Origin: Obrimoposthia wandeli
Lineage: Eukaryota
Direction of reading: 5' to 3'
NCBI GenBank assembly: GCA_977020255.1
Contig: CDROCS010002105.1
Location: 186,001-250,000, forward strand
Length of the DNA: 64,000 bases
In this document: positions 1-64,000 of the stretch, in pieces
Numbering within the stretch: the first letter of the stretch is position 1
Layout: each line of letters begins with the position of its first letter
Notes under the pieces: model-generated
Database searches by the model: none
What the model was told of the DNA's origin: nothing
The model's input: only the letters and a program-made list of their open reading frames with translations
Position numbers and translations under genes: made by a program

Positions 1-12
1 TAAATTATCAAT

Positions 13-46
13 AAAAAAGCCGACTTCAGATAGAAGTCGGCTTTTT
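13..46. terminator. Intrinsic terminator, likely bidirectional
   Basis: AAAAAAGCCGACTTC-AGATA-GAAGTCGGCTTTTT; A/T tracts on both sides; 20 bp past the stop of the 66..365 gene. Confidence 0.85.
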
Positions 47-65
47 ATTCAAAATATAGCGGTGA

Positions 66-365
66 TTATTTTGCTAAAGAACGGCTCTTTAATTCAAAAA
101 TCAGCTTTTCTGCACTGCATTCAAATTTGATGCGCGCTGTTAGTTCTGTGCTTTCTTCTGTTAGCTCTGATGCTTGATATTCGAAGTTAGCATTCACTTC
201 CTTGGCTAGTGCAAGGTAGTTATTTAATTCATTTTCTAAAGCGACTTGACCTTGAGCGAAGATTGATACTTCAGCGACATCGTCACCTTCTTTGATAATA
301 AAGCCTACTTCTGCAGATACGCCACAAGCGTCGCACGGTTGAAATTCTTGTTCTTCGTTATTCAT
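66..365 (-). CDS. YfcZ/YiiS (DUF406) family protein
   Basis: 99 aa acidic protein with N-terminal CDACG and C-terminal F-x-C-x-AEKLIFEL, typical of the family. Confidence 0.75.
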   Translation of the reverse strand: MNNEEQEFQPCDACGVSAEVGFIIKEGDDVAEVSIFAQGQVALENELNNYLALAKEVNANFEYQASELTEESTELTARIKFECSAEKLIFELKSRSLAK

Positions 366-521
366 GACTTTAATCCCTATTGGTTTTATAGGGTTATTCT
401 AAAACTTCGTGACCTAGATCGCTATTCATAAATGATGAAAAGTAAATTTTACTGTTTTTAATCACTAGATGCACTGTTTCTGAGGGTTGCGTGTTGATTC
501 ATAAAATACATGCTCATTCAT

Positions 522-567
522 AAAAAAAGCACCTAAAGTATCGTTTTAGGCACTTATTGGTGCTTTT
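522..567 (-). terminator. Terminator of the TRAP operon
   Basis: AAAAAAAGCACC...GGTGCTTTT with an inner CCTAAA/TTTAGG stem, just downstream of the 580 stop. Confidence 0.65.
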
Positions 568-579
568 CTGGTTGTTTAT

Positions 580-2478
580 TTAATCGTTTGAAGTAGCAAG
601 TTTGCTACTTTGAGATCGCATATTAAGCAACACAATGGCGGCGATAATTACAACACCGACTATACGTATCCAGCTATCTGTAAAAATAATCCCACCGGCT
701 AACACGAATAAAATACCCCGTTCTATCAATGATAGTGGATTAATGAGGCGTCCTTCAATACTGCCAGCAAAGGCTAAAATTAGCCCGATAGTGGTTATAA
801 TGGCAAAGACAAATCCAGACATGTTATCACTGCTGTAAATGAGCCCCGAAAAAGCCATCATGGTTGGAATGAGGAAGAAACCTTGTGCGAGCTTAAAGGC
901 TTGAACCGCTGATTTCATTGGGGAAGCATTGGCGATACCGGCCCCCGCAAACGCTGCGAGAGCGATAGGGGGAGTAACATTTGATGTTTGTGATAACCAA
1001 AAAACAATCATATGAGCGGTAAGTAAACCCAAACCAAGAGCAGTTAAGGCAGGTACGGCCATTATGGATAATACGATGTACGCGGCTGTTACAGGTAACC
1101 CCATACCAAGAATAACGGCAGCGATGGCTATCAAGCCTAAAACAGACCATAAATGACCGCCAGAAAGAGCAATCAAAAATTGGGTGAACTGCAAACCAAT
1201 ACCCGTTTGGCCAACCACACCAACAACAATACCAGCCGTTGCACATGCAACCGAAATAGGCAGTGCTAAAAGAGCGCCTTCTTTCATGCCCTGTAAGAAA
1301 ACACGAAAAGTCAGTCGACTGTGTTTTCGGCACATCGCTGCGGTAAGAATAGCGGCACACCCTGCAACACCAACTAAAACAGGGGAGTAGCTCATTAACA
1401 GTAACGTCGTTATAAAAATTAACGGGACTAAAAAGTGCCAACCTTGTTTAAGTACCACACTTAATTTTTCAACGGTATCCATGCCTTGCAAACCGAGTTT
1501 ACACGCCATTAAATGCACATAAAGCAGTGTACAGCCAAAATATAAAATGGCAGGTGCAATCGAAACGAGCAAGATTTCACTGTATGGAATACCTGTAAAT
1601 TGTGCCATTACAAAAGCACCAGCTCCCATTACGGGTGGCATAATTTGCCCCCCGGTAGATGCTGCTGCCTCAATACCTGCTGCTTGCTCAGGTTTATATC
1701 CAAGTTTCTTCATCATCGGAATCGTCAGTGCGCCTGTGGTGACGGTGTTCGCAATGGCTGAACCAGATATTGACCCCAATGCAGCAGATGCAATGACACT
1801 TGCTTTTGCAGGTCCTCCTCGATACTTTCCTGCCACCGAAAATGCACCATCAATGAAGAACTGACCCGCACCACTGACTTGTAAAAAAGCGCCAAATAAC
1901 ACAAAAATAAAAACAACACCGGCCGCAATAGCAAGAGGGGCACCGAAAACGCCATTGGTTGAAAAAATATGAAAACGAATAATTTCTTCTACCGAGAACC
2001 CTTTACTCGCGACTACGTCAGGCAATATGTTGCCAAATAAAGCATACCCAAGAAAAAATACCGCGATAGCGACCATCACGAGCCCAACAGTTCGGCGGGT
2101 TGCCTCTAGTAGCAAAGCGATAATAATTACCCCTGCCAGTTGATCGGTACTGGTTAGCCCATCAAGCAAGAAGCCAATATCATCGTAATCAAATTGGATA
2201 ACTCGAAGTACAGCCCAAATCGTGAGGCCTGCAAAAGTAATATCAATTAAACGAGCAGGTAAATAGAGGCGAGGGTGTTTGCTTATATGAACTAGAGGCT
2301 TTACGAGAAAGACTAAAACAAGCACCCAACTAAGGTGAATCGGGCGGAAAATAGGGGCCGAAAGCTCTGCTGTAATACCTTGCCATACTTGAAATACAGA
2401 TAGAATAATCGCTGCAATTGTTGCAACGAACATGATTTTGTCTGCCAATACTTGGCGGAATGAAGAGGTTGTCGTCAT
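580..2478 (-). CDS. TRAP transporter fused 4TM/12TM permease (TAXI type)
   Basis: 632 aa polytopic; GGPAKASV, SGSAIANTVTTG, ASTGGQIMPPVMGAGAF, TPPIALAAFAGA motifs. Confidence 0.92.
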   Translation of the reverse strand: MTTTSSFRQVLADKIMFVATIAAIILSVFQVWQGITAELSAPIFRPIHLSWVLVLVFLVKPLVHISKHPRLYLPARLIDITFAGLTIWAVLRVIQFDYDDIGFLLDGLTSTDQLAGVIIIALLLEATRRTVGLVMVAIAVFFLGYALFGNILPDVVASKGFSVEEIIRFHIFSTNGVFGAPLAIAAGVVFIFVLFGAFLQVSGAGQFFIDGAFSVAGKYRGGPAKASVIASAALGSISGSAIANTVTTGALTIPMMKKLGYKPEQAAGIEAAASTGGQIMPPVMGAGAFVMAQFTGIPYSEILLVSIAPAILYFGCTLLYVHLMACKLGLQGMDTVEKLSVVLKQGWHFLVPLIFITTLLLMSYSPVLVGVAGCAAILTAAMCRKHSRLTFRVFLQGMKEGALLALPISVACATAGIVVGVVGQTGIGLQFTQFLIALSGGHLWSVLGLIAIAAVILGMGLPVTAAYIVLSIMAVPALTALGLGLLTAHMIVFWLSQTSNVTPPIALAAFAGAGIANASPMKSAVQAFKLAQGFFLIPTMMAFSGLIYSSDNMSGFVFAIITTIGLILAFAGSIEGRLINPLSLIERGILFVLAGGIIFTDSWIRIVGVVIIAAIVLLNMRSQSSKLATSND

Positions 2479-2698
2479 CGCTTACTCCGTGCAATTAAAC
2501 GAGTGAACCGAAAATGTAGAACGAATAGTCATTTTATATCCACAATAATAAGTATTTGCTCTGTGTTATTCTCATAGGATTAGTTTGTGTCTGTACTCTT
2601 TTTGTACGAATAGAGCACTTGTATCATTAACAAGTGCTCTTATTATTATCGAACGAATTACCTCTGTTCAGTTAGCTTGAACTAACCGAACGAAAGGT

Positions 2699-3628
2699 TT
2701 ATTTGGTTTGTTCGTTTAAATATTTTTGAGCACCAGGATGAAGAGGGATCCCTTTTAGTTGCCCCATATTTTCAATTGTCGTGAATTTAGTCACACCAAT
2801 CACTTGTCGAATTTTCTCGATATTATCGAAAGCGGCTTTTGTCATATCGTAAGCTAGCTCTTCGTCCATCTTGTTGTTTGCAACAAGTACGTTCCATACC
2901 GCTGGCGCTTTAAATTCAGGCACGTTTTTATATGTATCAGCTGGTACATCAAGGCTTTGGTAGGAAGGGTTAGTTTCAACGATCTTCGCTAGTTCAGCAT
3001 CAGTGAATGACAGAATACGGATATTACGTGTTAAGGCTAATTCTGTAATCGCGCCTACACCTAGGCTACCAACAATAACACCTGCATCAATCTGACCATT
3101 CGCTAATGCATTGGTTGTTGCGGTGTAGTTCAGGGCTTGGCCATTCACATCACTTTCTTCAATACCTAATGTTTTTAAAATATTAATGGCACTCACTCGT
3201 GTACCTGACCCCGGTGCGCCCAGTGATACGCGTTTGCCTTTTAGCTGCTCAATTGACGTGATGTCTGAGTCGGCAGGTACCAAGAATTGAACCACATTTG
3301 GGTAAAGGGCAAAGAGTACCGATACATCCATTTTTCGTGGGAAAGGTTTTGTTCCTTCATAGGCTTGTAAAACTACATTACCCATAGCAATACCCGCTAA
3401 CTGCTTATTGCTTGATACTTTAATAACATTTTCTACCGATGCCGCTGTTACTTCAGCACGCATGTTGAAGTCATCGATACTGTCACTCCACACTTTTGCA
3501 AGAATGCCGCCTAACGGGTAATAAGTACCGCTTTGGCTTCCAGTGCCAATAGTGTAATTTTCAGCAGCTGCAGGTAGCGAAATTGCCAATGTTAATGCAA
3601 TAAGCCCTGTTTTGAGAGATTGATACAT
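2699..3628 (-). CDS. TAXI family TRAP solute-binding protein
   Basis: Signal peptide; IGTGSQSGTYYPLGG, SVEN, LGAPGSGT, PLHPGA motifs; upstream of the fused permease. Confidence 0.92.
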   Translation of the reverse strand: MYQSLKTGLIALTLAISLPAAAENYTIGTGSQSGTYYPLGGILAKVWSDSIDDFNMRAEVTAASVENVIKVSSNKQLAGIAMGNVVLQAYEGTKPFPRKMDVSVLFALYPNVVQFLVPADSDITSIEQLKGKRVSLGAPGSGTRVSAINILKTLGIEESDVNGQALNYTATTNALANGQIDAGVIVGSLGVGAITELALTRNIRILSFTDAELAKIVETNPSYQSLDVPADTYKNVPEFKAPAVWNVLVANNKMDEELAYDMTKAAFDNIEKIRQVIGVTKFTTIENMGQLKGIPLHPGAQKYLNEQTK

Positions 3629-3910
3629 TGTGTGTAAACTCCTTTTTAAATTGAAATGTATTTATCTAGTTAGACAGCTAACCTAATATCACATAACTGC
3701 TATGTAGCGAGTATGGCAATGAAGGCGCTGAGTTTTTATACTTTAAATGTTATGGGCTTGTTATTGTAAATGGTCAATATTGAAGCTGCAGAAATGAGAC
3801 ATCATCGAAGTAGATTATTAACTAGTTGTGTTCTTTCCAGTTCAGCATATTGAAAATACGTAAAAATTTCTGTAATTCAATCTAGTGAAGAAATGGAAGA
3901 GATGAAATAG

Positions 3911-3943
3911 AAAAACAGGAAGCCAATGCGTGGGCTTCCTGTT
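3911..3943 (-). terminator. Intrinsic terminator after the 4021..4371 gene
   Basis: AACAGGAAGCC-loop-GGCTTCCTGTT, followed by a T-tract on the minus strand. Confidence 0.75.
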
Positions 3944-4020
3944 CGTGCTGGCGTTAAAGTTAGGTTAATTGCTTGATGTTATTGTTGTAGTCTTCTTCGT
4001 TGTGCTGTTTTTTATCAACA

Positions 4021-4371
4021 CTAACGACTATTTGGACCACTGACATCATAGCTATAATTTATATTGACCATTGCACGGTATTTAACTTGTCCTTTTGCTG
4101 TTGAAATTTCGTCAACCTCCACATGTGAACTTTCAACTTTTATCGAATTAGTTTCTAGCCCATATTCATAGATACCTAATGTTCTTTTTAGTTTATTAGG
4201 TGATTCATTCTGAATGTTTGAGGCAAAGTTATGACCTAAATTGTAGGCCCCTTCTTTTGAATCACTGATCCCTGCCGTTAGGTTTCGAGTTTCTGCTTTA
4301 GAGTCCCAAGAGAAGGCAAAAGTACTTGAACTGAATATCAACGCTATGAATAGTAAAGTTAACTTTTTCAT
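4021..4371 (-). CDS. Secreted protein, probably DUF3316 family
   Basis: Signal peptide ending in TFA; SK-x-x-AY-x-LG and Y-x-A-x-V-x-x-x-Y pattern recalled from Vibrio DUF3316 proteins. Confidence 0.55.
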   Translation of the reverse strand: MKKLTLLFIALIFSSSTFAFSWDSKAETRNLTAGISDSKEGAYNLGHNFASNIQNESPNKLKRTLGIYEYGLETNSIKVESSHVEVDEISTAKGQVKYRAMVNINYSYDVSGPNSR

Positions 4372-4596
4372 CGTTCATTCCTCAAATTAGACAACATAGT
4401 TCTTGGCCTTTTGGGGCCATAAAATGATTGGGTACCTAATTTAAAAGACCTGCTTACACTGTAATTATTTCATGAAATATTCTTTTTCTTTTGAGCAATT
4501 GCCGTGTAAAAGATGGACGTTGAATACCGTAAAGAAAAACGCCAGCATATTAGCTGGCGTTGTCTGTAGATATGGATGAGTTGTAGTAAAGGCTGT

Positions 4597-6522
4597 TTAG
4601 TCTTGAAGTGAATAGACCTTGCAGACTAGCGCCCGAGTCTCGCCAAATGGATAAGCTTCTAGCTGCCCAAATCCATTCATTTGTCTCGCTTTTACTTTGG
4701 TATTTAATGGTGATGTCATTCCATTTAAAAAGCGAGTAATAGCGGCGGCTGATGGCGTAGTTGTACATGCCGCTAAAAATGGGTCACACCAAGCCTTTAG
4801 TACATTGTCAGATGTCTCTGGTAGGGGAAGTGCTGGTGGAAGAACAGCAATATCACCGCGGCAGACCGAGCAATGACCGCATAGCTTGGGGGCATTATTA
4901 TCGGCGAAGTAACTCGCAAGATCATGGCTTAAGCACTGCGTGTTTTCAAAGAAACTGATCATTTTATTAAGGCGTTTGATTTCACTGCTTTCTTTTTGAC
5001 GGAATAAATCAAATAGCTTCTTCGCCTCTTCATTCACATCATATTGATTGTTGACCACGCGATAAACATCGGTCATTTGTTTGCTTTCTAATGTAATCCA
5101 ACCTTTTTCACTGAAATAGTCGATCGCGGTTATTACACGTTTACGATCAGCATGGCAGCTATTCCAAAGTGCTTCAAAATCAAGCGTATACCAAGTGCGC
5201 GCTTTAGGTGAGCAGGAAAAAATATTTTCGACAAATTGGCGGCGTTCACCTTGAAAATGTGCAACGATTTCTTGAGGCGTTAGATTGCATTTGAATCGAT
5301 AATCAGCAAAGTACGTAAACTGTGGTTCGATAATCTTATGGATTTCGAGGTAAACCAGCAGTGTCTTAAGCGGTAATAAACGCACATTACTGTCTTTAGA
5401 AAGGCGAGTCAGCATTACCTCCCATGCGGCGGGTTGGTTTTTAATTTCATCTAAAATATATGCAATGGCATCAAGATCGGGTGTATCACCATAAACGAAA
5501 TTCTCTAAAACATTTAGCCCCGCCTTATTGGCTATAACGGTACATTCAGCGTTTTCACCATCTCGTCCTGCCCGTCCAATTTCTTGACTGTAATTTTCTA
5601 TCGATTTTGGAAGATCAAAGTGAACCACTTTACGAATATTGGATTTATCTATGCCCATACCAAATGCGATGGTGGCAACAATACAGTTAATATTACCGCT
5701 CATGAACTCATGTTGAATCGCTTGACGTCGATCGTTGTCCATTCCGGCGTGATAAGCCTGCGCTTGATAGCCTTGTTGATTAAGCGCAACGGCTACAGCT
5801 TCTGCGGTTTGTTGAAGCGTGACATAGATAATGGTTGGCTGATCATTGTGATGCCCCAGCACTTTATAAAGTGTGGGTAGCTTATTATGATCTTCGGCAG
5901 CCAAAATCGTAAGATCTAAGTTCGGGCGATAGAAGCCAGTTACAATGATATCTTGTTCGGCAATGCCGAATTTTGTACTCATATCCTGAATAACATTCGG
6001 TGTTGCTGTTGCTGTTAGCAGCAATACTTGAGGAATGTTAAGTAGCTGACGGTAATATGGCAACTTAAGGTAATCGGGGCGAAAGTTATGCCCCCATTCA
6101 GAAATACAGTGCGCTTCATCAACCACTAATAGAGAAACTTGTATCTGAGAGATAAACTGGCGGAAGCGCTCATTTTTCAGGCGCTCTACAGAAATCATTA
6201 ATACCTTGGTTTCTCCATTACGTACTCCCTGCATCACTTGCTGGCTCTCATCCCATGTTTGACTGGAATCAATAGATGCTGCTGGGATCTTCTTAGATCG
6301 CAAGAAATCGAGTTGATCTTTCATTAATGCTAAAAGAGGAGAGATCACAAGTGTTAAGTGAGGTAGCTGAACTGCAGGTAATTGATAGCATAAAGATTTA
6401 CCTGACCCAGTAGGGAAAATAGCAGCAGCAGATTGCCCGTTAAGAACACGAGCAATAACGTCTTCTTGTCCTTTACGTAAACTATCGAAGCCAAAGTAAT
6501 CTTTAAGTGTTTGATGATACAT
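4597..6522 (-). CDS. RecQ-family ATP-dependent DNA helicase (secondary paralogue)
   Basis: FPTGSGKS Walker A, DEAH, HNFRPDY, QEIGRAGRDG, and a C...CGHCSVC zinc site. Confidence 0.92.
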   Translation of the reverse strand: MYHQTLKDYFGFDSLRKGQEDVIARVLNGQSAAAIFPTGSGKSLCYQLPAVQLPHLTLVISPLLALMKDQLDFLRSKKIPAASIDSSQTWDESQQVMQGVRNGETKVLMISVERLKNERFRQFISQIQVSLLVVDEAHCISEWGHNFRPDYLKLPYYRQLLNIPQVLLLTATATPNVIQDMSTKFGIAEQDIIVTGFYRPNLDLTILAAEDHNKLPTLYKVLGHHNDQPTIIYVTLQQTAEAVAVALNQQGYQAQAYHAGMDNDRRQAIQHEFMSGNINCIVATIAFGMGIDKSNIRKVVHFDLPKSIENYSQEIGRAGRDGENAECTVIANKAGLNVLENFVYGDTPDLDAIAYILDEIKNQPAAWEVMLTRLSKDSNVRLLPLKTLLVYLEIHKIIEPQFTYFADYRFKCNLTPQEIVAHFQGERRQFVENIFSCSPKARTWYTLDFEALWNSCHADRKRVITAIDYFSEKGWITLESKQMTDVYRVVNNQYDVNEEAKKLFDLFRQKESSEIKRLNKMISFFENTQCLSHDLASYFADNNAPKLCGHCSVCRGDIAVLPPALPLPETSDNVLKAWCDPFLAACTTTPSAAAITRFLNGMTSPLNTKVKARQMNGFGQLEAYPFGETRALVCKVYSLQD

Positions 6523-6724
6523 ATAGAGTGCACGCTCACTTTACAAATGAACGGCAATAATAGCCTAACTGACAATAAGATAGTAAGCGTTGTGAGTCGA
6601 TAGGTAGAACTTTTAGAAGTAAGGCGAGTTTTCTTGCAAGGTAATTAATGAGTAAAATGCCAATACGCACCAGAATTGAATAAGGTTTAGTAAAAAACAG
6701 GCCGTATTAGCATTTTTCTCGGGA

Positions 6725-8281
6725 TTACTTATCTTCAAATTGTTGAGCTAAATGATGAAAATTATCCACTTTACCTTTTAGTGTCGAGCCTGTTTTTTCT
6801 ACGTCAGCAACATCTTGAAGATTCTGTTCAGAAGCATCGGCAACGGAATGGATATGTTGACCAATTTCACTCGATAAGCTTTCTTGTTGGGTAGCAGAAG
6901 AAGAAACTTGAGAGATTAATTGGTTAATCGTCAGCATATTGTTTTCTACTTTTTGCAAACACTCAGCGCCTTTCTCTGCGATATTCACACATTCGTTCGT
7001 CTTATCACGATTGCTTTCGATCAGGTTTTGCCAATTTTTAATGGTGGTTATCATTTGCTCTATGCTGGTTTGGATTTGTTCTGTCGCCTTTTGTGTTCGA
7101 GAAGAAAGAGCACGCACTTCATCGGCAACAACCGCAAAACCTCGGCCGTGTTCGCCTGCGCGTGCAGCTTCAATGGCTGCATTCAAAGCCAGTAAGTTGG
7201 TTTGTGCGGCAATACCGTTTATTTCAGACATTACAGTACTGACTTTACCGGCTTCGCTACTGAGCTGGTGTGTTGCTGAGGTTGCTTGTTCGGCTTGCGC
7301 TGAGAGTTGCTGTAAGCTTTTTTGTGTTGAATCAAGTTGCACGCGGGTTAGATCGCAGTGAAAACGGGTTTCATCTAATAATGAATGGGTTTCATTTGCA
7401 TGATTTGAGACTGTTCGAGCAGAGTCAGACATCTCATTCACTGCATTTGCGACATGATGAATATTGTCATTTTGCGAGCTAATAGCACGCGTTACTCGGC
7501 TGGCTGTATCGCTGAGTTGATCTGCTAAATCATGTAACGGTTCAGCGGAATCTGTCATTCGACCTAGCACTGTTCGAATACGTGCAGACATCATTTTCAT
7601 ATGAAAATCGGCTACCGAAAATTGGTCATTACCAGAAAAAATCAATCGACTTACACTGTCATAGCGTGATTGAAGTTGTTTCAGTTGGTGTGGTGTATTA
7701 ATGAGTTCTTGACGGAAAAACAAACTAATAACAGCAGCAGGTGCAATGCTTAATAAGCTTTGTAGGCTCATTCCTGTGTGCATTATGCTTGCTGTAACGG
7801 GTAGTGCGCAGGCTATTGCTAATGTTGTAAATTTAATGCTATCTGGTAAAGAGAAAGCGACTTGTCGTCCTTTCTTCTCGGCATTTAGTAATTGCTTATA
7901 GGCTGATGTTGCTACGTTAACCCACTGTGCTTTGGGTTTAACACGAACAGATTGGAAACCGATGATTTTTCCATGCTCGTAAATCGGTGTGACGTATGCA
8001 TCTACCCAATAGAAACCGCCATCTTTGGTTTTATTTTTTACAATGCCTCTCCATGGTTTTCCATCTCGTAAGCATAGCCATAAATCAGCAAATGCAGCTT
8101 TAGGCATGTCAGGGTGGCGGATAATGTTGTGGTTTTGACCTATTAGCTCTTCGGGACTATAACCAGCTACCCGACAGAAAAGCGGATTACAGTAAGTAAT
8201 GATACCTTTTGTATCTGTCGTAGAAACTAATTGTTCGTTATCAGAAAAGGTAGATTCTTTATTTATTAGCATGGCTGACAC
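6725..8281 (-). CDS. Aer-like PAS-domain methyl-accepting chemotaxis protein
   Basis: N-terminal PAS ([26 protein letters not shown]), central hydrophobic hairpin, MCP signalling motif [18 protein letters not shown]. Confidence 0.9.
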
Positions 8282-8590
8282 GCAATGACCTTATTTATGG
8301 ATATTGTTATTATTTGTTATATGAAACCATATTATTACATTAAATATCAATAGATTAATGCGATGTTTATGTTTGTATTGCTTTGTTGGCGCTTGGTGTC
8401 AACAAAGTGACATATTCAATCGGAATATATTATCAGTAAAGAAATCATTAAAAGTGTCAGTGTTGTCACAATGAATATTTAATGTCGAAAAAAATTTGTT
8501 GTGCATCAAGAATGCAAAGTGCTGTCTGTTTCATATGCATGCGTTTCTGTTATTAAGCACTGGTGATCTAACCGTATTTAAAGGAAATAT

Positions 8591-10234
8591 ATGTCGTGGT
8601 TTTATAATCTTAGTTTTCGTTGGAAGCTTGCGTTGCCTACTGGGCTTGTTGTTGTTGTATTTATGGCTATTTTGAGTATGGTTTTAGCTGTGTTCAACGA
8701 TTTAGCACGAACGGATGCATTACAAAATGATGAAGTTCAGCCTGTGTTAAATAAAATGGAAGAAGGTTATCGTGATATTTATCAAGTTATAACCGCAGGG
8801 CAAGGGGTGCTTTTAGCTGCAGGTAATCAAGAGAAGATAAGCTATAATCAGAAAGAATTTTATGATGAGAGCAGTAAAACATTAGAACGTTTTAAATCTC
8901 CTACATTATTACTTGATAATGGCTTTATTGATGCATCGGGTCGTATATCGGTGCAAACCTTACCTACCCTTTATAGCCAATGGTTAACGCATTACGCCTA
9001 TATAATCGAAAACCCTGATAGTGCTGTTGACTATTATCAAAAGAATCAGAAACAGATCCAGCAAGAATTTAATCAGATGCGAGCTGCATATCTAGATATT
9101 AAAGTTCAAATAGAGCAAGCACAACGTGAACTGAAAGAGCAGATGAATGATGAGATTAGCCTTACTATCATCGTGCTAGAAGTGGGTGCGTTAGTGGCCA
9201 TTATTCTATCTATCGTGATCACATGGTTTGTATCTAGCCTTATTCTTGCGCCTTTACAGCGACTTTCTACAACAATGGAAAATATTGCCTCGGGTGAAGG
9301 TGACCTAACGCAACGAGTGCCTGTCGAGAGTCGTGATGAAATAGGGCAATTAGCAACCGCTTTTAATCAATTTGTATCAAAGATTCACGGTACGATCACG
9401 GAAGTGTCGGTAACAATGAAATCTGTGCGTGAAGAAACACAACAGATTCAAAAAGAAACCCAAGGTGTCGTGTTAAACGCATCAGAACAACAAGCGGAAA
9501 GCGCGCACGTTGCCACCGCTGTACATGAGATGAGTGCAACAAGCGATAACGTGAGCTCACATGCAAATGAGGCTGCTAGCGCAAGCCAATCTGCAGCCGA
9601 TGAATCAAATGCAGCGAAAAGAATTCTTGGTAATACGGTGACGTCTATTCATCAATTAGCCGATGACATTGAAACCTCAAGTGGCGTTATTACAAATCTT
9701 GAGCGAGATGTCAGTAACATCGCCTCTATTTTAGATGTTATTCGTGGTATTGCAGACCAAACCAATTTATTGGCATTAAACGCTGCCATTGAAGCGGCAC
9801 GAGCGGGTGAGCAAGGGCGTGGTTTTGCCGTGGTTGCTGATGAAGTACGTTCTTTAGCCAGTAAAACCCAAGATAGTACTGGCGAAATACAAGTGATGAT
9901 TGAGCGTTTACAACGTGGTGCGCATGATGCTGTTCAAGCGATGGCAAGAAGCCAAGAAAGTGGTACTGCGACTGTTGATCAGGCGAATAGTGCTAATGAG
10001 TCGTTAGATGCAATTAGCCAGTCGATTGAAGTGATTAATGAAATGAATATGCAGATTGCGACAGCGGCAAATCAACAAAGCCAAGTCAGTGAAGATGTTA
10101 ATCAAAATATTCAGAAAATCGCAGATAAGAGTCAAGAAGTTGTGTTTAAAGTTCAATCATCAGAAAAAGCATTTGCAGCATTAGCAAGTGATTGTAAGCA
10201 GTTAGATACACTCATTGGTCAATTTAAAATATAA
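8591..10234 (+). CDS. Methyl-accepting chemotaxis protein (TM-periplasmic-TM-HAMP-MA)
   Basis: Two TM helices, HAMP (GDLTQRV...DEIGQLA), MCP signalling hairpin; AAGGA RBS. Confidence 0.93.
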
Positions 10235-10271
10235 GTTCTATTAGCGAACGGTATGAAGCAGTAACATAAAT

Positions 10272-10311
10272 AAAAAAGCCGGAGCACTCTTTTCTAGTGT
10301 GCTTCGGCTTT
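10272..10311. terminator. Terminator between convergent MCP and acyl-CoA ligase
   Basis: AAAAAAGCCGGAGCAC...GTGCTTCGGCTTT. Confidence 0.7.
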
Positions 10312-10369
10312 CGTCATAAGATGAATACAGCTTTCAGCCTTAATGTGGGGCTAGCTGATTATATTACTG

Positions 10370-12070
10370 TTACTTCTCCCACTGAATTAACGTGCCTTTT
10401 GGCCAGTCATCACCAAGACCTTGGTATTTATTCTCTAAAATATGTCGTTTGATCTTTAGTGTTGGTGTCAGGATACCGTTTTCAATGGTCCATGGTTCTT
10501 TCACCATGAGCACACCTTTAATTTTAGCGTGCGATTCTAACTCTTTATTGATTGTTTCGATGGTACGTTCAATTTTGTGTTCGTAACGTTTAGGGTCAAA
10601 GTTAGGGAATTCATGAGGAATTGCTAACAAGATAGGTGCAGGCATGCCTGAACCAATGACACACATGGTTTCAATGTTACACAGCTCGAATAAGCGTTTC
10701 TCAATCGGTACTGGTGAAACAAATTTACCTTTGGCTGTTTTAAAGGTGTCTTTAAGGCGTCCTTGAATGGTCAAATAGCCATCTTCATCAAGAAAACCTT
10801 TATCACCGGTATATAACCAACCATCTTCATCGAAACTTTCTTGTGTTGCTTCTTCGTTTTTGTAATAACCAGAGAAAATACCCATACCGCGAACAAGTAT
10901 TTCGTCACCATTTGAAATTTTAATTTCGACGCCAGGGCCCGCATTGCCAACAGTACCAATTTTATCGCTACGGAACGGGTGATTAATCGTGCTATAGGCA
11001 AAAGACTCTGTCATACCCCATGCTTCGGTAATATTGAGGCCAATATTTTCATACCAGCGTAGTAGGGCTGGTGATACTGGTGCTGAACCACAACCAAGCA
11101 TACGTGCTTTATTTAACCCTAAGCCATCGGCAAGTTTGCGTTTGATTACACCCGAAATGAATGGAATTTTAAGCAGTATATTCAGTTTCGCTTGTGGTAA
11201 TTTATCCAGAATACGCTGCTGGAATAGCGTCCATAAGCGCGGAACAGAGATGAATAACGTTGGACGATGCATTTTCACATCATCGATAAAGGTGTCGAGT
11301 GATTCAGGAAAGGCAACTTGCATACCCGCCATGATAGAAGCACCGAAAATGTAAACGCGCTCTGTAATATGTGCAAGCGGTAAGTAAGAGAACAAACGCT
11401 CGCCATCACGCATCCCAATGTGATCGACAATGCGTTGTGCAGACCATGAAAACGAGCCGTATGTAAGCATTGCCCCCTTAGGTAAACCCGAAGTACCCGA
11501 TGTATATACAATTGACATTAATGCGTCTTGAGCATGCTTTGGTCGTTCTTCGCTTGGTGAGTTTTGTTTTATTACAGTATTGAGATCATGCGTACAAGTC
11601 GGTGTGCCGGGGTAGGCAAAAGATATCGTCGGCAAGTCAGGATACTTTTCAACCACAGAATTAACCGCGTTTGCATTGTCCAATTTACCCACGATGAGTA
11701 ATTTTGATTCGCTGTGTGTTACACAGTGCTCAACAGTATCGGCTCCTGCTGTTGGAAATACAGGTACACTGATGTAGCTACCAAGCATTAAGGCTAAATC
11801 AGTAATAAACCATTCAGCACAATTTTTAGACATTAACGCGACTTTATCGCCGGGTTGAATACCCATACCGCGTAAAGCACTAACCAAACGTAGTGCTTTA
11901 TCTGCGACTTCTGCAAACGTATAATCAACGAATTGTCTGTTGATTATTTGTCGAAGATATACCTCATTGGGGCGTTCACTCGCCCACTTTAAGATCATTT
12001 CATTAGGTAAAGGCTGAGCCATAAGCGTTTCCTTTAAACGTTCGGTCTGCAGAGGTAATGTCATATTCAT
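10370..12070 (-). CDS. Long-chain fatty acid--CoA ligase (AMP-binding family)
   Basis: YTSGTSGLPKG adenylation motif, EAWGMTE, GWLYTGD, GRLKD, PTLKIKR. Confidence 0.9.
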   Translation of the reverse strand: MNMTLPLQTERLKETLMAQPLPNEMILKWASERPNEVYLRQIINRQFVDYTFAEVADKALRLVSALRGMGIQPGDKVALMSKNCAEWFITDLALMLGSYISVPVFPTAGADTVEHCVTHSESKLLIVGKLDNANAVNSVVEKYPDLPTISFAYPGTPTCTHDLNTVIKQNSPSEERPKHAQDALMSIVYTSGTSGLPKGAMLTYGSFSWSAQRIVDHIGMRDGERLFSYLPLAHITERVYIFGASIMAGMQVAFPESLDTFIDDVKMHRPTLFISVPRLWTLFQQRILDKLPQAKLNILLKIPFISGVIKRKLADGLGLNKARMLGCGSAPVSPALLRWYENIGLNITEAWGMTESFAYSTINHPFRSDKIGTVGNAGPGVEIKISNGDEILVRGMGIFSGYYKNEEATQESFDEDGWLYTGDKGFLDEDGYLTIQGRLKDTFKTAKGKFVSPVPIEKRLFELCNIETMCVIGSGMPAPILLAIPHEFPNFDPKRYEHKIERTIETINKELESHAKIKGVLMVKEPWTIENGILTPTLKIKRHILENKYQGLGDDWPKGTLIQWEK

Positions 12071-12116
12071 CGCGTCCTTGTGTATGTTATCATAGTGTTA
12101 AACTTAAGGCTTTTTT

Positions 12117-12133
12117 AACTGGTCCGTCAAGTC
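12117..12133 (-). promoter_or_regulatory. Putative FadR operator overlapping the -35 of the acyl-CoA ligase promoter
   Basis: AACTGGTCCGTCAAGTC vs consensus AACTGGTCnGACCAGTT (3 mismatches); the minus strand contains TTGACG with TAAGTT 18 bp downstream. Confidence 0.6.
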
Positions 12134-12370
12134 TAAATTCTAGTCGTGTTTCTGATGGTTAGCATAATTATTAGTGATTTATTTTGTATTATTTTAGCTA
12201 TCCTTAAGAAAAGTAACAATAAATTTAAAACGATCGTATGATTTTTTTGTGTTTAGTAAGTTTATGAAATAACTAAATTTGTTATTATATTATTAATTTT
12301 TATCTAACGCTAAGTGCAACTGGTTGATTATTTTCTGAAAAGTATTTACCAAGGGGCTGAGTGGTGGTGA

Positions 12371-13105
12371 ATGTATATAATAAGAAGAATGGGTGGAATT
12401 GATGTGTTAAAGCATAAAGCTATATTTACCGTGTTTCTAATGATGACAAGTACGCTAGTACAAGCAAACTGGGATTATCCCGATTACCCTAAAAAGGGCT
12501 ATCGAACTATTGATGATGTAATTAAGCGTTATTCTCCTATTTTAGAGCCCCGTATTTCACTTATGTTTGAACAGGTTGGTGTACAATATCCACCAGAACA
12601 AGTCGCACTATTTGCCTTAAAAGAAGAAATGCAAGTTGAGTTATGGGCAAAAGATGGAGAGGCTTGGGTTTATATTAAACGGTATGATATTGCGAAAATT
12701 AGCGGGAAATCCGGTCCCAAACTACGCGAGGGTGATCATCAAGTGCCTGAAGGTATATACCAAGTTATCGGTCTTAATCCCAATAGTAAGTATCACCTTT
12801 CAGTGCAATTAAATTACCCCAATGTATTTGATTTAAAATATGCACAGTTAGAAGGACGTAATCGCCCAGGGTCTAATATCTTTATTCATGGTAAAGCGAA
12901 GTCTGTTGGTTGTTTAGCCATGGGAGATATTGCCATTGAAGAGCTATTTCTTTTGGTTGAACGAACTAAAATTCAGAATGTGCAAGTGGTTATTAGTCCT
13001 TCAGATCCTCGAAAGGGGCCACTTGTTCCTGCATACGGGCAACCTTCTTGGGTAACACAACTCTATCGAGATATTGAAAAGGAAGCCGAAAAGTTTGGGC
13101 GCTAG
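12371..13105 (+). CDS. YkuD/L,D-transpeptidase family protein, YafK/DpaA-like
   Basis: REGDHQVPEGIY and IFIHG-x4-VGCLAM catalytic His/Cys; the true start may be the GTG near 12404. Confidence 0.8.
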   Translation: MYIIRRMGGIDVLKHKAIFTVFLMMTSTLVQANWDYPDYPKKGYRTIDDVIKRYSPILEPRISLMFEQVGVQYPPEQVALFALKEEMQVELWAKDGEAWVYIKRYDIAKISGKSGPKLREGDHQVPEGIYQVIGLNPNSKYHLSVQLNYPNVFDLKYAQLEGRNRPGSNIFIHGKAKSVGCLAMGDIAIEELFLLVERTKIQNVQVVISPSDPRKGPLVPAYGQPSWVTQLYRDIEKEAEKFGR

Positions 13106-13384
13106 GCTCTATTGAAAGATCAACAGATCTTGGTTGTTTGGACTAAGTGCTGAGCATGAATACCTGATTTCGTGTATACAAAATGTGATGTTTTACGAAA
13201 ATTTTCATTTTTAACCGCTTTTTAGTTATGGTTTTGATAAAAAATGATAATGATACTAGTTAACGGAATATCATTTTGTAATACTGGTGAAAGATACTAA
13301 CTAAAAGAACATCATATTAGCTATTTGGGCCTGCACTCAATAGAAGCTGTTGATTAAAACATCTAGATACAGAGCCAACTAATT

Positions 13385-13846
13385 ATGCCAAAGCGTAGCA
13401 AAGAAGATACAGAGATAACTATCCAAACAATTATGGATGCTGTTGTTGATCAAATTTTACGATTAGGTTACGACAAAATGTCGTATACAACATTGAGTAA
13501 TCAAACGGGTATTTCTCGCACAGGGATCAGCCATCACTTTCCAAAAAAACAAGATTTTGCTAATGCACTTGATGGTCGTATCTTTCGTTTGTTTGTCGAA
13601 AGATTGAATCTTGAAAATGGTCTTGAGGCATTTGTGGCTAGCTGGGTTGAAGCGCTTGAAGATGAAAAGTTTCGTGCGATCTTACGTTTACTATTTCATC
13701 ATATTGTTTCAGCTGAAAATTCAAATGAATTTGCTCTGCGTGGTATTGAGCGCTTATATGCCATGTGCAAAGAACGTTACGGAGACAATAGCATTAAAGA
13801 GCTGGAATGGTTATTGGGTAAATCGCTAATCAGCCTTGCTCGTTAA
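13385..13846 (+). CDS. TetR/AcrR family transcriptional regulator
   Basis: N-terminal HTH (GYDKMSYTTLSNQTGISRTGISHHFPKK); 153 aa. Confidence 0.85.
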   Translation: MPKRSKEDTEITIQTIMDAVVDQILRLGYDKMSYTTLSNQTGISRTGISHHFPKKQDFANALDGRIFRLFVERLNLENGLEAFVASWVEALEDEKFRAILRLLFHHIVSAENSNEFALRGIERLYAMCKERYGDNSIKELEWLLGKSLISLAR

Positions 13847-13901
13847 TCTCGTCTCTATAAGCGCGAGTTAAACAAGCCACAAGAGCTACGTAATGAATAA
13901 T

Positions 13902-13933
13902 AAAAAACGGTCTACATGAGTAGATCGTTTTTT
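13902..13933 (+). terminator. Intrinsic terminator after the TetR gene
   Basis: AAAAAACGGTCTAC-ATGA-GTAGATCGTTTTTT. Confidence 0.75.
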
Positions 13934-14161
13934 GTTTGTTTCTTATCTTATCTGTTTCCGAAACACAGATAAAACCTGCTACGATCAATGTTCTAGAAAT
14001 AATTGGTTGCGTAATTTAATTCTTAAGTACTCTATTCTAGTCATTTGGTAAGAATTATTTATTTACTTAATGATTATTAACCCTATCAATAGTAAGTTGT
14101 ATTATAGAGTCAATGCTCTAAAATGGGCGTAAATCAGCCAAATACAAAGGCTTAAAAGGGT

Positions 14162-15586
14162 TTGAAAATGAAAATAAAGCCATTTGCACTAAAGCAATTG
14201 GCCGTTGCTATTTTGGTATTATCACCAAGTGTTCAAGCTGCATCAGTCAGCTTTAATGAGGCATGGCAAACGGTTTTAACAAGCAGTGATGCACTAGCTG
14301 CAGAGCGCGCAAATGTAGATAAAGCAAGGCACTTACAAGATGCAACGAGCGATCTGTATTTACCTGATATAAGTGTATCTGCTAACTACACGAGGCTTGA
14401 TAAACCAATCGAGGTTTCACCGTCTGATTTGTTGGGTAGTATGCCTGCTGGTGATTCATTATCTAATATTTTATCGGCCATTTTGGGACCCAATGCAGCC
14501 AATTTAGATCAGCAATTTACTTCTCAATTGACCGACCGTGATATTTTTACCAGCTCAATTCGTGCTATTTGGCCTATTTTTACCGGTGGGCGTATTAATG
14601 CCGCACAAGACATCGCGAAGGGTAAAACCGAAGAAGCCAAATATATGCTTGTTATGCAACAGCAAGCTAAATTTGAAGATTTAACCAAATTCTATTTTGG
14701 TGTCGTGCTAACTGAGCAAGTGTTACAGACTCGGATTGATGTAGAGCAAGGCCTGAAAAAACACCTAGATCATGCACAGAAAATGGAACAACAGGGGCAA
14801 ATTGCCAAAGTTGAACGTCTTCAGGCTGAAGCCTCTTATGATAAAGCGCGTGTCGATCGTCAAAAATCAGCACGTGATTTAGAAATAGCACAGGTGGCTT
14901 TAACCAAACTTCTCAAATTTAATACCCCTGTGATGCCGTCAACCACTCTTTTTACCAATGAATCGCTACCGCCAATGGATGCATTTATTGATAAAACCCT
15001 TGCAGACTATCCTGGGTTGGGAATTTTAGACGCAAAGAAAAAGCAAGCAAGCGGCGTTATTGATGTCGAGAAAGGGAAGTATTACCCCGAAGTGTACCTA
15101 TACGGTAATTATAGCTTGTATGAAGATGATACATTAGCCAGCAAGACGGCACCAGATTGGGCTGTTGGGTTAGGCGTGAGTATTCCGATTGTTGATACGT
15201 CAGGCCGTTCAGGAAAAGTAAAAGCTGCTCACAGTGCAGTAACACAAGTGAATTATCTTCGTGCGCAAGCAGAGCAAGATCTTTCTGTTCTGGTTGAAAA
15301 AACGTACCGAGAAGCGAATCAATCATTAGAAGAATACAACGGATTGAAATCGAGCCTTGCATTAGCCGAAGAAAATGTACGACTGCGTGAAAAAGCATTC
15401 AGTCAGGGGTTATCAACGTCGCTTGAGGTTGTTGATGCCGAAATGTATTTAGCGGGAGTGAAAACTCAACAATTGGCAGCTGCATACCAGTATGTTATTT
15501 CGTTATCGCGTTTATTGGCAGTAAGTGGTGAAATGAACAGTTTCAATCAGTATCAACAATATCAAGGTCTTGAGGTTAAACAATGA
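14162..15586 (+). CDS. TolC-family outer membrane efflux protein
   Basis: Signal peptide and two OEP repeats (LYLPDISVSANY, YYPEVYLYGNY); start is possibly the ATG at 14168. Confidence 0.88.
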   Translation: MKMKIKPFALKQLAVAILVLSPSVQAASVSFNEAWQTVLTSSDALAAERANVDKARHLQDATSDLYLPDISVSANYTRLDKPIEVSPSDLLGSMPAGDSLSNILSAILGPNAANLDQQFTSQLTDRDIFTSSIRAIWPIFTGGRINAAQDIAKGKTEEAKYMLVMQQQAKFEDLTKFYFGVVLTEQVLQTRIDVEQGLKKHLDHAQKMEQQGQIAKVERLQAEASYDKARVDRQKSARDLEIAQVALTKLLKFNTPVMPSTTLFTNESLPPMDAFIDKTLADYPGLGILDAKKKQASGVIDVEKGKYYPEVYLYGNYSLYEDDTLASKTAPDWAVGLGVSIPIVDTSGRSGKVKAAHSAVTQVNYLRAQAEQDLSVLVEKTYREANQSLEEYNGLKSSLALAEENVRLREKAFSQGLSTSLEVVDAEMYLAGVKTQQLAAAYQYVISLSRLLAVSGEMNSFNQYQQYQGLEVKQ

Positions 15587-16560
15587 GTAAGTTAAAGCCA
15601 TTAGCGGTAGTGATACCTGCTGTAGCATTAGTCGGTTGGTTAGGTTACACCTTCTGGCTGGCTTATCAGCCTCAAGCAGAACGCATGCAAGGTCAGATTG
15701 AAGCACAACAATATAATATTTCATCGAAAGTACCGGGACGTGTTGATGAAGTCTTCGTACGAAAGGGTGATCAGGTTGAGCGTGGGCAGCTAATCTTTAC
15801 GCTACTTAGCCCAGAAATCGACGCGAAATTAATGCAAGCCAAAGCGGGCCAACAAGCTGCGGGCGCGATGGCAGAGCAAGCTGAAAAAGGGGCGCGAGTA
15901 CAAGAAATAGCCGCCGCACGGGATCAGTGGCAAAAAGCCAAAGCAGCCTCTACCCTAATGAAAAAAACTTATAAGCGTATCGACAACCTCTATAAAGATG
16001 GCGTTATTGCAGAACAAAAACGTGATGAAGCGTACACGCAATGGCAAGCCTCGCGTTACACCGAACAAGCTGCTTATCAAATGTTTGGTATGGCAAGTGA
16101 AGGTGCACGTGTTGAAACCAAACGCGCAGCGATGGAAAAAGAAAGAATGGCTGCGGGTGCTGTAGCAGAAGTAGAAGCGTATGCGGCTGATACTAAAATT
16201 ACCAGTTGGCATAACGGTGAAGTGACACAAGTGTTGTTACATGGTGGCGAGCTGGCACCTCAAGGTTTTCCTGTCGTAAGTGTTATTGATATGAATGACG
16301 CGTGGGCTGTATTTCATGTCCGTGAAGACCGTTTAAGCGAGTTTAATCAAGGTACAATTGTCGATGCTATGATTCCAGCATTGGGTGATGAGGCATATAG
16401 CTTCAAGGTGACACATGTTGCCGTGATGGGCGATTTTGCTACGTGGCGTGCGACAGATGCTTCACAAGGATTTGATATGCGTACATTTGAGGTTGAAGCA
16501 CGCCCAATGGAAGCTATCGAAGGCTTACGTGTTGGTATGAGTGTCATTTTAGAGCAGTAA
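15583..16560 (+). CDS. HlyD-family membrane fusion protein
   Basis: N-terminal TM, ISSKVPGRVDEVFVRKGDQV biotinyl-like motif, coiled coil; ATGA overlap with the TolC gene. Confidence 0.9.
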   Translation: MSKLKPLAVVIPAVALVGWLGYTFWLAYQPQAERMQGQIEAQQYNISSKVPGRVDEVFVRKGDQVERGQLIFTLLSPEIDAKLMQAKAGQQAAGAMAEQAEKGARVQEIAAARDQWQKAKAASTLMKKTYKRIDNLYKDGVIAEQKRDEAYTQWQASRYTEQAAYQMFGMASEGARVETKRAAMEKERMAAGAVAEVEAYAADTKITSWHNGEVTQVLLHGGELAPQGFPVVSVIDMNDAWAVFHVREDRLSEFNQGTIVDAMIPALGDEAYSFKVTHVAVMGDFATWRATDASQGFDMRTFEVEARPMEAIEGLRVGMSVILEQ

Positions 16561-16563
16561 TTT

Positions 16564-17772
16564 ATGGTTTTTTCTACACAATGTTACCGTGAGTGGCGAA
16601 TACTTGTATCTGACAGTTGGCTAAAAGCCATGGTTTTTTGGTTGCCTGTTGTATTGTTTTTTAGTATGTGGCTGATTTTCTCTGCGGGTATCGCGCGTGA
16701 CCTGCCTATTGGTGTTGTTGATCTTGACCATAGCCGCTTGTCTCGTGGTTTAGTACGTTATTATGACGCGAGCCCAACATTGGCTGTCACTAATGTTTAT
16801 ACGTCTGCGACAGAGGGGAGTCACGCACTCAAAAATGCAGATATATATGCGTTGGTCGTACTACCAGCCCAATTAGAGAAAGATACGTTATTAGGACGTG
16901 CTCCTGAAGTAACGGCTTTTTATAATAGCCAATATATATTAGTGGGTAAGCTGATCAATTCTGCGATGGTGCAAGCCCAAGGGACTTATACCGCAGGAAT
17001 CGACACGCTAAAAAACATGGCAAATGGTTCACCTGTTCCATTGCAAGCATTGGGTCAGGCTATTCCGATTCAAAGTCAGATTACGCCATTATTTAATAGC
17101 AATAGTCACTATGGGCAATTCTTGGTTTCTGCCGCAATACCTGCTATCTGGCAGATATTGATAGTAGCCACTACGGTATTGGCTATGTCTGCTGAATTTC
17201 GGCAAAAAGGTATATCGGCATGGCTAGCAAATAGTCCGATTAATCACGTTATTGCAAAACTACTGCCCTATACCCTGTTGTTTTGGTTACAAGGCTTCAT
17301 ATTCTTGTGGGCAATGTACGGTGTGCTTGAATGGCCGATGCACGGCAGTTGGTTTATTTTGATTTTGTCGCAATTACTGATGGTTGTGGCTTGTCAAAGT
17401 ATGGGTGCTGCGTTCTTTTTGTTAACTCTCGATTCAACACGCGCAATAAGCTTAGTGGCTGGGTTTACTGCGCCTGCCTTTGCCTTCATGGGGGTTACTT
17501 TTCCTGCGACGGATATGCCGTTTTTAGCGCAGCTATGGCGAGCGATGTTACCTGTTAGTCATTATATAGAAATTCAAATTCAGCAGGTCGATTATGGCGC
17601 TTCACTCGCAGCCGCCATGCCCAATATGCTTGCCTTAATGTGTTTCGGGTTTGTTTTACTGATTGCGATGATGAAAGCGAAGAAAATTGCCACCATTTCT
17701 AATGGCGCTGTAAATGCAGTAACTAAGAATGCTGTGTCGAAACATTCTGATAATAAAGGAACGCAAGCATGA
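16564..17772 (+). CDS. ABC-2 type permease (YbhS-like)
   Basis: TM, large periplasmic domain (LPIGVVDLDHS), then 5 TMs. Confidence 0.85.
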   Translation: MVFSTQCYREWRILVSDSWLKAMVFWLPVVLFFSMWLIFSAGIARDLPIGVVDLDHSRLSRGLVRYYDASPTLAVTNVYTSATEGSHALKNADIYALVVLPAQLEKDTLLGRAPEVTAFYNSQYILVGKLINSAMVQAQGTYTAGIDTLKNMANGSPVPLQALGQAIPIQSQITPLFNSNSHYGQFLVSAAIPAIWQILIVATTVLAMSAEFRQKGISAWLANSPINHVIAKLLPYTLLFWLQGFIFLWAMYGVLEWPMHGSWFILILSQLLMVVACQSMGAAFFLLTLDSTRAISLVAGFTAPAFAFMGVTFPATDMPFLAQLWRAMLPVSHYIEIQIQQVDYGASLAAAMPNMLALMCFGFVLLIAMMKAKKIATISNGAVNAVTKNAVSKHSDNKGTQA

Positions 17773-18941
17773 GTTGGCGTACGCTTTTCAAGTTTGAATT
17801 GACGGCAATTTTTACTAATCCGTCACTGCTTTTTACAGTGTTTGGTGGTGTGTTAATTTATTCGTTTCTTTATCCCTTGCCGTATTCTCAGCAGTTACCA
17901 CGCGAGCAAGCAATAGCGGTAGTGAATTTGGATAATAGCCAAATGAGCAGAGAACTAGAGCGCATGGTTGATGCCACGCCTCAAGTGCATATTGCTAAGC
18001 ATGTTTATAATATTGAAGAAGCCAAGTCATTACTGATTAAAGGTGATGTACATGGGTTGATGGTGATACCCACTAATTTTTATCGTGATGTACTATTGGG
18101 GAAAAGCCCAACGGTTGCGTACGCGGGCGATGCGGCCTATTTCTTAGTGTACGGTACGATAGTCGAAGGTTTAGCAACTGCTGGTGGCACTTTGGGGGCT
18201 AAAGCTAAAGTCTCTCGTATGGTGATGTCCGGTGATAACCTTGTATTAGCATCAGAACAGTATTCGGCAATGAAGCTGAATATGCGCCCAGTATTTAACC
18301 CTACGATGGGATACATCAACTATGTTGTACCTGCGGTATTCGTGTTGATCTTGCAGCAAACATTGATGATTGCTGCCGGAATACTGGGTGGCGGTCAGAA
18401 TGAATATCGCTTACAAGGTGGTACAGGATATTGGTTACGTTACAGTGCATGGAAAATCGTGCTAGTTCGTACCCTCTTACTAGTGTTGATATATATCCCG
18501 CTTGTTGCCTATTATTTTGGTTATAGTTTCTCTAGTTATCATATAAGCCGCTTAGCGTCGATATCTGATTTAGTCGCAATGACCATTCCATTTTTACTGG
18601 CGGTTATCTTCGTTGGAATAATCATTGGTCAGCTTATTCCTCGTCGTGAATTAGCCACATTAATTATCTTGTTAAGCTCATTACCTTTAGTTTTTGCAGC
18701 AGGTTTTATTTGGCCTGTATCGGCAATTCCTGCTCCGATTAATGCACTCGCTCAGTTAGCGCCATCAACGCCCGCAATAAACGGTTTCTTGCGGTTGAAC
18801 CAGATGGGAGCAAGCTTTGAACAGGTGATTAATTGGTGGGGGCAGTTATGGCTGCAAGCACTGGTATACGGTTGTATCGCTGTGTTTCTTGTTAAGCGAA
18901 ATCAAGAGCAAGGCAACGTGAAACAAGTGCCATCGGAATAA
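17769..18941 (+). CDS. ABC-2 type permease (YbhR-like)
   Basis: IAVVNLDNS, FNPTMGYINYVVPAV, FAAGFIWP; ATGA overlap with the previous gene. Confidence 0.85.
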   Translation: MSWRTLFKFELTAIFTNPSLLFTVFGGVLIYSFLYPLPYSQQLPREQAIAVVNLDNSQMSRELERMVDATPQVHIAKHVYNIEEAKSLLIKGDVHGLMVIPTNFYRDVLLGKSPTVAYAGDAAYFLVYGTIVEGLATAGGTLGAKAKVSRMVMSGDNLVLASEQYSAMKLNMRPVFNPTMGYINYVVPAVFVLILQQTLMIAAGILGGGQNEYRLQGGTGYWLRYSAWKIVLVRTLLLVLIYIPLVAYYFGYSFSSYHISRLASISDLVAMTIPFLLAVIFVGIIIGQLIPRRELATLIILLSSLPLVFAAGFIWPVSAIPAPINALAQLAPSTPAINGFLRLNQMGASFEQVINWWGQLWLQALVYGCIAVFLVKRNQEQGNVKQVPSE

Positions 18942-18980
18942 TCAGAAGTTGTTATAACACGATATATAACAGTCTAAAGT

Positions 18981-19014
18981 AAAAAGCCTGATGAGATAAT
19001 CATCAGGCTTTTTT
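18981..19014. terminator. Bidirectional terminator
   Basis: AAAAAGCCTGATG-AGATAAT-CATCAGGCTTTTTT between convergent genes. Confidence 0.85.
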
Positions 19015-19039
19015 AGATGTTCAGCATCTTCGATGGTTG

Positions 19040-19957
19040 CTATAGGCTTTGATTTAAATCCCAAGATACTGACTTTTCATCAATATAGTTTTTTAGATAC
19101 GCTAAGAAGAGACTTATTTTTGCAGGAATATGTTTCCTTTCTGGCAGCATCGCATAGATGGCATGTTTGGGCAGTTCATATTCAGGCATTATCGAAATCA
19201 AGTTACCTTGTTCGATCGCAGAACCAACAATGAAGGTTGGCATCTGACAAATACCTAATCCAGCCAATAATCCTTCAAATAAAGCATCACTATTATTAAC
19301 GCAATAGTTACCTTTTGGCACGACACTAATTTGTCCTTCTGTGCCATTAAAGCGCCATTCAGATCCTGCTTGAAAATAGGAATAACTTAAGCAGTTATGA
19401 TCAGCAAGATCGAGTGGTGTACTTGGTGTGCCATGTTTTTTAAGGTAATCAGGGGATGCACATAACACGCTATGGCAGGGAGCGATACGCTTAGCGATAA
19501 GACTGGAATCAGGTAGTTTCCCAATACGTATTGCGATATCGAAACTACCCGATATTAAATCGACGACCTTGTCATCCATCATCATCTCGACTTTGATCTT
19601 CGGATTGTCTTGCAAGAATTTTGGAATCATAGGCGCAATATGTAAGCGTCCGAATACCATAGGCACATTGAGCCTTAATATTCCTTGCGGTTGCTCTTGT
19701 AGCATTGATATTACATCTTCGCCTTCATTCGCAATTGTCAGGGCATTACGAGCATAATCGAAGTATTTCTCACCAGCTTCGGTTAAGCTTAAACGTCTGG
19801 TCGTACGTTGTAATAGCTGTATACCAAGCTTGGCTTCGAGCTGGCTTATTCGTTTACTGACTGCTGACTTGGTTACTCCTAACTTTTCTCCCGCTAGAGA
19901 AAAACTGCCACATTCTACCACTGCTACAAAGACTGGAATTGCAGAGAAAACATCCAT
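19040..19957 (-). CDS. LysR family transcriptional regulator (CrgA-like)
   Basis: HTH FVAVVECGSFSLAG...LLQRTTRRLSLTEAG and a substrate-binding domain. Confidence 0.93.
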   Translation of the reverse strand: MDVFSAIPVFVAVVECGSFSLAGEKLGVTKSAVSKRISQLEAKLGIQLLQRTTRRLSLTEAGEKYFDYARNALTIANEGEDVISMLQEQPQGILRLNVPMVFGRLHIAPMIPKFLQDNPKIKVEMMMDDKVVDLISGSFDIAIRIGKLPDSSLIAKRIAPCHSVLCASPDYLKKHGTPSTPLDLADHNCLSYSYFQAGSEWRFNGTEGQISVVPKGNYCVNNSDALFEGLLAGLGICQMPTFIVGSAIEQGNLISIMPEYELPKHAIYAMLPERKHIPAKISLFLAYLKNYIDEKSVSWDLNQSL

Positions 19958-20059
19958 ACTGTCAACATATACTCAACTATGATTTTCCAAACGATATATT
20001 ATCAATAAAATAATAACAATATAAAATATAGCCATTGTAATTTATGTGGTGAATAACCG

Positions 20060-20542
20060 ATGGCTGTACCTAATTTTAATATTGTTCTTGCACTTATTGG
20101 CGGTGCCTTATTAGCCCTTATGATTAAATTGAATAGCGCTTTAGCCTTTTTTACATCACCAGTTGCTGCCTCTTGGACTGCACACCTAGTGGGTACCATA
20201 ATTGCGCTTTTATTGATGGCAATAGTCAGTAAAAAAATTCAGCCTAAAGCTGTGAATATAAACCAAAGTGCGACTAATGTTTCAGCCCCTTTGTGGAGCT
20301 ACTTTGGCGGTATTCCTGGTGCTTTAGTCGTGATGTTGGCAGCTGTAACGGTAAATAGTGAGTTAGGCTTGGCAGGTACTTTAGTTTTGGGCTTATTAGG
20401 TCAAGTTTGTTTTGGCCTGACGTGTGATTATTTTGGTCTGTTTGGTGTGATGAAAAAAGAGTTAAAACGCGATCAATTATTTACTATCTTACCTATTCTT
20501 GCTGGCAGTTTTTTGATTATATTTTTTAGGGGCACAGTATGA
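20060..20542 (+). CDS. DMT family transporter subunit (YdcZ/DUF606-like)
   Basis: 5 TM; LNSALA, WSYFGGIPGA, GQVCFGLTCDYFGLFG. Confidence 0.8.
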   Translation: MAVPNFNIVLALIGGALLALMIKLNSALAFFTSPVAASWTAHLVGTIIALLLMAIVSKKIQPKAVNINQSATNVSAPLWSYFGGIPGALVVMLAAVTVNSELGLAGTLVLGLLGQVCFGLTCDYFGLFGVMKKELKRDQLFTILPILAGSFLIIFFRGTV

Positions 20543-21003
20543 TCTGGATGATATTGTTAGCTTTATGCAATGGTCTATTAATTGGTTTTTGCCGAGCCCT
20601 TAATGGACGTTTAAGCCAAGATAAGGGACCATTCACAGCATCATTTTACAATCATGCTGGTGGGGTTTTACTGCTTACATTTATTGTTATTATACTTAGC
20701 GGCGCTTCAACTATTCCACTCACTTTATCCAATGTTTGGTTAGAGATTTCATCATCAGGATGGCAGGAAGCGCCATTGTTTACTTATTTAGGCGGTATTA
20801 TTGGTGCTTTGTATGTAGCAATTAACAGCCATGTACTTACCCGTATCGGGGCGTTAAAAACGGCTTTATTTGTCATAAGTGGTCAAATGATTACGGGGGT
20901 GATATTTGATATTAGTGAGCAGTCTATGACTGCATCGATAGCACAGGTGCTAGGCGTCGGACTGATTATTATTGGTATTTATCGCTCACAGCATCGAAGC
21001 TGA
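20539..21003 (+). CDS. DMT family transporter subunit (YdcZ/DUF606-like)
   Basis: Paralogous to the previous gene (LNGRLS, YLGGIIGA, SGQMITGVIFD); ATGA overlap. Confidence 0.8.
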   Translation: MIWMILLALCNGLLIGFCRALNGRLSQDKGPFTASFYNHAGGVLLLTFIVIILSGASTIPLTLSNVWLEISSSGWQEAPLFTYLGGIIGALYVAINSHVLTRIGALKTALFVISGQMITGVIFDISEQSMTASIAQVLGVGLIIIGIYRSQHRS

Positions 21004-21119
21004 TTATACGAATTAGTTTGAAATTGTCTCTTTTTCAACGTCAGAAAACACTCTTATGTTTAGTTGAAAAAGAGACAGAATCAAATTCTTGGGTGGGTAT
21101 ATCAATTGTGAATGTTATT

Positions 21120-21587
21120 TTATGGTTGTACTACAGGCGTTTGGTACGCCTTAGTTCCCCACAAAGGCACAGTAGATAGGCTGTGTTTAAAGCTACCCTC
21201 AGTTTCTTTGGTCGTATAAGACAAATAGAGCAAAGTTTGATTATCAGCATCGTAGATACGTCTAACCTTCATCGTTTTGAAGAAAATACTTTTAGATTTC
21301 TTAAACACGACTTCCCCAGATTTACTCTTGTCGATAGTTGCGATCATCTCTGGTGTTATATCACCTGTTTGACGGCAAGAAATCGAGCTATCACTTGGAT
21401 CAGAAAGGCTTAAATTGGCTTCAACTGATGCGATGTGACAGGTTACACCTGAAATTTTATCGTCATCCAAATTCGATATCTTTATATCTTTCATGGTGAA
21501 CATCCCCAAGGATACATCACCAACTTCATTGTCAGAACAACCAACGAGTAGGGTAGCCAGACCAATTGCGAAGAGGATCTTCTTCAT
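21120..21587 (-). CDS. creA: CreA family protein (lipoprotein signal LVGC)
   Basis: GVTCHI, SSISCRQTG, VFKKSKSIFFK, RIYD, LLYLSY, SLSTVP motifs. Confidence 0.8.
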   Translation of the reverse strand: MKKILFAIGLATLLVGCSDNEVGDVSLGMFTMKDIKISNLDDDKISGVTCHIASVEANLSLSDPSDSSISCRQTGDITPEMIATIDKSKSGEVVFKKSKSIFFKTMKVRRIYDADNQTLLYLSYTTKETEGSFKHSLSTVPLWGTKAYQTPVVQP

Positions 21588-21648
21588 AAAACAAATCCTT
21601 TTAAAATAGAGAGCGATATGATCGATTGTAGGGTATTAACTCTATGAA

Positions 21649-21680
21649 TGAAACGAGCATTTTGAGGTTACTTGGGTATA
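21649..21680 (-). repeat. Solo terminal repeat of the 40688 MITE family
   Basis: Reverse complement TATACCCAAGTAACCTCAAAATGCTCGTTTCA matches the left end of the 40688 element at 30/32; abuts the AraC stop codon. Confidence 0.85.
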
Positions 21681-22580
21681 TTAACGTTGCTGCTGGCGAT
21701 ACTTAGCAGGGGTTATCGAAAAAAACGTTTTAAAGTGTAGTGTGAAATGGGGCTGCGAAGAAAAGCCACATTGTATGGCGATATCAGCCAGAGGTTGCTG
21801 GGTTGTCTTTAATAACATTGCGGCGAGCTGTGTGCGCAGTTTGAGTACATATTGATGAGGGGGAGCTCCGAATGACTGGTGAAACATACGAGAAAAGTGA
21901 AATTCACTTAATTCAGCTATATTCGCCAGTTGCTCAATAGTAATCTTTGAATCTAAGTGGTCATGAATATATTCATTGATTCGCTTTGCGACAATGGGTG
22001 ACAAGCCACCTGTAATATTGGGTATATTAAATTGAACATTACAGTGATTTTTTAATAAATGTACGTAAATAATTTGCTGAATATGCGTAAAAGCAAGAGC
22101 GTCTGAACGATCATGCCAATTCAGTGGTAATAAGGTGTGATGGATTATATTGCTTAAGTAGCTGTCATCCACAAATGTTTGATCCATTAATTCAATATTC
22201 CGGCCTTCTTTATCGAATGCTTTTTCAAATGTGCTTTGCAGATGGTTATGCCCAAAATAAAGATGTAAGAACGTAAAGCGAGAGCTAAATCGCCACTGAG
22301 ATTGATGCTCTGCAGGCATTAAACAAAGCTTATCAGGGGCACCATATAAAGGTTTTGCTTGATTGTATAATCGATGGGTTTTTTCGCCACCATCAAGATA
22401 AAAACTTAACGTGTGGTGGTCGGGTTTACAGTAATTCGCCTGGCCATTTTCATTGCTCCATATAGCAGCCCCACTGCCATTGGGTAACCATAATTGGTTA
22501 TGCAGGGTAGCGGTGTTGTTTTGTAATGCATTGAAAATAGTGTTATTTTCTGTATTATTACGATCGATTTTTTCTATCAA
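21681..22580 (-). CDS. AraC family transcriptional regulator
   Basis: C-terminal double HTH (LSEFHFSRMFHQSFG, IAIQCGFSSQPHFT). Confidence 0.92.
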   Translation of the reverse strand: MIEKIDRNNTENNTIFNALQNNTATLHNQLWLPNGSGAAIWSNENGQANYCKPDHHTLSFYLDGGEKTHRLYNQAKPLYGAPDKLCLMPAEHQSQWRFSSRFTFLHLYFGHNHLQSTFEKAFDKEGRNIELMDQTFVDDSYLSNIIHHTLLPLNWHDRSDALAFTHIQQIIYVHLLKNHCNVQFNIPNITGGLSPIVAKRINEYIHDHLDSKITIEQLANIAELSEFHFSRMFHQSFGAPPHQYVLKLRTQLAAMLLKTTQQPLADIAIQCGFSSQPHFTLHFKTFFSITPAKYRQQQR

Positions 22581-22772
22581 TGCAACACCTTAATGTCGTG
22601 ATAATCAGTAATTGCGAGGTGTAATGATACAATTTTTTAACAACTTTTATATATTATGTCTGAATTAACCGCAAGAACATATAATTCCCCGCAGTAACCT
22701 GTAATTCATTTTTTCCTTAGCTGTGTATCTTGATTCTGTCGTTGTTGTCACGATGTTATTGAAAAGGAATAA

Positions 22773-23699
22773 ATGATGAATTTGATACTGTATTTTTCAA
22801 CGGTGTTAATTTGGGGCACTACGTGGTTAGCCATTGCCTTTCAAATAGGGGATGCCCCCGTTACTTTGTCTGTAAGCTATCGGTTTGGATTAGCAGCCGC
22901 AGTCTTGATGTTGTTATTAGTATTAAAAGGCGTATCACTTAAAATTTCTAAGAAAAATCATTTGTTTGCCTTATCGCTCGGTGGCTTTTTATTTTCGACG
23001 AACTTTATCTGTTTTTATTATGCGACCTATTATATTCCTAGTGGCCTTAATGCGGTTATCTTCTCGCTCGCACCATTGTTGAATGCATTAAATGGTTGGC
23101 TTTTTTTACGCAATACACCTGATAAACGTGTAATTCAAGGCGGTATTATTGGTGTTATTGGTGTCTTGTTATTATTTCTGCCACAAATATTATCAACGGA
23201 AACCAATCAACTGGCGATTTTGGGGTTATTTCTTTCTCTTGCTGGCACTTACTGCTTTTCATGTGGAAATTTTATTTCATCTAAAGCACAGTCACTGCAC
23301 ATGCCTTTGTTACCGACAACGGCTTGGGGGATGGCATATGGCAGTGGATTTTTATTAATACTTACCGTTACGATGGGCAATGAAATTTTACTGCCAATGG
23401 ATAAAGATTACTTATTATCATTGTTATACCTTGCCATTTTTGGTTCTGTAATCGGCTTTAATACGTACTTATTACTGGTGGGGCGAATTGGTCCACAAAA
23501 AGCAGCCTACTGCACCGTGTTGTTTCCTATCATCGCGTTATTACTATCTACTTGGTTTGAAGGCTACAAGTGGGAGTGGCCTGCAGTACTGGGTGTTGTT
23601 ATGGTGATTATGGGTAATTTTCGTGTGTTTGGTATCGATAGCCAATGGTTGAATCGATACCGCCTTTTCAGGCAACGTTTAGTGGATACATCAAGTTAA
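22773..23699 (+). CDS. EamA/DMT family 10-TM transporter
   Basis: LIWGTTW start, duplicated EamA halves, GSVIGFNTY; divergent from AraC. Confidence 0.9.
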   Translation: MMNLILYFSTVLIWGTTWLAIAFQIGDAPVTLSVSYRFGLAAAVLMLLLVLKGVSLKISKKNHLFALSLGGFLFSTNFICFYYATYYIPSGLNAVIFSLAPLLNALNGWLFLRNTPDKRVIQGGIIGVIGVLLLFLPQILSTETNQLAILGLFLSLAGTYCFSCGNFISSKAQSLHMPLLPTTAWGMAYGSGFLLILTVTMGNEILLPMDKDYLLSLLYLAIFGSVIGFNTYLLLVGRIGPQKAAYCTVLFPIIALLLSTWFEGYKWEWPAVLGVVMVIMGNFRVFGIDSQWLNRYRLFRQRLVDTSS

Positions 23700-23725
23700 A
23701 AAAAAGCCGACTTAAGAAAGTCGGC
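23698..23725 (-). terminator. Orphan minus-strand intrinsic terminator
   Basis: Minus strand reads GCCGACUU-UCUU-AAGUCGGC-U8; no U-tract follows the hairpin on the plus strand. Confidence 0.8.
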
Positions 23726-23800
23726 AAGAGACGCAGTAAGGAGTACATATGCCATTGATAGCGAAGTTTACATATGCTTACGTCATGTAATTTACTTAAC
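23698..23800 (-). ncRNA. Candidate Hfq-type small RNA (5' end uncertain)
   Basis: Strong terminator with no minus-strand CDS within ~850 bp; unpaired anti-SD ACUCCUUA upstream of it; 5' stem extended by G-U pairs only on this strand. Confidence 0.5.
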
Positions 23801-24094
23801 AAACATTATTACGTGCCAAACCGTCAATATGATCACTCTAGTGTTTGAAATATTAAATTTTTAAACATTACATAATCTTTTTTTATGTAACATTTTGAAA
23901 TAAAGGGTTATTTTAACAATTTTTCACGTGAATAATTATTCTCTTCTTCGTCAATAAGGTATTTTTTTTAAGAAAATGGTAATTTGAACTTTTATTTAAC
24001 AATAAATACACATAGGATAAAGAGTACTTAAATTTAGTTAGGAGGAGTGTTTTAGGGGGAGAATCTTTACACATAAAAAATTCTGGAGGATAAG

Positions 24095-24424
24095 ATGTCG
24101 AATATCATAGCTTTTCCAGTAAAAGAGCAGCCAAAAGAATTGTCACCACTAGAAGTAGTTGTTGAACAGGAACTACTCGATATTGGTGCAGACCCAATGA
24201 TGGCGAGAGTAATAGTAGAGCGGATGGAAAAGTTCTTAGTATTAGCCTCATTTGAGTTTGATATGACCATGTCGGTGTCGAAAGAATGTGTAGATGAAAT
24301 GCGTGAATCTGTATTTCCAGCCATTACAAAAATGGAGACCAATATTAAAGATGCAATGAGTGAATTAATGACAGAAAGAGTGTTGCACGAAATTCAGTTG
24401 TATCGACTTGAGCAACAAGCCTAA
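24095..24424 (+). CDS. Hypothetical protein (acidic, helical)
   Basis: 109 aa; GGAGG RBS; own terminator at 24505. Confidence 0.75.
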   Translation: MSNIIAFPVKEQPKELSPLEVVVEQELLDIGADPMMARVIVERMEKFLVLASFEFDMTMSVSKECVDEMRESVFPAITKMETNIKDAMSELMTERVLHEIQLYRLEQQA

Positions 24425-24504
24425 TCAACCAGCGTCATGTATTCGAAGTTAGTAATACGATCCGCAGTTAAACAGACAAAATATATGAATAGTTCAATTT
24501 GAAT

Positions 24505-24530
24505 GCCGCTGCCGTTATGCAGCGGTTTTT
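24505..24530 (+). terminator. Intrinsic terminator
   Basis: CCGCTGC-CGTTAT-GCAGCGG-TTTTT. Confidence 0.75.
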
Positions 24531-24585
24531 CGTTCAAATATATTATGTTTTGACTATGAAAGTACTTCTTGATGTTTAAAAGTAC

Positions 24586-25659
24586 TTATTGATGTTTTAT
24601 AGGGGGTGGTTCGTCGCCAGTAGGATTCTCGCCTATTTGCCATAACTTCTCAGCTTTAGAGCCTATAGCCCAAAAGCTAAGCGCCAGCACAGCAAAGAAT
24701 ATTGTTTTATGCGACGATTCCCAAAAGTACTCAAAGTAACGAGTATAAAAATTAATCAATAGAAAGGTGATACCAAAACTACGACTTAATGTGTCATTGA
24801 ACTTAATGCCGACATAAATTGCTATAAAACAAACAGTAATAGCCAATATAGACCAATGGATCAATTCAATTTGCTTAACATTTGACCAGGCTGCTATATC
24901 ACCATAGTTACCAAAAATAGAAAGCAGCCATAGCGATATAAATAAATACAACAGCCCAACAAATCGGGTCGGTTCTTGTAAGCGCTCATACTTTGGATAT
25001 TTAGGGAATAATAGACTTAATGCAGTAATAGCAGCGCCAACAAAAACAAAGCGTAGAGGGTGGTTCATACCTAAAAAGTAGGCATCCCAATCAGATAAGA
25101 AGCTTGTTTCTGTTAACACCCAAACACCAAAAGTGAACAGTGCAAATAGCCAGATCAATATCGATGATAGCCGTAATCCAAGAACAGCATAAATGGCAGT
25201 TAGCAGTAAAAGCAGTGGGGCTTCATGCGTATCGCCATATAACGATGTAGCCCCAAAAAAGCCAACAGAGACTGCCGTCATTACAACACCAAAGAAGAAT
25301 GTCGCTTCATTACTGATATTTTTCGTTGGATATTTACGTCGACGGTGAATACCTACGGCATATAACCCAGCGGCAATTACCGCGGTTAATATAGAAAGCA
25401 CGCCAGCAGGGGCATCAAAGATTTTGGCGAGTAAATCGAGTAAGTAATCGTCTGCAAGTAATACACCCAACGAGATAACGAAGCATGTAATCGCAATCCA
25501 GAATGAATATACAGCCAATAACTTCCAATCAAAGCCGACAATCTGCATGCTTTGTCTTAATGTATTGGCTTGATCTGTACTGATCGTGAGTTTTTCTTCC
25601 CAAGAATCAATCGCATTGTTTAGTACTTGCGCTTTCTTTTTACTTACTTTCATTATCAC
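24586..25659 (-). CDS. DUF2157-like polytopic membrane protein
   Basis: N-terminal 'AIDSWEEKLTISTDQANTL' amphipathic segment followed by ~11 TM helices. Confidence 0.65.
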   Translation of the reverse strand: MIMKVSKKKAQVLNNAIDSWEEKLTISTDQANTLRQSMQIVGFDWKLLAVYSFWIAITCFVISLGVLLADDYLLDLLAKIFDAPAGVLSILTAVIAAGLYAVGIHRRRKYPTKNISNEATFFFGVVMTAVSVGFFGATSLYGDTHEAPLLLLLTAIYAVLGLRLSSILIWLFALFTFGVWVLTETSFLSDWDAYFLGMNHPLRFVFVGAAITALSLLFPKYPKYERLQEPTRFVGLLYLFISLWLLSIFGNYGDIAAWSNVKQIELIHWSILAITVCFIAIYVGIKFNDTLSRSFGITFLLINFYTRYFEYFWESSHKTIFFAVLALSFWAIGSKAEKLWQIGENPTGDEPPPIKHQ

Positions 25660-25709
25660 GGCCTGTTATTCATCCGTTGTAATGTAGCGAAAGCCACCGT
25701 GAATGTAAA

Positions 25710-26528
25710 TTATGGCCCATAAACCAGCCTCATAAAATCTGACGTTATGTGTTGCTCTAATTCGGCAGCTTGTTCTGTTGGGCAAAAAATTGTGATATGC
25801 ATTACGCTTTCACCGGTGCAATTTGTACCAATATGAATGTGTGGTTCTGCGCCAGGTAAATCAACACCAGCGTGTCGTTCAATAACACTGTTGTAGCGTC
25901 GTGCAACCTCAATGAATTCTTCGCTATAGTCGTTGATATTGCTGATTAGCTCATCATGGTACGAGAACAAATTGCGCTCTTTTGGCCCAACAATCGTGAA
26001 GTTATGATAAACATAACGTTTCATAAAATTCATATTTTTGATGGTATGTGAAAAGAACATGCTATTGGGCAGTGTTAGTGTCTTTCCCGTGTAATCGTAA
26101 CGGTTATGCGCGATATCGATTTCCTGAATCTTCGTTGAGAGCATTGTATGCTCAATCACTTCGCCGCGAAGATCACCCACTTCGATCCAGTCTCCGATTG
26201 TAAAGGAGCTAGATGATGCGCGATGTATCGATCCTGTTATACAAAGAATCATTTCTTTAGAGGCAATAACAACGGCCATAGCAATAGCAGTTAAAGATAA
26301 TGCGAACTCTTTTATTTCTGAATTCCAAATACCAAAAAGAGTGATAATAATAAGAATTGCAAAACCATTTTTTGTACGAGACATCCATTGACGTTGTTTT
26401 TCACTAATGAAATTGTGATCGCCTCGAATGATTTTTAATACTAATACACGTAATAATATTAACGTCGTGATTATGACTAGAGTTGTAATGATTTTGTGCT
26501 CAATGGCGAAAGTTAAGAGTTCAAGCAT
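25710..26528 (-). CDS. MscS-family mechanosensitive channel
   Basis: 3 TM followed by FTIGDWIEVGDLRGEV and TLTLPNSMFF. Confidence 0.9.
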   Translation of the reverse strand: MLELLTFAIEHKIITTLVIITTLILLRVLVLKIIRGDHNFISEKQRQWMSRTKNGFAILIIITLFGIWNSEIKEFALSLTAIAMAVVIASKEMILCITGSIHRASSSSFTIGDWIEVGDLRGEVIEHTMLSTKIQEIDIAHNRYDYTGKTLTLPNSMFFSHTIKNMNFMKRYVYHNFTIVGPKERNLFSYHDELISNINDYSEEFIEVARRYNSVIERHAGVDLPGAEPHIHIGTNCTGESVMHITIFCPTEQAAELEQHITSDFMRLVYGP

Positions 26529-26739
26529 TGCTGTGCTAAGTGCCTTGTTAATGTTCAGAGAAGAGTATGGTTGTGTAGAAAAGATGCGCAGTATACGCTT
26601 GGCTTTCGAACAGTAAAGCGTTTTTATAATGAAAAATAAACAAAAGATGAAATATGAAAATCATGCCGTCTAATTCGGTTGATTAAACACATTATTGGCG
26701 TAAAAATGTGGGGCTAAGTATACTTTTTGAATGCGAATA

Positions 26740-27192
26740 TTACTGGTCGTTATCTTCTAAAATATCTTCAGGCATAAAGGTTAAAATATGCTGCTCTGAT
26801 GTTAGTGTTAACACATCATTTTCTAATGCTATGCTGTTCCATTCTTGTAGAGATACCGTCATTACTGATTCAGTTGTTGCTTGGTCATCTTGAATACAAG
26901 CCATTTTTGTCGAGCTCAGTGTGTCGATTTTAAATTTATTGTCTTTAAGTTCAGCTTGCCCAAAAAAGCGATTACAGCCACCAAACCCAGACACCTTAAG
27001 GTCTGAATCGATAGCCATATTGGGAATAACTCTTGGCTCTTTTATGGTGATTTCTTTTCCATCGATGTTAGTTAAAACCCAGTTTTGCTGTAGATTTTTA
27101 CTGGAAAAGCCGATTTGTTCACTATCCTCACAACCTGCAAGCAATAATGGCGTAAAGATACCTGCTAGTAACCATTTTCTCATTGTGAGCAC
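26740..27192 (-). CDS. META domain (HslJ-like) lipoprotein
   Basis: Lipobox LAGC; WVLTNIDG, GFGGCNRFFG, STKMAC. Confidence 0.88.
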   Translation of the reverse strand: MLTMRKWLLAGIFTPLLLAGCEDSEQIGFSSKNLQQNWVLTNIDGKEITIKEPRVIPNMAIDSDLKVSGFGGCNRFFGQAELKDNKFKIDTLSSTKMACIQDDQATTESVMTVSLQEWNSIALENDVLTLTSEQHILTFMPEDILEDNDQ

Positions 27193-27246
27193 CTTTGTTT
27201 ATCTAAAATTTTTCAGATAGTGTTATTTTAGCAGCATTATCAATGA

Positions 27247-27576
27247 CTATTTGTGCTGATTCCGACCAAAGTAGTTATTTTGGACTTTATGTAAACGAAG
27301 TCCGTTATCGTTTTCTTGTGCGTAGGCTTCCATTGCATCGCAGTAACTTTCGTTTTCCTTAAAAGCGTCACGTGTAATGTCGATGGTACGTTCTGCAATC
27401 TGTCTTTCCTGTAGCGCAATGGTACTGTCACTATAAATAATCTGCTGATTAACAATGAGTCGCTCAAGATTTTTCATGCAAGCTTGTTCGTTCTGCATAA
27501 CTGTTGTGACGTTATTTGAAGCGTACGAGAAAAATGATAGAGAAAGTGTAACGATAATAAAAAGAACATTAGGCAT
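27247..27576 (-). CDS. Secreted hypothetical protein
   Basis: Signal peptide (SYA); two Cys; helical. Confidence 0.6.
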   Translation of the reverse strand: MPNVLFIIVTLSLSFFSYASNNVTTVMQNEQACMKNLERLIVNQQIIYSDSTIALQERQIAERTIDITRDAFKENESYCDAMEAYAQENDNGLRLHKVQNNYFGRNQHK

Positions 27577-27713
27577 AAGTGCAGATAACTAGTCGTTTGA
27601 TGGAAATATTATATATATTTGACCATATATATCAATAGCTTAAATACTTACTGGCCGACTGTTACCACAGAAGGTCACATTTTTACTGTTTACAGGTGTA
27701 GATTTTGTGAAAA

Positions 27714-28022
27714 CTAATCTTGAAGGGGCAAAGAAGATAAACATTCTCGACAAACACAGCTTCCTGCTTCTAGGCTTGATGTGTCACGTTTTGTTAGCTC
27801 AAAACACCAACACGTTGATTTTCCGGCGCTGATCTCACAGTAAGCCGGCTTTCCGCATAGGCTGCAGGCATGCGTTGTGCGTAATCCTTTGATCTCATCA
27901 ATTGTTTTGACATGTTCATCATCAGACATATGACGCCATTCTCCTACTTCACTCATTGTGCGTAAACAGCCACTGCATACACCATCGTTATTTTTACATT
28001 TACCAACACAAGGTGTTTTCAC
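27714..28022 (-). CDS. DUF1289 + cysteine-rich CWC domain protein
   Basis: 12 Cys: PCVGKC...CSGCLRT-x-x-E (DUF1289) then CSLC...C...CWC...CVC-x-x-C. Confidence 0.75.
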   Translation of the reverse strand: MKTPCVGKCKNNDGVCSGCLRTMSEVGEWRHMSDDEHVKTIDEIKGLRTTHACSLCGKPAYCEISAGKSTCWCFELTKRDTSSLEAGSCVCRECLSSLPLQD

Positions 28023-28122
28023 TGTTTAATCCAATCTAGAGTACTAAGAGCGCGTAATGTATCAGAATAAAAGCGCAACCTACAGGCTGTAAGTTGCACT
28101 TGTTACTTGAATTCAGCTGTGA

Positions 28123-28170
28123 TATGCCCTAGTTACCTCAAGATGCTGGATTAAGAGATCATCAGCGTTT
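28123..28170 (+). repeat. Decayed end of the 40688 MITE family overlapping the ovoA stop
   Basis: TATGCCCTAGTTACCTCAAGATGCTGGATTAAGAGATCATCAGCG aligns to the reverse complement of the element's right end TATACCCAAGCTACCTCAAGATGCAGGATTCAGAGTGATCTCAGCG. Confidence 0.8.
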
Positions 28171-30276
28171 TCGCCAAATGGTCATTTCAGACAGGCTATG
28201 CTGAAATTTACGTTTCGTTTCTCTAATCACAAAAGGGATTTCTTTTACTGCAATAAGCTCAAATCGGCTGATTAAGTTTTCTGTTAGTCCGTCTAGGGTT
28301 GTAAAGTTCTCGCCGTTTACTTTCTTGCCACCTAGCCAGTTATCTTTATTCGTGTAATCTTCTAGCCAAGTATATGGCGAGGTAATCACTAAATATCCCC
28401 CCGTGTTGATGCGATCATAGATCGAAGATAAAAACTGCCTAGGGTCACCAAGTCGGTCAATCAAATTAGAGGCATAAATAAGATCATAGCCAGTATATTG
28501 AGGTTTCAGGTTGCAGGCGTCTCCTTGCATAAAACTGACTTTATCAGCTATTTCAAGATAGTTAAGTTCAGCTAACGTTATGCTTTTAAATTCAACTAAA
28601 TCACCTTCTGTACGAATGGCATAACGCTTTTCACCTTGTTCAATAAACGTGCAAGCTTGCTGAATAAAACGAGCAGAAAAATCTAATCCATCAACATGGT
28701 CAAATGTTTTGGCGAGTTCAAGCGAAGCTCGCCCGACAGAACAACCGATATCAAGGGCTTTGGTTTTATGAGTGAGTTGCAGCTCTTGTAAGCATTGTTT
28801 CACACCATTAACGCAGAAGTTTTCAACCGAAAAATATTCAGAACCATAGTGAAACTCAAGGTATTGTGAAATAAGTTCATCGGTTTCATATACGTTGTTT
28901 TGCGCCATCTCTTCAGGTTTTTGGTTTGATTCTACGTAGCGAAACCCTGCATGTTGATAAAAATGACGGCGGAAAGCATAACGAGACGCTTTAATCGATT
29001 CGTTACCCGTTGAGATCCAAGATCCCCCTTTCATTAAGTTATGTAGGCCATCAAAGGTAGGGGTAGAGAAGTCATCATATAAAGGATGAACCTGAAAGCC
29101 GTTAAAGCCGTCTATGGGGGTTTCTGTCCATTGCCATACATTACCTATCACATCGTACAGGCCGTTATGTTCAAAGCGGTTCACAGGGCAAGAAGATGCA
29201 AAGTATTCCAAATGAATATTACCAGGCGCTTCAGACCAATGTGGAGAGTCGGTATTGATGTTATCGCGTAACACATACCATTCGGCTTCAGTCAGTAAGC
29301 GAATGTTTGCGTGGTTTTGTTCTGCTTTCCAATTGCAAAATGCTTTTGCTTCTAATTGATTAACTTCAACTGGCCAGTTTAAAGGTAAGGCGATTTCACT
29401 TGTTAAATTACGTTGTAATATTCTGTTTTCTTCTAATCGCCAAAATCGCGGCATTGTTGCTTTTGTGTAGGCTAACCAACCTTGCCCTTCATCACTCCAG
29501 TAGCGTGGTTGTTGATAACCGTCAGCTTTCACAAACTCAAGATACTCCTGATTAGAAACAAGAAATTTAGCGGCTTTAAAGTTATCGATAGTAAAAGATT
29601 GTTCACCAAATTCATTATCCCAACCGTACGTTTGGTCATCATCTTTTCTGCCTAGTGATACGCTTTTTCCAGAAATACTCAACAAGGTATTATTAGGTGA
29701 TACACCATCGTCAAGGCAGGGTTTCCAATTATCATGAGACGTTACATCAGCCAGAGGTAGCTGGCGGATAATGACGGAAGAGGTTTCTAGGTGAATACGT
29801 TCGTGTTCAATGCCCATTAAGACCACCCAAGCTGGATCTGTCTGAGTGATGGGTAAAGGTAAGGGCATCTCATCAATAAATTGATTGACTCGCGTACACA
29901 CTTTTTTACGATAATCTTTAACGGTATCAACCTTTGGCCAGTCATAATGGGTAGCATCAAGATCGTCCCACGACATTTCATCTACACCAATGGCGAACAT
30001 CGATTCAAAGTGAGTGTTTATGTGTGAATCAATGTACTTTCCAAACTTTAACTTATTGATATAAAAGGTAGCTGTGTGACCAAAATAAAAAATGAGAGGA
30101 TGGCGTAATGGCTCTGCTTTTTTGAAATAAGCCTCATCATTATTGACAATGTCGAAGAGTGATTCGTAAAGAGCCCATGTTTGATTGAAATAGTCTTTTA
30201 GCTCCTGTCGTTTATGTTGTTCAGATGTGCCTGTTAATAGAACGGTTTGAGTATTGATTATTGTTTTATTGTCCAT
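28162..30276 (-). CDS. ovoA: 5-histidylcysteine sulfoxide synthase / methyltransferase (ovothiol biosynthesis)
   Basis: HPLIFYFGHTA, AIGVDEMSWDD, iron-binding HERIHLE, FGE-sulfatase domain, AFRRHFYQHAGFR, C-terminal SAM motif LDIGCSVGR. Confidence 0.9.
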   Translation of the reverse strand: MDNKTIINTQTVLLTGTSEQHKRQELKDYFNQTWALYESLFDIVNNDEAYFKKAEPLRHPLIFYFGHTATFYINKLKFGKYIDSHINTHFESMFAIGVDEMSWDDLDATHYDWPKVDTVKDYRKKVCTRVNQFIDEMPLPLPITQTDPAWVVLMGIEHERIHLETSSVIIRQLPLADVTSHDNWKPCLDDGVSPNNTLLSISGKSVSLGRKDDDQTYGWDNEFGEQSFTIDNFKAAKFLVSNQEYLEFVKADGYQQPRYWSDEGQGWLAYTKATMPRFWRLEENRILQRNLTSEIALPLNWPVEVNQLEAKAFCNWKAEQNHANIRLLTEAEWYVLRDNINTDSPHWSEAPGNIHLEYFASSCPVNRFEHNGLYDVIGNVWQWTETPIDGFNGFQVHPLYDDFSTPTFDGLHNLMKGGSWISTGNESIKASRYAFRRHFYQHAGFRYVESNQKPEEMAQNNVYETDELISQYLEFHYGSEYFSVENFCVNGVKQCLQELQLTHKTKALDIGCSVGRASLELAKTFDHVDGLDFSARFIQQACTFIEQGEKRYAIRTEGDLVEFKSITLAELNYLEIADKVSFMQGDACNLKPQYTGYDLIYASNLIDRLGDPRQFLSSIYDRINTGGYLVITSPYTWLEDYTNKDNWLGGKKVNGENFTTLDGLTENLISRFELIAVKEIPFVIRETKRKFQHSLSEMTIWRKR

Positions 30277-30526
30277 GCCTTAGTAAAGCTCCATACAAGA
30301 AATCGTTATTTTAGAGTTACGTGAACTGCGAATGGTGTTTATATATGCCGACGAGGCTTTCAGATTGTTATTAAGTCTAGTAAAAACAATCAAATTTGCA
30401 GTGCTATCGAAGCCACATCAGACGATTTGTTTTCAGAAAGGTAATGAACAAACTGAAAATGGAAAAGAAGAGTATTTTTTTGCCATACTTAATGTACAAC
30501 TTAGCCAATGAAGCAAGTGAAAAAGG

Positions 30527-31105
30527 ATGAGCAATTTGAAAATGGCGTGGCGAATACCAACATGGGTATTGGTTGGAATTGGTTTATTACTCAATGTAGT
30601 CTCGGCCTTGATGACCAACTTTTACATTGATGACTCCACACGACAAATAAATAGTCAGATTCAACAGCAAGCAAGTAATGACAAATTAATCACATTAATT
30701 TGGCAACAAGTTGAAACGGTAGAGCGTAAAAAAGAACATGTTTTAGAACTTCTTTCAAATAGTGAATATATGAGTAAGCCATTAATTCCAGAAATTAAAA
30801 ATCAAGTAATGAGTGACCTAACTTATTGGTTAGGTGATGATGTTTCATCATTATCTATCACTACACTGTCTAACTTGATGGGTAAAATAAATACTGTGCA
30901 ATTTGAGCAAAGAGAAAAGATAAATCAGCTGTATCTAGATAATTTAGAGTTGATTGATAGTTATACAAGTGAGATGGAATATATATCACAGCTAAGAAGT
31001 TTGGCTTTGTTTTTGCAAGTGATTGGTCTTGGGCTCGTTTTATCTAGAGATTTAAATCGTCGAGATTACAACGAAAAGTACCACGATAGATTTGTTGATA
31101 AATAG
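30527..31105 (+). CDS. Two-TM membrane protein with a helical periplasmic domain
   Basis: TM near residues 10-31, ~130 aa amphipathic helices, TM near the C-terminus, short tail; AAAAGGA RBS. Confidence 0.75.
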   Translation: MSNLKMAWRIPTWVLVGIGLLLNVVSALMTNFYIDDSTRQINSQIQQQASNDKLITLIWQQVETVERKKEHVLELLSNSEYMSKPLIPEIKNQVMSDLTYWLGDDVSSLSITTLSNLMGKINTVQFEQREKINQLYLDNLELIDSYTSEMEYISQLRSLALFLQVIGLGLVLSRDLNRRDYNEKYHDRFVDK

Positions 31106-31113
31106 ATTGATAT

Positions 31114-31150
31114 AAAAAGATAAGCCCCGAATAAATCAGGGCTTAAAAAA
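31114..31150. terminator. Terminator between convergent genes
   Basis: TAAGCCC...GGGCTTA flanked by A-rich tracts. Confidence 0.55.
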
Positions 31151-31162
31151 CTTCAGGACCAC

Positions 31163-31480
31163 TTACTTATTTGTAGAGTGGAAGGCGAAACGTGATGATT
31201 TCTTACCTGTTTCTGTGGTTGCTTTGTATTTTACTGAACGTGAATTTTCCAGCGTTAATGGAATAAACACACGACCATTTTCATCCGTTTGGTAGCTCTG
31301 TCTTTGTTGAGGTACATTGGCGACAGACACTGAAGCATTAGCTGCTGGAGCGCCATTTTCAGTTACGGTGATCCACGCACCGTTATGTGTATCTGCGACT
31401 CGAATATCTGCTAATACTGAAGTAGACATCAAAATCACTGCTGTGGCTGTAATTACTTTCAAGCTAGACATAATCCTCAC
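31163..31480 (-). CDS. Secreted beta-sandwich hypothetical protein
   Basis: Signal peptide ending VLA; TDENGRV motif typical of prealbumin/Ig-like folds. Confidence 0.6.
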   Translation of the reverse strand: MRIMSSLKVITATAVILMSTSVLADIRVADTHNGAWITVTENGAPAANASVSVANVPQQRQSYQTDENGRVFIPLTLENSRSVKYKATTETGKKSSRFAFHSTNK

Positions 31481-31959
31481 CTCATCGTTTGGCTATATTG
31501 CCATTTTTATAAGAGTTTGTATTCACATCACCTTATAAGACCTGTCCTTCATAAAAAATATTTCAAAATAATAATAATAAATGTAAGTTCCTATTATTAC
31601 AGTGTGTTAGGTATCAATGATAAAACTGAGTTCTCATGTTAGTGAAAGTAAATATTCTATTTATTTCATTATCTAGCCAAGTGTTAAGGCTAATATGTCT
31701 TTGGTTTGTTACTTCACTACTGATATCAGTATAGTACCTAGCAACAATTGTACGGGTGGTTTTTCAAGTTGGATCAGTTTTAACGATATTATTTTACATT
31801 AAGACTTAATTTCTCAAATGTGAATCAATATATCGAAATGTTCTATCTGTGTTGGCGTTATTGTTTTTGAATATTAGGCTTGTTGAATTCCCGCCTTATA
31901 AAATAAAGAAATAAATGTAATATTTTATAAGGCGAAATTTTTCGTACTCAGTATGACTC

Positions 31960-33171
31960 TTAGTGTGTATTTAATTGGTCAACAATATAATCTGCGATAG
32001 GGAAGCAGGATGTTGCAGCAGGTGAAGGGGCATTACAGACAATTAAACAATGCTTAGTACGGTGAAATAGAAAGTCGTCAATTAACTCTCCCTCTTGATT
32101 AACAGCTTGCGCACGAATACCTGAAGGATAGGGGAGCAAATCATTACGATGAAGTGCCGGACAGTATTTTTGAACAAGTTTTAGGTACCCAGATTTCCAC
32201 ATGCTATTTTTAAATTCGATCAATGCAGAATAAAAGTGTTTGCGAACAACTTTTCGAAACCCTGGATAGGTGATCATTTCAGCGCAATCTTTTAGGTGAA
32301 TGTGGTACTTGTCGTAGTGTTCACGAGAAAAGTTAACAACAGCATTAGGGCCAACAGTCACACTACCATCAATCATTCGTGTTAAATGTACGCCAAGAAA
32401 AGGTAACTCAGGATCAGGTATAGGATAGATTAGGTGGCGAATTAAATTATTATGTTGCTTCGGTAATTGATAATAATCCCCTCTGAATGGCACGATTTGA
32501 AAATTTGGCTCATCACCCAGCATTCGAACCAGCCTATCTGCTGTTAATCCACCACAAGCGATTAGAGAGTTAGCATGGAAGGTTGTGTTACTTGTTATCA
32601 CTGTTACACCAGTCTCAGACTCATCTAGGTAGGTAACCTGATGCTCGAAGAGCACTTGTCCGCCTGCTTGTTCAATAAGCTCGACAAGTTTTACACAAAT
32701 TTCTTTATAATTCACAATACCAGTGGTTGGCACATAAATAGCCCCAAGCCCTTCAATATTTGGTTCTCGCTCTCTTAATGACTGCTTATCAAGAACCTCG
32801 AATTCAATGCCATTTAATATTGCGCGCTCGCCAAGGATTTCCATTCTCTTTAATTCCGCATTGGATGTTGCAACAAGTAGCTTGCCGCATTCATCAAAAG
32901 GAATTTGATACTCTTCGCAAAATTGTTTAATGGCAATATTGCCACGGCAGCAAAATTGAGATTTTAAACTACCGGGTGTGTAGTAAATGCCCGCATGTAT
33001 TACACCACTATTATGACCAGTTTGGTGACAAGCAGGCGTCATCTCTTTTTCGACTACAATAATTTGACTATCGGGGTAGCGTTTTTGCAGCTCCCACGCG
33101 GTGCTTAGTCCTATAATTCCCGCCCCAATGATCAAATAATCACAATGAACCATGCGAAGTCCTTTTAGCAT
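31960..33171 (-). CDS. lhgO: L-2-hydroxyglutarate oxidase/dehydrogenase
   Basis: GAGIIG FAD motif, HQTGHNSGVIHAGIYYTPGSLK, PFLGVHLTRMIDG, GIRAQA, CNAPSPAATS. Confidence 0.88.
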   Translation of the reverse strand: MLKGLRMVHCDYLIIGAGIIGLSTAWELQKRYPDSQIIVVEKEMTPACHQTGHNSGVIHAGIYYTPGSLKSQFCCRGNIAIKQFCEEYQIPFDECGKLLVATSNAELKRMEILGERAILNGIEFEVLDKQSLREREPNIEGLGAIYVPTTGIVNYKEICVKLVELIEQAGGQVLFEHQVTYLDESETGVTVITSNTTFHANSLIACGGLTADRLVRMLGDEPNFQIVPFRGDYYQLPKQHNNLIRHLIYPIPDPELPFLGVHLTRMIDGSVTVGPNAVVNFSREHYDKYHIHLKDCAEMITYPGFRKVVRKHFYSALIEFKNSMWKSGYLKLVQKYCPALHRNDLLPYPSGIRAQAVNQEGELIDDFLFHRTKHCLIVCNAPSPAATSCFPIADYIVDQLNTH

Positions 33172-33366
33172 ATTGAAATGAATTTAAGCCATGTTAGAAG
33201 ATGCGAATGAATATAACTGTGTGCTGAGATAAAAATAAGAGATAAATATTTACCACAAAGGCACCTTTAGTGAGTCGTGGTAAGTTGGCTGGAGTAAGGT
33301 TTTTTGACATATACATTTGTTTTTATTGCTTAAATACTAGTTTAGTGCGATGTTGAAAAATATAAA

Positions 33367-33882
33367 ATGAATAGGGAGTTCGTAATGGAAGTGATAGTTC
33401 GTCATCTTGAATCGAAAGATATTGAACAAGTTAAAAATCTGTACGCAGGAAAAAATGCTTATAGCGGAACACTTCAATTACCGCTGCCCTCACTTGATGC
33501 ATGGAGTAAGCGCCTAAGTGATTTACCTGCGGGTGTGCATTCATTGGTGGCCGAGAAAGAAGGCGTCATTGTTGGACAGTTAGGCTTTGAAGTCTGCCAG
33601 AATGCGAGACGCAGGCATGTGGCTTCATTTGGTATGGCTGTACATGATGATCACCAAAAACAAGGAATAGGCAGTAAATTGCTTAGCGAGATCATCGATC
33701 TTGCTGAAAATTGGCTTAATGTTCAGCGTATTGAGCTGACTGTGTATACAGATAATCACTCTGCTATCGCCTTGTATGAAAAGCATGGTTTTGTGATAGA
33801 AGGCGAATCAGTTAACTATGCATTTCGTAATGGGTGTTACGTCAACGTATATCAAATGGCAAGAGTCAAAAAGCAATTGTAA
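33367..33882 (+). CDS. GNAT acetyltransferase (YhhY/AaaT-like)
   Basis: RRRHVASFGMAV, QKQGIGSKL, NWLNVQRIELTVYTDN. Confidence 0.88.
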   Translation: MNREFVMEVIVRHLESKDIEQVKNLYAGKNAYSGTLQLPLPSLDAWSKRLSDLPAGVHSLVAEKEGVIVGQLGFEVCQNARRRHVASFGMAVHDDHQKQGIGSKLLSEIIDLAENWLNVQRIELTVYTDNHSAIALYEKHGFVIEGESVNYAFRNGCYVNVYQMARVKKQL

Positions 33883-33940
33883 GAGGCTATCTTTGTAGTC
33901 ATACACAAAGATGAAGAATCTTGTGCAGTTTAGCTCGCCC

Positions 33941-34480
33941 TTATGCATCTACGAGTACGCCTAACTCATAACATTCGACATTTTCAGTAATCATATTGAC
34001 ACGAGCGGCATCGTTTTTGGTTGTAATATGGCGCATGCCTATTTTTTGCATAACCTTACCTGGTGCAGAATCGCGGCTGAGGTGACGAGCATAAAGCAGT
34101 TGAAGGTTTAGTCGCTTGAAGCCAAACTCGACAATACGAGCAGCCGCTTCAGTGCAATACCCTTTACCCCAATAGGGTACACCAATCCAATAGCCTAATT
34201 GTGCGGTCTCATTTTCTATATTATGCAGGCCAATGCAGCCAACGAGTCGATCGTTAGATTTAAGCGTGATCGCAAAGATTGCAGACTTTTGGCTTTGCCA
34301 TCCAGCAATGTTTTTACCAATCCATTGTCCAGCGACACCATCATCATAGGGGTGCGGAATGTTGATCGTACCATTCGCTATATTGGGGTCCCCGGCTAAT
34401 TGCTGAATTTTTGGCGCGTCTGATAGTCCAAAAGGGCGTAAAACCAATCTTTCAGTTGTAAGTAGAGGCTGTTGTCTCAT
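33941..34480 (-). CDS. GNAT acetyltransferase, RimJ/RimL type
   Basis: TERLVLRPF, QLGYWIGVPYWGKGYCTEA. Confidence 0.88.
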   Translation of the reverse strand: MRQQPLLTTERLVLRPFGLSDAPKIQQLAGDPNIANGTINIPHPYDDGVAGQWIGKNIAGWQSQKSAIFAITLKSNDRLVGCIGLHNIENETAQLGYWIGVPYWGKGYCTEAAARIVEFGFKRLNLQLLYARHLSRDSAPGKVMQKIGMRHITTKNDAARVNMITENVECYELGVLVDA

Positions 34481-34656
34481 TTCTTCCTATCCTGAGTAAT
34501 TGTGATCTGTTGTCGATATTAAAGCTGTTTCATAGGTAAGATAATATCGAGTAGATCAATATTCTGTTCGATATTTACTCACTAACAACCGTTTTCAACA
34601 TGAGATAACATAGGAATACAATAGACATGGGTATATTGAAAGGAAACAGACCCTAA

Positions 34657-35100
34657 TCAACGTTTCCATTCAGATTCGCCCTGTTGGGCAATTGTCGACA
34701 ATGCTTTTCGTATATCCTTTTCAATCAGATACTTAATAAGCCAACCTGTGCCACTTATCTTAGGGGAGAATTTAATACGATAATGGATAAGGCTTTGAGT
34801 CGCGTTAATGCTTTGAAAACGAATCCAACTACCGTGTTCTTTAATTGGACCTCCGTTTATGATTTTGTAATGGAGGTGTTCATTCTCTTTGTAATCGATA
34901 ATCTGTTCTTGGAATTTAAAAGGACCTGTGGTCACTTCTCTGACAGCACCAATTCCGTTGGTATTAGGCTTTCCTTGTCTAACTAAAGAAAAATCAGCAT
35001 AAAAAAATCGACCCAATTTTTCATGATCAGAGAGTAGGTTAAATAGAATTTTTTTTGGCACATTAGCTGTTTGCTCTAATGTGATGGTGTGAATTCCCAT
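34657..35100 (-). CDS. SRPBCC (polyketide cyclase-like) family protein
   Basis: GIGAVREV, FQEQIIDY, LHYKII; 147 aa. Confidence 0.8.
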   Translation of the reverse strand: MGIHTITLEQTANVPKKILFNLLSDHEKLGRFFYADFSLVRQGKPNTNGIGAVREVTTGPFKFQEQIIDYKENEHLHYKIINGGPIKEHGSWIRFQSINATQSLIHYRIKFSPKISGTGWLIKYLIEKDIRKALSTIAQQGESEWKR

Positions 35101-35755
35101 TTTCCTGACCTCTCAGCAAAACATAACAACATGTTAACAAAATGTAAAGTTGTGTCAAGTTTTAGCATTATCTCTCGATTGGTGATTTTTTGTAATTGTT
35201 TTGTCTGAGCTTAACCCTGAATGAAGTGTTAATTACACACAATGATTAATCTTGGATGAATATTTTGGCACAAGAAAACTTTATAAAATATGAAACAAGA
35301 TATTCATTGGTAAGCAAGGTGTTACGCACAAGAGTAAAGTTAATCTTACGGTATTAGTGTACTTAATAGTGATCTTTATCCCAAAATAAATTCAATAGAT
35401 GCTTGTAAAAAACGTCAAACCCTCTTATATTGGTTTTGAAGATATAAATCGTATGGTGAAAAATATAGAAAGCTTGGTTAACCTTACTCCATTCAAATAA
35501 GGTAACTTCTGAACATAGCCCCCACGAAAATATCTCATTGTTCTTTTATATCCCTAGGCACAATAAAAATAAACCACATACTGTTGGTTTTATTTATGCC
35601 TATTAGATAGGGATTAGGAGAACGTTTTACTTTTATCTAGTTTGTAATGTGTTCGTCATAATTCGCTGGGTATAGTAGAACAAATAGAGAGTGAGAACGA
35701 TATGAAATTATAAGTAATATCATGCTTGCTCATTGTTGATAATGAGAGGTATATT

Positions 35756-35824
35756 ATGAAAACTCAAAATCGTCGTAAGTGGTTTTACTACAAAAACCAA
35801 ACGACTAAAACACAAATCAAATAA
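35756..35824 (+). CDS. Candidate 22-aa small protein MKTQNRRKWFYYKNQTTKTQIK
   Basis: GAGAGG RBS 6 nt before ATG; three tandem hairpins downstream; below the ORF-track size cutoff. Confidence 0.4.
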   Translation: MKTQNRRKWFYYKNQTTKTQIK

Positions 35825-36085
35825 ATAGAAAACACGTTTGAGCGGAAGATTGGGCTTGTTACCAATCAACTGAAAGTTGTGCCCCGATAGCTTTCAGTAC
35901 CCAGTAGCCAGAGACATTAAGATAAAAAACCATGTTTCTGGCTAACTAAAACTTTCCAACCTATTATTTTTTTCTAGCTAAACGCCTTATTTAAATATAA
36001 TCCGACGTGATATTTTATTTACCAAACCAAAAGCAAACGATTGCCATTCTGTTCGATATATTATTATTTATAAGACTGAAGATGG

Positions 36086-36664
36086 TTATTGGTAGATATT
36101 ACCGCGAATAGTTGCTTTTTCTGGAATGGATTGCACGGGCGCGCCCCCTAAATAAACATTACCTCCTACAACGAGGAAAGTGGAAAGTTCTTTTATTGCT
36201 GTATTTGCAAGGTATAAATTGCCACCGACATACAAATAGGGAGGAAGTGTGGTCAATTGGGTTCCCATTAAGCTTAAATCACTTTTTACCTGTAACCCGT
36301 TAGTGAGGTTGGTGATTTTCGAATGAGCAAGATTTATATGCCCACCCACCTTCAAAAGTCTTGGTAGTTCGGTAACGTCGCTATAAGCTAAATTTAGACT
36401 ACCTGTAACAGTTAATTTTTTGGGCAAACGTTGAATACGACTATTTTCTAAATCAAGATTGCCAGTTACAAGCATTGGATCTGGCAGAGTAAGGTTTCTT
36501 GCGTTCCTTAAAGACACATTCCCATAAGAGTCGGTGTAATTAAGTAGCTTTAATTCTGAGATATACTGATTAGCATAAGCGACATGTGTTGTTTGAAGGG
36601 TTAGTAACAAAAGTAGTGTTTTACACTTTATTTTCAATGAATTAGATAATAAAATATTTCCCAT
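36086..36664 (-). CDS. Secreted protein with six 20-aa LRR-like repeats
   Basis: Signal peptide (AYA); repeats of consensus L-x-V-x-G-x-L-x-L-x4-I-x-x-L-P. Confidence 0.75.
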   Translation of the reverse strand: MGNILLSNSLKIKCKTLLLLLTLQTTHVAYANQYISELKLLNYTDSYGNVSLRNARNLTLPDPMLVTGNLDLENSRIQRLPKKLTVTGSLNLAYSDVTELPRLLKVGGHINLAHSKITNLTNGLQVKSDLSLMGTQLTTLPPYLYVGGNLYLANTAIKELSTFLVVGGNVYLGGAPVQSIPEKATIRGNIYQ

Positions 36665-36795
36665 TATTTTTTGTTCTCCTCCGAAAAAGCGTTATGACCA
36701 TGATTTCATTCGAGATGCTCGAGCCATAATGCCTTACTTAAGTATACTGTCAATTAAAAAACCTCAGCTATTCTACTGAGGTTTGGAATGTTTTG

Positions 36796-37554
36796 TTAGA
36801 TATAGTTATGAATTATATCGTCGAGTTTACCTGTGCTTTTTAATGTTTTAAGGCGCTCGTTGATAAAGGCTTGTACATCTGCATCCATTTTTGGGTCGAA
36901 AGCCAGATAAATCGGATAGTCTGGAATCACACTGCTGAAAGATTGTATTCGATAGGTATCGGAGTCCAGATTTTGTCGGCTAAGGTTGTATTTAATGCGT
37001 GATTGCATTTCAACAAAAGCCGTCTCTCCTGGTAATTTCTTAATGACACGAAATGCCGCTTTGTAGTCTTTTACTCTCAATTCTTCGACGTTGCCATCGT
37101 CAAAATAAGGGGCAAGTTGCGGGTAGTCAAAACCATGAAGAAGAACGATAACTTTATCATTCATATCTTTCATCGAGTTGAAGTCAAACATGTTATTAGT
37201 ACTTGTAACGAGTGAATGTTTAACATTATAAATAGGCATCTCGGATAGGTTTTCGGCTTGTACGCCTCCCCAATTAGGACTGCCATAGGTTATCCAATTC
37301 GCTTCGCCACCTTGTTCTAATAAAGATATCATTCGGTTAAAAGGGTAAACATGGTAATCGATATCGTATTTACTGCCGCTAAATACTGCTTTTACAATAT
37401 CTGTCACTATTCCTTTGTGTGTTTTATCTGGTGATTCAATTTGGAATGGAGTGGCTTGTTTAGCGATAACGTAATAATTAATTGTCTCAGATGATGCTTG
37501 AAAACTGGCACAACTTAACATTATTGCGGTTGATATAGAAAAAAGTCCTTTCAT
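36796..37554 (-). CDS. Periplasmic substrate-binding protein (family 3-like)
   Basis: Signal peptide; PFQI...GIVTDIVKAVF, YPFNRM, IYLAF. Confidence 0.8.
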   Translation of the reverse strand: MKGLFSISTAIMLSCASFQASSETINYYVIAKQATPFQIESPDKTHKGIVTDIVKAVFSGSKYDIDYHVYPFNRMISLLEQGGEANWITYGSPNWGGVQAENLSEMPIYNVKHSLVTSTNNMFDFNSMKDMNDKVIVLLHGFDYPQLAPYFDDGNVEELRVKDYKAAFRVIKKLPGETAFVEMQSRIKYNLSRQNLDSDTYRIQSFSSVIPDYPIYLAFDPKMDADVQAFINERLKTLKSTGKLDDIIHNYI

Positions 37555-37633
37555 TTTACATCCTTATCTTAACTATCCCTGTGAAGTGGCTATTATTATG
37601 GTAGTAGAATAACAATAAGATGCGAGTTTAAGG

Positions 37634-40186
37634 ATGAATGAGACGTATCGCAATACGTACAAAAAGAAAAAAATCGGATTAGCAAAGCAGCTTCTGTTTT
37701 TTATCTTACTTATGAGTACAGTGTTCACCTTAATTATTACAGGGCTGAATTTATACCGTGATTATAAGGAAGATTTAGCGAGTATCGATGAACGAATGAC
37801 ACAAATTGAAGGCAGCTTTTTATCAAGCCTTACCGCGAGTTTGTGGGTGGAAGATCGTGAACTATTACTGACGCAGGCTGAAGGTATAATGCATTTGCCT
37901 AGCATTCATTATCTATCGATTACAGATTCTGACGGTACCGTTATTCAGTTAGGCAGTGAATTACAAAAATATAAACACGAAAAAGTGTGGGAGATGCAAC
38001 ATACTGTTGGCAAAAGGCAGTACACGTTAGCTACGCTTACGGTTCAATCTGATCTGTATACTGTTTATCAAGGATTGTTTGATAAGTTTATTTTTCTATT
38101 GATTTCTCAAACAATCAAAATTTTCTTGTTCGCTATTTTCATCTTGTATTTTGCTTATCGTATCGTTGTACGCCCACTTACGTTGATGTCTTTGGCTGTC
38201 AGTAATTTTGATAATGACAAAGTGCCCCAGCGTATTAATTTAGAAGGCAGGCGTTTTGATGATGAAATATCGACGCTAACTGAAACATATAATAGTTCTG
38301 TTAACCGAATCAGAGATCATTACGAAGAACTTGAATTAGCAAGAGAGGAAGCTGAAGAAGCTAACCGTAAGAAAAGTGAGTTCTTGGCAAACATGAGCCA
38401 CGAAATTAGAACACCAATGAATGGGATCATTGGCTTATCATCTTTATTGCAAGAGATGGAAATGCCAAAAGACCAAAAAGAATATATCAACATGTTGAAT
38501 ATATCGTCTCTTTCATTACTTGATTTGATCAATGATATTCTCGATTTCTCAAAAATTGAAGCTGGGCGTTTAGAACTAGAACATACATCGCTGAACTTGT
38601 TTGAATTGAATAAAGAAGTGGAATCTATTTTCTTGGTAAAAGCGTCAGAAAAGAGTATCGCCTTCCAATGCTCTATTGATAAACGCATACCACCAATGTT
38701 GCTTGGTGATGCGACTCAACTACGACAAGTGCTGAATAATTTAGTGAGTAATGCCATTAAGTTTACCCATACGGGTTATGTTCATCTTCATACTCAATTA
38801 GAAACAGATACGGATACTGAAACAACAATACGATTTGAAGTAATAGACAGTGGTATTGGTGTTTCAGCAGATAAGCATGAAGCTGTGTTTGATAAGTTTC
38901 AACAAGCTGATGGTAGTACTACGCGTAAATACGGTGGTACAGGGTTAGGTTTATCGATTTGTCGTCAAATAGTTCATTTGATGGGGGGAGAGATAAAGAT
39001 AAGCAGTGAAGTAGATAAGGGTAGTACCTTTTACTTTTCGATAACGTTTGAAAAAAATGTATTAGTGTCGGCTTCGTTGGAAGACAGTAAAGCATTATCG
39101 GAGATATCCGTTTTACTGGTTGATGACAGTATGCTGAATATGCGGATTACTTCTGCTCAGTTAAACAATTTCGGCGCTAAATCGATCTGTTGTGACGATG
39201 CGACACAAGCAATTGATATTGTTAAGCAAGCTATTGTGAATAAAAGCCCGTTTGATTTAGTTATCATTGATAAAATTATGCCACACCTTGATGGTTTTGA
39301 ACTGGCGCAATTACTGACTAAAGAGTTTGGTCTGGATTGTCCTCGCCTGATGATGATTTCTGCTGGCCCTCAGATGGGTGATGATCTGAAGGCGAAACAA
39401 GTCGGCATTTTAGCGTGCTTATCGAGACCGTATAAAGAAAGTAACCTAAAGTGGACGGTTAAGCGCGTTATTAAGATGACTTCAGATGAAGTCATTGCGA
39501 CTCCTCTAAATTGTAAACGGAGTCTAAACGGTACAGATACATCTCAGGTGTTAAGCAATGCAACATCACCAGTCATTACACCTGAAATGACAACACCTGA
39601 AAATTTTTTACAATCAGTACACCATGCCACCATGCCTCAAGCGAGTGGCAATAATTTCTTACTGAAGTCGAATGTCGAGATCAAAAAAGCAAGCTCACCT
39701 GAAGAATCTGGTGTAATAACAAATGATTCAACTGCTGCTTTAACCCGTGAATTGGACCCTGAAGCATCAACACCAAGAGCGAAAATTTTGGTGGTTGAAG
39801 ATGCTGTTGTGAACCAAAAAGTGGCAAAAATGATGCTTGAAAAGTTGGGTGTTGAAGTCATGATTGCAAGTAACGGTCAAATTGGTGTCGATATGTATCA
39901 AGAACATGATTTTGATGTGATATTTATGGATTGTCAGATGCCAGTTCTTGATGGTTTTGAGGCGACAAAAGCAATCCGAAATCTTGAACAAAATACGTCA
40001 CACATTCCCATTATTGCTTTAACGGCAAATGTTGTTAAGGAAGAAAAGGATAAATGCTATGAAGCAGGAATGGATGACTTTGTATCTAAACCGGTAAGCA
40101 AAAAAATATTAGCAGCGGTGCTGGAGAAACATTTGGCTATAGTTCTTTTAGCGAAAAAAGACATTACTATCAAAAATAATATTTAG
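37634..40186 (+). CDS. Hybrid sensor histidine kinase with two receiver domains
   Basis: 2 TM, HAMP, H-box [15 protein letters not shown], HATPase (GGTGLGL), REC1 IIDKIMP, REC2 FMDCQMP; no Hpt. Confidence 0.93.
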
Positions 40187-40213
40187 TTAAGTAAAGAGCA
40201 TTGTTATAGCTAT

Positions 40214-40244
40214 AAAGACGAGGTTAATGTTGCCTCGTCTTTTT
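40214..40244. terminator. Bidirectional terminator
   Basis: AAAGACGAGG...CCTCGTCTTTTT between convergent genes. Confidence 0.75.
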
Positions 40245-40252
40245 CATTAAGA

Positions 40253-40597
40253 TTAAACGACTCTTTGATTTGTTTGTATTGTATTTTCCTGTTTATACAA
40301 ATTCACGATGATAGTTAGTGTATTAGCTTGGGTATCTTCAGAGATATCTTTAATTGAATAGTAATCGATGGTTTTATGCGCAAGATATCTATTCACTAAG
40401 CTGGTTAGGCTATCGTTAATATCGCCCGTTATTTGGATGGTTTCAATTAACGCTAATTGTTCATATTGAGCTTCTGATTGAGGTATCAATTCTGGCGCGG
40501 CAAAAGTGGATAACGACGAGGTTATAAGTGCAAGGGTAAGAGCAACGCGCTTGATCATTTTAAGTCTCTTGAAACGTGTGTGGTTATAAAAAATCAC
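40253..40597 (-). CDS. Small secreted protein, possibly DUF1471/YdgH-like
   Basis: Signal peptide from MIKRVAL (probable true start); YYSI...VNLYK resembles DUF1471 C-termini. Confidence 0.5.
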   Translation of the reverse strand: MIFYNHTRFKRLKMIKRVALTLALITSSLSTFAAPELIPQSEAQYEQLALIETIQITGDINDSLTSLVNRYLAHKTIDYYSIKDISEDTQANTLTIIVNLYKQENTIQTNQRVV

Positions 40598-40687
40598 GAC
40601 CCCGATTTGAGTCTACTTAAGTCTGGCATGCTGGTGTTTTGATTTGTCAGCGTTAAGTCAAATTCAAATAAGATAGCAATGTCTGCC

Positions 40688-40953
40688 TATACCCAAGTTA
40701 CCTCAAGATGCTCGTTTCAGCGAGAATTTGTTGGGTTCTAGGCAAGGCACTTATTTATAGACCTAGTCGTTCTACGTTGAAAATAAGTAACGCCGCATAG
40801 AGCCCAACAGAACTCGCCCTTCGGGAGTGATTCAGCGTATCTACTTCTGTGTCAAATGTGTTTGAAAGGGAATGCCATTCCTACACACATTTGCCTTGAA
40901 TTAAACACGCTGAGATCACTCTGAATCCTGCATCTTGAGGTAGCTTGGGTATA
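40688..40953. mobile_element. 266-bp MITE-like non-autonomous element (ERIC-like TATA ends)
   Basis: 24-bp TIRs TATACCCAAG[T/C]TACCTCAAGATGC matching 23/24; no coding capacity; two long internal hairpins; three related fragments elsewhere in the window. Confidence 0.88.
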
Positions 40954-40963
40954 TACTCATAAT
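40935..40963 (+). promoter_or_regulatory. Putative hybrid sigma70 promoter (MITE -35 plus host -10)
   Basis: TTGAGG (inside the TIR) - 17 bp - CATAAT (outside it), ~55 bp upstream of ATG 41018. Confidence 0.45.
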
Positions 40964-41017
40964 GAGTTATGACTGTTCATGAGCTTTATTGGCATATTTA
41001 CGAGGTGGAAGAATAAT

Positions 41018-41269
41018 ATGGGCTTTATTTCTTGGATAATTTTGGGGCTAATCGCGGGAGCTCTGGCTAAATGGTTGATGCCTGGCGATGACGATGGTGG
41101 TTGGATAATGACTATTGTTTTGGGTGTTGCTGGGGCTTTTGTGGGTGGTTGGTTAGGTTCATTTATCGGTTTAGGTTCTGCTGATGGTGTCAATTTTGGC
41201 AGTATTATAACGGCAACCCTTGGGGCGTTTGTTTTGCTGTTTGTCTATAACAAGTTTATTCGTAAATGA
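41018..41269 (+). CDS. GlsB/YeaQ/YmgE family stress-response membrane protein
   Basis: MGFISWIILGLIAGALAKWLMPG...GGW...GSIITATLGA; GAGGTGG RBS favours ATG 41018 over 40979. Confidence 0.9.
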   Translation: MGFISWIILGLIAGALAKWLMPGDDDGGWIMTIVLGVAGAFVGGWLGSFIGLGSADGVNFGSIITATLGAFVLLFVYNKFIRK

Positions 41270-41321
41270 TTTATTAGTCATTTAAGCAACCAATTCCAAT
41301 TAACTATGTTGTTAATATATT

Positions 41322-41347
41322 AACGGGCACTTCGTGAGTGCCCGTTT
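41322..41347. terminator. Terminator hairpin between convergent genes
   Basis: AACGGGCACT-TCGTG-AGTGCCCGTT. Confidence 0.7.
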
Positions 41348-41363
41348 GCATTTGAGTATTTTG

Positions 41364-41398
41364 TTAATGGTTAATGTTTAATGGTTAATGTTTAATGG
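41364..41398. repeat. Heptamer tandem repeat TTAATG[G/T] x5
   Basis: ttaatgg ttaatgt ttaatgg ttaatgt ttaatgg; the last unit contains the stop of the 41392 gene. Confidence 0.9.
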
Positions 41399-42873
41399 TG
41401 ATTTTCATAGAGTTTATCTAGGGCAACAGATAAGCCATTTTCAGTCACAATACGAATATGGTTTTTATTGATGTCTCGTGCGTTAGTGACGCCACAAGAG
41501 TGAGCTAAAAGCCCTATACCATAATGAATATATTTATTATAGTTTGCGACTCTCTGGGTTTTATCTTGAACATTAAGACCTTGTTGTAAGCGTTTATTGT
41601 GCGTTGTAATGCCAGTTGGGCAGGTATCTTTGTTACATTGAAGTGCTTGAATACAGCCTAACGCAAACATATGTCCACGAGCTGAAACAACAAAGTCTGC
41701 ACCTAATGCAATTGCCCAAGCCACTTTCGAGGGGGTAATTAACTTACCAGATGCGATGACTTTGATTTGCTCTTTTAATTTATGTTTCTCCAAACGTGCG
41801 ATCACGAGTGGTAAGCTTTCTTTTAAGGGTAAGCCAACGTAATCCATTAAAGGTTGTGGTGCCGCACCTGTACCTCCATCGGCACTGTCTATTGTAATAA
41901 AATCGGGTGCGCTGTCTTTACCGCGTTGAACAATTTCATTTAGTAGGTCATCAAACCAATCAATCGAGCCTATAACCGCTTTAAAACCAACAGGTTTTCC
42001 CGTCGTTTTTCGGATGAGTGCTATCATGTCGAGAAGATCACCCGCACTCCTAATTTCTTTATGTCCATTAGGGCTTATAGAATCATGCCCTTCTGGTATT
42101 CCTCTTATTTTAGAGATTTCGGCAGTCACTTTTCTTCCTGGTAACATTCCGCCTTTACCCGGCTTCGCACCCTGACTCATTTTGATTTCAAACATTTTCA
42201 CTTCAGGGTGGGCTGCAATGTTTCTTAGCTTTTCTTTACTTAAGTTTCCGTCTTCATCTCGTACGCCATATTTAGCAGTACCTATTTGAAATACGAGATC
42301 AGCTTTACCTTCTAGGTGGTAAGGGCTTAATCCTCCTTCTCCGGTATTCATCCAACAGCCTGCAAGATGTGCCCCGTGTGATAAGGCCTGTATGGCAGGT
42401 TTTGATATCGCACCGAAGCTCATTCCCGAAATATTAAAGATGGAACTGGTTGTATAAGGGGATTGGCAATTTTCCCCAATAGTAATCGGTGAGGGGGCAA
42501 CCGCATCTTCTTCTAGGGTAGGAAATGCACAATTCATGAACATGATTGTACCCGCTGTATCTAGGTTACGTGTTGAGCCAAAAGCAATTGTTCTATCTAC
42601 GTTTTTTGCTGCTTTATAAACCCAGCTTCGTTCTGCTCGGTTAAAGGGCATTTCTTCTCTGTCCATTGCGAAGAAGTACTGACGAAAGAATTCACCTTGT
42701 TTTTCTAAAATATAGCGGAAACGGCCTATTACCGGATAATTGTGGCGAATGGCATGTTTATTTTGTTTAATATCAGAAAAATAGAAGTAAATAATTAATA
42801 AAGCACCACTCCCAATCGTTAATATGAATAAACCAGATAAAAGGTTAATACCAAATATAATAAAGTCGCTCAT
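41392..42873 (-). CDS. FMN-binding glutamate synthase-family protein (stand-alone FMN/Fe-S domain)
   Basis: SGMSFGA, NTGEGG, EIKMSQGAKPGKGG, DGGTGAAP, GCIQALQCNKDTCPTG Fe-S motif; N-terminal TM. Confidence 0.88.
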   Translation of the reverse strand: MSDFIIFGINLLSGLFILTIGSGALLIIYFYFSDIKQNKHAIRHNYPVIGRFRYILEKQGEFFRQYFFAMDREEMPFNRAERSWVYKAAKNVDRTIAFGSTRNLDTAGTIMFMNCAFPTLEEDAVAPSPITIGENCQSPYTTSSIFNISGMSFGAISKPAIQALSHGAHLAGCWMNTGEGGLSPYHLEGKADLVFQIGTAKYGVRDEDGNLSKEKLRNIAAHPEVKMFEIKMSQGAKPGKGGMLPGRKVTAEISKIRGIPEGHDSISPNGHKEIRSAGDLLDMIALIRKTTGKPVGFKAVIGSIDWFDDLLNEIVQRGKDSAPDFITIDSADGGTGAAPQPLMDYVGLPLKESLPLVIARLEKHKLKEQIKVIASGKLITPSKVAWAIALGADFVVSARGHMFALGCIQALQCNKDTCPTGITTHNKRLQQGLNVQDKTQRVANYNKYIHYGIGLLAHSCGVTNARDINKNHIRIVTENGLSVALDKLYENHH

Positions 42874-43530
42874 AAACTGCTCCGTAATATCCCTATCGCA
42901 TGAATAACATCATAACGTTATGGGTAGCCATCTAATAACGTTAGTAGATAGAAAGAAGCCCGGCCGAAAATATTTTATAAGTATAAATCTTCACTTTTAT
43001 TGAAAGTAGCCAACAACGTTAATACCTAATCTGCTGAAAGAATGCTGAGGGTTTGTGCACTACATCTTCACACATTCGCATCAAATACCGATTCTTGTTT
43101 TTAATGAAAGCCATTATGTTGCGTATTTATAGTTAATTTTTTACTTTTTTTTTATGTGAAATATTCTTTTTAGGCATGACGAGCTGATGGTTATAAATTA
43201 ACCATAAATGGAATGAATACGTAATAAAGTAAAGGCTGTTGCGACTTTGTTGCATTGAATCCTCCTGTGATGTCTAAATATAATGATATTTATTCGCGAT
43301 AGAAAAAAACATAGCTAACACTTAAAGGGCGTTAATTGTACAGCTGGTATGTTTGTTAACTTGCTGTCAATTAAGGGGTATTTAATTGCCTAAACAAAAC
43401 AATTAGAAATGCAGTTGTGTTTTGAAGGTAAGAAAGCTCTTTTTTTACGTAAAAATATGAAGATAGATGCATGAAAAAGAAGGCAACTCGAATTTATATT
43501 ATTTTTTGACCATAACGTGGAGAGATAACA

Positions 43531-45732
43531 ATGCAAAAGGGATTGAACCTGAGCAAAATGGCTTGTGCTATTACAGGTATGTTGATGGCAGGAATAGCCT
43601 CTACCGCTTACGCAGCGCCAACGCATGATAAAAATGTGATTGGTTACATAACACAGTGGGAAGCATGGAAAGGGCCGAATGCTGGGTTTAGTGTAAAAGG
43701 TGAAGCTACGCATTTAAATGTAGATATGGATATTTATTCTATCCTTAACTTTTCGTTCTTTGGTGTAGCAAAAGACGGTTCATTACACAGTGGTGATCTA
43801 CGTAATAAAAGTATATACCAGCCAAATGCCGTACAAGAACCGGGACCACTCTTACACCCTGATGTGTATTCAAGTTGGGATTTCGACATTCTTTGGGGTG
43901 AGCTAGAGTATGTTCATCAGTACCCTGGTAATGAAGCTTGGGAAGCTGAAAATTTACGCAGAATACAAGAACAAGGTTTTGTGAAAAGTGGAAGTGGTTG
44001 GTTACATCAACCGACAGGTGTTCAAGGTCAATTCCCTATTCCATTAAAGAAAGCGGGTGGAGCACTAGGCTTGATCGATCTTGCCCATCAAAAAGGTGTG
44101 AAGGTAATGGCATCTTTGGGTGGGTGGAGTATGTCAAAACACTTCCCTGAAATGGCAGCAGATCCGGTAAAGAAAGCCCGTTTCCTTGCTGATATCGATA
44201 AAGTGATGTCACTGGGTTTTGATGGTATTGATATCGACTGGGAATACCCTGGTTTTGGCGGAATGAATTTTGCGGGTAATCCAGAAGATTACGCTAACTT
44301 TGAACAGCTAATGGAAGATATTCGTGAACGGATTGGCCCCAATAAACTGTTAACAGCTGCATTTTCTGCATCGACAGCGAAGCTAGAAGGCTATGACTGG
44401 AATCGTCTTGTTGCATCGATGGATTCTTTCAACATGATGACTTACGACTTAAATGGTGGTTGGTCAAACGTTGCGGGTCACAATGCGCCATTGTATCCGT
44501 ACCCTGAAGAGGAATACCAAGGGCTAGACCTTGATACATTGCGAATATGGATGGCACAAAAAGGTATCCCATCGAACAAGATTAACTTCGGTGCAGCCTT
44601 TTATGGACGTGGTGTTCAAACAACTGAAGCCACAGCGTATCTTGGGGCACCAACAGAAAAACGTATTGTTAACTTTGCCGTTGATGGGCCAACATTATCT
44701 TCAGCGGATTTAGATAACTGGAAAGAATTCGACGGTCAGCCAAATTATAACTACATTCTACAAAAAGGTGGTTGGGAGCATAAGTGGGATGCTGCCGCAG
44801 AAGTACCTTATGCTGTGAAAGGTAAATATTTCTTAAGTTATGACGATGTGCCTTCTATCGAGAAAAAAGCCCAGTACATTGTTGATAATGATCTTGGTGG
44901 TGTAATCGTATGGCAAGTACATGGTGATATTAAATGTGAAGGCACATTTATTAACCATGGTACGAAGCTAAAAGAATGTACTAAATTAAGTTCGCCTTTA
45001 GCTGAAGCCATTGATCGTGTGTTTAGTGCAGGCACTGTTCCTAACGCTGCACCAGTATTAAGTGTGCCAGCAGCACAGGTCGTTGATTCTGGTCAGGCGG
45101 TAAGTTTCTCTGTTTCTGCAACAGATGCCGATGGCGATGCATTGTCTTTCACTGCCACGAATGCCACCGTTGTCGATAATGGCAATGGTTCAGCAACGGT
45201 CACTTATCAAGCTGTTAATACCGCCACAGATACTCAGGCGATAGTCTCGGTATCGGTCAGCGATGGTAGAAAGAGTGTGATAAAAGATGTTGTGGTGAAT
45301 GTTAAAGGTTCGGGCGTTGTTGGAAATACACCACCAGTGCTTACTGCGCCAGCTTCTGTCAATGTTGATAGTGGTAAAACGGTTGTCATTTCAGTTTCAG
45401 CACAAGATGCAGACGGCGATACACTGGCCTATTCTTCATCTGTTGGTACGGTTGCAGTAACTGCGACAGGTGCCGATATAACTGTTACAGCCCCTACAAC
45501 ACAAGTTAATACCACAATTGACGTGGTGGTTACTGTTAATGATGGTCAAGTGTCTGATGTGGCGACTGTTATTGTGAATGTAAAAGCAGAAATAGGTGCT
45601 GGAGAGTGGAAGTCAGACAAAGTTTACACGGGAGGAGATCAAGTAACCTTCAATGGCGTGACTTACAAAGCGAAATGGTGGACGAAAGGCGATCAACCAG
45701 GTAAAGCAGGTAGTCCTTGGAGTCAAATTTAA
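43531..45732 (+). CDS. GH18 chitinase with two Ig-like domains and a C-terminal CBM5/12
   Basis: Signal peptide; SLGGW, FDGIDIDWEYP (DxDxE); NAAPVL/NTPPVL Ig repeats; YKAKWWT chitin-binding module; GGAG RBS. Confidence 0.93.
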   Translation: MQKGLNLSKMACAITGMLMAGIASTAYAAPTHDKNVIGYITQWEAWKGPNAGFSVKGEATHLNVDMDIYSILNFSFFGVAKDGSLHSGDLRNKSIYQPNAVQEPGPLLHPDVYSSWDFDILWGELEYVHQYPGNEAWEAENLRRIQEQGFVKSGSGWLHQPTGVQGQFPIPLKKAGGALGLIDLAHQKGVKVMASLGGWSMSKHFPEMAADPVKKARFLADIDKVMSLGFDGIDIDWEYPGFGGMNFAGNPEDYANFEQLMEDIRERIGPNKLLTAAFSASTAKLEGYDWNRLVASMDSFNMMTYDLNGGWSNVAGHNAPLYPYPEEEYQGLDLDTLRIWMAQKGIPSNKINFGAAFYGRGVQTTEATAYLGAPTEKRIVNFAVDGPTLSSADLDNWKEFDGQPNYNYILQKGGWEHKWDAAAEVPYAVKGKYFLSYDDVPSIEKKAQYIVDNDLGGVIVWQVHGDIKCEGTFINHGTKLKECTKLSSPLAEAIDRVFSAGTVPNAAPVLSVPAAQVVDSGQAVSFSVSATDADGDALSFTATNATVVDNGNGSATVTYQAVNTATDTQAIVSVSVSDGRKSVIKDVVVNVKGSGVVGNTPPVLTAPASVNVDSGKTVVISVSAQDADGDTLAYSSSVGTVAVTATGADITVTAPTTQVNTTIDVVVTVNDGQVSDVATVIVNVKAEIGAGEWKSDKVYTGGDQVTFNGVTYKAKWWTKGDQPGKAGSPWSQI

Positions 45733-45770
45733 TACTGTTTCTATTACTCTGAGTAAACTGTAACTACAGC

Positions 45771-45811
45771 AAGCCTTATCAATGTGTTAATCATGTTGGT
45801 AGGGCTTTTTT
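45771..45811 (+). terminator. Chitinase terminator
   Basis: AAGCCTTATCAA...TTGGTAGGGCTT followed by a T-tract. Confidence 0.65.
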
Positions 45812-45891
45812 GTTGATCGTTGTACCATATAAATTGTTTCAACCTTGAAAGTGGGTGATTAATATCTTTTCTAATATCCTTTTGTATAATG

Positions 45892-45914
45892 CAATTGTTA
45901 TGTTATAACATACC
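45892..45914. promoter_or_regulatory. Zur box 1
   Basis: AAT-TGTTAT-GTT-ATAACA-TAC; perfect TGTTAT-N3-ATAACA core upstream of a metal ABC operon. Confidence 0.8.
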
Positions 45915-45954
45915 TAGAATGTAATTATGTATTTGACTTAAGTTATAACTACTC

Positions 45955-46170
45955 ATGAAACATGAATCCCAATTCTCTATTTTTTCTTCAATTACATGCC
46001 TTTGGTGTGATGATATAACATTACGATTGTGTAAAGGTAATAAAGAAATATTTACTGCTCTATCGCGTAAGTCTTCAGCGTCATTATTACTTAGAAGTGT
46101 GAGTTTTCGCTTAGTCGTTGCTGTTGTGGTTATCAGCATTCTTTGGTTTGTTCTTAGTCAATTACTGTAG
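45955..46170 (+). CDS. Small membrane protein heading the zinc ABC operon (start uncertain)
   Basis: C-terminal TM SLLLRSVSFRLVVAVVVISILWFVLSQLL; stop 10 bp before the ATPase ATG. Confidence 0.45.
   Translation: MKHESQFSIFSSITCLWCDDITLRLCKGNKEIFTALSRKSSASLLLRSVSFRLVVAVVVISILWFVLSQLL
46002..46024. promoter_or_regulatory. Zur box 2
   Basis: TGTGAT-GAT-ATAACA-TT (one core mismatch). Confidence 0.55.
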
Positions 46171-46180
46171 TGGTGCACTT

Positions 46181-47014
46181 ATGATCAATATTACTAATTT
46201 GAGTGTTCACTACAGAGAGTCACTTGCTTTAGACAAGGTTTCTGCATTTATTAAAGAAGGGGAATTGATAGCGATTGTTGGTCCTAATGGAGCGGGCAAG
46301 TCGACGTTACTCAAAAGTGTTATGCAGCAGTTAAAGCCAAGTGCAGGCAGTATCGATCTTGGGCATAGATGTTTGAAGGATATAGCTTATTTACCACAGA
46401 GCCATCAAATCGACCGTCAATTTCCAATAACAGTACGTGAATTTGTTTCGGCAGGATCATGGCAACGTATTAGCTTTTGGCGAGCTTTCGGTCGAACGGA
46501 GCAACGCTTACTACAAGAAGCGTTGCATAAGGTAAATCTTACAGGGGTTGATGACCGACAAATAAATACATTATCGGGCGGGCAGTTTCAACGTATGTTA
46601 TTCGCGCGAATGTTAATGCAAGATGCCGACATATTGTTGTTGGATGAACCTTTTAATGCGATTGATGCACAAACAACGGAAGATTTAATGACCGTTATTC
46701 ATGACTGTCAGCGTAAAGGCAAAACCATTCTCGCTGTGATTCATGATTTAGCCTTAGTAAGACGTTTTTTTCCTAATGTAATGTTAATTGCAACTCAATT
46801 GATTGCCAGTGGAACAACAGAAATCGTGATGACTGGTGAAAATTTAGCGAAGGCTGGTTATCAATATCTATCGTCTGAAATGCCAAATAGTGACTCGTTA
46901 TTTACTCCTCCAGTTAGCCCTATAACCGCGAGAATGCAGCCACTTTACACCGAGTATTCGGTTAATTATCGATCACCTGCAGAGCTACCATTTTATGGTC
47001 GAAATATCTCATGA
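46181..47014 (+). CDS. Metal (Zn/Mn) ABC transporter ATPase, ZnuC/AztA-like
   Basis: GPNGAGKS, LSGGQFQR, LLLDEPF, IHD; ATG 46181 preferred over the track start at 46118. Confidence 0.9.
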   Translation: MINITNLSVHYRESLALDKVSAFIKEGELIAIVGPNGAGKSTLLKSVMQQLKPSAGSIDLGHRCLKDIAYLPQSHQIDRQFPITVREFVSAGSWQRISFWRAFGRTEQRLLQEALHKVNLTGVDDRQINTLSGGQFQRMLFARMLMQDADILLLDEPFNAIDAQTTEDLMTVIHDCQRKGKTILAVIHDLALVRRFFPNVMLIATQLIASGTTEIVMTGENLAKAGYQYLSSEMPNSDSLFTPPVSPITARMQPLYTEYSVNYRSPAELPFYGRNIS

Positions 47015-47877
47015 TTACAGATTTATCCACATTGTTTATTGAACCCTTCGCTGATTTTTCGTTTATGCAACGCGCATTGTGGGGATGTATTATTTTAAGT
47101 GCTAGTGCTACGCCTGTCGGTGTTTTTCTTACCTTAAGAAGAATGAGCCTAACGGGCGATGCGATGTCGCATGCAATATTACCTGGCGCTGCGATTGGTT
47201 TTTTAATCTCTGGCGTTTCTGTTACAGCCATGACCATAGGTGGCGTTATCGCGGGTTGCATTGTTGCAATATTAGCAGGGGTAGTTGCACGCCACTCGAA
47301 TGCGGAAGAAGACTCTAGTTTAGCGGCTTTTTACTTATTGTCGCTCGCGTCTGGCGTCCTCATTATTTCAGCAAAAGGCAGTAATATTGATTTACTTCAC
47401 GTGTTATTTGGTTCGACATTAGCGTTGAATAACGACGCACTTATTTTATTGACGTCTATTGCGACCATTTCTTTGCTCACGCTGGCGGTATTGTACCGTC
47501 CGTTAGTCATGGAGTGCGTTGATCCTGCATTTTTTAAGACCGTCAGTAAGCTAAGTGCTGTCGCGCACTATGGCTTTTTATTACTCGTCGTGCTGAATTT
47601 AGTCGCTGGTTTTCATGCTCTAGGCACGCTAATGGCTGTGGGGTTAATGATTCTTCCAGCCGCTGTCGCCCGTTTTTGGACTGCAAAGCTAGGAGGAATG
47701 CTGCTAATTGCTTTTGTTACCTCCGTTATAAGCGGCTATCTCGGTCTTTTTCTTTCATTTCACGTCAGCCTCGCAACAAGTCCAGCAATCGTACTTGTTA
47801 TGGGGTGTATCTACATTGTGTCGTTACTTTTTGGTCGACACGGTGGCTTACTTTTTAAAAACAGTTCTGCGTATTAA
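47011..47877 (+). CDS. Metal ABC transporter permease, ZnuB/AztB-like
   Basis: RRMSLTGDAMSHAILPG, DLLHVLFGS (ABC-3 family); ATGA overlap with the ATPase. Confidence 0.92.
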   Translation: MITDLSTLFIEPFADFSFMQRALWGCIILSASATPVGVFLTLRRMSLTGDAMSHAILPGAAIGFLISGVSVTAMTIGGVIAGCIVAILAGVVARHSNAEEDSSLAAFYLLSLASGVLIISAKGSNIDLLHVLFGSTLALNNDALILLTSIATISLLTLAVLYRPLVMECVDPAFFKTVSKLSAVAHYGFLLLVVLNLVAGFHALGTLMAVGLMILPAAVARFWTAKLGGMLLIAFVTSVISGYLGLFLSFHVSLATSPAIVLVMGCIYIVSLLFGRHGGLLFKNSSAY

Positions 47878-47893
47878 CGGAAAGGAATACAAA

Positions 47894-48886
47894 ATGTCAA
47901 AATCTCCTCTTATGCTTTCATTAATAGCTTTGGGTTTAGGTATGAGCTCGACGGCTATGGCTGAAGAAAAAGTGCCTGTTGTTGCTAGTTTTTCAATTTT
48001 GGGGGATTTAGTTTCTCAAGTGGGTGGCGAGCATATTTCATTAACAACATTAGTGAAAGCAAATGGTGATGCACATGTATATAGCCCAAGCCCTATGGAC
48101 GCAAAAGCGGTTACTCATGCAAAGTTGTTAGTGGTGAATGGACTAGAATTTGAAGGCTGGATGCCACGATTGGTTGAGTCTTCCAATTTTATCGGTGAAA
48201 AAGTGGTTGCGTCTGATGGAATTGATGCAATGAAAGGTGATCATAATAATGACGAACATGATACTCATAATAGCGATCATGTTGAACACGAACACCATGC
48301 TGAGCATGATAATGACCATCATGAAGAGCATGCTGAACATGATCACCATCATCATGGTGAGTTTGATCCCCATGCGTGGAATAGCATTGCGAATGTGAAA
48401 ATATATGTGAGAAACATTGAAAAGGGGCTAAGTAAGGTCGATCCTAAAAACACCAGTGATTATGCAGCGAATGCCCTTCATTACATTCAAAAGCTTGATA
48501 AGCTTGAACTTCAGTTACATGACGAAATAGATAAAATTCCTAAATCACAGCGTAACGTTATAACGCCACACGACGCTTTTGGTTACTTTTCTCGAGACTT
48601 TGATGTGACTTTCATTGCTCCACAGGGCACAAGTACTGAATCGGAAGCCAGTGCAGCTGATGTTGCCGCAATCATTACGCAAATACGTGAAGATAATGTC
48701 ACGGCGGTGTTTATGGAAAATATTGCCGATAACCGAATGATTGAACAAATTAGCCGAGAAACAGGCGCTAAAATTGGTGGGAAATTATTTTCTGATGCGT
48801 TATCTAGCTCTGAAGGACCCGCATCGACGTATATTGAATTGATGCAATATAATGTCGATACAATTGTGAAAGCACTATCGCATTGA
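47894..48886 (+). CDS. Cluster A-I metal-binding protein with a His/Asp/Glu-rich loop, ZnuA/AztC-like
   Basis: DAHVY, DPHAW, PHDAFGY, SDAL ligands; His-rich loop; AAGGA RBS favours ATG 47894. Confidence 0.92.
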   Translation: MSKSPLMLSLIALGLGMSSTAMAEEKVPVVASFSILGDLVSQVGGEHISLTTLVKANGDAHVYSPSPMDAKAVTHAKLLVVNGLEFEGWMPRLVESSNFIGEKVVASDGIDAMKGDHNNDEHDTHNSDHVEHEHHAEHDNDHHEEHAEHDHHHHGEFDPHAWNSIANVKIYVRNIEKGLSKVDPKNTSDYAANALHYIQKLDKLELQLHDEIDKIPKSQRNVITPHDAFGYFSRDFDVTFIAPQGTSTESEASAADVAAIITQIREDNVTAVFMENIADNRMIEQISRETGAKIGGKLFSDALSSSEGPASTYIELMQYNVDTIVKALSH

Positions 48887-48944
48887 TGGTTCAGTTCAGC
48901 TTTGAGTTGAACTCGAAGCATGTTTAACGGTTAATGAATACTAT

Positions 48945-48995
48945 AAAAGCCCAAAATTTATTTGCTAATGCTAAATAATTAATTTTGGGCTTTTT
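48945..48995. terminator. Bidirectional terminator
   Basis: AAAAGCCCAAAATT...AATTTTGGGCTTTTT between convergent operons. Confidence 0.8.
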
Positions 48996-49016
48996 ATTTG
49001 TATCTACATTATGTAT

Positions 49017-50141
49017 TTAAAATACGGGCGACATACCTACAGGTTGAGAGCTAAGTAGTACTGCACCCATCAAGATTAATGCAACCCCGCCTACTAATTG
49101 AACCAATATCCCCGGTAAACGAAGTGACGTTTCTGTATGGTGAGTACCATTTGAATGACGGTCTATGGGTTGTTTCTTCTCTTTAAGATAACGCTTAACT
49201 AATTGCCTTCCTGTTATTGTCATGATTGCGATAATAGACGTTGTTAGCGCCGTGCCAATGGCCATTAAGAATGCGCTTATAATACCTAACCAATACATAT
49301 CTACCATATTCGCAAACAGCAGCACCATAATAGCCCCCGTACAAGGTCGGATGCCTATGCTCAGAATAATCACCAAATACTCTTTCATTGAAGAGGCGCT
49401 ATTGATGACCTCTGCATCTGCAAAGTGTTGATGCCCACAACCACAATCACTACTGTGAATATGATCGGGGGATAGGCTGTTCGTATTTTGAGTTGAGCGT
49501 AACAACACGTAAGGCTTGGCCGTATTTGTTGGTATGTGTCTTATGGCCGTAATGTGATTTGTGTTTAATGCGAAAGTAGGTGGATGTTGTGTCTTTTTAA
49601 GGGATTGGTTTAATCGGAATGATTGCCAAAGTGTATGCAAATTACGCCACACAATAACAAGCCCTAATATAACAACAGTGTAAAAACTCAGAGTAACGAA
49701 GCGGTTTGCCTCACTGTTTACTTCACGCATCGATGAATTAAAGATAACAAGCAAGGTTGAGACAAGTGCAATAGCAACAACGGCCTGTAACAATGCTGAT
49801 AATACCGTGAGGGTTAAACTGAGTTTAATTTTGGTGGGATGGGTGGCTAAATATGTGCTCACAATCAACTTCCCATGGCCAGGCCCTAAAGAATGTAACA
49901 TGCCATAGATAAAGCTAAGTCCAGCTAGAGATAACCCAGCAGCTATGCTATCGGCTTGAGCATCGTATAAGAGTTCACTGAGTTGATTATTAATATCTTT
50001 TTGCCATTGCATACTTGAAATCAGCAGTGAAGGCCAAGCTTGCCAGATGATATATCCAGTACCAATAAATAAACCCGTTAAAACGAGTATTCCGTATTTT
50101 GAAAAGATGAAAGGTTCTACTGTCTGTGTTTTCGTCATCAA
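49017..50141 (-). CDS. NicO/RcnA-family metal transporter (ZevB-like)
   Basis: YGMLHSLGPGHGK, HIHSSDCGCGHQH, GIRPCTGA motifs. Confidence 0.85.
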   Translation of the reverse strand: MMTKTQTVEPFIFSKYGILVLTGLFIGTGYIIWQAWPSLLISSMQWQKDINNQLSELLYDAQADSIAAGLSLAGLSFIYGMLHSLGPGHGKLIVSTYLATHPTKIKLSLTLTVLSALLQAVVAIALVSTLLVIFNSSMREVNSEANRFVTLSFYTVVILGLVIVWRNLHTLWQSFRLNQSLKKTQHPPTFALNTNHITAIRHIPTNTAKPYVLLRSTQNTNSLSPDHIHSSDCGCGHQHFADAEVINSASSMKEYLVIILSIGIRPCTGAIMVLLFANMVDMYWLGIISAFLMAIGTALTTSIIAIMTITGRQLVKRYLKEKKQPIDRHSNGTHHTETSLRLPGILVQLVGGVALILMGAVLLSSQPVGMSPVF

Positions 50142-50142
50142 T

Positions 50143-50880
50143 TTATCCTTTATTTTCTGAGCATGTAATCAATACCGTTTGTGTGAATAGCTGCCCTAAA
50201 GCATTATCAGGGTCGACATCGGCAGGTAGTGACATTGCATAAGACATTTGCTCAGGGGTTGGATTCGGTTCAACTAATTCTAATGAACAATGTTTAGCAA
50301 GATCGGGAGAAAGTTGAATATCTCCTTTTTTTTGCCAGCTCATATCAACGTAATAACTCGGCTCAAAAATCAGTAATTTTAATGGATTTCCATCGAGTAT
50401 TTTGGGTTTCGATAGTGGTAGCTCAAAATCAAGCGTGAGTTTTGATCTATGCTGGGTGAGTACACCTCGTCTGGCTAAAGAATACTTGATGGGTGTACCA
50501 CCATCATAAAAATACGTAAAGTAATGCTCCCCCATCATGTTTTTCATGACAGAGTCTGCAACTTTCTTCATCGTTTTTGCTTTGTTTTCAGATGATAAAT
50601 CTTCACCATCAAGCATGTAAGCAGATGTCATTGCATCAAAAGTCCAAGACATTTTAAATCCAGTGATTTGATTTTGGTTACCTTCAATTTCAGTTTTTAA
50701 ATCGATCCAGGAATGAGGATGAGCTTGAACGGTGAAGGGAAACAGCACACAGAAAATCAGAGTAAAAAGGCGAGATAATATTCCTTTTGAGTGGCGATGT
50801 TGTATGCGAAGACTTGTTAATTGATTGATGAAAATATTCAAATTAAGGCTCTTGTTGTCATTATAAGATGTCTTTAACAC
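50143..50880 (-). CDS. DUF1007 periplasmic metal-binding protein (ZevA-like)
   Basis: Signal cleavage exposing HPHSWID; WTFDAMTSA, FEPSYYVDM, LGQLF; the true start may be internal. Confidence 0.82.
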   Translation of the reverse strand: MLKTSYNDNKSLNLNIFINQLTSLRIQHRHSKGILSRLFTLIFCVLFPFTVQAHPHSWIDLKTEIEGNQNQITGFKMSWTFDAMTSAYMLDGEDLSSENKAKTMKKVADSVMKNMMGEHYFTYFYDGGTPIKYSLARRGVLTQHRSKLTLDFELPLSKPKILDGNPLKLLIFEPSYYVDMSWQKKGDIQLSPDLAKHCSLELVEPNPTPEQMSYAMSLPADVDPDNALGQLFTQTVLITCSENKG

Positions 50881-50918
50881 GCCTTTTTACGTGTTGTAAT
50901 AGACTTGGCTTAATGCAA

Positions 50919-50941
50919 GTTAAGTTATGTTATAACATCTC
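50919..50941. promoter_or_regulatory. Zur box 3
   Basis: AGTTAT-GTT-ATAACA-TC, ~45 bp upstream of the DUF1007 ORF. Confidence 0.7.
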
Positions 50942-50993
50942 AATTGTTGTATCTAGCTTTGTTTTATGGAGCCTTAAATTTCATTTATCTAGC

Positions 50994-51053
50994 TATATCC
51001 AATAGACATCAAGCAGCTCCGAATCCTGCGTCTTCAGACTACTTGGGTGTATA
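50994..51053. repeat. Internally deleted, decayed mini-copy of the MITE family
   Basis: Left TATATCCAATAGACATCAAGCAGC (17/24 to the TIR); right GAATCCTGCGTCTTCAGACTACTTGGGTGTATA resembles the element's right end. Confidence 0.55.
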
Positions 51054-51085
51054 CTTTAAAAGTCTAATAGGCTTGGAATTGAACG

Positions 51086-51481
51086 ATGATGACGGTAAGA
51101 AGCGTATCTGAGGGCAAAGTTTGGTGGGTGATACTGAGTTTTCTATGCGTTTTGTTGAACGGAGTGGCCTATGCTGATTCAACACCAGCTCGTTGCGATA
51201 TATATATAAAAGGCATTGAAAAACAATCCATTACGTTTCCTTGTACATTTGCTCAGCGGCAAGGGCATGTAACTATAACGCGATCTGATGAGGTTACTTA
51301 CAGCTTTACCCCTGTAGGAGATAATCCTGGTGACTATGAAGATCAAAAGGGGAATACCGTTTATAGGCAAAGAGGATTGGGGATCGATGGTGTGATCTTT
51401 CAATTGAAAAATGAGTCTGTTTACATTTATTGGGATGCGACAAATTTAGAGCAAAAAACGAGCGAAAAAAAAGAACCATAA
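51086..51481 (+). CDS. Secreted hypothetical protein
   Basis: Signal peptide (AYA); Cys pair ARCDIY...PCTFAQRQG. Confidence 0.7.
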   Translation: MMTVRSVSEGKVWWVILSFLCVLLNGVAYADSTPARCDIYIKGIEKQSITFPCTFAQRQGHVTITRSDEVTYSFTPVGDNPGDYEDQKGNTVYRQRGLGIDGVIFQLKNESVYIYWDATNLEQKTSEKKEP

Positions 51482-51689
51482 TGATTGTCTACGTTATAAA
51501 TGTTGATTTATACACGGTTATAACGCGACATTGAGATTCTCATTGTAATTTAATCGTAAAAACTTTCACCTGTTCTATTTTTATATCAGCGACTTAAGTT
51601 AGTCTGTGAGGGTAATAGTATATGCCGATTTTTTGTATTGAAGCATAAATAGAGAACCTAATAATTAAAATAAGAATCAAAGGAGCGGC

Positions 51690-52313
51690 ATGTCCGGTAT
51701 ACAAAAGAAAATACTGATCCTTTTTGCGCATCCATCGCAATCGCGTTCAGAAGTTAACTCGCCATTGTTTGAAGCATCTAAAACCATCGATAATGTTACG
51801 ACGGTAGATCTCTACAGTGAGTATCCTACGTTTCGTATTAACATCGATACCGAACAGCAACGTTTGCGCGATCACGATGTTATTGTCTTTATGTTTCCAC
51901 TTTATTGGTATTCAACACCAGCGATTTTAAAAGAGTGGCAAGATCTGGTATTAGAATATGGCTTTGCTTATGGCTCAGATGGTACCGAATTACATGGTAA
52001 AAGTTTCTTGTGCTCTCTTACCGCTGGTGGTTCTGAAAAAGCCTATCGTTCAGAAGGGTATAACCATTTTACTATTCGAGAATTACTTCAACCTTTAGAG
52101 CAAACGGCTGATCTAACGGGTATGCAGTTTCTTGCGCCATTTGCTTTGTTTGGGGCGCGTACTGCTGTTGAAGAAAAACGCATTCATGCACATGTCGATG
52201 ATTGGAAAAAAGTACTCATTGCTTTGCGAGATAATAAGATGGATTTGGTACTCGCGAGTGAGCTATCAAAGCTAAATCATGATCTTCCACGACTTATTAA
52301 GGATTATTCATGA
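51690..52313 (+). CDS. KefF/KefG-type flavodoxin-like ancillary protein
   Basis: ILFAHPS, DLYSEYP, FPLYWYSTPAILKEWQD; AAGGAG RBS. Confidence 0.9.
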   Translation: MSGIQKKILILFAHPSQSRSEVNSPLFEASKTIDNVTTVDLYSEYPTFRINIDTEQQRLRDHDVIVFMFPLYWYSTPAILKEWQDLVLEYGFAYGSDGTELHGKSFLCSLTAGGSEKAYRSEGYNHFTIRELLQPLEQTADLTGMQFLAPFALFGARTAVEEKRIHAHVDDWKKVLIALRDNKMDLVLASELSKLNHDLPRLIKDYS

Positions 52314-54253
52314 CGGGGTATTTTCTTCAAGCATTTATCTATTTATTTGCAGCTGTTATTGCCGTGCCTATCGCCAAAAAACTTGGATTAGGCTCGGTGT
52401 TAGGGTATTTAATCGCAGGTGTAGTGATAGGGCCTGTAATTGGTTTGGTGGGTAGCGAAACAACCACCATTCAACACTTTGCTGAATTTGGTGTCGTAAT
52501 GATGTTATTTTTAGTGGGGTTAGAATTAGAGCCAAAAATGCTTTGGGATATGCGGCATCGTCTTATTGGTTTAGGCGGCCTACAAGTTGGGCTTAGCACC
52601 TTTATCGTGATGGCTATTGCGATGGTAATGGGGATTGGTTGGACGGTTGCATTAACAATCGGTTTGGTTTTTTCACTCTCTTCAACGGCGATTGTACTGC
52701 AGACATTTAATGAAAAAGGGCTAGGTAAAACGGAAGGTGGTCGTACTGCATTCTCGGTTCTTCTGTTTCAAGATATCGCGGTTATCCCAATGCTGGCTTT
52801 AATTCCATTGTTGGCATTGCCTGAATTGGTTGAAAAAGCTCAAAACCTAGTGCAAACAGCATCTGAACACAGCGAAGAGCTTAGCCTTGTTGCAGGGCTT
52901 CCGGGGTGGGCGTACGCCATTGTTGTTATTACTGCGATTGTTATCGTTGTTGTTGGCGGGCACTTTTTAAGCCGTCCTCTATTTCGCTTTGTTGCCAGCT
53001 CGGGTTTACGAGAAATATTTACAGCGACAGCACTCATGTTGGTGATTGGTATCGCAGCCTTAATGAGTTTGGTTGGGTTATCGCCTGCTTTAGGTACTTT
53101 CTTAGCCGGTGTTGTATTAGCTAACAGCGAATTCAGACATGAGCTTGAATCTAACCTCGAACCGTTTAAAGGCTTATTACTGGGGCTATTTTTTATTACG
53201 GTAGGCGCAGGTATTGATTTTAGTGTGTTATTCGGTGACTTCAGTACGGTAATTAGTTTAACGCTGGGGGTTATGCTAATTAAAGCAACAGTGCTACTTG
53301 TACTGTCATTTATCTTTAAAGTGAAAGGTAGTGACCGTTGGCTTTTTGCTCTGAGTTTGGCACAAGCGGGTGAGTTTGGTTTTGTGTTATTGAGCTATAC
53401 CGTGCAAAACCATGTACTTCCAACTGATATTGCAAAGACACTATCGTTAGTTGTTGCTCTGTCGATGTTTTTAACACCGGGCTTATTCATTCTGTTTGAC
53501 AAGGTGATTCTTCCACGTTTTCAGAAAACAGAAAATGAACGAGAAGCTGATGAAATTGATGAGCAAGGTACCGTAATCATCGCGGGTATTGGTCGTTTTG
53601 GCCAGATTGTTAACCGCTTGCTGGTGGCGAATGGGGTTAAAACTGTCGTGCTCGATCACGAGGTTGGGCAGATTGAAAACATGCGTAGTATTGGTATTAA
53701 AAGCTTCTTTGGTGATGCAACACGTCCTGATTTACTGCACACATCAGGTATAGAAGAAGCTAAAGTTATGATTGTGGCTATTGATGATAAAGAGCGTGCG
53801 GTCGAATTGGTGAAATATGTGAGAAAAACCTATCCACATATTCGCATATTGGCGCGTGCCTACGACCGTGGTCATCATTATGCGTTACGTTGTGCAGGGG
53901 CTGATTATATGATTAGTGAAACCTATCGCTCTGCATTGGCCTTAGGTACTCAAGCATTAAAAGATGTTGGTTTTCATCCATTTCGTGCCGAGCAGTTAAA
54001 AGCTGCATTCGTCGAAACAGAAGCGAAAAGTAAAGAAGTGCTTTACCAAACATGGAAAGAAAGCACGGAAGAGAACAAGTTTAATGCGTCTTACCGTGAA
54101 CTCTTTATGCAGTTAGAAGAAGCATTAGGTGAAGCGATGAAAGGAGAACGCAGTGATAAACATGCAAAGAGTGAACGAGGTTGGACGCCACCACCGAAAG
54201 GATACGCGGATGTTGTCGAAAAATTACAAGCAGAAAAGGGCGATGAAAATTAA
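52310..54253 (+). CDS. KefB/KefC-type CPA2 K+/H+ antiporter with TrkA-N domain
   Basis: AEFGVVMMLFLVGLEL, LLFQDIA, RHELES, QAGEFGFV, IAGIGRFGQ; ATGA overlap. Confidence 0.92.
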   Translation: MTGYFLQAFIYLFAAVIAVPIAKKLGLGSVLGYLIAGVVIGPVIGLVGSETTTIQHFAEFGVVMMLFLVGLELEPKMLWDMRHRLIGLGGLQVGLSTFIVMAIAMVMGIGWTVALTIGLVFSLSSTAIVLQTFNEKGLGKTEGGRTAFSVLLFQDIAVIPMLALIPLLALPELVEKAQNLVQTASEHSEELSLVAGLPGWAYAIVVITAIVIVVVGGHFLSRPLFRFVASSGLREIFTATALMLVIGIAALMSLVGLSPALGTFLAGVVLANSEFRHELESNLEPFKGLLLGLFFITVGAGIDFSVLFGDFSTVISLTLGVMLIKATVLLVLSFIFKVKGSDRWLFALSLAQAGEFGFVLLSYTVQNHVLPTDIAKTLSLVVALSMFLTPGLFILFDKVILPRFQKTENEREADEIDEQGTVIIAGIGRFGQIVNRLLVANGVKTVVLDHEVGQIENMRSIGIKSFFGDATRPDLLHTSGIEEAKVMIVAIDDKERAVELVKYVRKTYPHIRILARAYDRGHHYALRCAGADYMISETYRSALALGTQALKDVGFHPFRAEQLKAAFVETEAKSKEVLYQTWKESTEENKFNASYRELFMQLEEALGEAMKGERSDKHAKSERGWTPPPKGYADVVEKLQAEKGDEN

Positions 54254-54300
54254 GTAATAGTTTGCCGAAATAACTTTGTTCAATTTAAAGCTGTACATTA

Positions 54301-54349
54301 AAAGTGGTGAGTTAAGGCTGTGAATATAGCTTTTTAACTCACCACTTTT
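54301..54349. terminator. Bidirectional terminator
   Basis: AAAGTGGTGAGTTAA...TTAACTCACCACTTT long stem between convergent operons. Confidence 0.8.
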
Positions 54350-54439
54350 ATTTTATTGCTCGAGTACTTTTTACTGTTATTTTTCTATTTTTCTATTTTA
54401 TCATTGATAGTTGTGGCTAGATTATTCTATCTATGTGAT

Positions 54440-56566
54440 TTATTCGTTACTTGCTCTTGCTCGAGTAACGTTACCTTCACTTAATTGTTTGAGTACCTGA
54501 TTCTTAGGACCATCAGCAATAATATGCCCCTGTTCCATCACAATTAAGCGATCAACGATATCTAACATACTGGTCTTGTGCGTAATAAGAATAAGCGTTT
54601 CATCTTTAGATAAGCTTTTCAACTGATGTTTAATGTACATTTCTGAACGGTTATCCATGCTGCTTGTTGGTTCATCCATTAACAGTACGGGAGGCTTTCC
54701 AACCAGAGCTCGTGCAATCGCAATAGCTTGACGTTGCCCGCCTGAAAGAGATGCACCACCTTCGCCAACTTGTTTCTCTAAACCTGCTGCATCTTGCTGT
54801 GTAAAGTTTGTTACCCCTGCTCGTTCTGCGGCAAGTAAAATGTCTTGATCCGTTGTTAACGGGCGACCCAATATGATGTTGTCGCGAATAGAACCAAAGA
54901 ACAAGGTTATGTCTTGAGGCACACAACCGATATTACGACGTACATCAATATGATGCAGTTGATTGATGTCGGTATCATCAATTTGAACCGATCCTTCGAT
55001 AGGTTGATATAGCCCCATAATCAAGCGTTCAATCGTGGTTTTTCCTGAACCAATACGACCAATTATGGCGATCTTTTCACCCGGGTTAATCGTGAAGCTC
55101 ACATCTTTAAGTGCTGCACTGGTTGCATTGGGGTAAGTAAAGCTGACTTTATCAAAAACAATTTTCCCTTTAATAACAGGGCGGTGGATGTAGCGTTTAC
55201 CATCTTCTTGCTCTGTGGGCATTTGCATGAGCTGTTCGATGATTGTCATCGCTGATTTTGCTTGATTATAACGTGTTGATAGCAATGAAAGTTGCACCAT
55301 AGGGCCAACCGCTCGTCCGCTTAACATGGTGGCAGCAATAAGTCCGCCCATGGTTAACTGACCATCAGCAATCAGATATACGCCAAATACGATCATCGCA
55401 ACGGATACAAATTGCTGTAAGAACCCTGCAGTGTTTTGAACCGAATCTGTAAGACGACGAGATTTGATCCCCCAGTTGGCCATGTGAGCAACCGCTTCTT
55501 CCCAACGATATTGAAACTGATTTTGTGCCCCAAACAGTTTCACGGTTTCCAAGCCACTCAAGCTTTCAATTAGATTCGCATTTTTCTGCGATGAAAGGCG
55601 AGAACCTTCTTCAATACTACGACGTAAAGGTCGCTGAATGAGTAAGCTGTAAATAGCCAGAATAGTTACCGCAACCAAAGGGACAAGTGCTAGAGGGCCT
55701 GCAACAAACCAAATAATAAGAAGAAACATCAATGCAAATGGTAAATCAATCATTGATGAAACTGTGGCAGAGGTAAAAAATTCTCTTATGGATTCAAATT
55801 CTTGCATATGACGAGCAAACGCACCCACTGAAGGTGGTTTGGCTTCCATACGAATACCCATAACTCGGCTAAATATTTTAGCTGAAATTAACAGGTCTGA
55901 TTTTTTTCCGGCTAAGTCAATGAAGTAACTACGCATGACTTTTAACACTAAATCAAAGCCAAAAATAATGGTGATACCAATAGCCAGTACCCATAAAGAG
56001 TCAAACGCAAGATTAGGTACTATTTTATCGTAAACAAGACGCGTGAAAAGAGGGGCAGAAATAGCAAATATATTGATCAAAATGGAAGCGATAAATACAT
56101 CTCGGTAGATGTTACGAGATTCCCATAATGTACTCCAAAACCAGTGGCCATCACGCGTTTTTAATATTTCAGGTGAACGCTCATCATATCGAAAGCGTTT
56201 TTTCATCAAAAATAAATGACCAGTGTATTGCTGGTTTAAGTCATCAAGGCTTATCCATTGCTGGCTATCATCTGATTGTGCCAGTACAACTTCTACTTCG
56301 CCTTTTTCATTATCTACACTTAGTACAACGCATGCATCGCCACCTTTTAACAGTGCCACGACAGGGAATAATAACGGTGAGATGTCTTTGAATGCAATTT
56401 TGCTATCTTTGGCTTGTAAGCCTGCTTTTTCGGCCGCACGAGGTAGAAGAAATGGAGTAAGAAGGCCATCAGCAAGGGGAAGATCTGCAACCAAGGCTTC
56501 AGGAGAGTTAGCCTGTCCATAATAGCGGCTGACATAGACTAAAGACTGCAGTAGTGGGTCTTTCAT
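54440..56566 (-). CDS. Type I secretion ABC transporter (LapB/LssB-like, C39-like N-terminus)
   Basis: C39-like domain without catalytic Cys, ABC TM domain, GRIGSGKT, LSGGQRQ, LMDEPT. Confidence 0.92.
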   Translation of the reverse strand: MKDPLLQSLVYVSRYYGQANSPEALVADLPLADGLLTPFLLPRAAEKAGLQAKDSKIAFKDISPLLFPVVALLKGGDACVVLSVDNEKGEVEVVLAQSDDSQQWISLDDLNQQYTGHLFLMKKRFRYDERSPEILKTRDGHWFWSTLWESRNIYRDVFIASILINIFAISAPLFTRLVYDKIVPNLAFDSLWVLAIGITIIFGFDLVLKVMRSYFIDLAGKKSDLLISAKIFSRVMGIRMEAKPPSVGAFARHMQEFESIREFFTSATVSSMIDLPFALMFLLIIWFVAGPLALVPLVAVTILAIYSLLIQRPLRRSIEEGSRLSSQKNANLIESLSGLETVKLFGAQNQFQYRWEEAVAHMANWGIKSRRLTDSVQNTAGFLQQFVSVAMIVFGVYLIADGQLTMGGLIAATMLSGRAVGPMVQLSLLSTRYNQAKSAMTIIEQLMQMPTEQEDGKRYIHRPVIKGKIVFDKVSFTYPNATSAALKDVSFTINPGEKIAIIGRIGSGKTTIERLIMGLYQPIEGSVQIDDTDINQLHHIDVRRNIGCVPQDITLFFGSIRDNIILGRPLTTDQDILLAAERAGVTNFTQQDAAGLEKQVGEGGASLSGGQRQAIAIARALVGKPPVLLMDEPTSSMDNRSEMYIKHQLKSLSKDETLILITHKTSMLDIVDRLIVMEQGHIIADGPKNQVLKQLSEGNVTRARASNE

Positions 56567-58515
56567 ACGGCTTTCTCGCTATTTATTTTATCTACCACAT
56601 AGCCTTGGAAACCTCGCACCATGAGTTCGGCCAGCTTTTCTTGCTGGCTGATTGTTTCAACACGAGTGGCGATGGTGGTGATTAATAGATTATTCGCTGT
56701 GCGGGTAATTGATGCGAGTACATCAGCTTTAACTTGATGTTCAATTTGATGAGTGTAGGCAAAATCTAGTTTTACATAAGCCGGACGGAACTTATTAAGA
56801 TAGCCGATCGAACTGAAATTATGCCCAAAATTATCGATACCAAAGGCGAAGTTATTTTGATGGATGATTTCACATAATAACCCTGCATTGTCGCTATGTT
56901 TAATAAAACAAATTTCAGGAAGCTCAAATATAATACGTTCTTTCAATTGTGGGTTAGATTGCATTTTATTGGCTAACCAGCGAATAAAGCCAGTGTCGTT
57001 CACACTGCTTTTTGTAATATTAACGGCAATGTTACCGACATTTTTATCGCTATTTAGCACATTGAATAGCTCATCGATGATGTGCATATCCATATGTGTA
57101 CCCGCATTTAATTGTTCTATTGCACCTAAGAATTGTGCTGCCGAGTAATGTTGGCTGCCTTTCTTAATATAGGCAAATGCCTCTTGATGAAGGGTGTTCT
57201 GGTGATGATCAATTGCTTTTTGGAAATTGAATTTAAACAACTTATTAGCAATCGCTTCGTCTACTAATGCTTTCCATTGTTGCTTACCCATAGTGGTTTG
57301 TTTGCCGGTGTCGCTTTGTTCTTTTACATCAAATAATGCAAGGGGCTCTTGCGGTTGTTGCCTTGCTTGCATTAGAGCATTGTCAGCTTGAGCAAGTAGC
57401 GTTGTAATATTGTCATCATGGCTGCGCATGACTAAACCGACAGTCGCTTGAACTGGAGCAAGATCGAGAGGATCGCTTTGCAGTTCAGATGTCATGTGCA
57501 GTAATGAGCGGCCAATTATTTTTAGTTCAGCAGCTGTGATATTTGGCGCGAGTAACATGAATTCGCATTGGTTAAGACGCGCAATAGTGTAATCATCGTT
57601 GATGAGATCTTTCATCCGAACAGACAGTGTTTGTACGAGGTAATCACCTGCTTCATACCCATCTTGTAGATAGGCATCTGTAATTAAATCCACTTTTAAT
57701 AATGCGATACCGCCTTCTGATGGCGATGATAACCAAGAATTAAGTTGAGTCATTAAGTAACTACGGTTTGCCAGCCCCGATACCGGATCTTGATAAGCCC
57801 TAATGCGTAAATTATCAGCTTCTTGTGCTTGTTGATCAAAATGAACTTTAAGTTGTGCGCTCATATGGTTAAACGCAATAACAACGTCACTTAACTCGCG
57901 AATGTTGGGAATAGCTAAAGGGTCGCCAAATTGATTATTTGACATTTGACGAGCACGAAGTTGAATCGCTTTTAACGGTTTGAGCACTTTTGACAAAATC
58001 AACGCAAGAAATAGTAAGCCTAATAAGAACGTGGCAGTAAAACCGATCAGAAGTTGTAAGCTGGCTTGCCATAGTTGCTGGTAAGCATAGATTGAGCTGC
58101 TGGTTACAGTGAGGCTTGCCAGTTGCATCCAACCACTAGTTAGGGTGGTAGATCGAGTGATAGGCTTAATAACGATCATGCTTTGAAACCAGTCGGGTAC
58201 CCCCGCTACCTGCGTGGGATAACTGCGTACAATTTCACCACTTTCATTCAGCATACTTAGGTGTACTTTGCTGTAAAAGCTGCTGTCAAAGGTAGCATTG
58301 ATAACAGATTCTGCAGATATTGTGTCATTGACTTCCAGATAGGGAGCCAGCGCCATACCAACAGCACTGATAGCGTTATCTATTTCTGTTGATTGTTGCT
58401 CACGTAAAAAGTCACGTGTTGTGTTGAATTGAATCACAAACACGGAGGTGATAAGCGCAAAAAATACAACCAGCATCCATATCAAGAGTTGTCTATAAAG
58501 TGTCATTGTGGTCAC
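56563..58515 (-). CDS. lapD: LapD-type c-di-GMP receptor (periplasmic-HAMP-degenerate GGDEF-EAL)
   Basis: Periplasmic PDWF and GWMQLA motifs, HAMP, RLNQCEF, QEAF, DNFG; adjacent to lapG. Confidence 0.85.
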   Translation of the reverse strand: MTTMTLYRQLLIWMLVVFFALITSVFVIQFNTTRDFLREQQSTEIDNAISAVGMALAPYLEVNDTISAESVINATFDSSFYSKVHLSMLNESGEIVRSYPTQVAGVPDWFQSMIVIKPITRSTTLTSGWMQLASLTVTSSSIYAYQQLWQASLQLLIGFTATFLLGLLFLALILSKVLKPLKAIQLRARQMSNNQFGDPLAIPNIRELSDVVIAFNHMSAQLKVHFDQQAQEADNLRIRAYQDPVSGLANRSYLMTQLNSWLSSPSEGGIALLKVDLITDAYLQDGYEAGDYLVQTLSVRMKDLINDDYTIARLNQCEFMLLAPNITAAELKIIGRSLLHMTSELQSDPLDLAPVQATVGLVMRSHDDNITTLLAQADNALMQARQQPQEPLALFDVKEQSDTGKQTTMGKQQWKALVDEAIANKLFKFNFQKAIDHHQNTLHQEAFAYIKKGSQHYSAAQFLGAIEQLNAGTHMDMHIIDELFNVLNSDKNVGNIAVNITKSSVNDTGFIRWLANKMQSNPQLKERIIFELPEICFIKHSDNAGLLCEIIHQNNFAFGIDNFGHNFSSIGYLNKFRPAYVKLDFAYTHQIEHQVKADVLASITRTANNLLITTIATRVETISQQEKLAELMVRGFQGYVVDKINSEKAV

Positions 58516-59177
58516 TCATCAAAGTTAATTTTAGGTCTATTCAGTTTTATGCGATCTGAACGTTGGCGTAGATCATTCCACAAACTTAATCTGGAAGCGT
58601 TACCTGCTAACTGTCCTTGTCCTTTCTGTTTCATCAGCCAGAGTTTGCTAGCATTAAAGCTGTATATAGGCAGTAAATCTGGTCGTTTTGTTGCTGGCTT
58701 AATGTCACCATCAAGGTTATCAAGCAGCAATGGTACAGATGACGGGGTAGGGTAATAGGCTACCACCATATGAAACTGATTAAGTTCTAGTGCCTTTACA
58801 TATACTAATCGTAACTTGTTATCGGCAACGCCCAATTCACGCAACGAGAAGTATTTTGCAATACTGAAATCTTCACAATCACCAGCCCCCACACCTAGAA
58901 ACTCAATAGGGGTCGCCCAGAAGTCTTCTTTTCCCCATAGCTTGATATCATCAATAAAAATCAACTGGTTAAAGAAATTATTTACCTCTTGTAGCTTGGT
59001 ATCAATATCTTGTGAAGCATTATCATTAACAATATTCCGCCATGCCGTCACTCGCTTTCCAGCGCGTTCACCATAAAATTGCATGATGGTATTGATTTGT
59101 TTCGACTCTTTATCCGTCAGTGCAATCGCACTTGTTGATAATAATAAAGCGAGAACCCAGAACGTCACTCTCTTCAT
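58512..59177 (-). CDS. lapG: LapG-type transglutaminase-like cysteine protease
   Basis: WATPIEFL, GDCEDFSIAKY (Cys), HMVV (His), LDNL (Asp). Confidence 0.92.
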   Translation of the reverse strand: MKRVTFWVLALLLSTSAIALTDKESKQINTIMQFYGERAGKRVTAWRNIVNDNASQDIDTKLQEVNNFFNQLIFIDDIKLWGKEDFWATPIEFLGVGAGDCEDFSIAKYFSLRELGVADNKLRLVYVKALELNQFHMVVAYYPTPSSVPLLLDNLDGDIKPATKRPDLLPIYSFNASKLWLMKQKGQGQLAGNASRLSLWNDLRQRSDRIKLNRPKINFDE

Positions 59178-59205
59178 TCTATTGGGTCAATTATCAGTGA
59201 AAGCA

Positions 59206-59796
59206 TTAATTATCTCTTAAGGTAAAAATAGTCCATTCTTCTACAAGGCTACCTTTTGAACCGATAACACGTGCAACAACACGACGGCTTAGCGTGTTTG
59301 TGGCTTCACTTGATTCAGCTTCGATTGGCTCAGCGTCGCCAAAGCCAATTGTTTTTATTCGCTGTGCAGCAACACCTTCGGCAATGAGTTGTTCACGTAC
59401 TTTTGCTGCTCGTCGTTTTGATAGACCAATATTGTATTCTGCGTTACCGACAGGGCTCGCATAACCTTTTAATTCAATATACGTTTCTGGGTATACCTCT
59501 AAAAAATCAGCCATACGCTGAATTTCTGACAAAAAGGCTTCAGGTATTGCTGCTGAATCATTGGCAAAAAGAACCCGTACATCATTTTCTTCTTCACGAT
59601 TTACGCTGGTTGGGCAGCCATCATTATCTACAATGGCAGAATGTGGGGTGTCAGCACACTTATCACGGGCATTAATAACGCCATCGTTATCAAAATCCCG
59701 TTGATCTTGCGATTGCTCAGCAATAGGTGGCTCTTCCACTGTGACAGAACAGCCAAATAAGGTGAGTGCTAATAAACCGGTTAAAGTTCGTTTCAT
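59206..59796 (-). CDS. OmpA C-terminal domain lipoprotein
   Basis: Lipobox LFGC; DFDNDGVINARDKC Ca-binding-like loop; YNIGLSKRRA, GFG, SRRV. Confidence 0.85.
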   Translation of the reverse strand: MKRTLTGLLALTLFGCSVTVEEPPIAEQSQDQRDFDNDGVINARDKCADTPHSAIVDNDGCPTSVNREEENDVRVLFANDSAAIPEAFLSEIQRMADFLEVYPETYIELKGYASPVGNAEYNIGLSKRRAAKVREQLIAEGVAAQRIKTIGFGDAEPIEAESSEATNTLSRRVVARVIGSKGSLVEEWTIFTLRDN

Positions 59797-59813
59797 TGTT
59801 ATTATTCCCTTAT

Positions 59814-61127
59814 TTATTTGACTGTTTTAACCCAGCTCTCTGGTACATCAACACGCATTTCATCGAGTAGTAAACCTGTCGCATTCAAGACACGGTATTT
59901 GGCTAAAATACCGCTGTAGTGGGCATTCAAATAGGCTTTACGTGATTCAAATAGCTCATTTTCTGTGTTCAATACGTCCAATAACGTTCGCTTACCAATT
60001 CTAAATTGTTTCTCATAAGCGATGACTGTTCGAGCAGAAGCATCAACATGTTCTTGCAAAAATTTAGTTTGATCAGATGCTAGTTCCATGGCACTCCATG
60101 CTAAACGCGTACCCTCATCTAGCATGCGGTGGGCGCGATCACGAACATCTTTAGATTTATTTATTTGGTATGCCGCCCGACGACTTTTTGCTGCATCAGA
60201 GCCACCGTTATAGAGGTTATAACGCATTTTTAGCATTGCTTTGAACTCATCGGTATCACCACGTGAACCATCGAGCTCTTCTCCCCATTCTTGAGAAGCT
60301 TCAATACTGAATGATGGATAAAATGTCCCTTTAGCCTGTTCATATTGTTGCTGAGCAGCTTCGATATCATTAGAAGCCACAAAAATAACAGGGTTGTTTT
60401 TTCGTGCTTTTTCCATTGCATCATCAAGCGATCTCGCCACGTAATTGATGTCGACTTCTGGTTTTTCCAGCGCCTCGGGATATGCTCCAATTGTACGAAT
60501 AAAAGCTGTTTTTTTGTCGTTTAGGTTACTTTTTGCTGATAATAAATTGGTGTTTGAACGAGCTAGACGACCTGCTACTTGAGCAAGATCTGCAGTAGAA
60601 CCTATGCCTGAATCGGCACGCTTTTTAATATCTGAATACATGCGTTGGTGAACCGCAAAGTTGGCTTCAGACAGCGCTAATATTTCTTGAGCGCGTAATA
60701 CATCGAGGTAGCTTTCAGTGGCATTTAGTGCCATGTCTTGTGCGTCAGACAATAATTGGTAACGTTGAGCTTCTGTTTCTGCTTTATTACGCTGAATATC
60801 GTTATACGTTATTGACCCATCCCATAGCAATTGTCTGATTGATATTTTTGCATTTCGAGGGTCAAATTCCCCTTTAGTGCCTAACTTATTATCGTAATCT
60901 TCATAGCCAATACCGGCCTCTAGATCGACAGAAGGTAGGTAGTCACCCGTTGATGCATCAATGAGCTCGTTACGACTCATAAATTCGTTATAAGCACTTC
61001 GGATTTCAGGGTTTGAGCTTAAGGTTTGGGCAATAGCTTGCTCTAATGATTGAGCCATCACAGGCATAGTCATAAATTGTAAGCTAATTACTAGAGCGAT
61101 CTTTTTAATGCGTTGGTTTGTTATCAT
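59814..61127 (-). CDS. TolC-family T1SS outer membrane protein (LapE/AggA-like)
   Basis: Signal peptide, OEP repeats, QFRIGKRTLLDVLNTENE. Confidence 0.92.
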   Translation of the reverse strand: MITNQRIKKIALVISLQFMTMPVMAQSLEQAIAQTLSSNPEIRSAYNEFMSRNELIDASTGDYLPSVDLEAGIGYEDYDNKLGTKGEFDPRNAKISIRQLLWDGSITYNDIQRNKAETEAQRYQLLSDAQDMALNATESYLDVLRAQEILALSEANFAVHQRMYSDIKKRADSGIGSTADLAQVAGRLARSNTNLLSAKSNLNDKKTAFIRTIGAYPEALEKPEVDINYVARSLDDAMEKARKNNPVIFVASNDIEAAQQQYEQAKGTFYPSFSIEASQEWGEELDGSRGDTDEFKAMLKMRYNLYNGGSDAAKSRRAAYQINKSKDVRDRAHRMLDEGTRLAWSAMELASDQTKFLQEHVDASARTVIAYEKQFRIGKRTLLDVLNTENELFESRKAYLNAHYSGILAKYRVLNATGLLLDEMRVDVPESWVKTVK

Positions 61128-61132
61128 TATAA

Positions 61133-62527
61133 TTACTCTCTTAACGCTGTTTGACGCGCTTTGAGCACTGGTTTAAGCAGATAATCTAAAACAGAACGCT
61201 TGCCTGTGATGATATCTGCCGACGCGGTCATACCAGGGATGATAGGTAAGGGCTCACCATCTGGTCCTTTAAGGGTGTTATCTTCAGTCCTTATCCGTAC
61301 TTGGTAATAACTATTTCCTTCTTCATCCTGAATCGTGTCAGCACTGATTGTTTCTAAGTAACCAGATAAACCACCATAAACTGTAAAATCATAAGCACTA
61401 AATTTGAGCATTACAGGTAAATCTGGACGTAAAAAACCGATGTCTTGAGGCGCGATTTTTGCCTCAACCAGCAAATTATCTTCTGATGGAACAATCTCAA
61501 CGAGGTCCATTCCTGGTTGAATAACCCCCCCCACGGTATTGACATAAATCTTTTGGATTGTGCCTGTTACTGGCGATAAAACGACAGTTCGATTAACGCG
61601 ATCTTCAAGACCTACCTGTGACTCTAATAAACTGTCGAGTTGGTCACTGGTCTCATTCAATTCTGCTTGTGCTTCAGAGCGAAAATTAGATGCAATATTA
61701 ATATATTTGAAAATGACCTCTTGAATTGCTGCTTGTGTAACAGGTATTTGAAGTTGTGCAGATGTTAATTCGCGCTTGGTATCGTTTAGCTGTCGTTGAA
61801 GTTTGAGCAATTCAATTTTTGGTACAACGCCTTCGTCTGCCAGTGGTTTTGTTATGTTGTATTCTTTGCTGGCGATGTTATAGCTACGTCGAAGGTTGTT
61901 CATTCGAGATTTAGTTTCGATTAATTCACGTTCTTTTTGACTAATCTGTTGTGCCATTCCTGATAACTGGTTTTGAATATTTGAAATTTTGTCGTTGTAT
62001 TCATTTTTTTGGCGTCGAACCAGTTTCTTATGTTTATCTTTAAAACTGGCATCAAATTTAAGAATGTCATCTTTCACATCAACGCTTTTTCGCCAGTTAG
62101 TATTTGCATTTTTTTTGTTAACAGTGACGCTGTTTAATAAAGCATTTAGGCGTATAGAGTCAGCTTGAGAGCCTGCCAAGTTTTGTGTCCGTTCACGAAA
62201 ATCGGATCGAAATAGGGTGTCATCTATCAATAGCAGCTTTTGATTTTGTTCTACATGTTGCCCTTCTTTTACCAATACCTCTTTGACGATACCGCCTTCT
62301 AGGTTTTGCACAATTTGTAGCTGCGATGATGGGATTACCTTGCCTGTACCCACGGTTACTTTATCCAGCTTGGCGACAGATGCCCATGCAATAGCCACGA
62401 TAAAAAACAACACCATAACCCAAAGCATTATTCGCGCACTATGTGGTGTATTTAGCAATAAAGCCGCTGATTTATCATCAACGAAGTCTAATTGAGTAGT
62501 TGAAAGTGCTCGGTTTTTCTTCGCCAT
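61133..62527 (-). CDS. HlyD-family T1SS adaptor (LapC-like)
   Basis: GKVIPSSQLQIVQNLEGGIV, SPVTGTI, IIPGMTASADI, YLLKP. Confidence 0.93.
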   Translation of the reverse strand: MAKKNRALSTTQLDFVDDKSAALLLNTPHSARIMLWVMVLFFIVAIAWASVAKLDKVTVGTGKVIPSSQLQIVQNLEGGIVKEVLVKEGQHVEQNQKLLLIDDTLFRSDFRERTQNLAGSQADSIRLNALLNSVTVNKKNANTNWRKSVDVKDDILKFDASFKDKHKKLVRRQKNEYNDKISNIQNQLSGMAQQISQKERELIETKSRMNNLRRSYNIASKEYNITKPLADEGVVPKIELLKLQRQLNDTKRELTSAQLQIPVTQAAIQEVIFKYINIASNFRSEAQAELNETSDQLDSLLESQVGLEDRVNRTVVLSPVTGTIQKIYVNTVGGVIQPGMDLVEIVPSEDNLLVEAKIAPQDIGFLRPDLPVMLKFSAYDFTVYGGLSGYLETISADTIQDEEGNSYYQVRIRTEDNTLKGPDGEPLPIIPGMTASADIITGKRSVLDYLLKPVLKARQTALRE

Positions 62528-63087
62528 AAAATTACCAATGCAGTAGCCTAAGAATTCATACAGTAAATACCTAGTTACATTCTAGTCCTAAAAAAATATT
62601 CTTTATAAAACAGAAGCTAAAATTCTAATATCTTGCCATTTATACTTATGTCATTGAATGCAACTTGCTCTTTAGGAGCTTAAAGTTCGTTTTTCTGTAC
62701 AAAATATGGATGAGGGTTCTACTCATTATGCTATCAACGACTTACAGGATACACTTTTATGTGCAATTGGTTTAATTTGTCTTCTGTTGATATGTTTGTA
62801 ACGGATTATTTCAAATGATAAACTGCCAATATATTGACGTAAAGTGTTATTTTTTATTAAAAGTATGAATTTTTTGTCACGAAATGACGTCAAAAAAGTC
62901 ATAACGACACAGTTTAATCGTTAACGTACCATTATTTGAAAGTATGCTTTTTAGAGATTACTTCCAAATGATAGAAAGAATACATTATTTTATCCATGCT
63001 GATGAAGTTAGGTATTTGATATAAATAATAAAGATAAAACTATATGTGCGTGTGTACATATCCAAGTGCTAACTGAGTGGTCTTTTT

Positions 63088-64000
63088 ATGGATAAGAACG
63101 ATACAAAAAATGTGGTTGATATGCAGGCTTCAAAAGATGTCGCTTTTATCATTAAAGCAGGGAACAAGGTTGTTCCTATAAAAGCTGATTATCAGATGCA
63201 ATCAGATGAAGTAGTCGTTGCAAATGCGGGTGCTAAATTTGTTGTGATGCAAAATGGCATTCCTACTGTTGTGAATGAATCTTGCCCCACCTGTATCATG
63301 ATGTCCGTAGACGGCCTAAAAATCTCAGAGCTCAGTGATAGCGTATCGTTTAGCGCAGAAGGGGCGAGTAATTCCAGCTTCTCTTCGAATGATGTAGCCG
63401 CGATTCAAAATGCAATTTTATCTGGCGATGACCCAACAGAAACACTAGAAGCCGCAGCTGCAGGTAATGAAGCACAAGGTTCATCAAATAGCCGTTTTGT
63501 TGTTATTGACTACGATAACAATGAAACGCTTGCACAAGCGGGTTTTGATACTGCCAGTGAGCAGCAAGAAACTAGAAACGAAGATGAAAGCCTAGCTATC
63601 CTTACTGCTGAAGGGGGCGATACTGCGTCTATTTCTTTGGTTGAAGGTGATCTAGACGTTGACCAACTAAGTACGTATCCAGTAGAAACCACTCAATCTG
63701 TAACCATTGAAGCAGGAACGCAGCCACTCAACCCTGATTCATTTACGTTTGATTCGCTCACTCTTGATAGTTTACTTAGCGAACTAAATAGTGAAATTAC
63801 ATCAGGCGGTGAGCCAGTTGTATTTATCTTTGATTCAGCTACGAATTCTATTGTTGGTACGCAAGATGGTGAACCGGTACTGACGATTGATTTGGATATC
63901 AGCACCAATGGTCGAGATGTCACTCTCGATATCACGACGACATTACACCAACCTATCGATCATTTGGATGGCGCTAATAATTCCGGTTTAGTGACCAACG
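63088..64000 (+). CDS. Giant LapA/RTX-type adhesin, N-terminal part (runs off the window)
   Basis: Open frame of 304 codons with no stop; retention motif DVAAIQNAILSGDDPTETLEAAAAG, then an acidic beta-rich repeat ending LHQPIDH. Confidence 0.88.
   Translation, partial: MDKNDTKNVVDMQASKDVAFIIKAGNKVVPIKADYQMQSDEVVVANAGAKFVVMQNGIPTVVNESCPTCIMMSVDGLKISELSDSVSFSAEGASNSSFSSNDVAAIQNAILSGDDPTETLEAAAAGNEAQGSSNSRFVVIDYDNNETLAQAGFDTASEQQETRNEDESLAILTAEGGDTASISLVEGDLDVDQLSTYPVETTQSVTIEAGTQPLNPDSFTFDSLTLDSLLSELNSEITSGGEPVVFIFDSATNSIVGTQDGEPVLTIDLDISTNGRDVTLDITTTLHQPIDHLDGANNSGLVTN

What the first reader, a model, noticed from the sequence alone, without database searches (positions are those of the whole stretch)
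23698..23830. Orphan terminator reveals a probable unannotated sRNA with an anti-Shine-Dalgarno seed
Seen: an 8-bp GC stem with U8 works only on the minus strand, yet the nearest minus-strand CDS ends ~860 bp away beyond a plus-strand gene. Upstream of the stem the RNA reads ...GCAUAUGU-loop-GGCAUAUGU-ACUCCUUACUGCGUCUCUU: a CAUAUG/CAUAUG stem extended by G-U pairs on this strand only, then an exposed ACUCCUUA complementary to UAAGGAG. Known: 5' stem, single-stranded seed and Rho-independent terminator with a long U-tail is the Hfq sRNA layout; CyaR uses a similar anti-SD seed. I do not recognise it as a named Vibrio sRNA. It also abuts the 3' end of the EamA mRNA.
Basis: partly seen in the sequence, partly recalled or inferred. 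Interest (0 to 1): 0.7.

Follow-up and report, generated by a model that had tools for sequence, protein, structure and literature searches.

The report
Orphan terminator, unproven small RNA
A textbook transcription stop signal with no gene in front of it sits next to a transporter gene in a Photobacterium contig and may mark a small RNA, but the proposed ribosome-site-blocking 'seed' varies between close relatives and no transcript has been seen, so it is an ordinary, unproven candidate.

Summary
A canonical minus-strand intrinsic terminator (8-bp stem 23725-23706, U8 tail 23705-23698) has no co-directional gene for 861 nt. Its tail overlaps the stop codon of the convergent eamA gene by 2 nt. 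The organism is a Photobacterium of the P. profundum clade, not a Vibrio, on a contig inside a 1.35-Gb eukaryote assembly.

An ~88-nt unit (23784-23698) folds into an outer 6-bp stem, an inner CAUAUG hairpin and the terminator. It has no Rfam match. It occurs in 3 of 67 Photobacterium species genomes, plus strain assemblies and metagenome contigs of the same clade.

- The anti-SD motif is the most variable spot: CUCC in 3 of 13 alleles, CUCU in 6, CUUU in 2, UUUU in 2.
- Two alleles have lost the inner hairpin.
- No sigma-70 promoter is detectable.
- There is no covariation.
- The published P. profundum SS9 transcriptome called 460 sRNAs but none here, although SS9 carries a 94-96%-identical copy.
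- Marine-sediment metatranscriptome contigs leave the body almost uncovered while the DNA beside it is deeply covered.

Best reading (about 0.38): a working terminator that ends low-level minus-strand non-coding transcription at the edge of an accessory, decaying araC-eamA cassette, acting in cis. A relic is nearly as likely. Interest is low.

The parts
23698..23705 (-). U-tail of the terminator (T8 here; T6-T7 in relatives; eroded to TTGTTT in L170 and ATTTTTT in L163). It overlaps the eamA stop codon by 2 nt.
23706..23725 (-). Terminator hairpin: 8-bp stem (5 G-C) and a 4-nt loop. The stem is invariant in 13 alleles; the loop reads UCUU here and UCUC elsewhere. L171 carries a 14-nt internal duplication.
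23726..23729 (-). U/C-rich linker UCUU immediately 5' of the terminator; invariant.
23730..23735 (-). 3' arm (UGCGUC) of the outer 6-bp stem P1. It pairs with 23784-23779. One G is deleted in G002-type alleles.
23736..23744 (-). Unpaired ACUCCUUAC, the proposed anti-SD seed. Positions 23743-23740 are the most variable in the block: CUCC, CUCU, CUUU or UUUU.
23745..23777 (-). Inner hairpin made by two copies of GCAUAUGU (23777-23770 and 23752-23745) around a 17-nt loop. The copies are also direct repeats. One copy plus the loop (25-26 nt) is deleted in G001 and L170.
23779..23784 (-). 5' arm (GACGUA) of outer stem P1. This is the putative 5' end of the ~88-nt unit, inferred from the fold and from the end of the conserved block. 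It has not been mapped.
23785..23800 (-). Conserved 16 nt directly upstream (GTTAAG-y-AAAT-y-r-CAT). It holds only a weak -10-like yAAATT and no -35. The G021/L164 deletion junction lies at ACAT (23788-23785).
23831..23843 (.). CACTAGAGTGATC, which contains the inverted repeat CACT-nn-AGTG. It is nearly invariant (one G/A polymorphism) inside a hypervariable intergenic stretch. It may be a regulator site; this was not tested.
22773..23699 (+). Convergent eamA-family transporter gene (308 aa), PBPRB0519 of SS9 by position. No plus-strand intrinsic terminator follows it.
21681..22580 (-). AraC-family regulator, divergent from eamA. With eamA it forms a clade-restricted cassette inserted between creA and the 109-aa gene.
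24095..24424 (+). 109-aa gene of unknown function (PBPRB0520 of SS9), very highly expressed in sediment metatranscriptomes. Its upstream region faces the candidate.

Best explanation
The feature is a genuine Rho-independent terminator on the minus strand, with a 60-nt structured leader. Together they form an ~88-nt unit (G23784 to U23698) at the outer edge of an accessory araC-eamA cassette. The cassette is found only in the Photobacterium profundum clade.

My preferred mechanism is cis-acting. The terminator stops low-level, probably condition-dependent, minus-strand non-coding transcription that arises in the eamA / 109-aa-gene intergenic region. It does so exactly at the eamA stop codon, so the polymerase does not run antisense through eamA. 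The released short RNA would be fully complementary to any eamA read-through 3' UTR. It is not an SD-masking trans regulator.

Shown: the terminator, its orphan status, the invariant stem, the fold and the clade distribution. Inferred: that a transcript exists, where it starts, and the cis role.
For: - The hairpin plus U8 is canonical and minus-strand specific. It is one of only four orphan sites among 16 strong terminator-like sites in the window.
- The identical 20-nt hairpin plus T-run lies about 60 nt after an ORF I read as purA in a Vibrio genome (L160). By conserved chromosomal position it probably does the same in about 48 other Vibrionaceae genomes, so it is a working terminator design.
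- The stem has 0 variable columns of 16 across 13 alleles. Variable columns make up 13% of the body and 23-29% of eamA third codon positions.
- The 89-nt unit folds at z = -4.55. An outer stem GACGUA/UGCGUC is kept even in the two alleles that lost the inner hairpin.
- The conserved block runs from the terminator to about 23800 and then gives way to a hypervariable stretch (pi 0.16-0.22).
- eamA has no plus-strand terminator of its own, so convergent overlap of transcripts is plausible.
- A different orphan terminator occupies the same relative position and orientation, divergent from the 109-aa gene, in another Photobacterium clade.
Against: - No sigma-70-like promoter was found on the minus strand between 23700 and 24100 in the window, or in the G002-type allele. 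The TGGCAC motif is not conserved, which argues against sigma-54.
- The SS9 transcriptome (PMC3505737) lists no sRNA between PBPRB0507a and PBPRB0526a. 'PBPRB0519' does not occur in any held supplementary table.
- In metatranscriptome run X17 nothing is laid on 23686-23773, while 23774-24359 sits at depth about 106.
- Diversity of the 60-nt body (pi 0.046) equals that of linked eamA third positions in the last 300 nt (0.046). Constraint on the body is therefore not demonstrated.
- Several alleles carry indels: a 25-26-nt deletion, a 14-nt duplication and 1-nt deletions. Two have eroded U-tails.
- The whole cassette is decaying or deleted in several strains.
- There is no covariation.
Confidence: 0.38

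Rival explanations
1. Relic or hitch-hiker. The hairpin and the 60 nt before it are leftover DNA carried in with, or trapped beside, the horizontally acquired araC-eamA cassette, for example the 3' end of a lost convergent gene. Nothing is transcribed into it and it has no function.
For: - No promoter is detectable and no transcript was called in SS9.
- Body diversity equals the linked synonymous diversity.
- Alleles show frequent indels and U-tail erosion.
- The cassette is restricted to 3 of 67 species genomes, plus a deletion derivative in G021.
- araC is frameshifted in SS9 and split in L163. The cassette, including this block, is deleted in G021/L164 and L166.
Against: - The stem is invariant in 13 alleles, although the sequences are too close for this to be strong (P about 0.004-0.1 depending on the neutral rate chosen).
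- The outer stem is retained in the deletion alleles.
- No remnant ORF or homology to any gene was found upstream of the hairpin. BLAST across the genus and family returned only the same locus.
Confidence: 0.3
2. An Hfq-dependent trans-acting sRNA uses the exposed ACUCCUUA to pair with Shine-Dalgarno sequences (UAAGGAG) and block translation, as CyaR does.
For: - The layout fits: a 5' stem, an unpaired pyrimidine stretch, a U/C-rich linker, and a terminator with a U6-U8 tail.
- ACUCCUUA is unpaired in the minimum-free-energy fold of the window allele.
Against: - The seed is the least conserved part of the block: CUCC in 3 of 13 alleles, CUCU in 6, CUUU in 2, UUUU in 2.
- The RBS of eamA and of the 109-aa gene does not change along with the seed.
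- No Rfam family, CyaR included, reaches threshold. The best hit is RprA at 25.5 bits against a gathering score of 70.
- There is no promoter and no transcript in SS9.
Confidence: 0.07
3. The signal belongs to the plus strand. The conserved block would hold a distal promoter or the 5' end of a long leader of the 109-aa gene. Alternatively, TAAGGAG-N5-ATG would be the ribosome site of a small plus-strand ORF. In either case the hairpin would merely cap the eamA 3' end.
For: - The X17 RNA contig starts at 23774 and runs into the 109-aa gene at depth about 106. eamA contigs are at depth 3-6 and the body is uncovered.
- G002-type alleles carry a promoter-like ATGACA-N18-TATGCT on the plus strand, with a predicted start near 23785.
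- On the plus strand the window reads TAAGGAG, 5 nt, then ATG.
- The plus-strand hairpin loop is GAGA, a GNRA tetraloop, in most alleles.
Against: - SS9 RNA-seq gives the 109-aa gene a 5' UTR of only 67 nt.
- The promoter-like match occurs at chance frequency: 3 found against 2.7 expected. It is weaker in the window allele and is destroyed in the deletion alleles.
- By my reading of the alignment, the small ORF changes frame and length between alleles (13, 16 or 32 aa). Its SD decays to AAAAAG or AAAAAA.
- Contigs carry no strand, and the contig end may be an assembly break at the CATATG repeat polymorphism.
Confidence: 0.12
4. Read-through terminator. Transcripts of the 357-aa minus-strand gene (24586-25659) are not stopped after their own stop codon. 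They run antisense through the 109-aa gene and end at this hairpin.
For: - No canonical minus-strand terminator lies between 24586 and 23725. The hairpin at 24526-24505 has a proper U-run only on the plus strand; on the minus strand it is followed by AUUCAAAUU.
Against: - About 860 nt of untranslated RNA would be an easy Rho substrate (general knowledge, not tested here).
- Such a transcript would run head-on into a very highly transcribed gene.
- The X17 contigs leave 23686-23773 uncovered, so no abundant minus-strand RNA reaches the hairpin in that sample.
Confidence: 0.06

Closest known systems
CyaR (Rfam RF00112) and other enterobacterial Hfq-dependent sRNAs with C/U-rich anti-SD seeds
   Same: Size class of about 85-90 nt, a 5' stem-loop, an unpaired pyrimidine stretch, and a Rho-independent terminator with a long U-tail preceded by a U/C-rich linker.
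   Different: There is no sequence or covariance-model similarity. The candidate seed is not conserved among close relatives. No promoter (CyaR has a CRP-dependent one) and no transcript have been shown. Distribution is limited to one Photobacterium clade.
GadY-type cis-encoded sRNAs that overlap the 3' end of a convergent gene
   Same: It is encoded convergent to a protein gene and abuts its 3' end, so it would be fully complementary to any read-through 3' UTR. This is the arrangement I favour if an RNA is made.
   Different: The weak Rfam GadY hit (18.1 bits against a gathering score of 45, E = 1.2) is chance-level. Overlap with the eamA coding sequence is only 2 nt. Neither an eamA 3' UTR nor the sRNA has been demonstrated.
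Orphan-terminator sRNA candidates from predictors that pair intergenic terminators with conservation (SIPHT / sRNAPredict style)
   Same: It is defined by an intergenic, strand-specific intrinsic terminator without an upstream co-directional gene, plus conservation in relatives.
   Different: It lacks the promoter signal that raises the success rate of such predictions, and conservation does not exceed the linked synonymous rate.
The 460 putative sRNAs of P. profundum SS9 from RNA-seq (Campanaro et al. 2012, PMC3505737)
   Same: Same species group. SS9 carries this locus at 94-96% identity, on chr2 between PBPRB0519 and PBPRB0520.
   Different: This locus is not among them. The nearest intergenic calls are PBPRB0507a and PBPRB0526a.

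Membership tests
Intrinsic (Rho-independent) terminator | G+C-rich stem of 5-12 bp, a short loop, and an immediately following run of at least 6 U on the transcribed strand | tested here: met
   8-bp stem (5 G-C), 4-nt loop and U8 on the minus strand only. The identical hairpin lies about 60 nt after an ORF I read as purA in a Vibrio genome.
Intrinsic (Rho-independent) terminator | An RNA 3' end is observed at the U-tract | tested here: inconclusive
   Only unstranded contigs were available. X15 and X18 contigs run through the site, and X17 has no cover on it.
Hfq-dependent trans-acting sRNA (CyaR-like) | Own promoter and transcription start giving a discrete 50-300-nt transcript | tested here: not met
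   No sigma-70-like site on the minus strand in 23700-24100 or in the G002-type allele. The sigma-54-like TGGCAC is not conserved. No sRNA was called here in the SS9 RNA-seq. Absence under two laboratory conditions is not proof of absence.
Hfq-dependent trans-acting sRNA (CyaR-like) | A single-stranded seed conserved across relatives | tested here: not met
   CUCC in 3 alleles, CUCU in 6, CUUU in 2, UUUU in 2, out of 13. It is the most variable site of the block.
Hfq-dependent trans-acting sRNA (CyaR-like) | 3' Hfq module: a U-rich stretch before the terminator hairpin plus a U-tail of at least 6-7 | tested here: met
   A UCUU linker and a U6-U8 tail in 11 of 13 alleles. The tail is eroded in L170 and L163.
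Hfq-dependent trans-acting sRNA (CyaR-like) | Physical binding to Hfq and Hfq-dependent target regulation | not testable with these tools
   Needs RIP-seq or genetics.
Any curated Rfam family (CyaR, RprA, GadY, FnrS, Vibrio sRNAs) | Covariance-model score at or above the family's gathering threshold | tested here: not met
   No hit at gathering thresholds in the whole window. The best sub-threshold hit is RprA at 25.5 bits against 70; it is driven by the terminator.
Structured RNA under selection | Compensatory base changes that maintain helices | tested here: inconclusive
   0 of 14 consensus pairs show double changes. The sequences are at least 92% identical, so the test has no power.
cis-antisense RNA to eamA | Overlap with a transcribed part of the opposite-strand gene | tested here: inconclusive
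   There is a 2-nt overlap with the stop codon. eamA lacks a plus-strand terminator, so read-through is plausible, but no stranded data were available.

The most novel reading that the evidence does not exclude
The ~88-nt unit is a real, condition-specific small RNA private to the deep-sea and cold-adapted P. profundum clade. It would be transcribed from an activator-dependent promoter, with the nearly invariant CACTAGAGTGATC motif about 55 nt upstream as the activator site. It would act as a convergent antisense partner that sets the 3' end and stability of the eamA exporter mRNA. In this reading the variable pyrimidine tract is a tolerated loop rather than a seed.
Probability: 0.15. Interest if true: 0.4.

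Novelty: new member of a known kind. Interest (0 to 1): 0.22.

Why it matters
If an RNA is made here, it would add one clade-specific cis-antisense or small RNA to the poorly charted sRNA repertoire of Photobacterium. It would also be a small example of how an acquired gene cassette is insulated from neighbouring transcription.

As it stands, the main value is negative. A striking-looking anti-Shine-Dalgarno 'seed' next to an orphan terminator turned out to be the least conserved part of the element. This shows that seed conservation across near relatives should be checked before such candidates are promoted.

Tried and rejected
- **Rfam.** A permissive scan of 23300-24700 and a gathering-threshold scan of the whole window gave only chance-level hits.
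- **Sigma-54 promoter.** The TGGCAC at 23818-23813 reads TAGCGC or GAGCAC in relatives, so I rejected it.
- **Sigma-70 scan.** Nothing was found on the minus strand. A hand search for sigma-E-like motifs found none.
- **Metagenome scan with the terminator pattern.** It returned 111 stretches, but only one (L094) is homologous beyond the hairpin. The pattern is a common terminator design.
- **Family-wide BLAST over 401 Vibrionaceae genomes.** Beyond the three clade genomes, 48 of the 49 hits covered only the 25-29-nt terminator. In the one locus I opened, this lay about 60 nt after an ORF I read as purA.
- **eamA homologue in Vibrio sp. Of7-15 (61% identity).** It has an overlapping convergent gene and no related element.
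- **Small plus-strand ORF behind TAAGGAG.** Frame and length are not conserved, by my reading of the alignment.
- **Small minus-strand ORFs (53 aa at 23913-24074; 44 aa at 23668-23802).** Both are low-complexity, AT-rich translations. One reads through the terminator, and indels shift its frame in relatives.
- **Co-variation of the seed with neighbouring ribosome sites.** None was found.
- **Repeat or mobile element.** The block is single-copy in its own genome and in relatives.
- **Literature search for the SS9 locus tags.** No papers were found.

Full report
**Where the window comes from.** The window lies on contig C2105 of a 1.35-Gb, 6912-contig assembly, which is a eukaryote-sized genome. 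The DNA itself is bacterial. The EamA protein next to the finding is 97% identical to that of Photobacterium frigidiphilum and 95% to that of P. profundum.

**Gene layout.**

| Coordinates | Strand | Gene |
|---|---|---|
| 21120-21587 | - | creA-like |
| 21681-22580 | - | AraC-family regulator |
| 22773-23699 | + | eamA |
| 23698-23830 | - | the finding |
| 24095-24424 | + | 109-aa gene of unknown function |
| 24505-24526 | + | plus-strand terminator |
| 24586-25659 | - | 357-aa membrane protein |

**The observation.**
The minus strand has an 8-bp stem (5 G-C pairs) with a 4-nt loop at 23725-23706 and eight U at 23705-23698. The plus strand has no U-run after the hairpin.
- The last two U of the tail overlap the eamA stop codon.
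- The nearest co-directional CDS ends 861 nt upstream, behind a plus-strand gene.
- In a scan of the whole window, 11 of 16 strong terminator-like sites lie within 80 nt of a same-strand ORF stop. This is one of four that have no ORF stop within 340 nt, and it has the best tail.
- The two CAUAUG copies pair as an 8-bp stem with terminal G-U pairs, and ACUCCUUA (23744-23737) is unpaired.
- An outer 6-bp stem (GACGUA at 23784-23779 with UGCGUC at 23735-23730) encloses both.
- The 89-nt unit folds at z = -4.55 on the minus strand and -2.63 on the plus strand.

**Known families.** No Rfam family reaches its threshold anywhere in the window. The permissive scan gives only RprA (25.5 bits against 70), FnrS and GadY at E of about 1-3. 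These alignments rest on the terminator.

**Distribution.**
- BLAST of 171 nt against 67 Photobacterium species genomes found the element in three: G040 at 93%, G002 at 84% and G001 at 78%. G021 keeps only the upstream part.
- A sample of 401 Vibrionaceae genomes added nothing homologous beyond the hairpin. Forty-eight of the 49 other hits cover just the 25-29-nt terminator.
- In the one such locus I opened, the hairpin lies about 60 nt after an ORF that I recognise as purA. The hairpin is therefore a proven-type terminator, but it carries no homology signal.
- A metagenome pattern scan yielded one true homologue, L094.
- Looking up contigs that encode the neighbouring 109-aa protein gave ten more loci from strain assemblies and metagenomes.
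- In total I compared 13 alleles that carry the element and 3 that have lost it.

**Evolutionary context.**
- In Photobacterium clades whose 109-aa protein is 60-83% identical, that gene is divergent from creA with nothing in between.
- In the profundum clade the araC-eamA pair, plus about 260 nt of non-coding DNA ending in this terminator, sits between them. It is an accessory cassette.
- The cassette is decaying. araC is frameshifted in G040 and split in L163.
- In G021/L164, and independently in L166, a deletion runs from just upstream of the candidate RNA into araC. It removes eamA and the element. The G021 junction shares a 4-nt ACAT microhomology, by my reading.

**What conservation says.**

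| Region | Variable columns | Diversity (pi) |
|---|---|---|
| Terminator stem | 0 of 16 | 0 |
| 60-nt body | 8 of 60 | 0.046 |
| eamA third positions, last 300 nt | 23% | 0.046 |
| eamA third positions, whole gene | 29% | 0.078 |
| Intergenic DNA 23786-23960 | 41-60% | 0.16-0.22 |

- The body is far better conserved than the intergenic DNA just upstream of it, but no better than the linked synonymous sites. Constraint on the body is therefore not demonstrated. Constraint on the stem is only suggestive.
- Three of the eight variable columns fall in the proposed seed. CUCC occurs in the window, SS9 and L169. CUCU occurs in six alleles, CUUU in two and UUUU in two. The bases on either side are invariant.
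- G001 and L170 have lost one CAUAUG copy plus the loop by recombination between the 9-nt direct repeats, although they keep the outer stem.
- L171 has a 14-nt duplication inside the terminator.
- L170 and L163 have eroded U-tails.
- No base pair shows a compensatory change, but the sequences are too similar for that test to have power.
- The ribosome sites of eamA and of the 109-aa gene do not change with the seed.

**Promoter.**
- The consensus scan finds no sigma-70-like site on the minus strand between 23700 and 24100, in the window or in the G002-type allele.
- The TGGCAC that could suggest sigma-54 is not conserved.
- The 16 nt directly upstream of G23784 are conserved but contain only a weak yAAATT.
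- A nearly invariant CACTAGAGTGATC, which contains an inverted repeat, lies about 55 nt upstream. It could be a regulator site, for this unit or for the 109-aa gene. This is untested.

**Transcript evidence: SS9 laboratory RNA-seq.**
- G040 is P. profundum SS9 chromosome 2. Its 109-aa ORF starts at 607,220. Table S10 of Campanaro et al. 2012 (PMC3505737) gives PBPRB0520 a 5' UTR of 607,153-607,219. The paper's PBPRB0518a (605,570-605,755) translates to the AraC N-terminus.
- That study called 460 putative sRNAs, 276 of them intergenic and some as short as 57 nt.
- Its list jumps from PBPRB0507a to PBPRB0526a, and the tag PBPRB0519 does not occur in any held supplementary file. No transcript was therefore called at a 94-96%-identical copy of the element.
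- The caveat is that only two laboratory conditions were used, and strand was undetermined for many of the calls.

**Transcript evidence: metatranscriptomes.**
- Six marine-sediment metatranscriptome runs hold part of the stretch. Laying four of them gave assembled contigs only, with no strand and no ends.
- The 109-aa gene is extremely abundant, with contig depths of 1,800-4,100 in X18.
- In X17, a contig at depth about 106 spans 23774-24359. The eamA contigs are at depth 3-6, and nothing is laid on 23686-23773, which is almost exactly the candidate RNA.
- In X15 and X18, single contigs run from inside eamA through the element into the 109-aa gene.
- The abundant RNA beside the element therefore does not extend to the terminator in X17. 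The element itself is at best rare in these libraries.
- What covers 23774-24027, and on which strand, remains open. A plus-strand promoter-like site exists in G002-type alleles, but at chance frequency.

**Verdict on mechanism.**
- The terminator is real and probably functional.
- Whether it closes a discrete ~88-nt sRNA is unproven.
- The specific anti-SD mechanism is contradicted by seed variability.
- I favour, at 0.38, a cis role: stopping minus-strand non-coding transcription at the eamA stop codon. The short RNA would then be antisense to any eamA read-through.
- A functionless relic of cassette acquisition is nearly as likely (0.30).
- If real, this is one more clade-specific member of a familiar class. 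Interest is low.

Noticed in passing
whole window (G000:C2105:186001-250000): The window is Photobacterium DNA (profundum/frigidiphilum clade) on a contig of at least 250 kb inside a 1.35-Gb, 6912-contig eukaryote-sized assembly. It is probably a bacterial contaminant or associate of the sequenced host.
   Followed up: partly
window 24095-24424 (+): A 109-aa protein with no Pfam or NCBIfam match (PBPRB0520 of SS9). It is present in 27 of 67 Photobacterium genomes and is 98-100% identical within the clade. Its ~130-nt upstream region is highly conserved (pi 0.035). Contig depths reach 1,800-4,100 in a marine-sediment metatranscriptome. It is a very highly expressed gene of unknown function.
   Followed up: partly
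L029, L031-L035, between the 109-aa homologue and creA (sequences printed): Another Photobacterium clade has a different orphan-terminator element at the same relative position and orientation. About 55 nt, starting GGAGCCTTGTAGCGCC and ending in a CCGAG/CTCGG hairpin plus T8, are invariant while the flanks diverge. A -10-like TTTGAT/TTTAAT lies just upstream. It has no Rfam match. It looks like a better sRNA candidate than the one in the finding.
   Followed up: partly
window 23800-23960: This intergenic stretch is hypervariable among close relatives (pi 0.16-0.22, with several distinct haplotypes and a 72-nt replacement at 23861-23937 in the metatranscriptome strain). That is 2-5 times the diversity at eamA third codon positions. 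Low-diversity DNA flanks it on both sides.
   Followed up: partly
window 21681-23699; L153, L163, L164, L166, L021: The araC-eamA cassette is clade-restricted and decaying. araC is frameshifted in SS9 (annotated as PBPRB0518 plus PBPRB0518a) and split in L163. The cassette is deleted in G021/L164 (ACAT microhomology junction) and, with a different junction, in L166.
   Followed up: yes
window 23774 (run X17): An RNA contig at depth about 106 ends exactly at 23774, the A of a plus-strand ATG inside the first CATATG. The next 88 nt (23686-23773) are uncovered. It may be a plus-strand RNA 5' end, or an assembly break at the CATATG repeat and deletion polymorphism. This is unresolved.
   Followed up: partly
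window 24505-24526 and 24425-24586: The terminator between the convergent 109-aa and 357-aa genes has a proper U-run only on the plus strand. The 357-aa gene (minus strand) has no canonical intrinsic terminator of its own.
   Followed up: partly
L160 1501-1529 and about 48 other Vibrionaceae genomes: The 20-nt hairpin GCCGACTTTCTTAAGTCGGC plus a T-run is identical to the terminator about 60 nt after an ORF I read as purA in a Vibrio genome. The stem with any 4-nt loop occurs in 111 metagenome stretches. It is a recurrent terminator design rather than a homology signal.
   Followed up: partly
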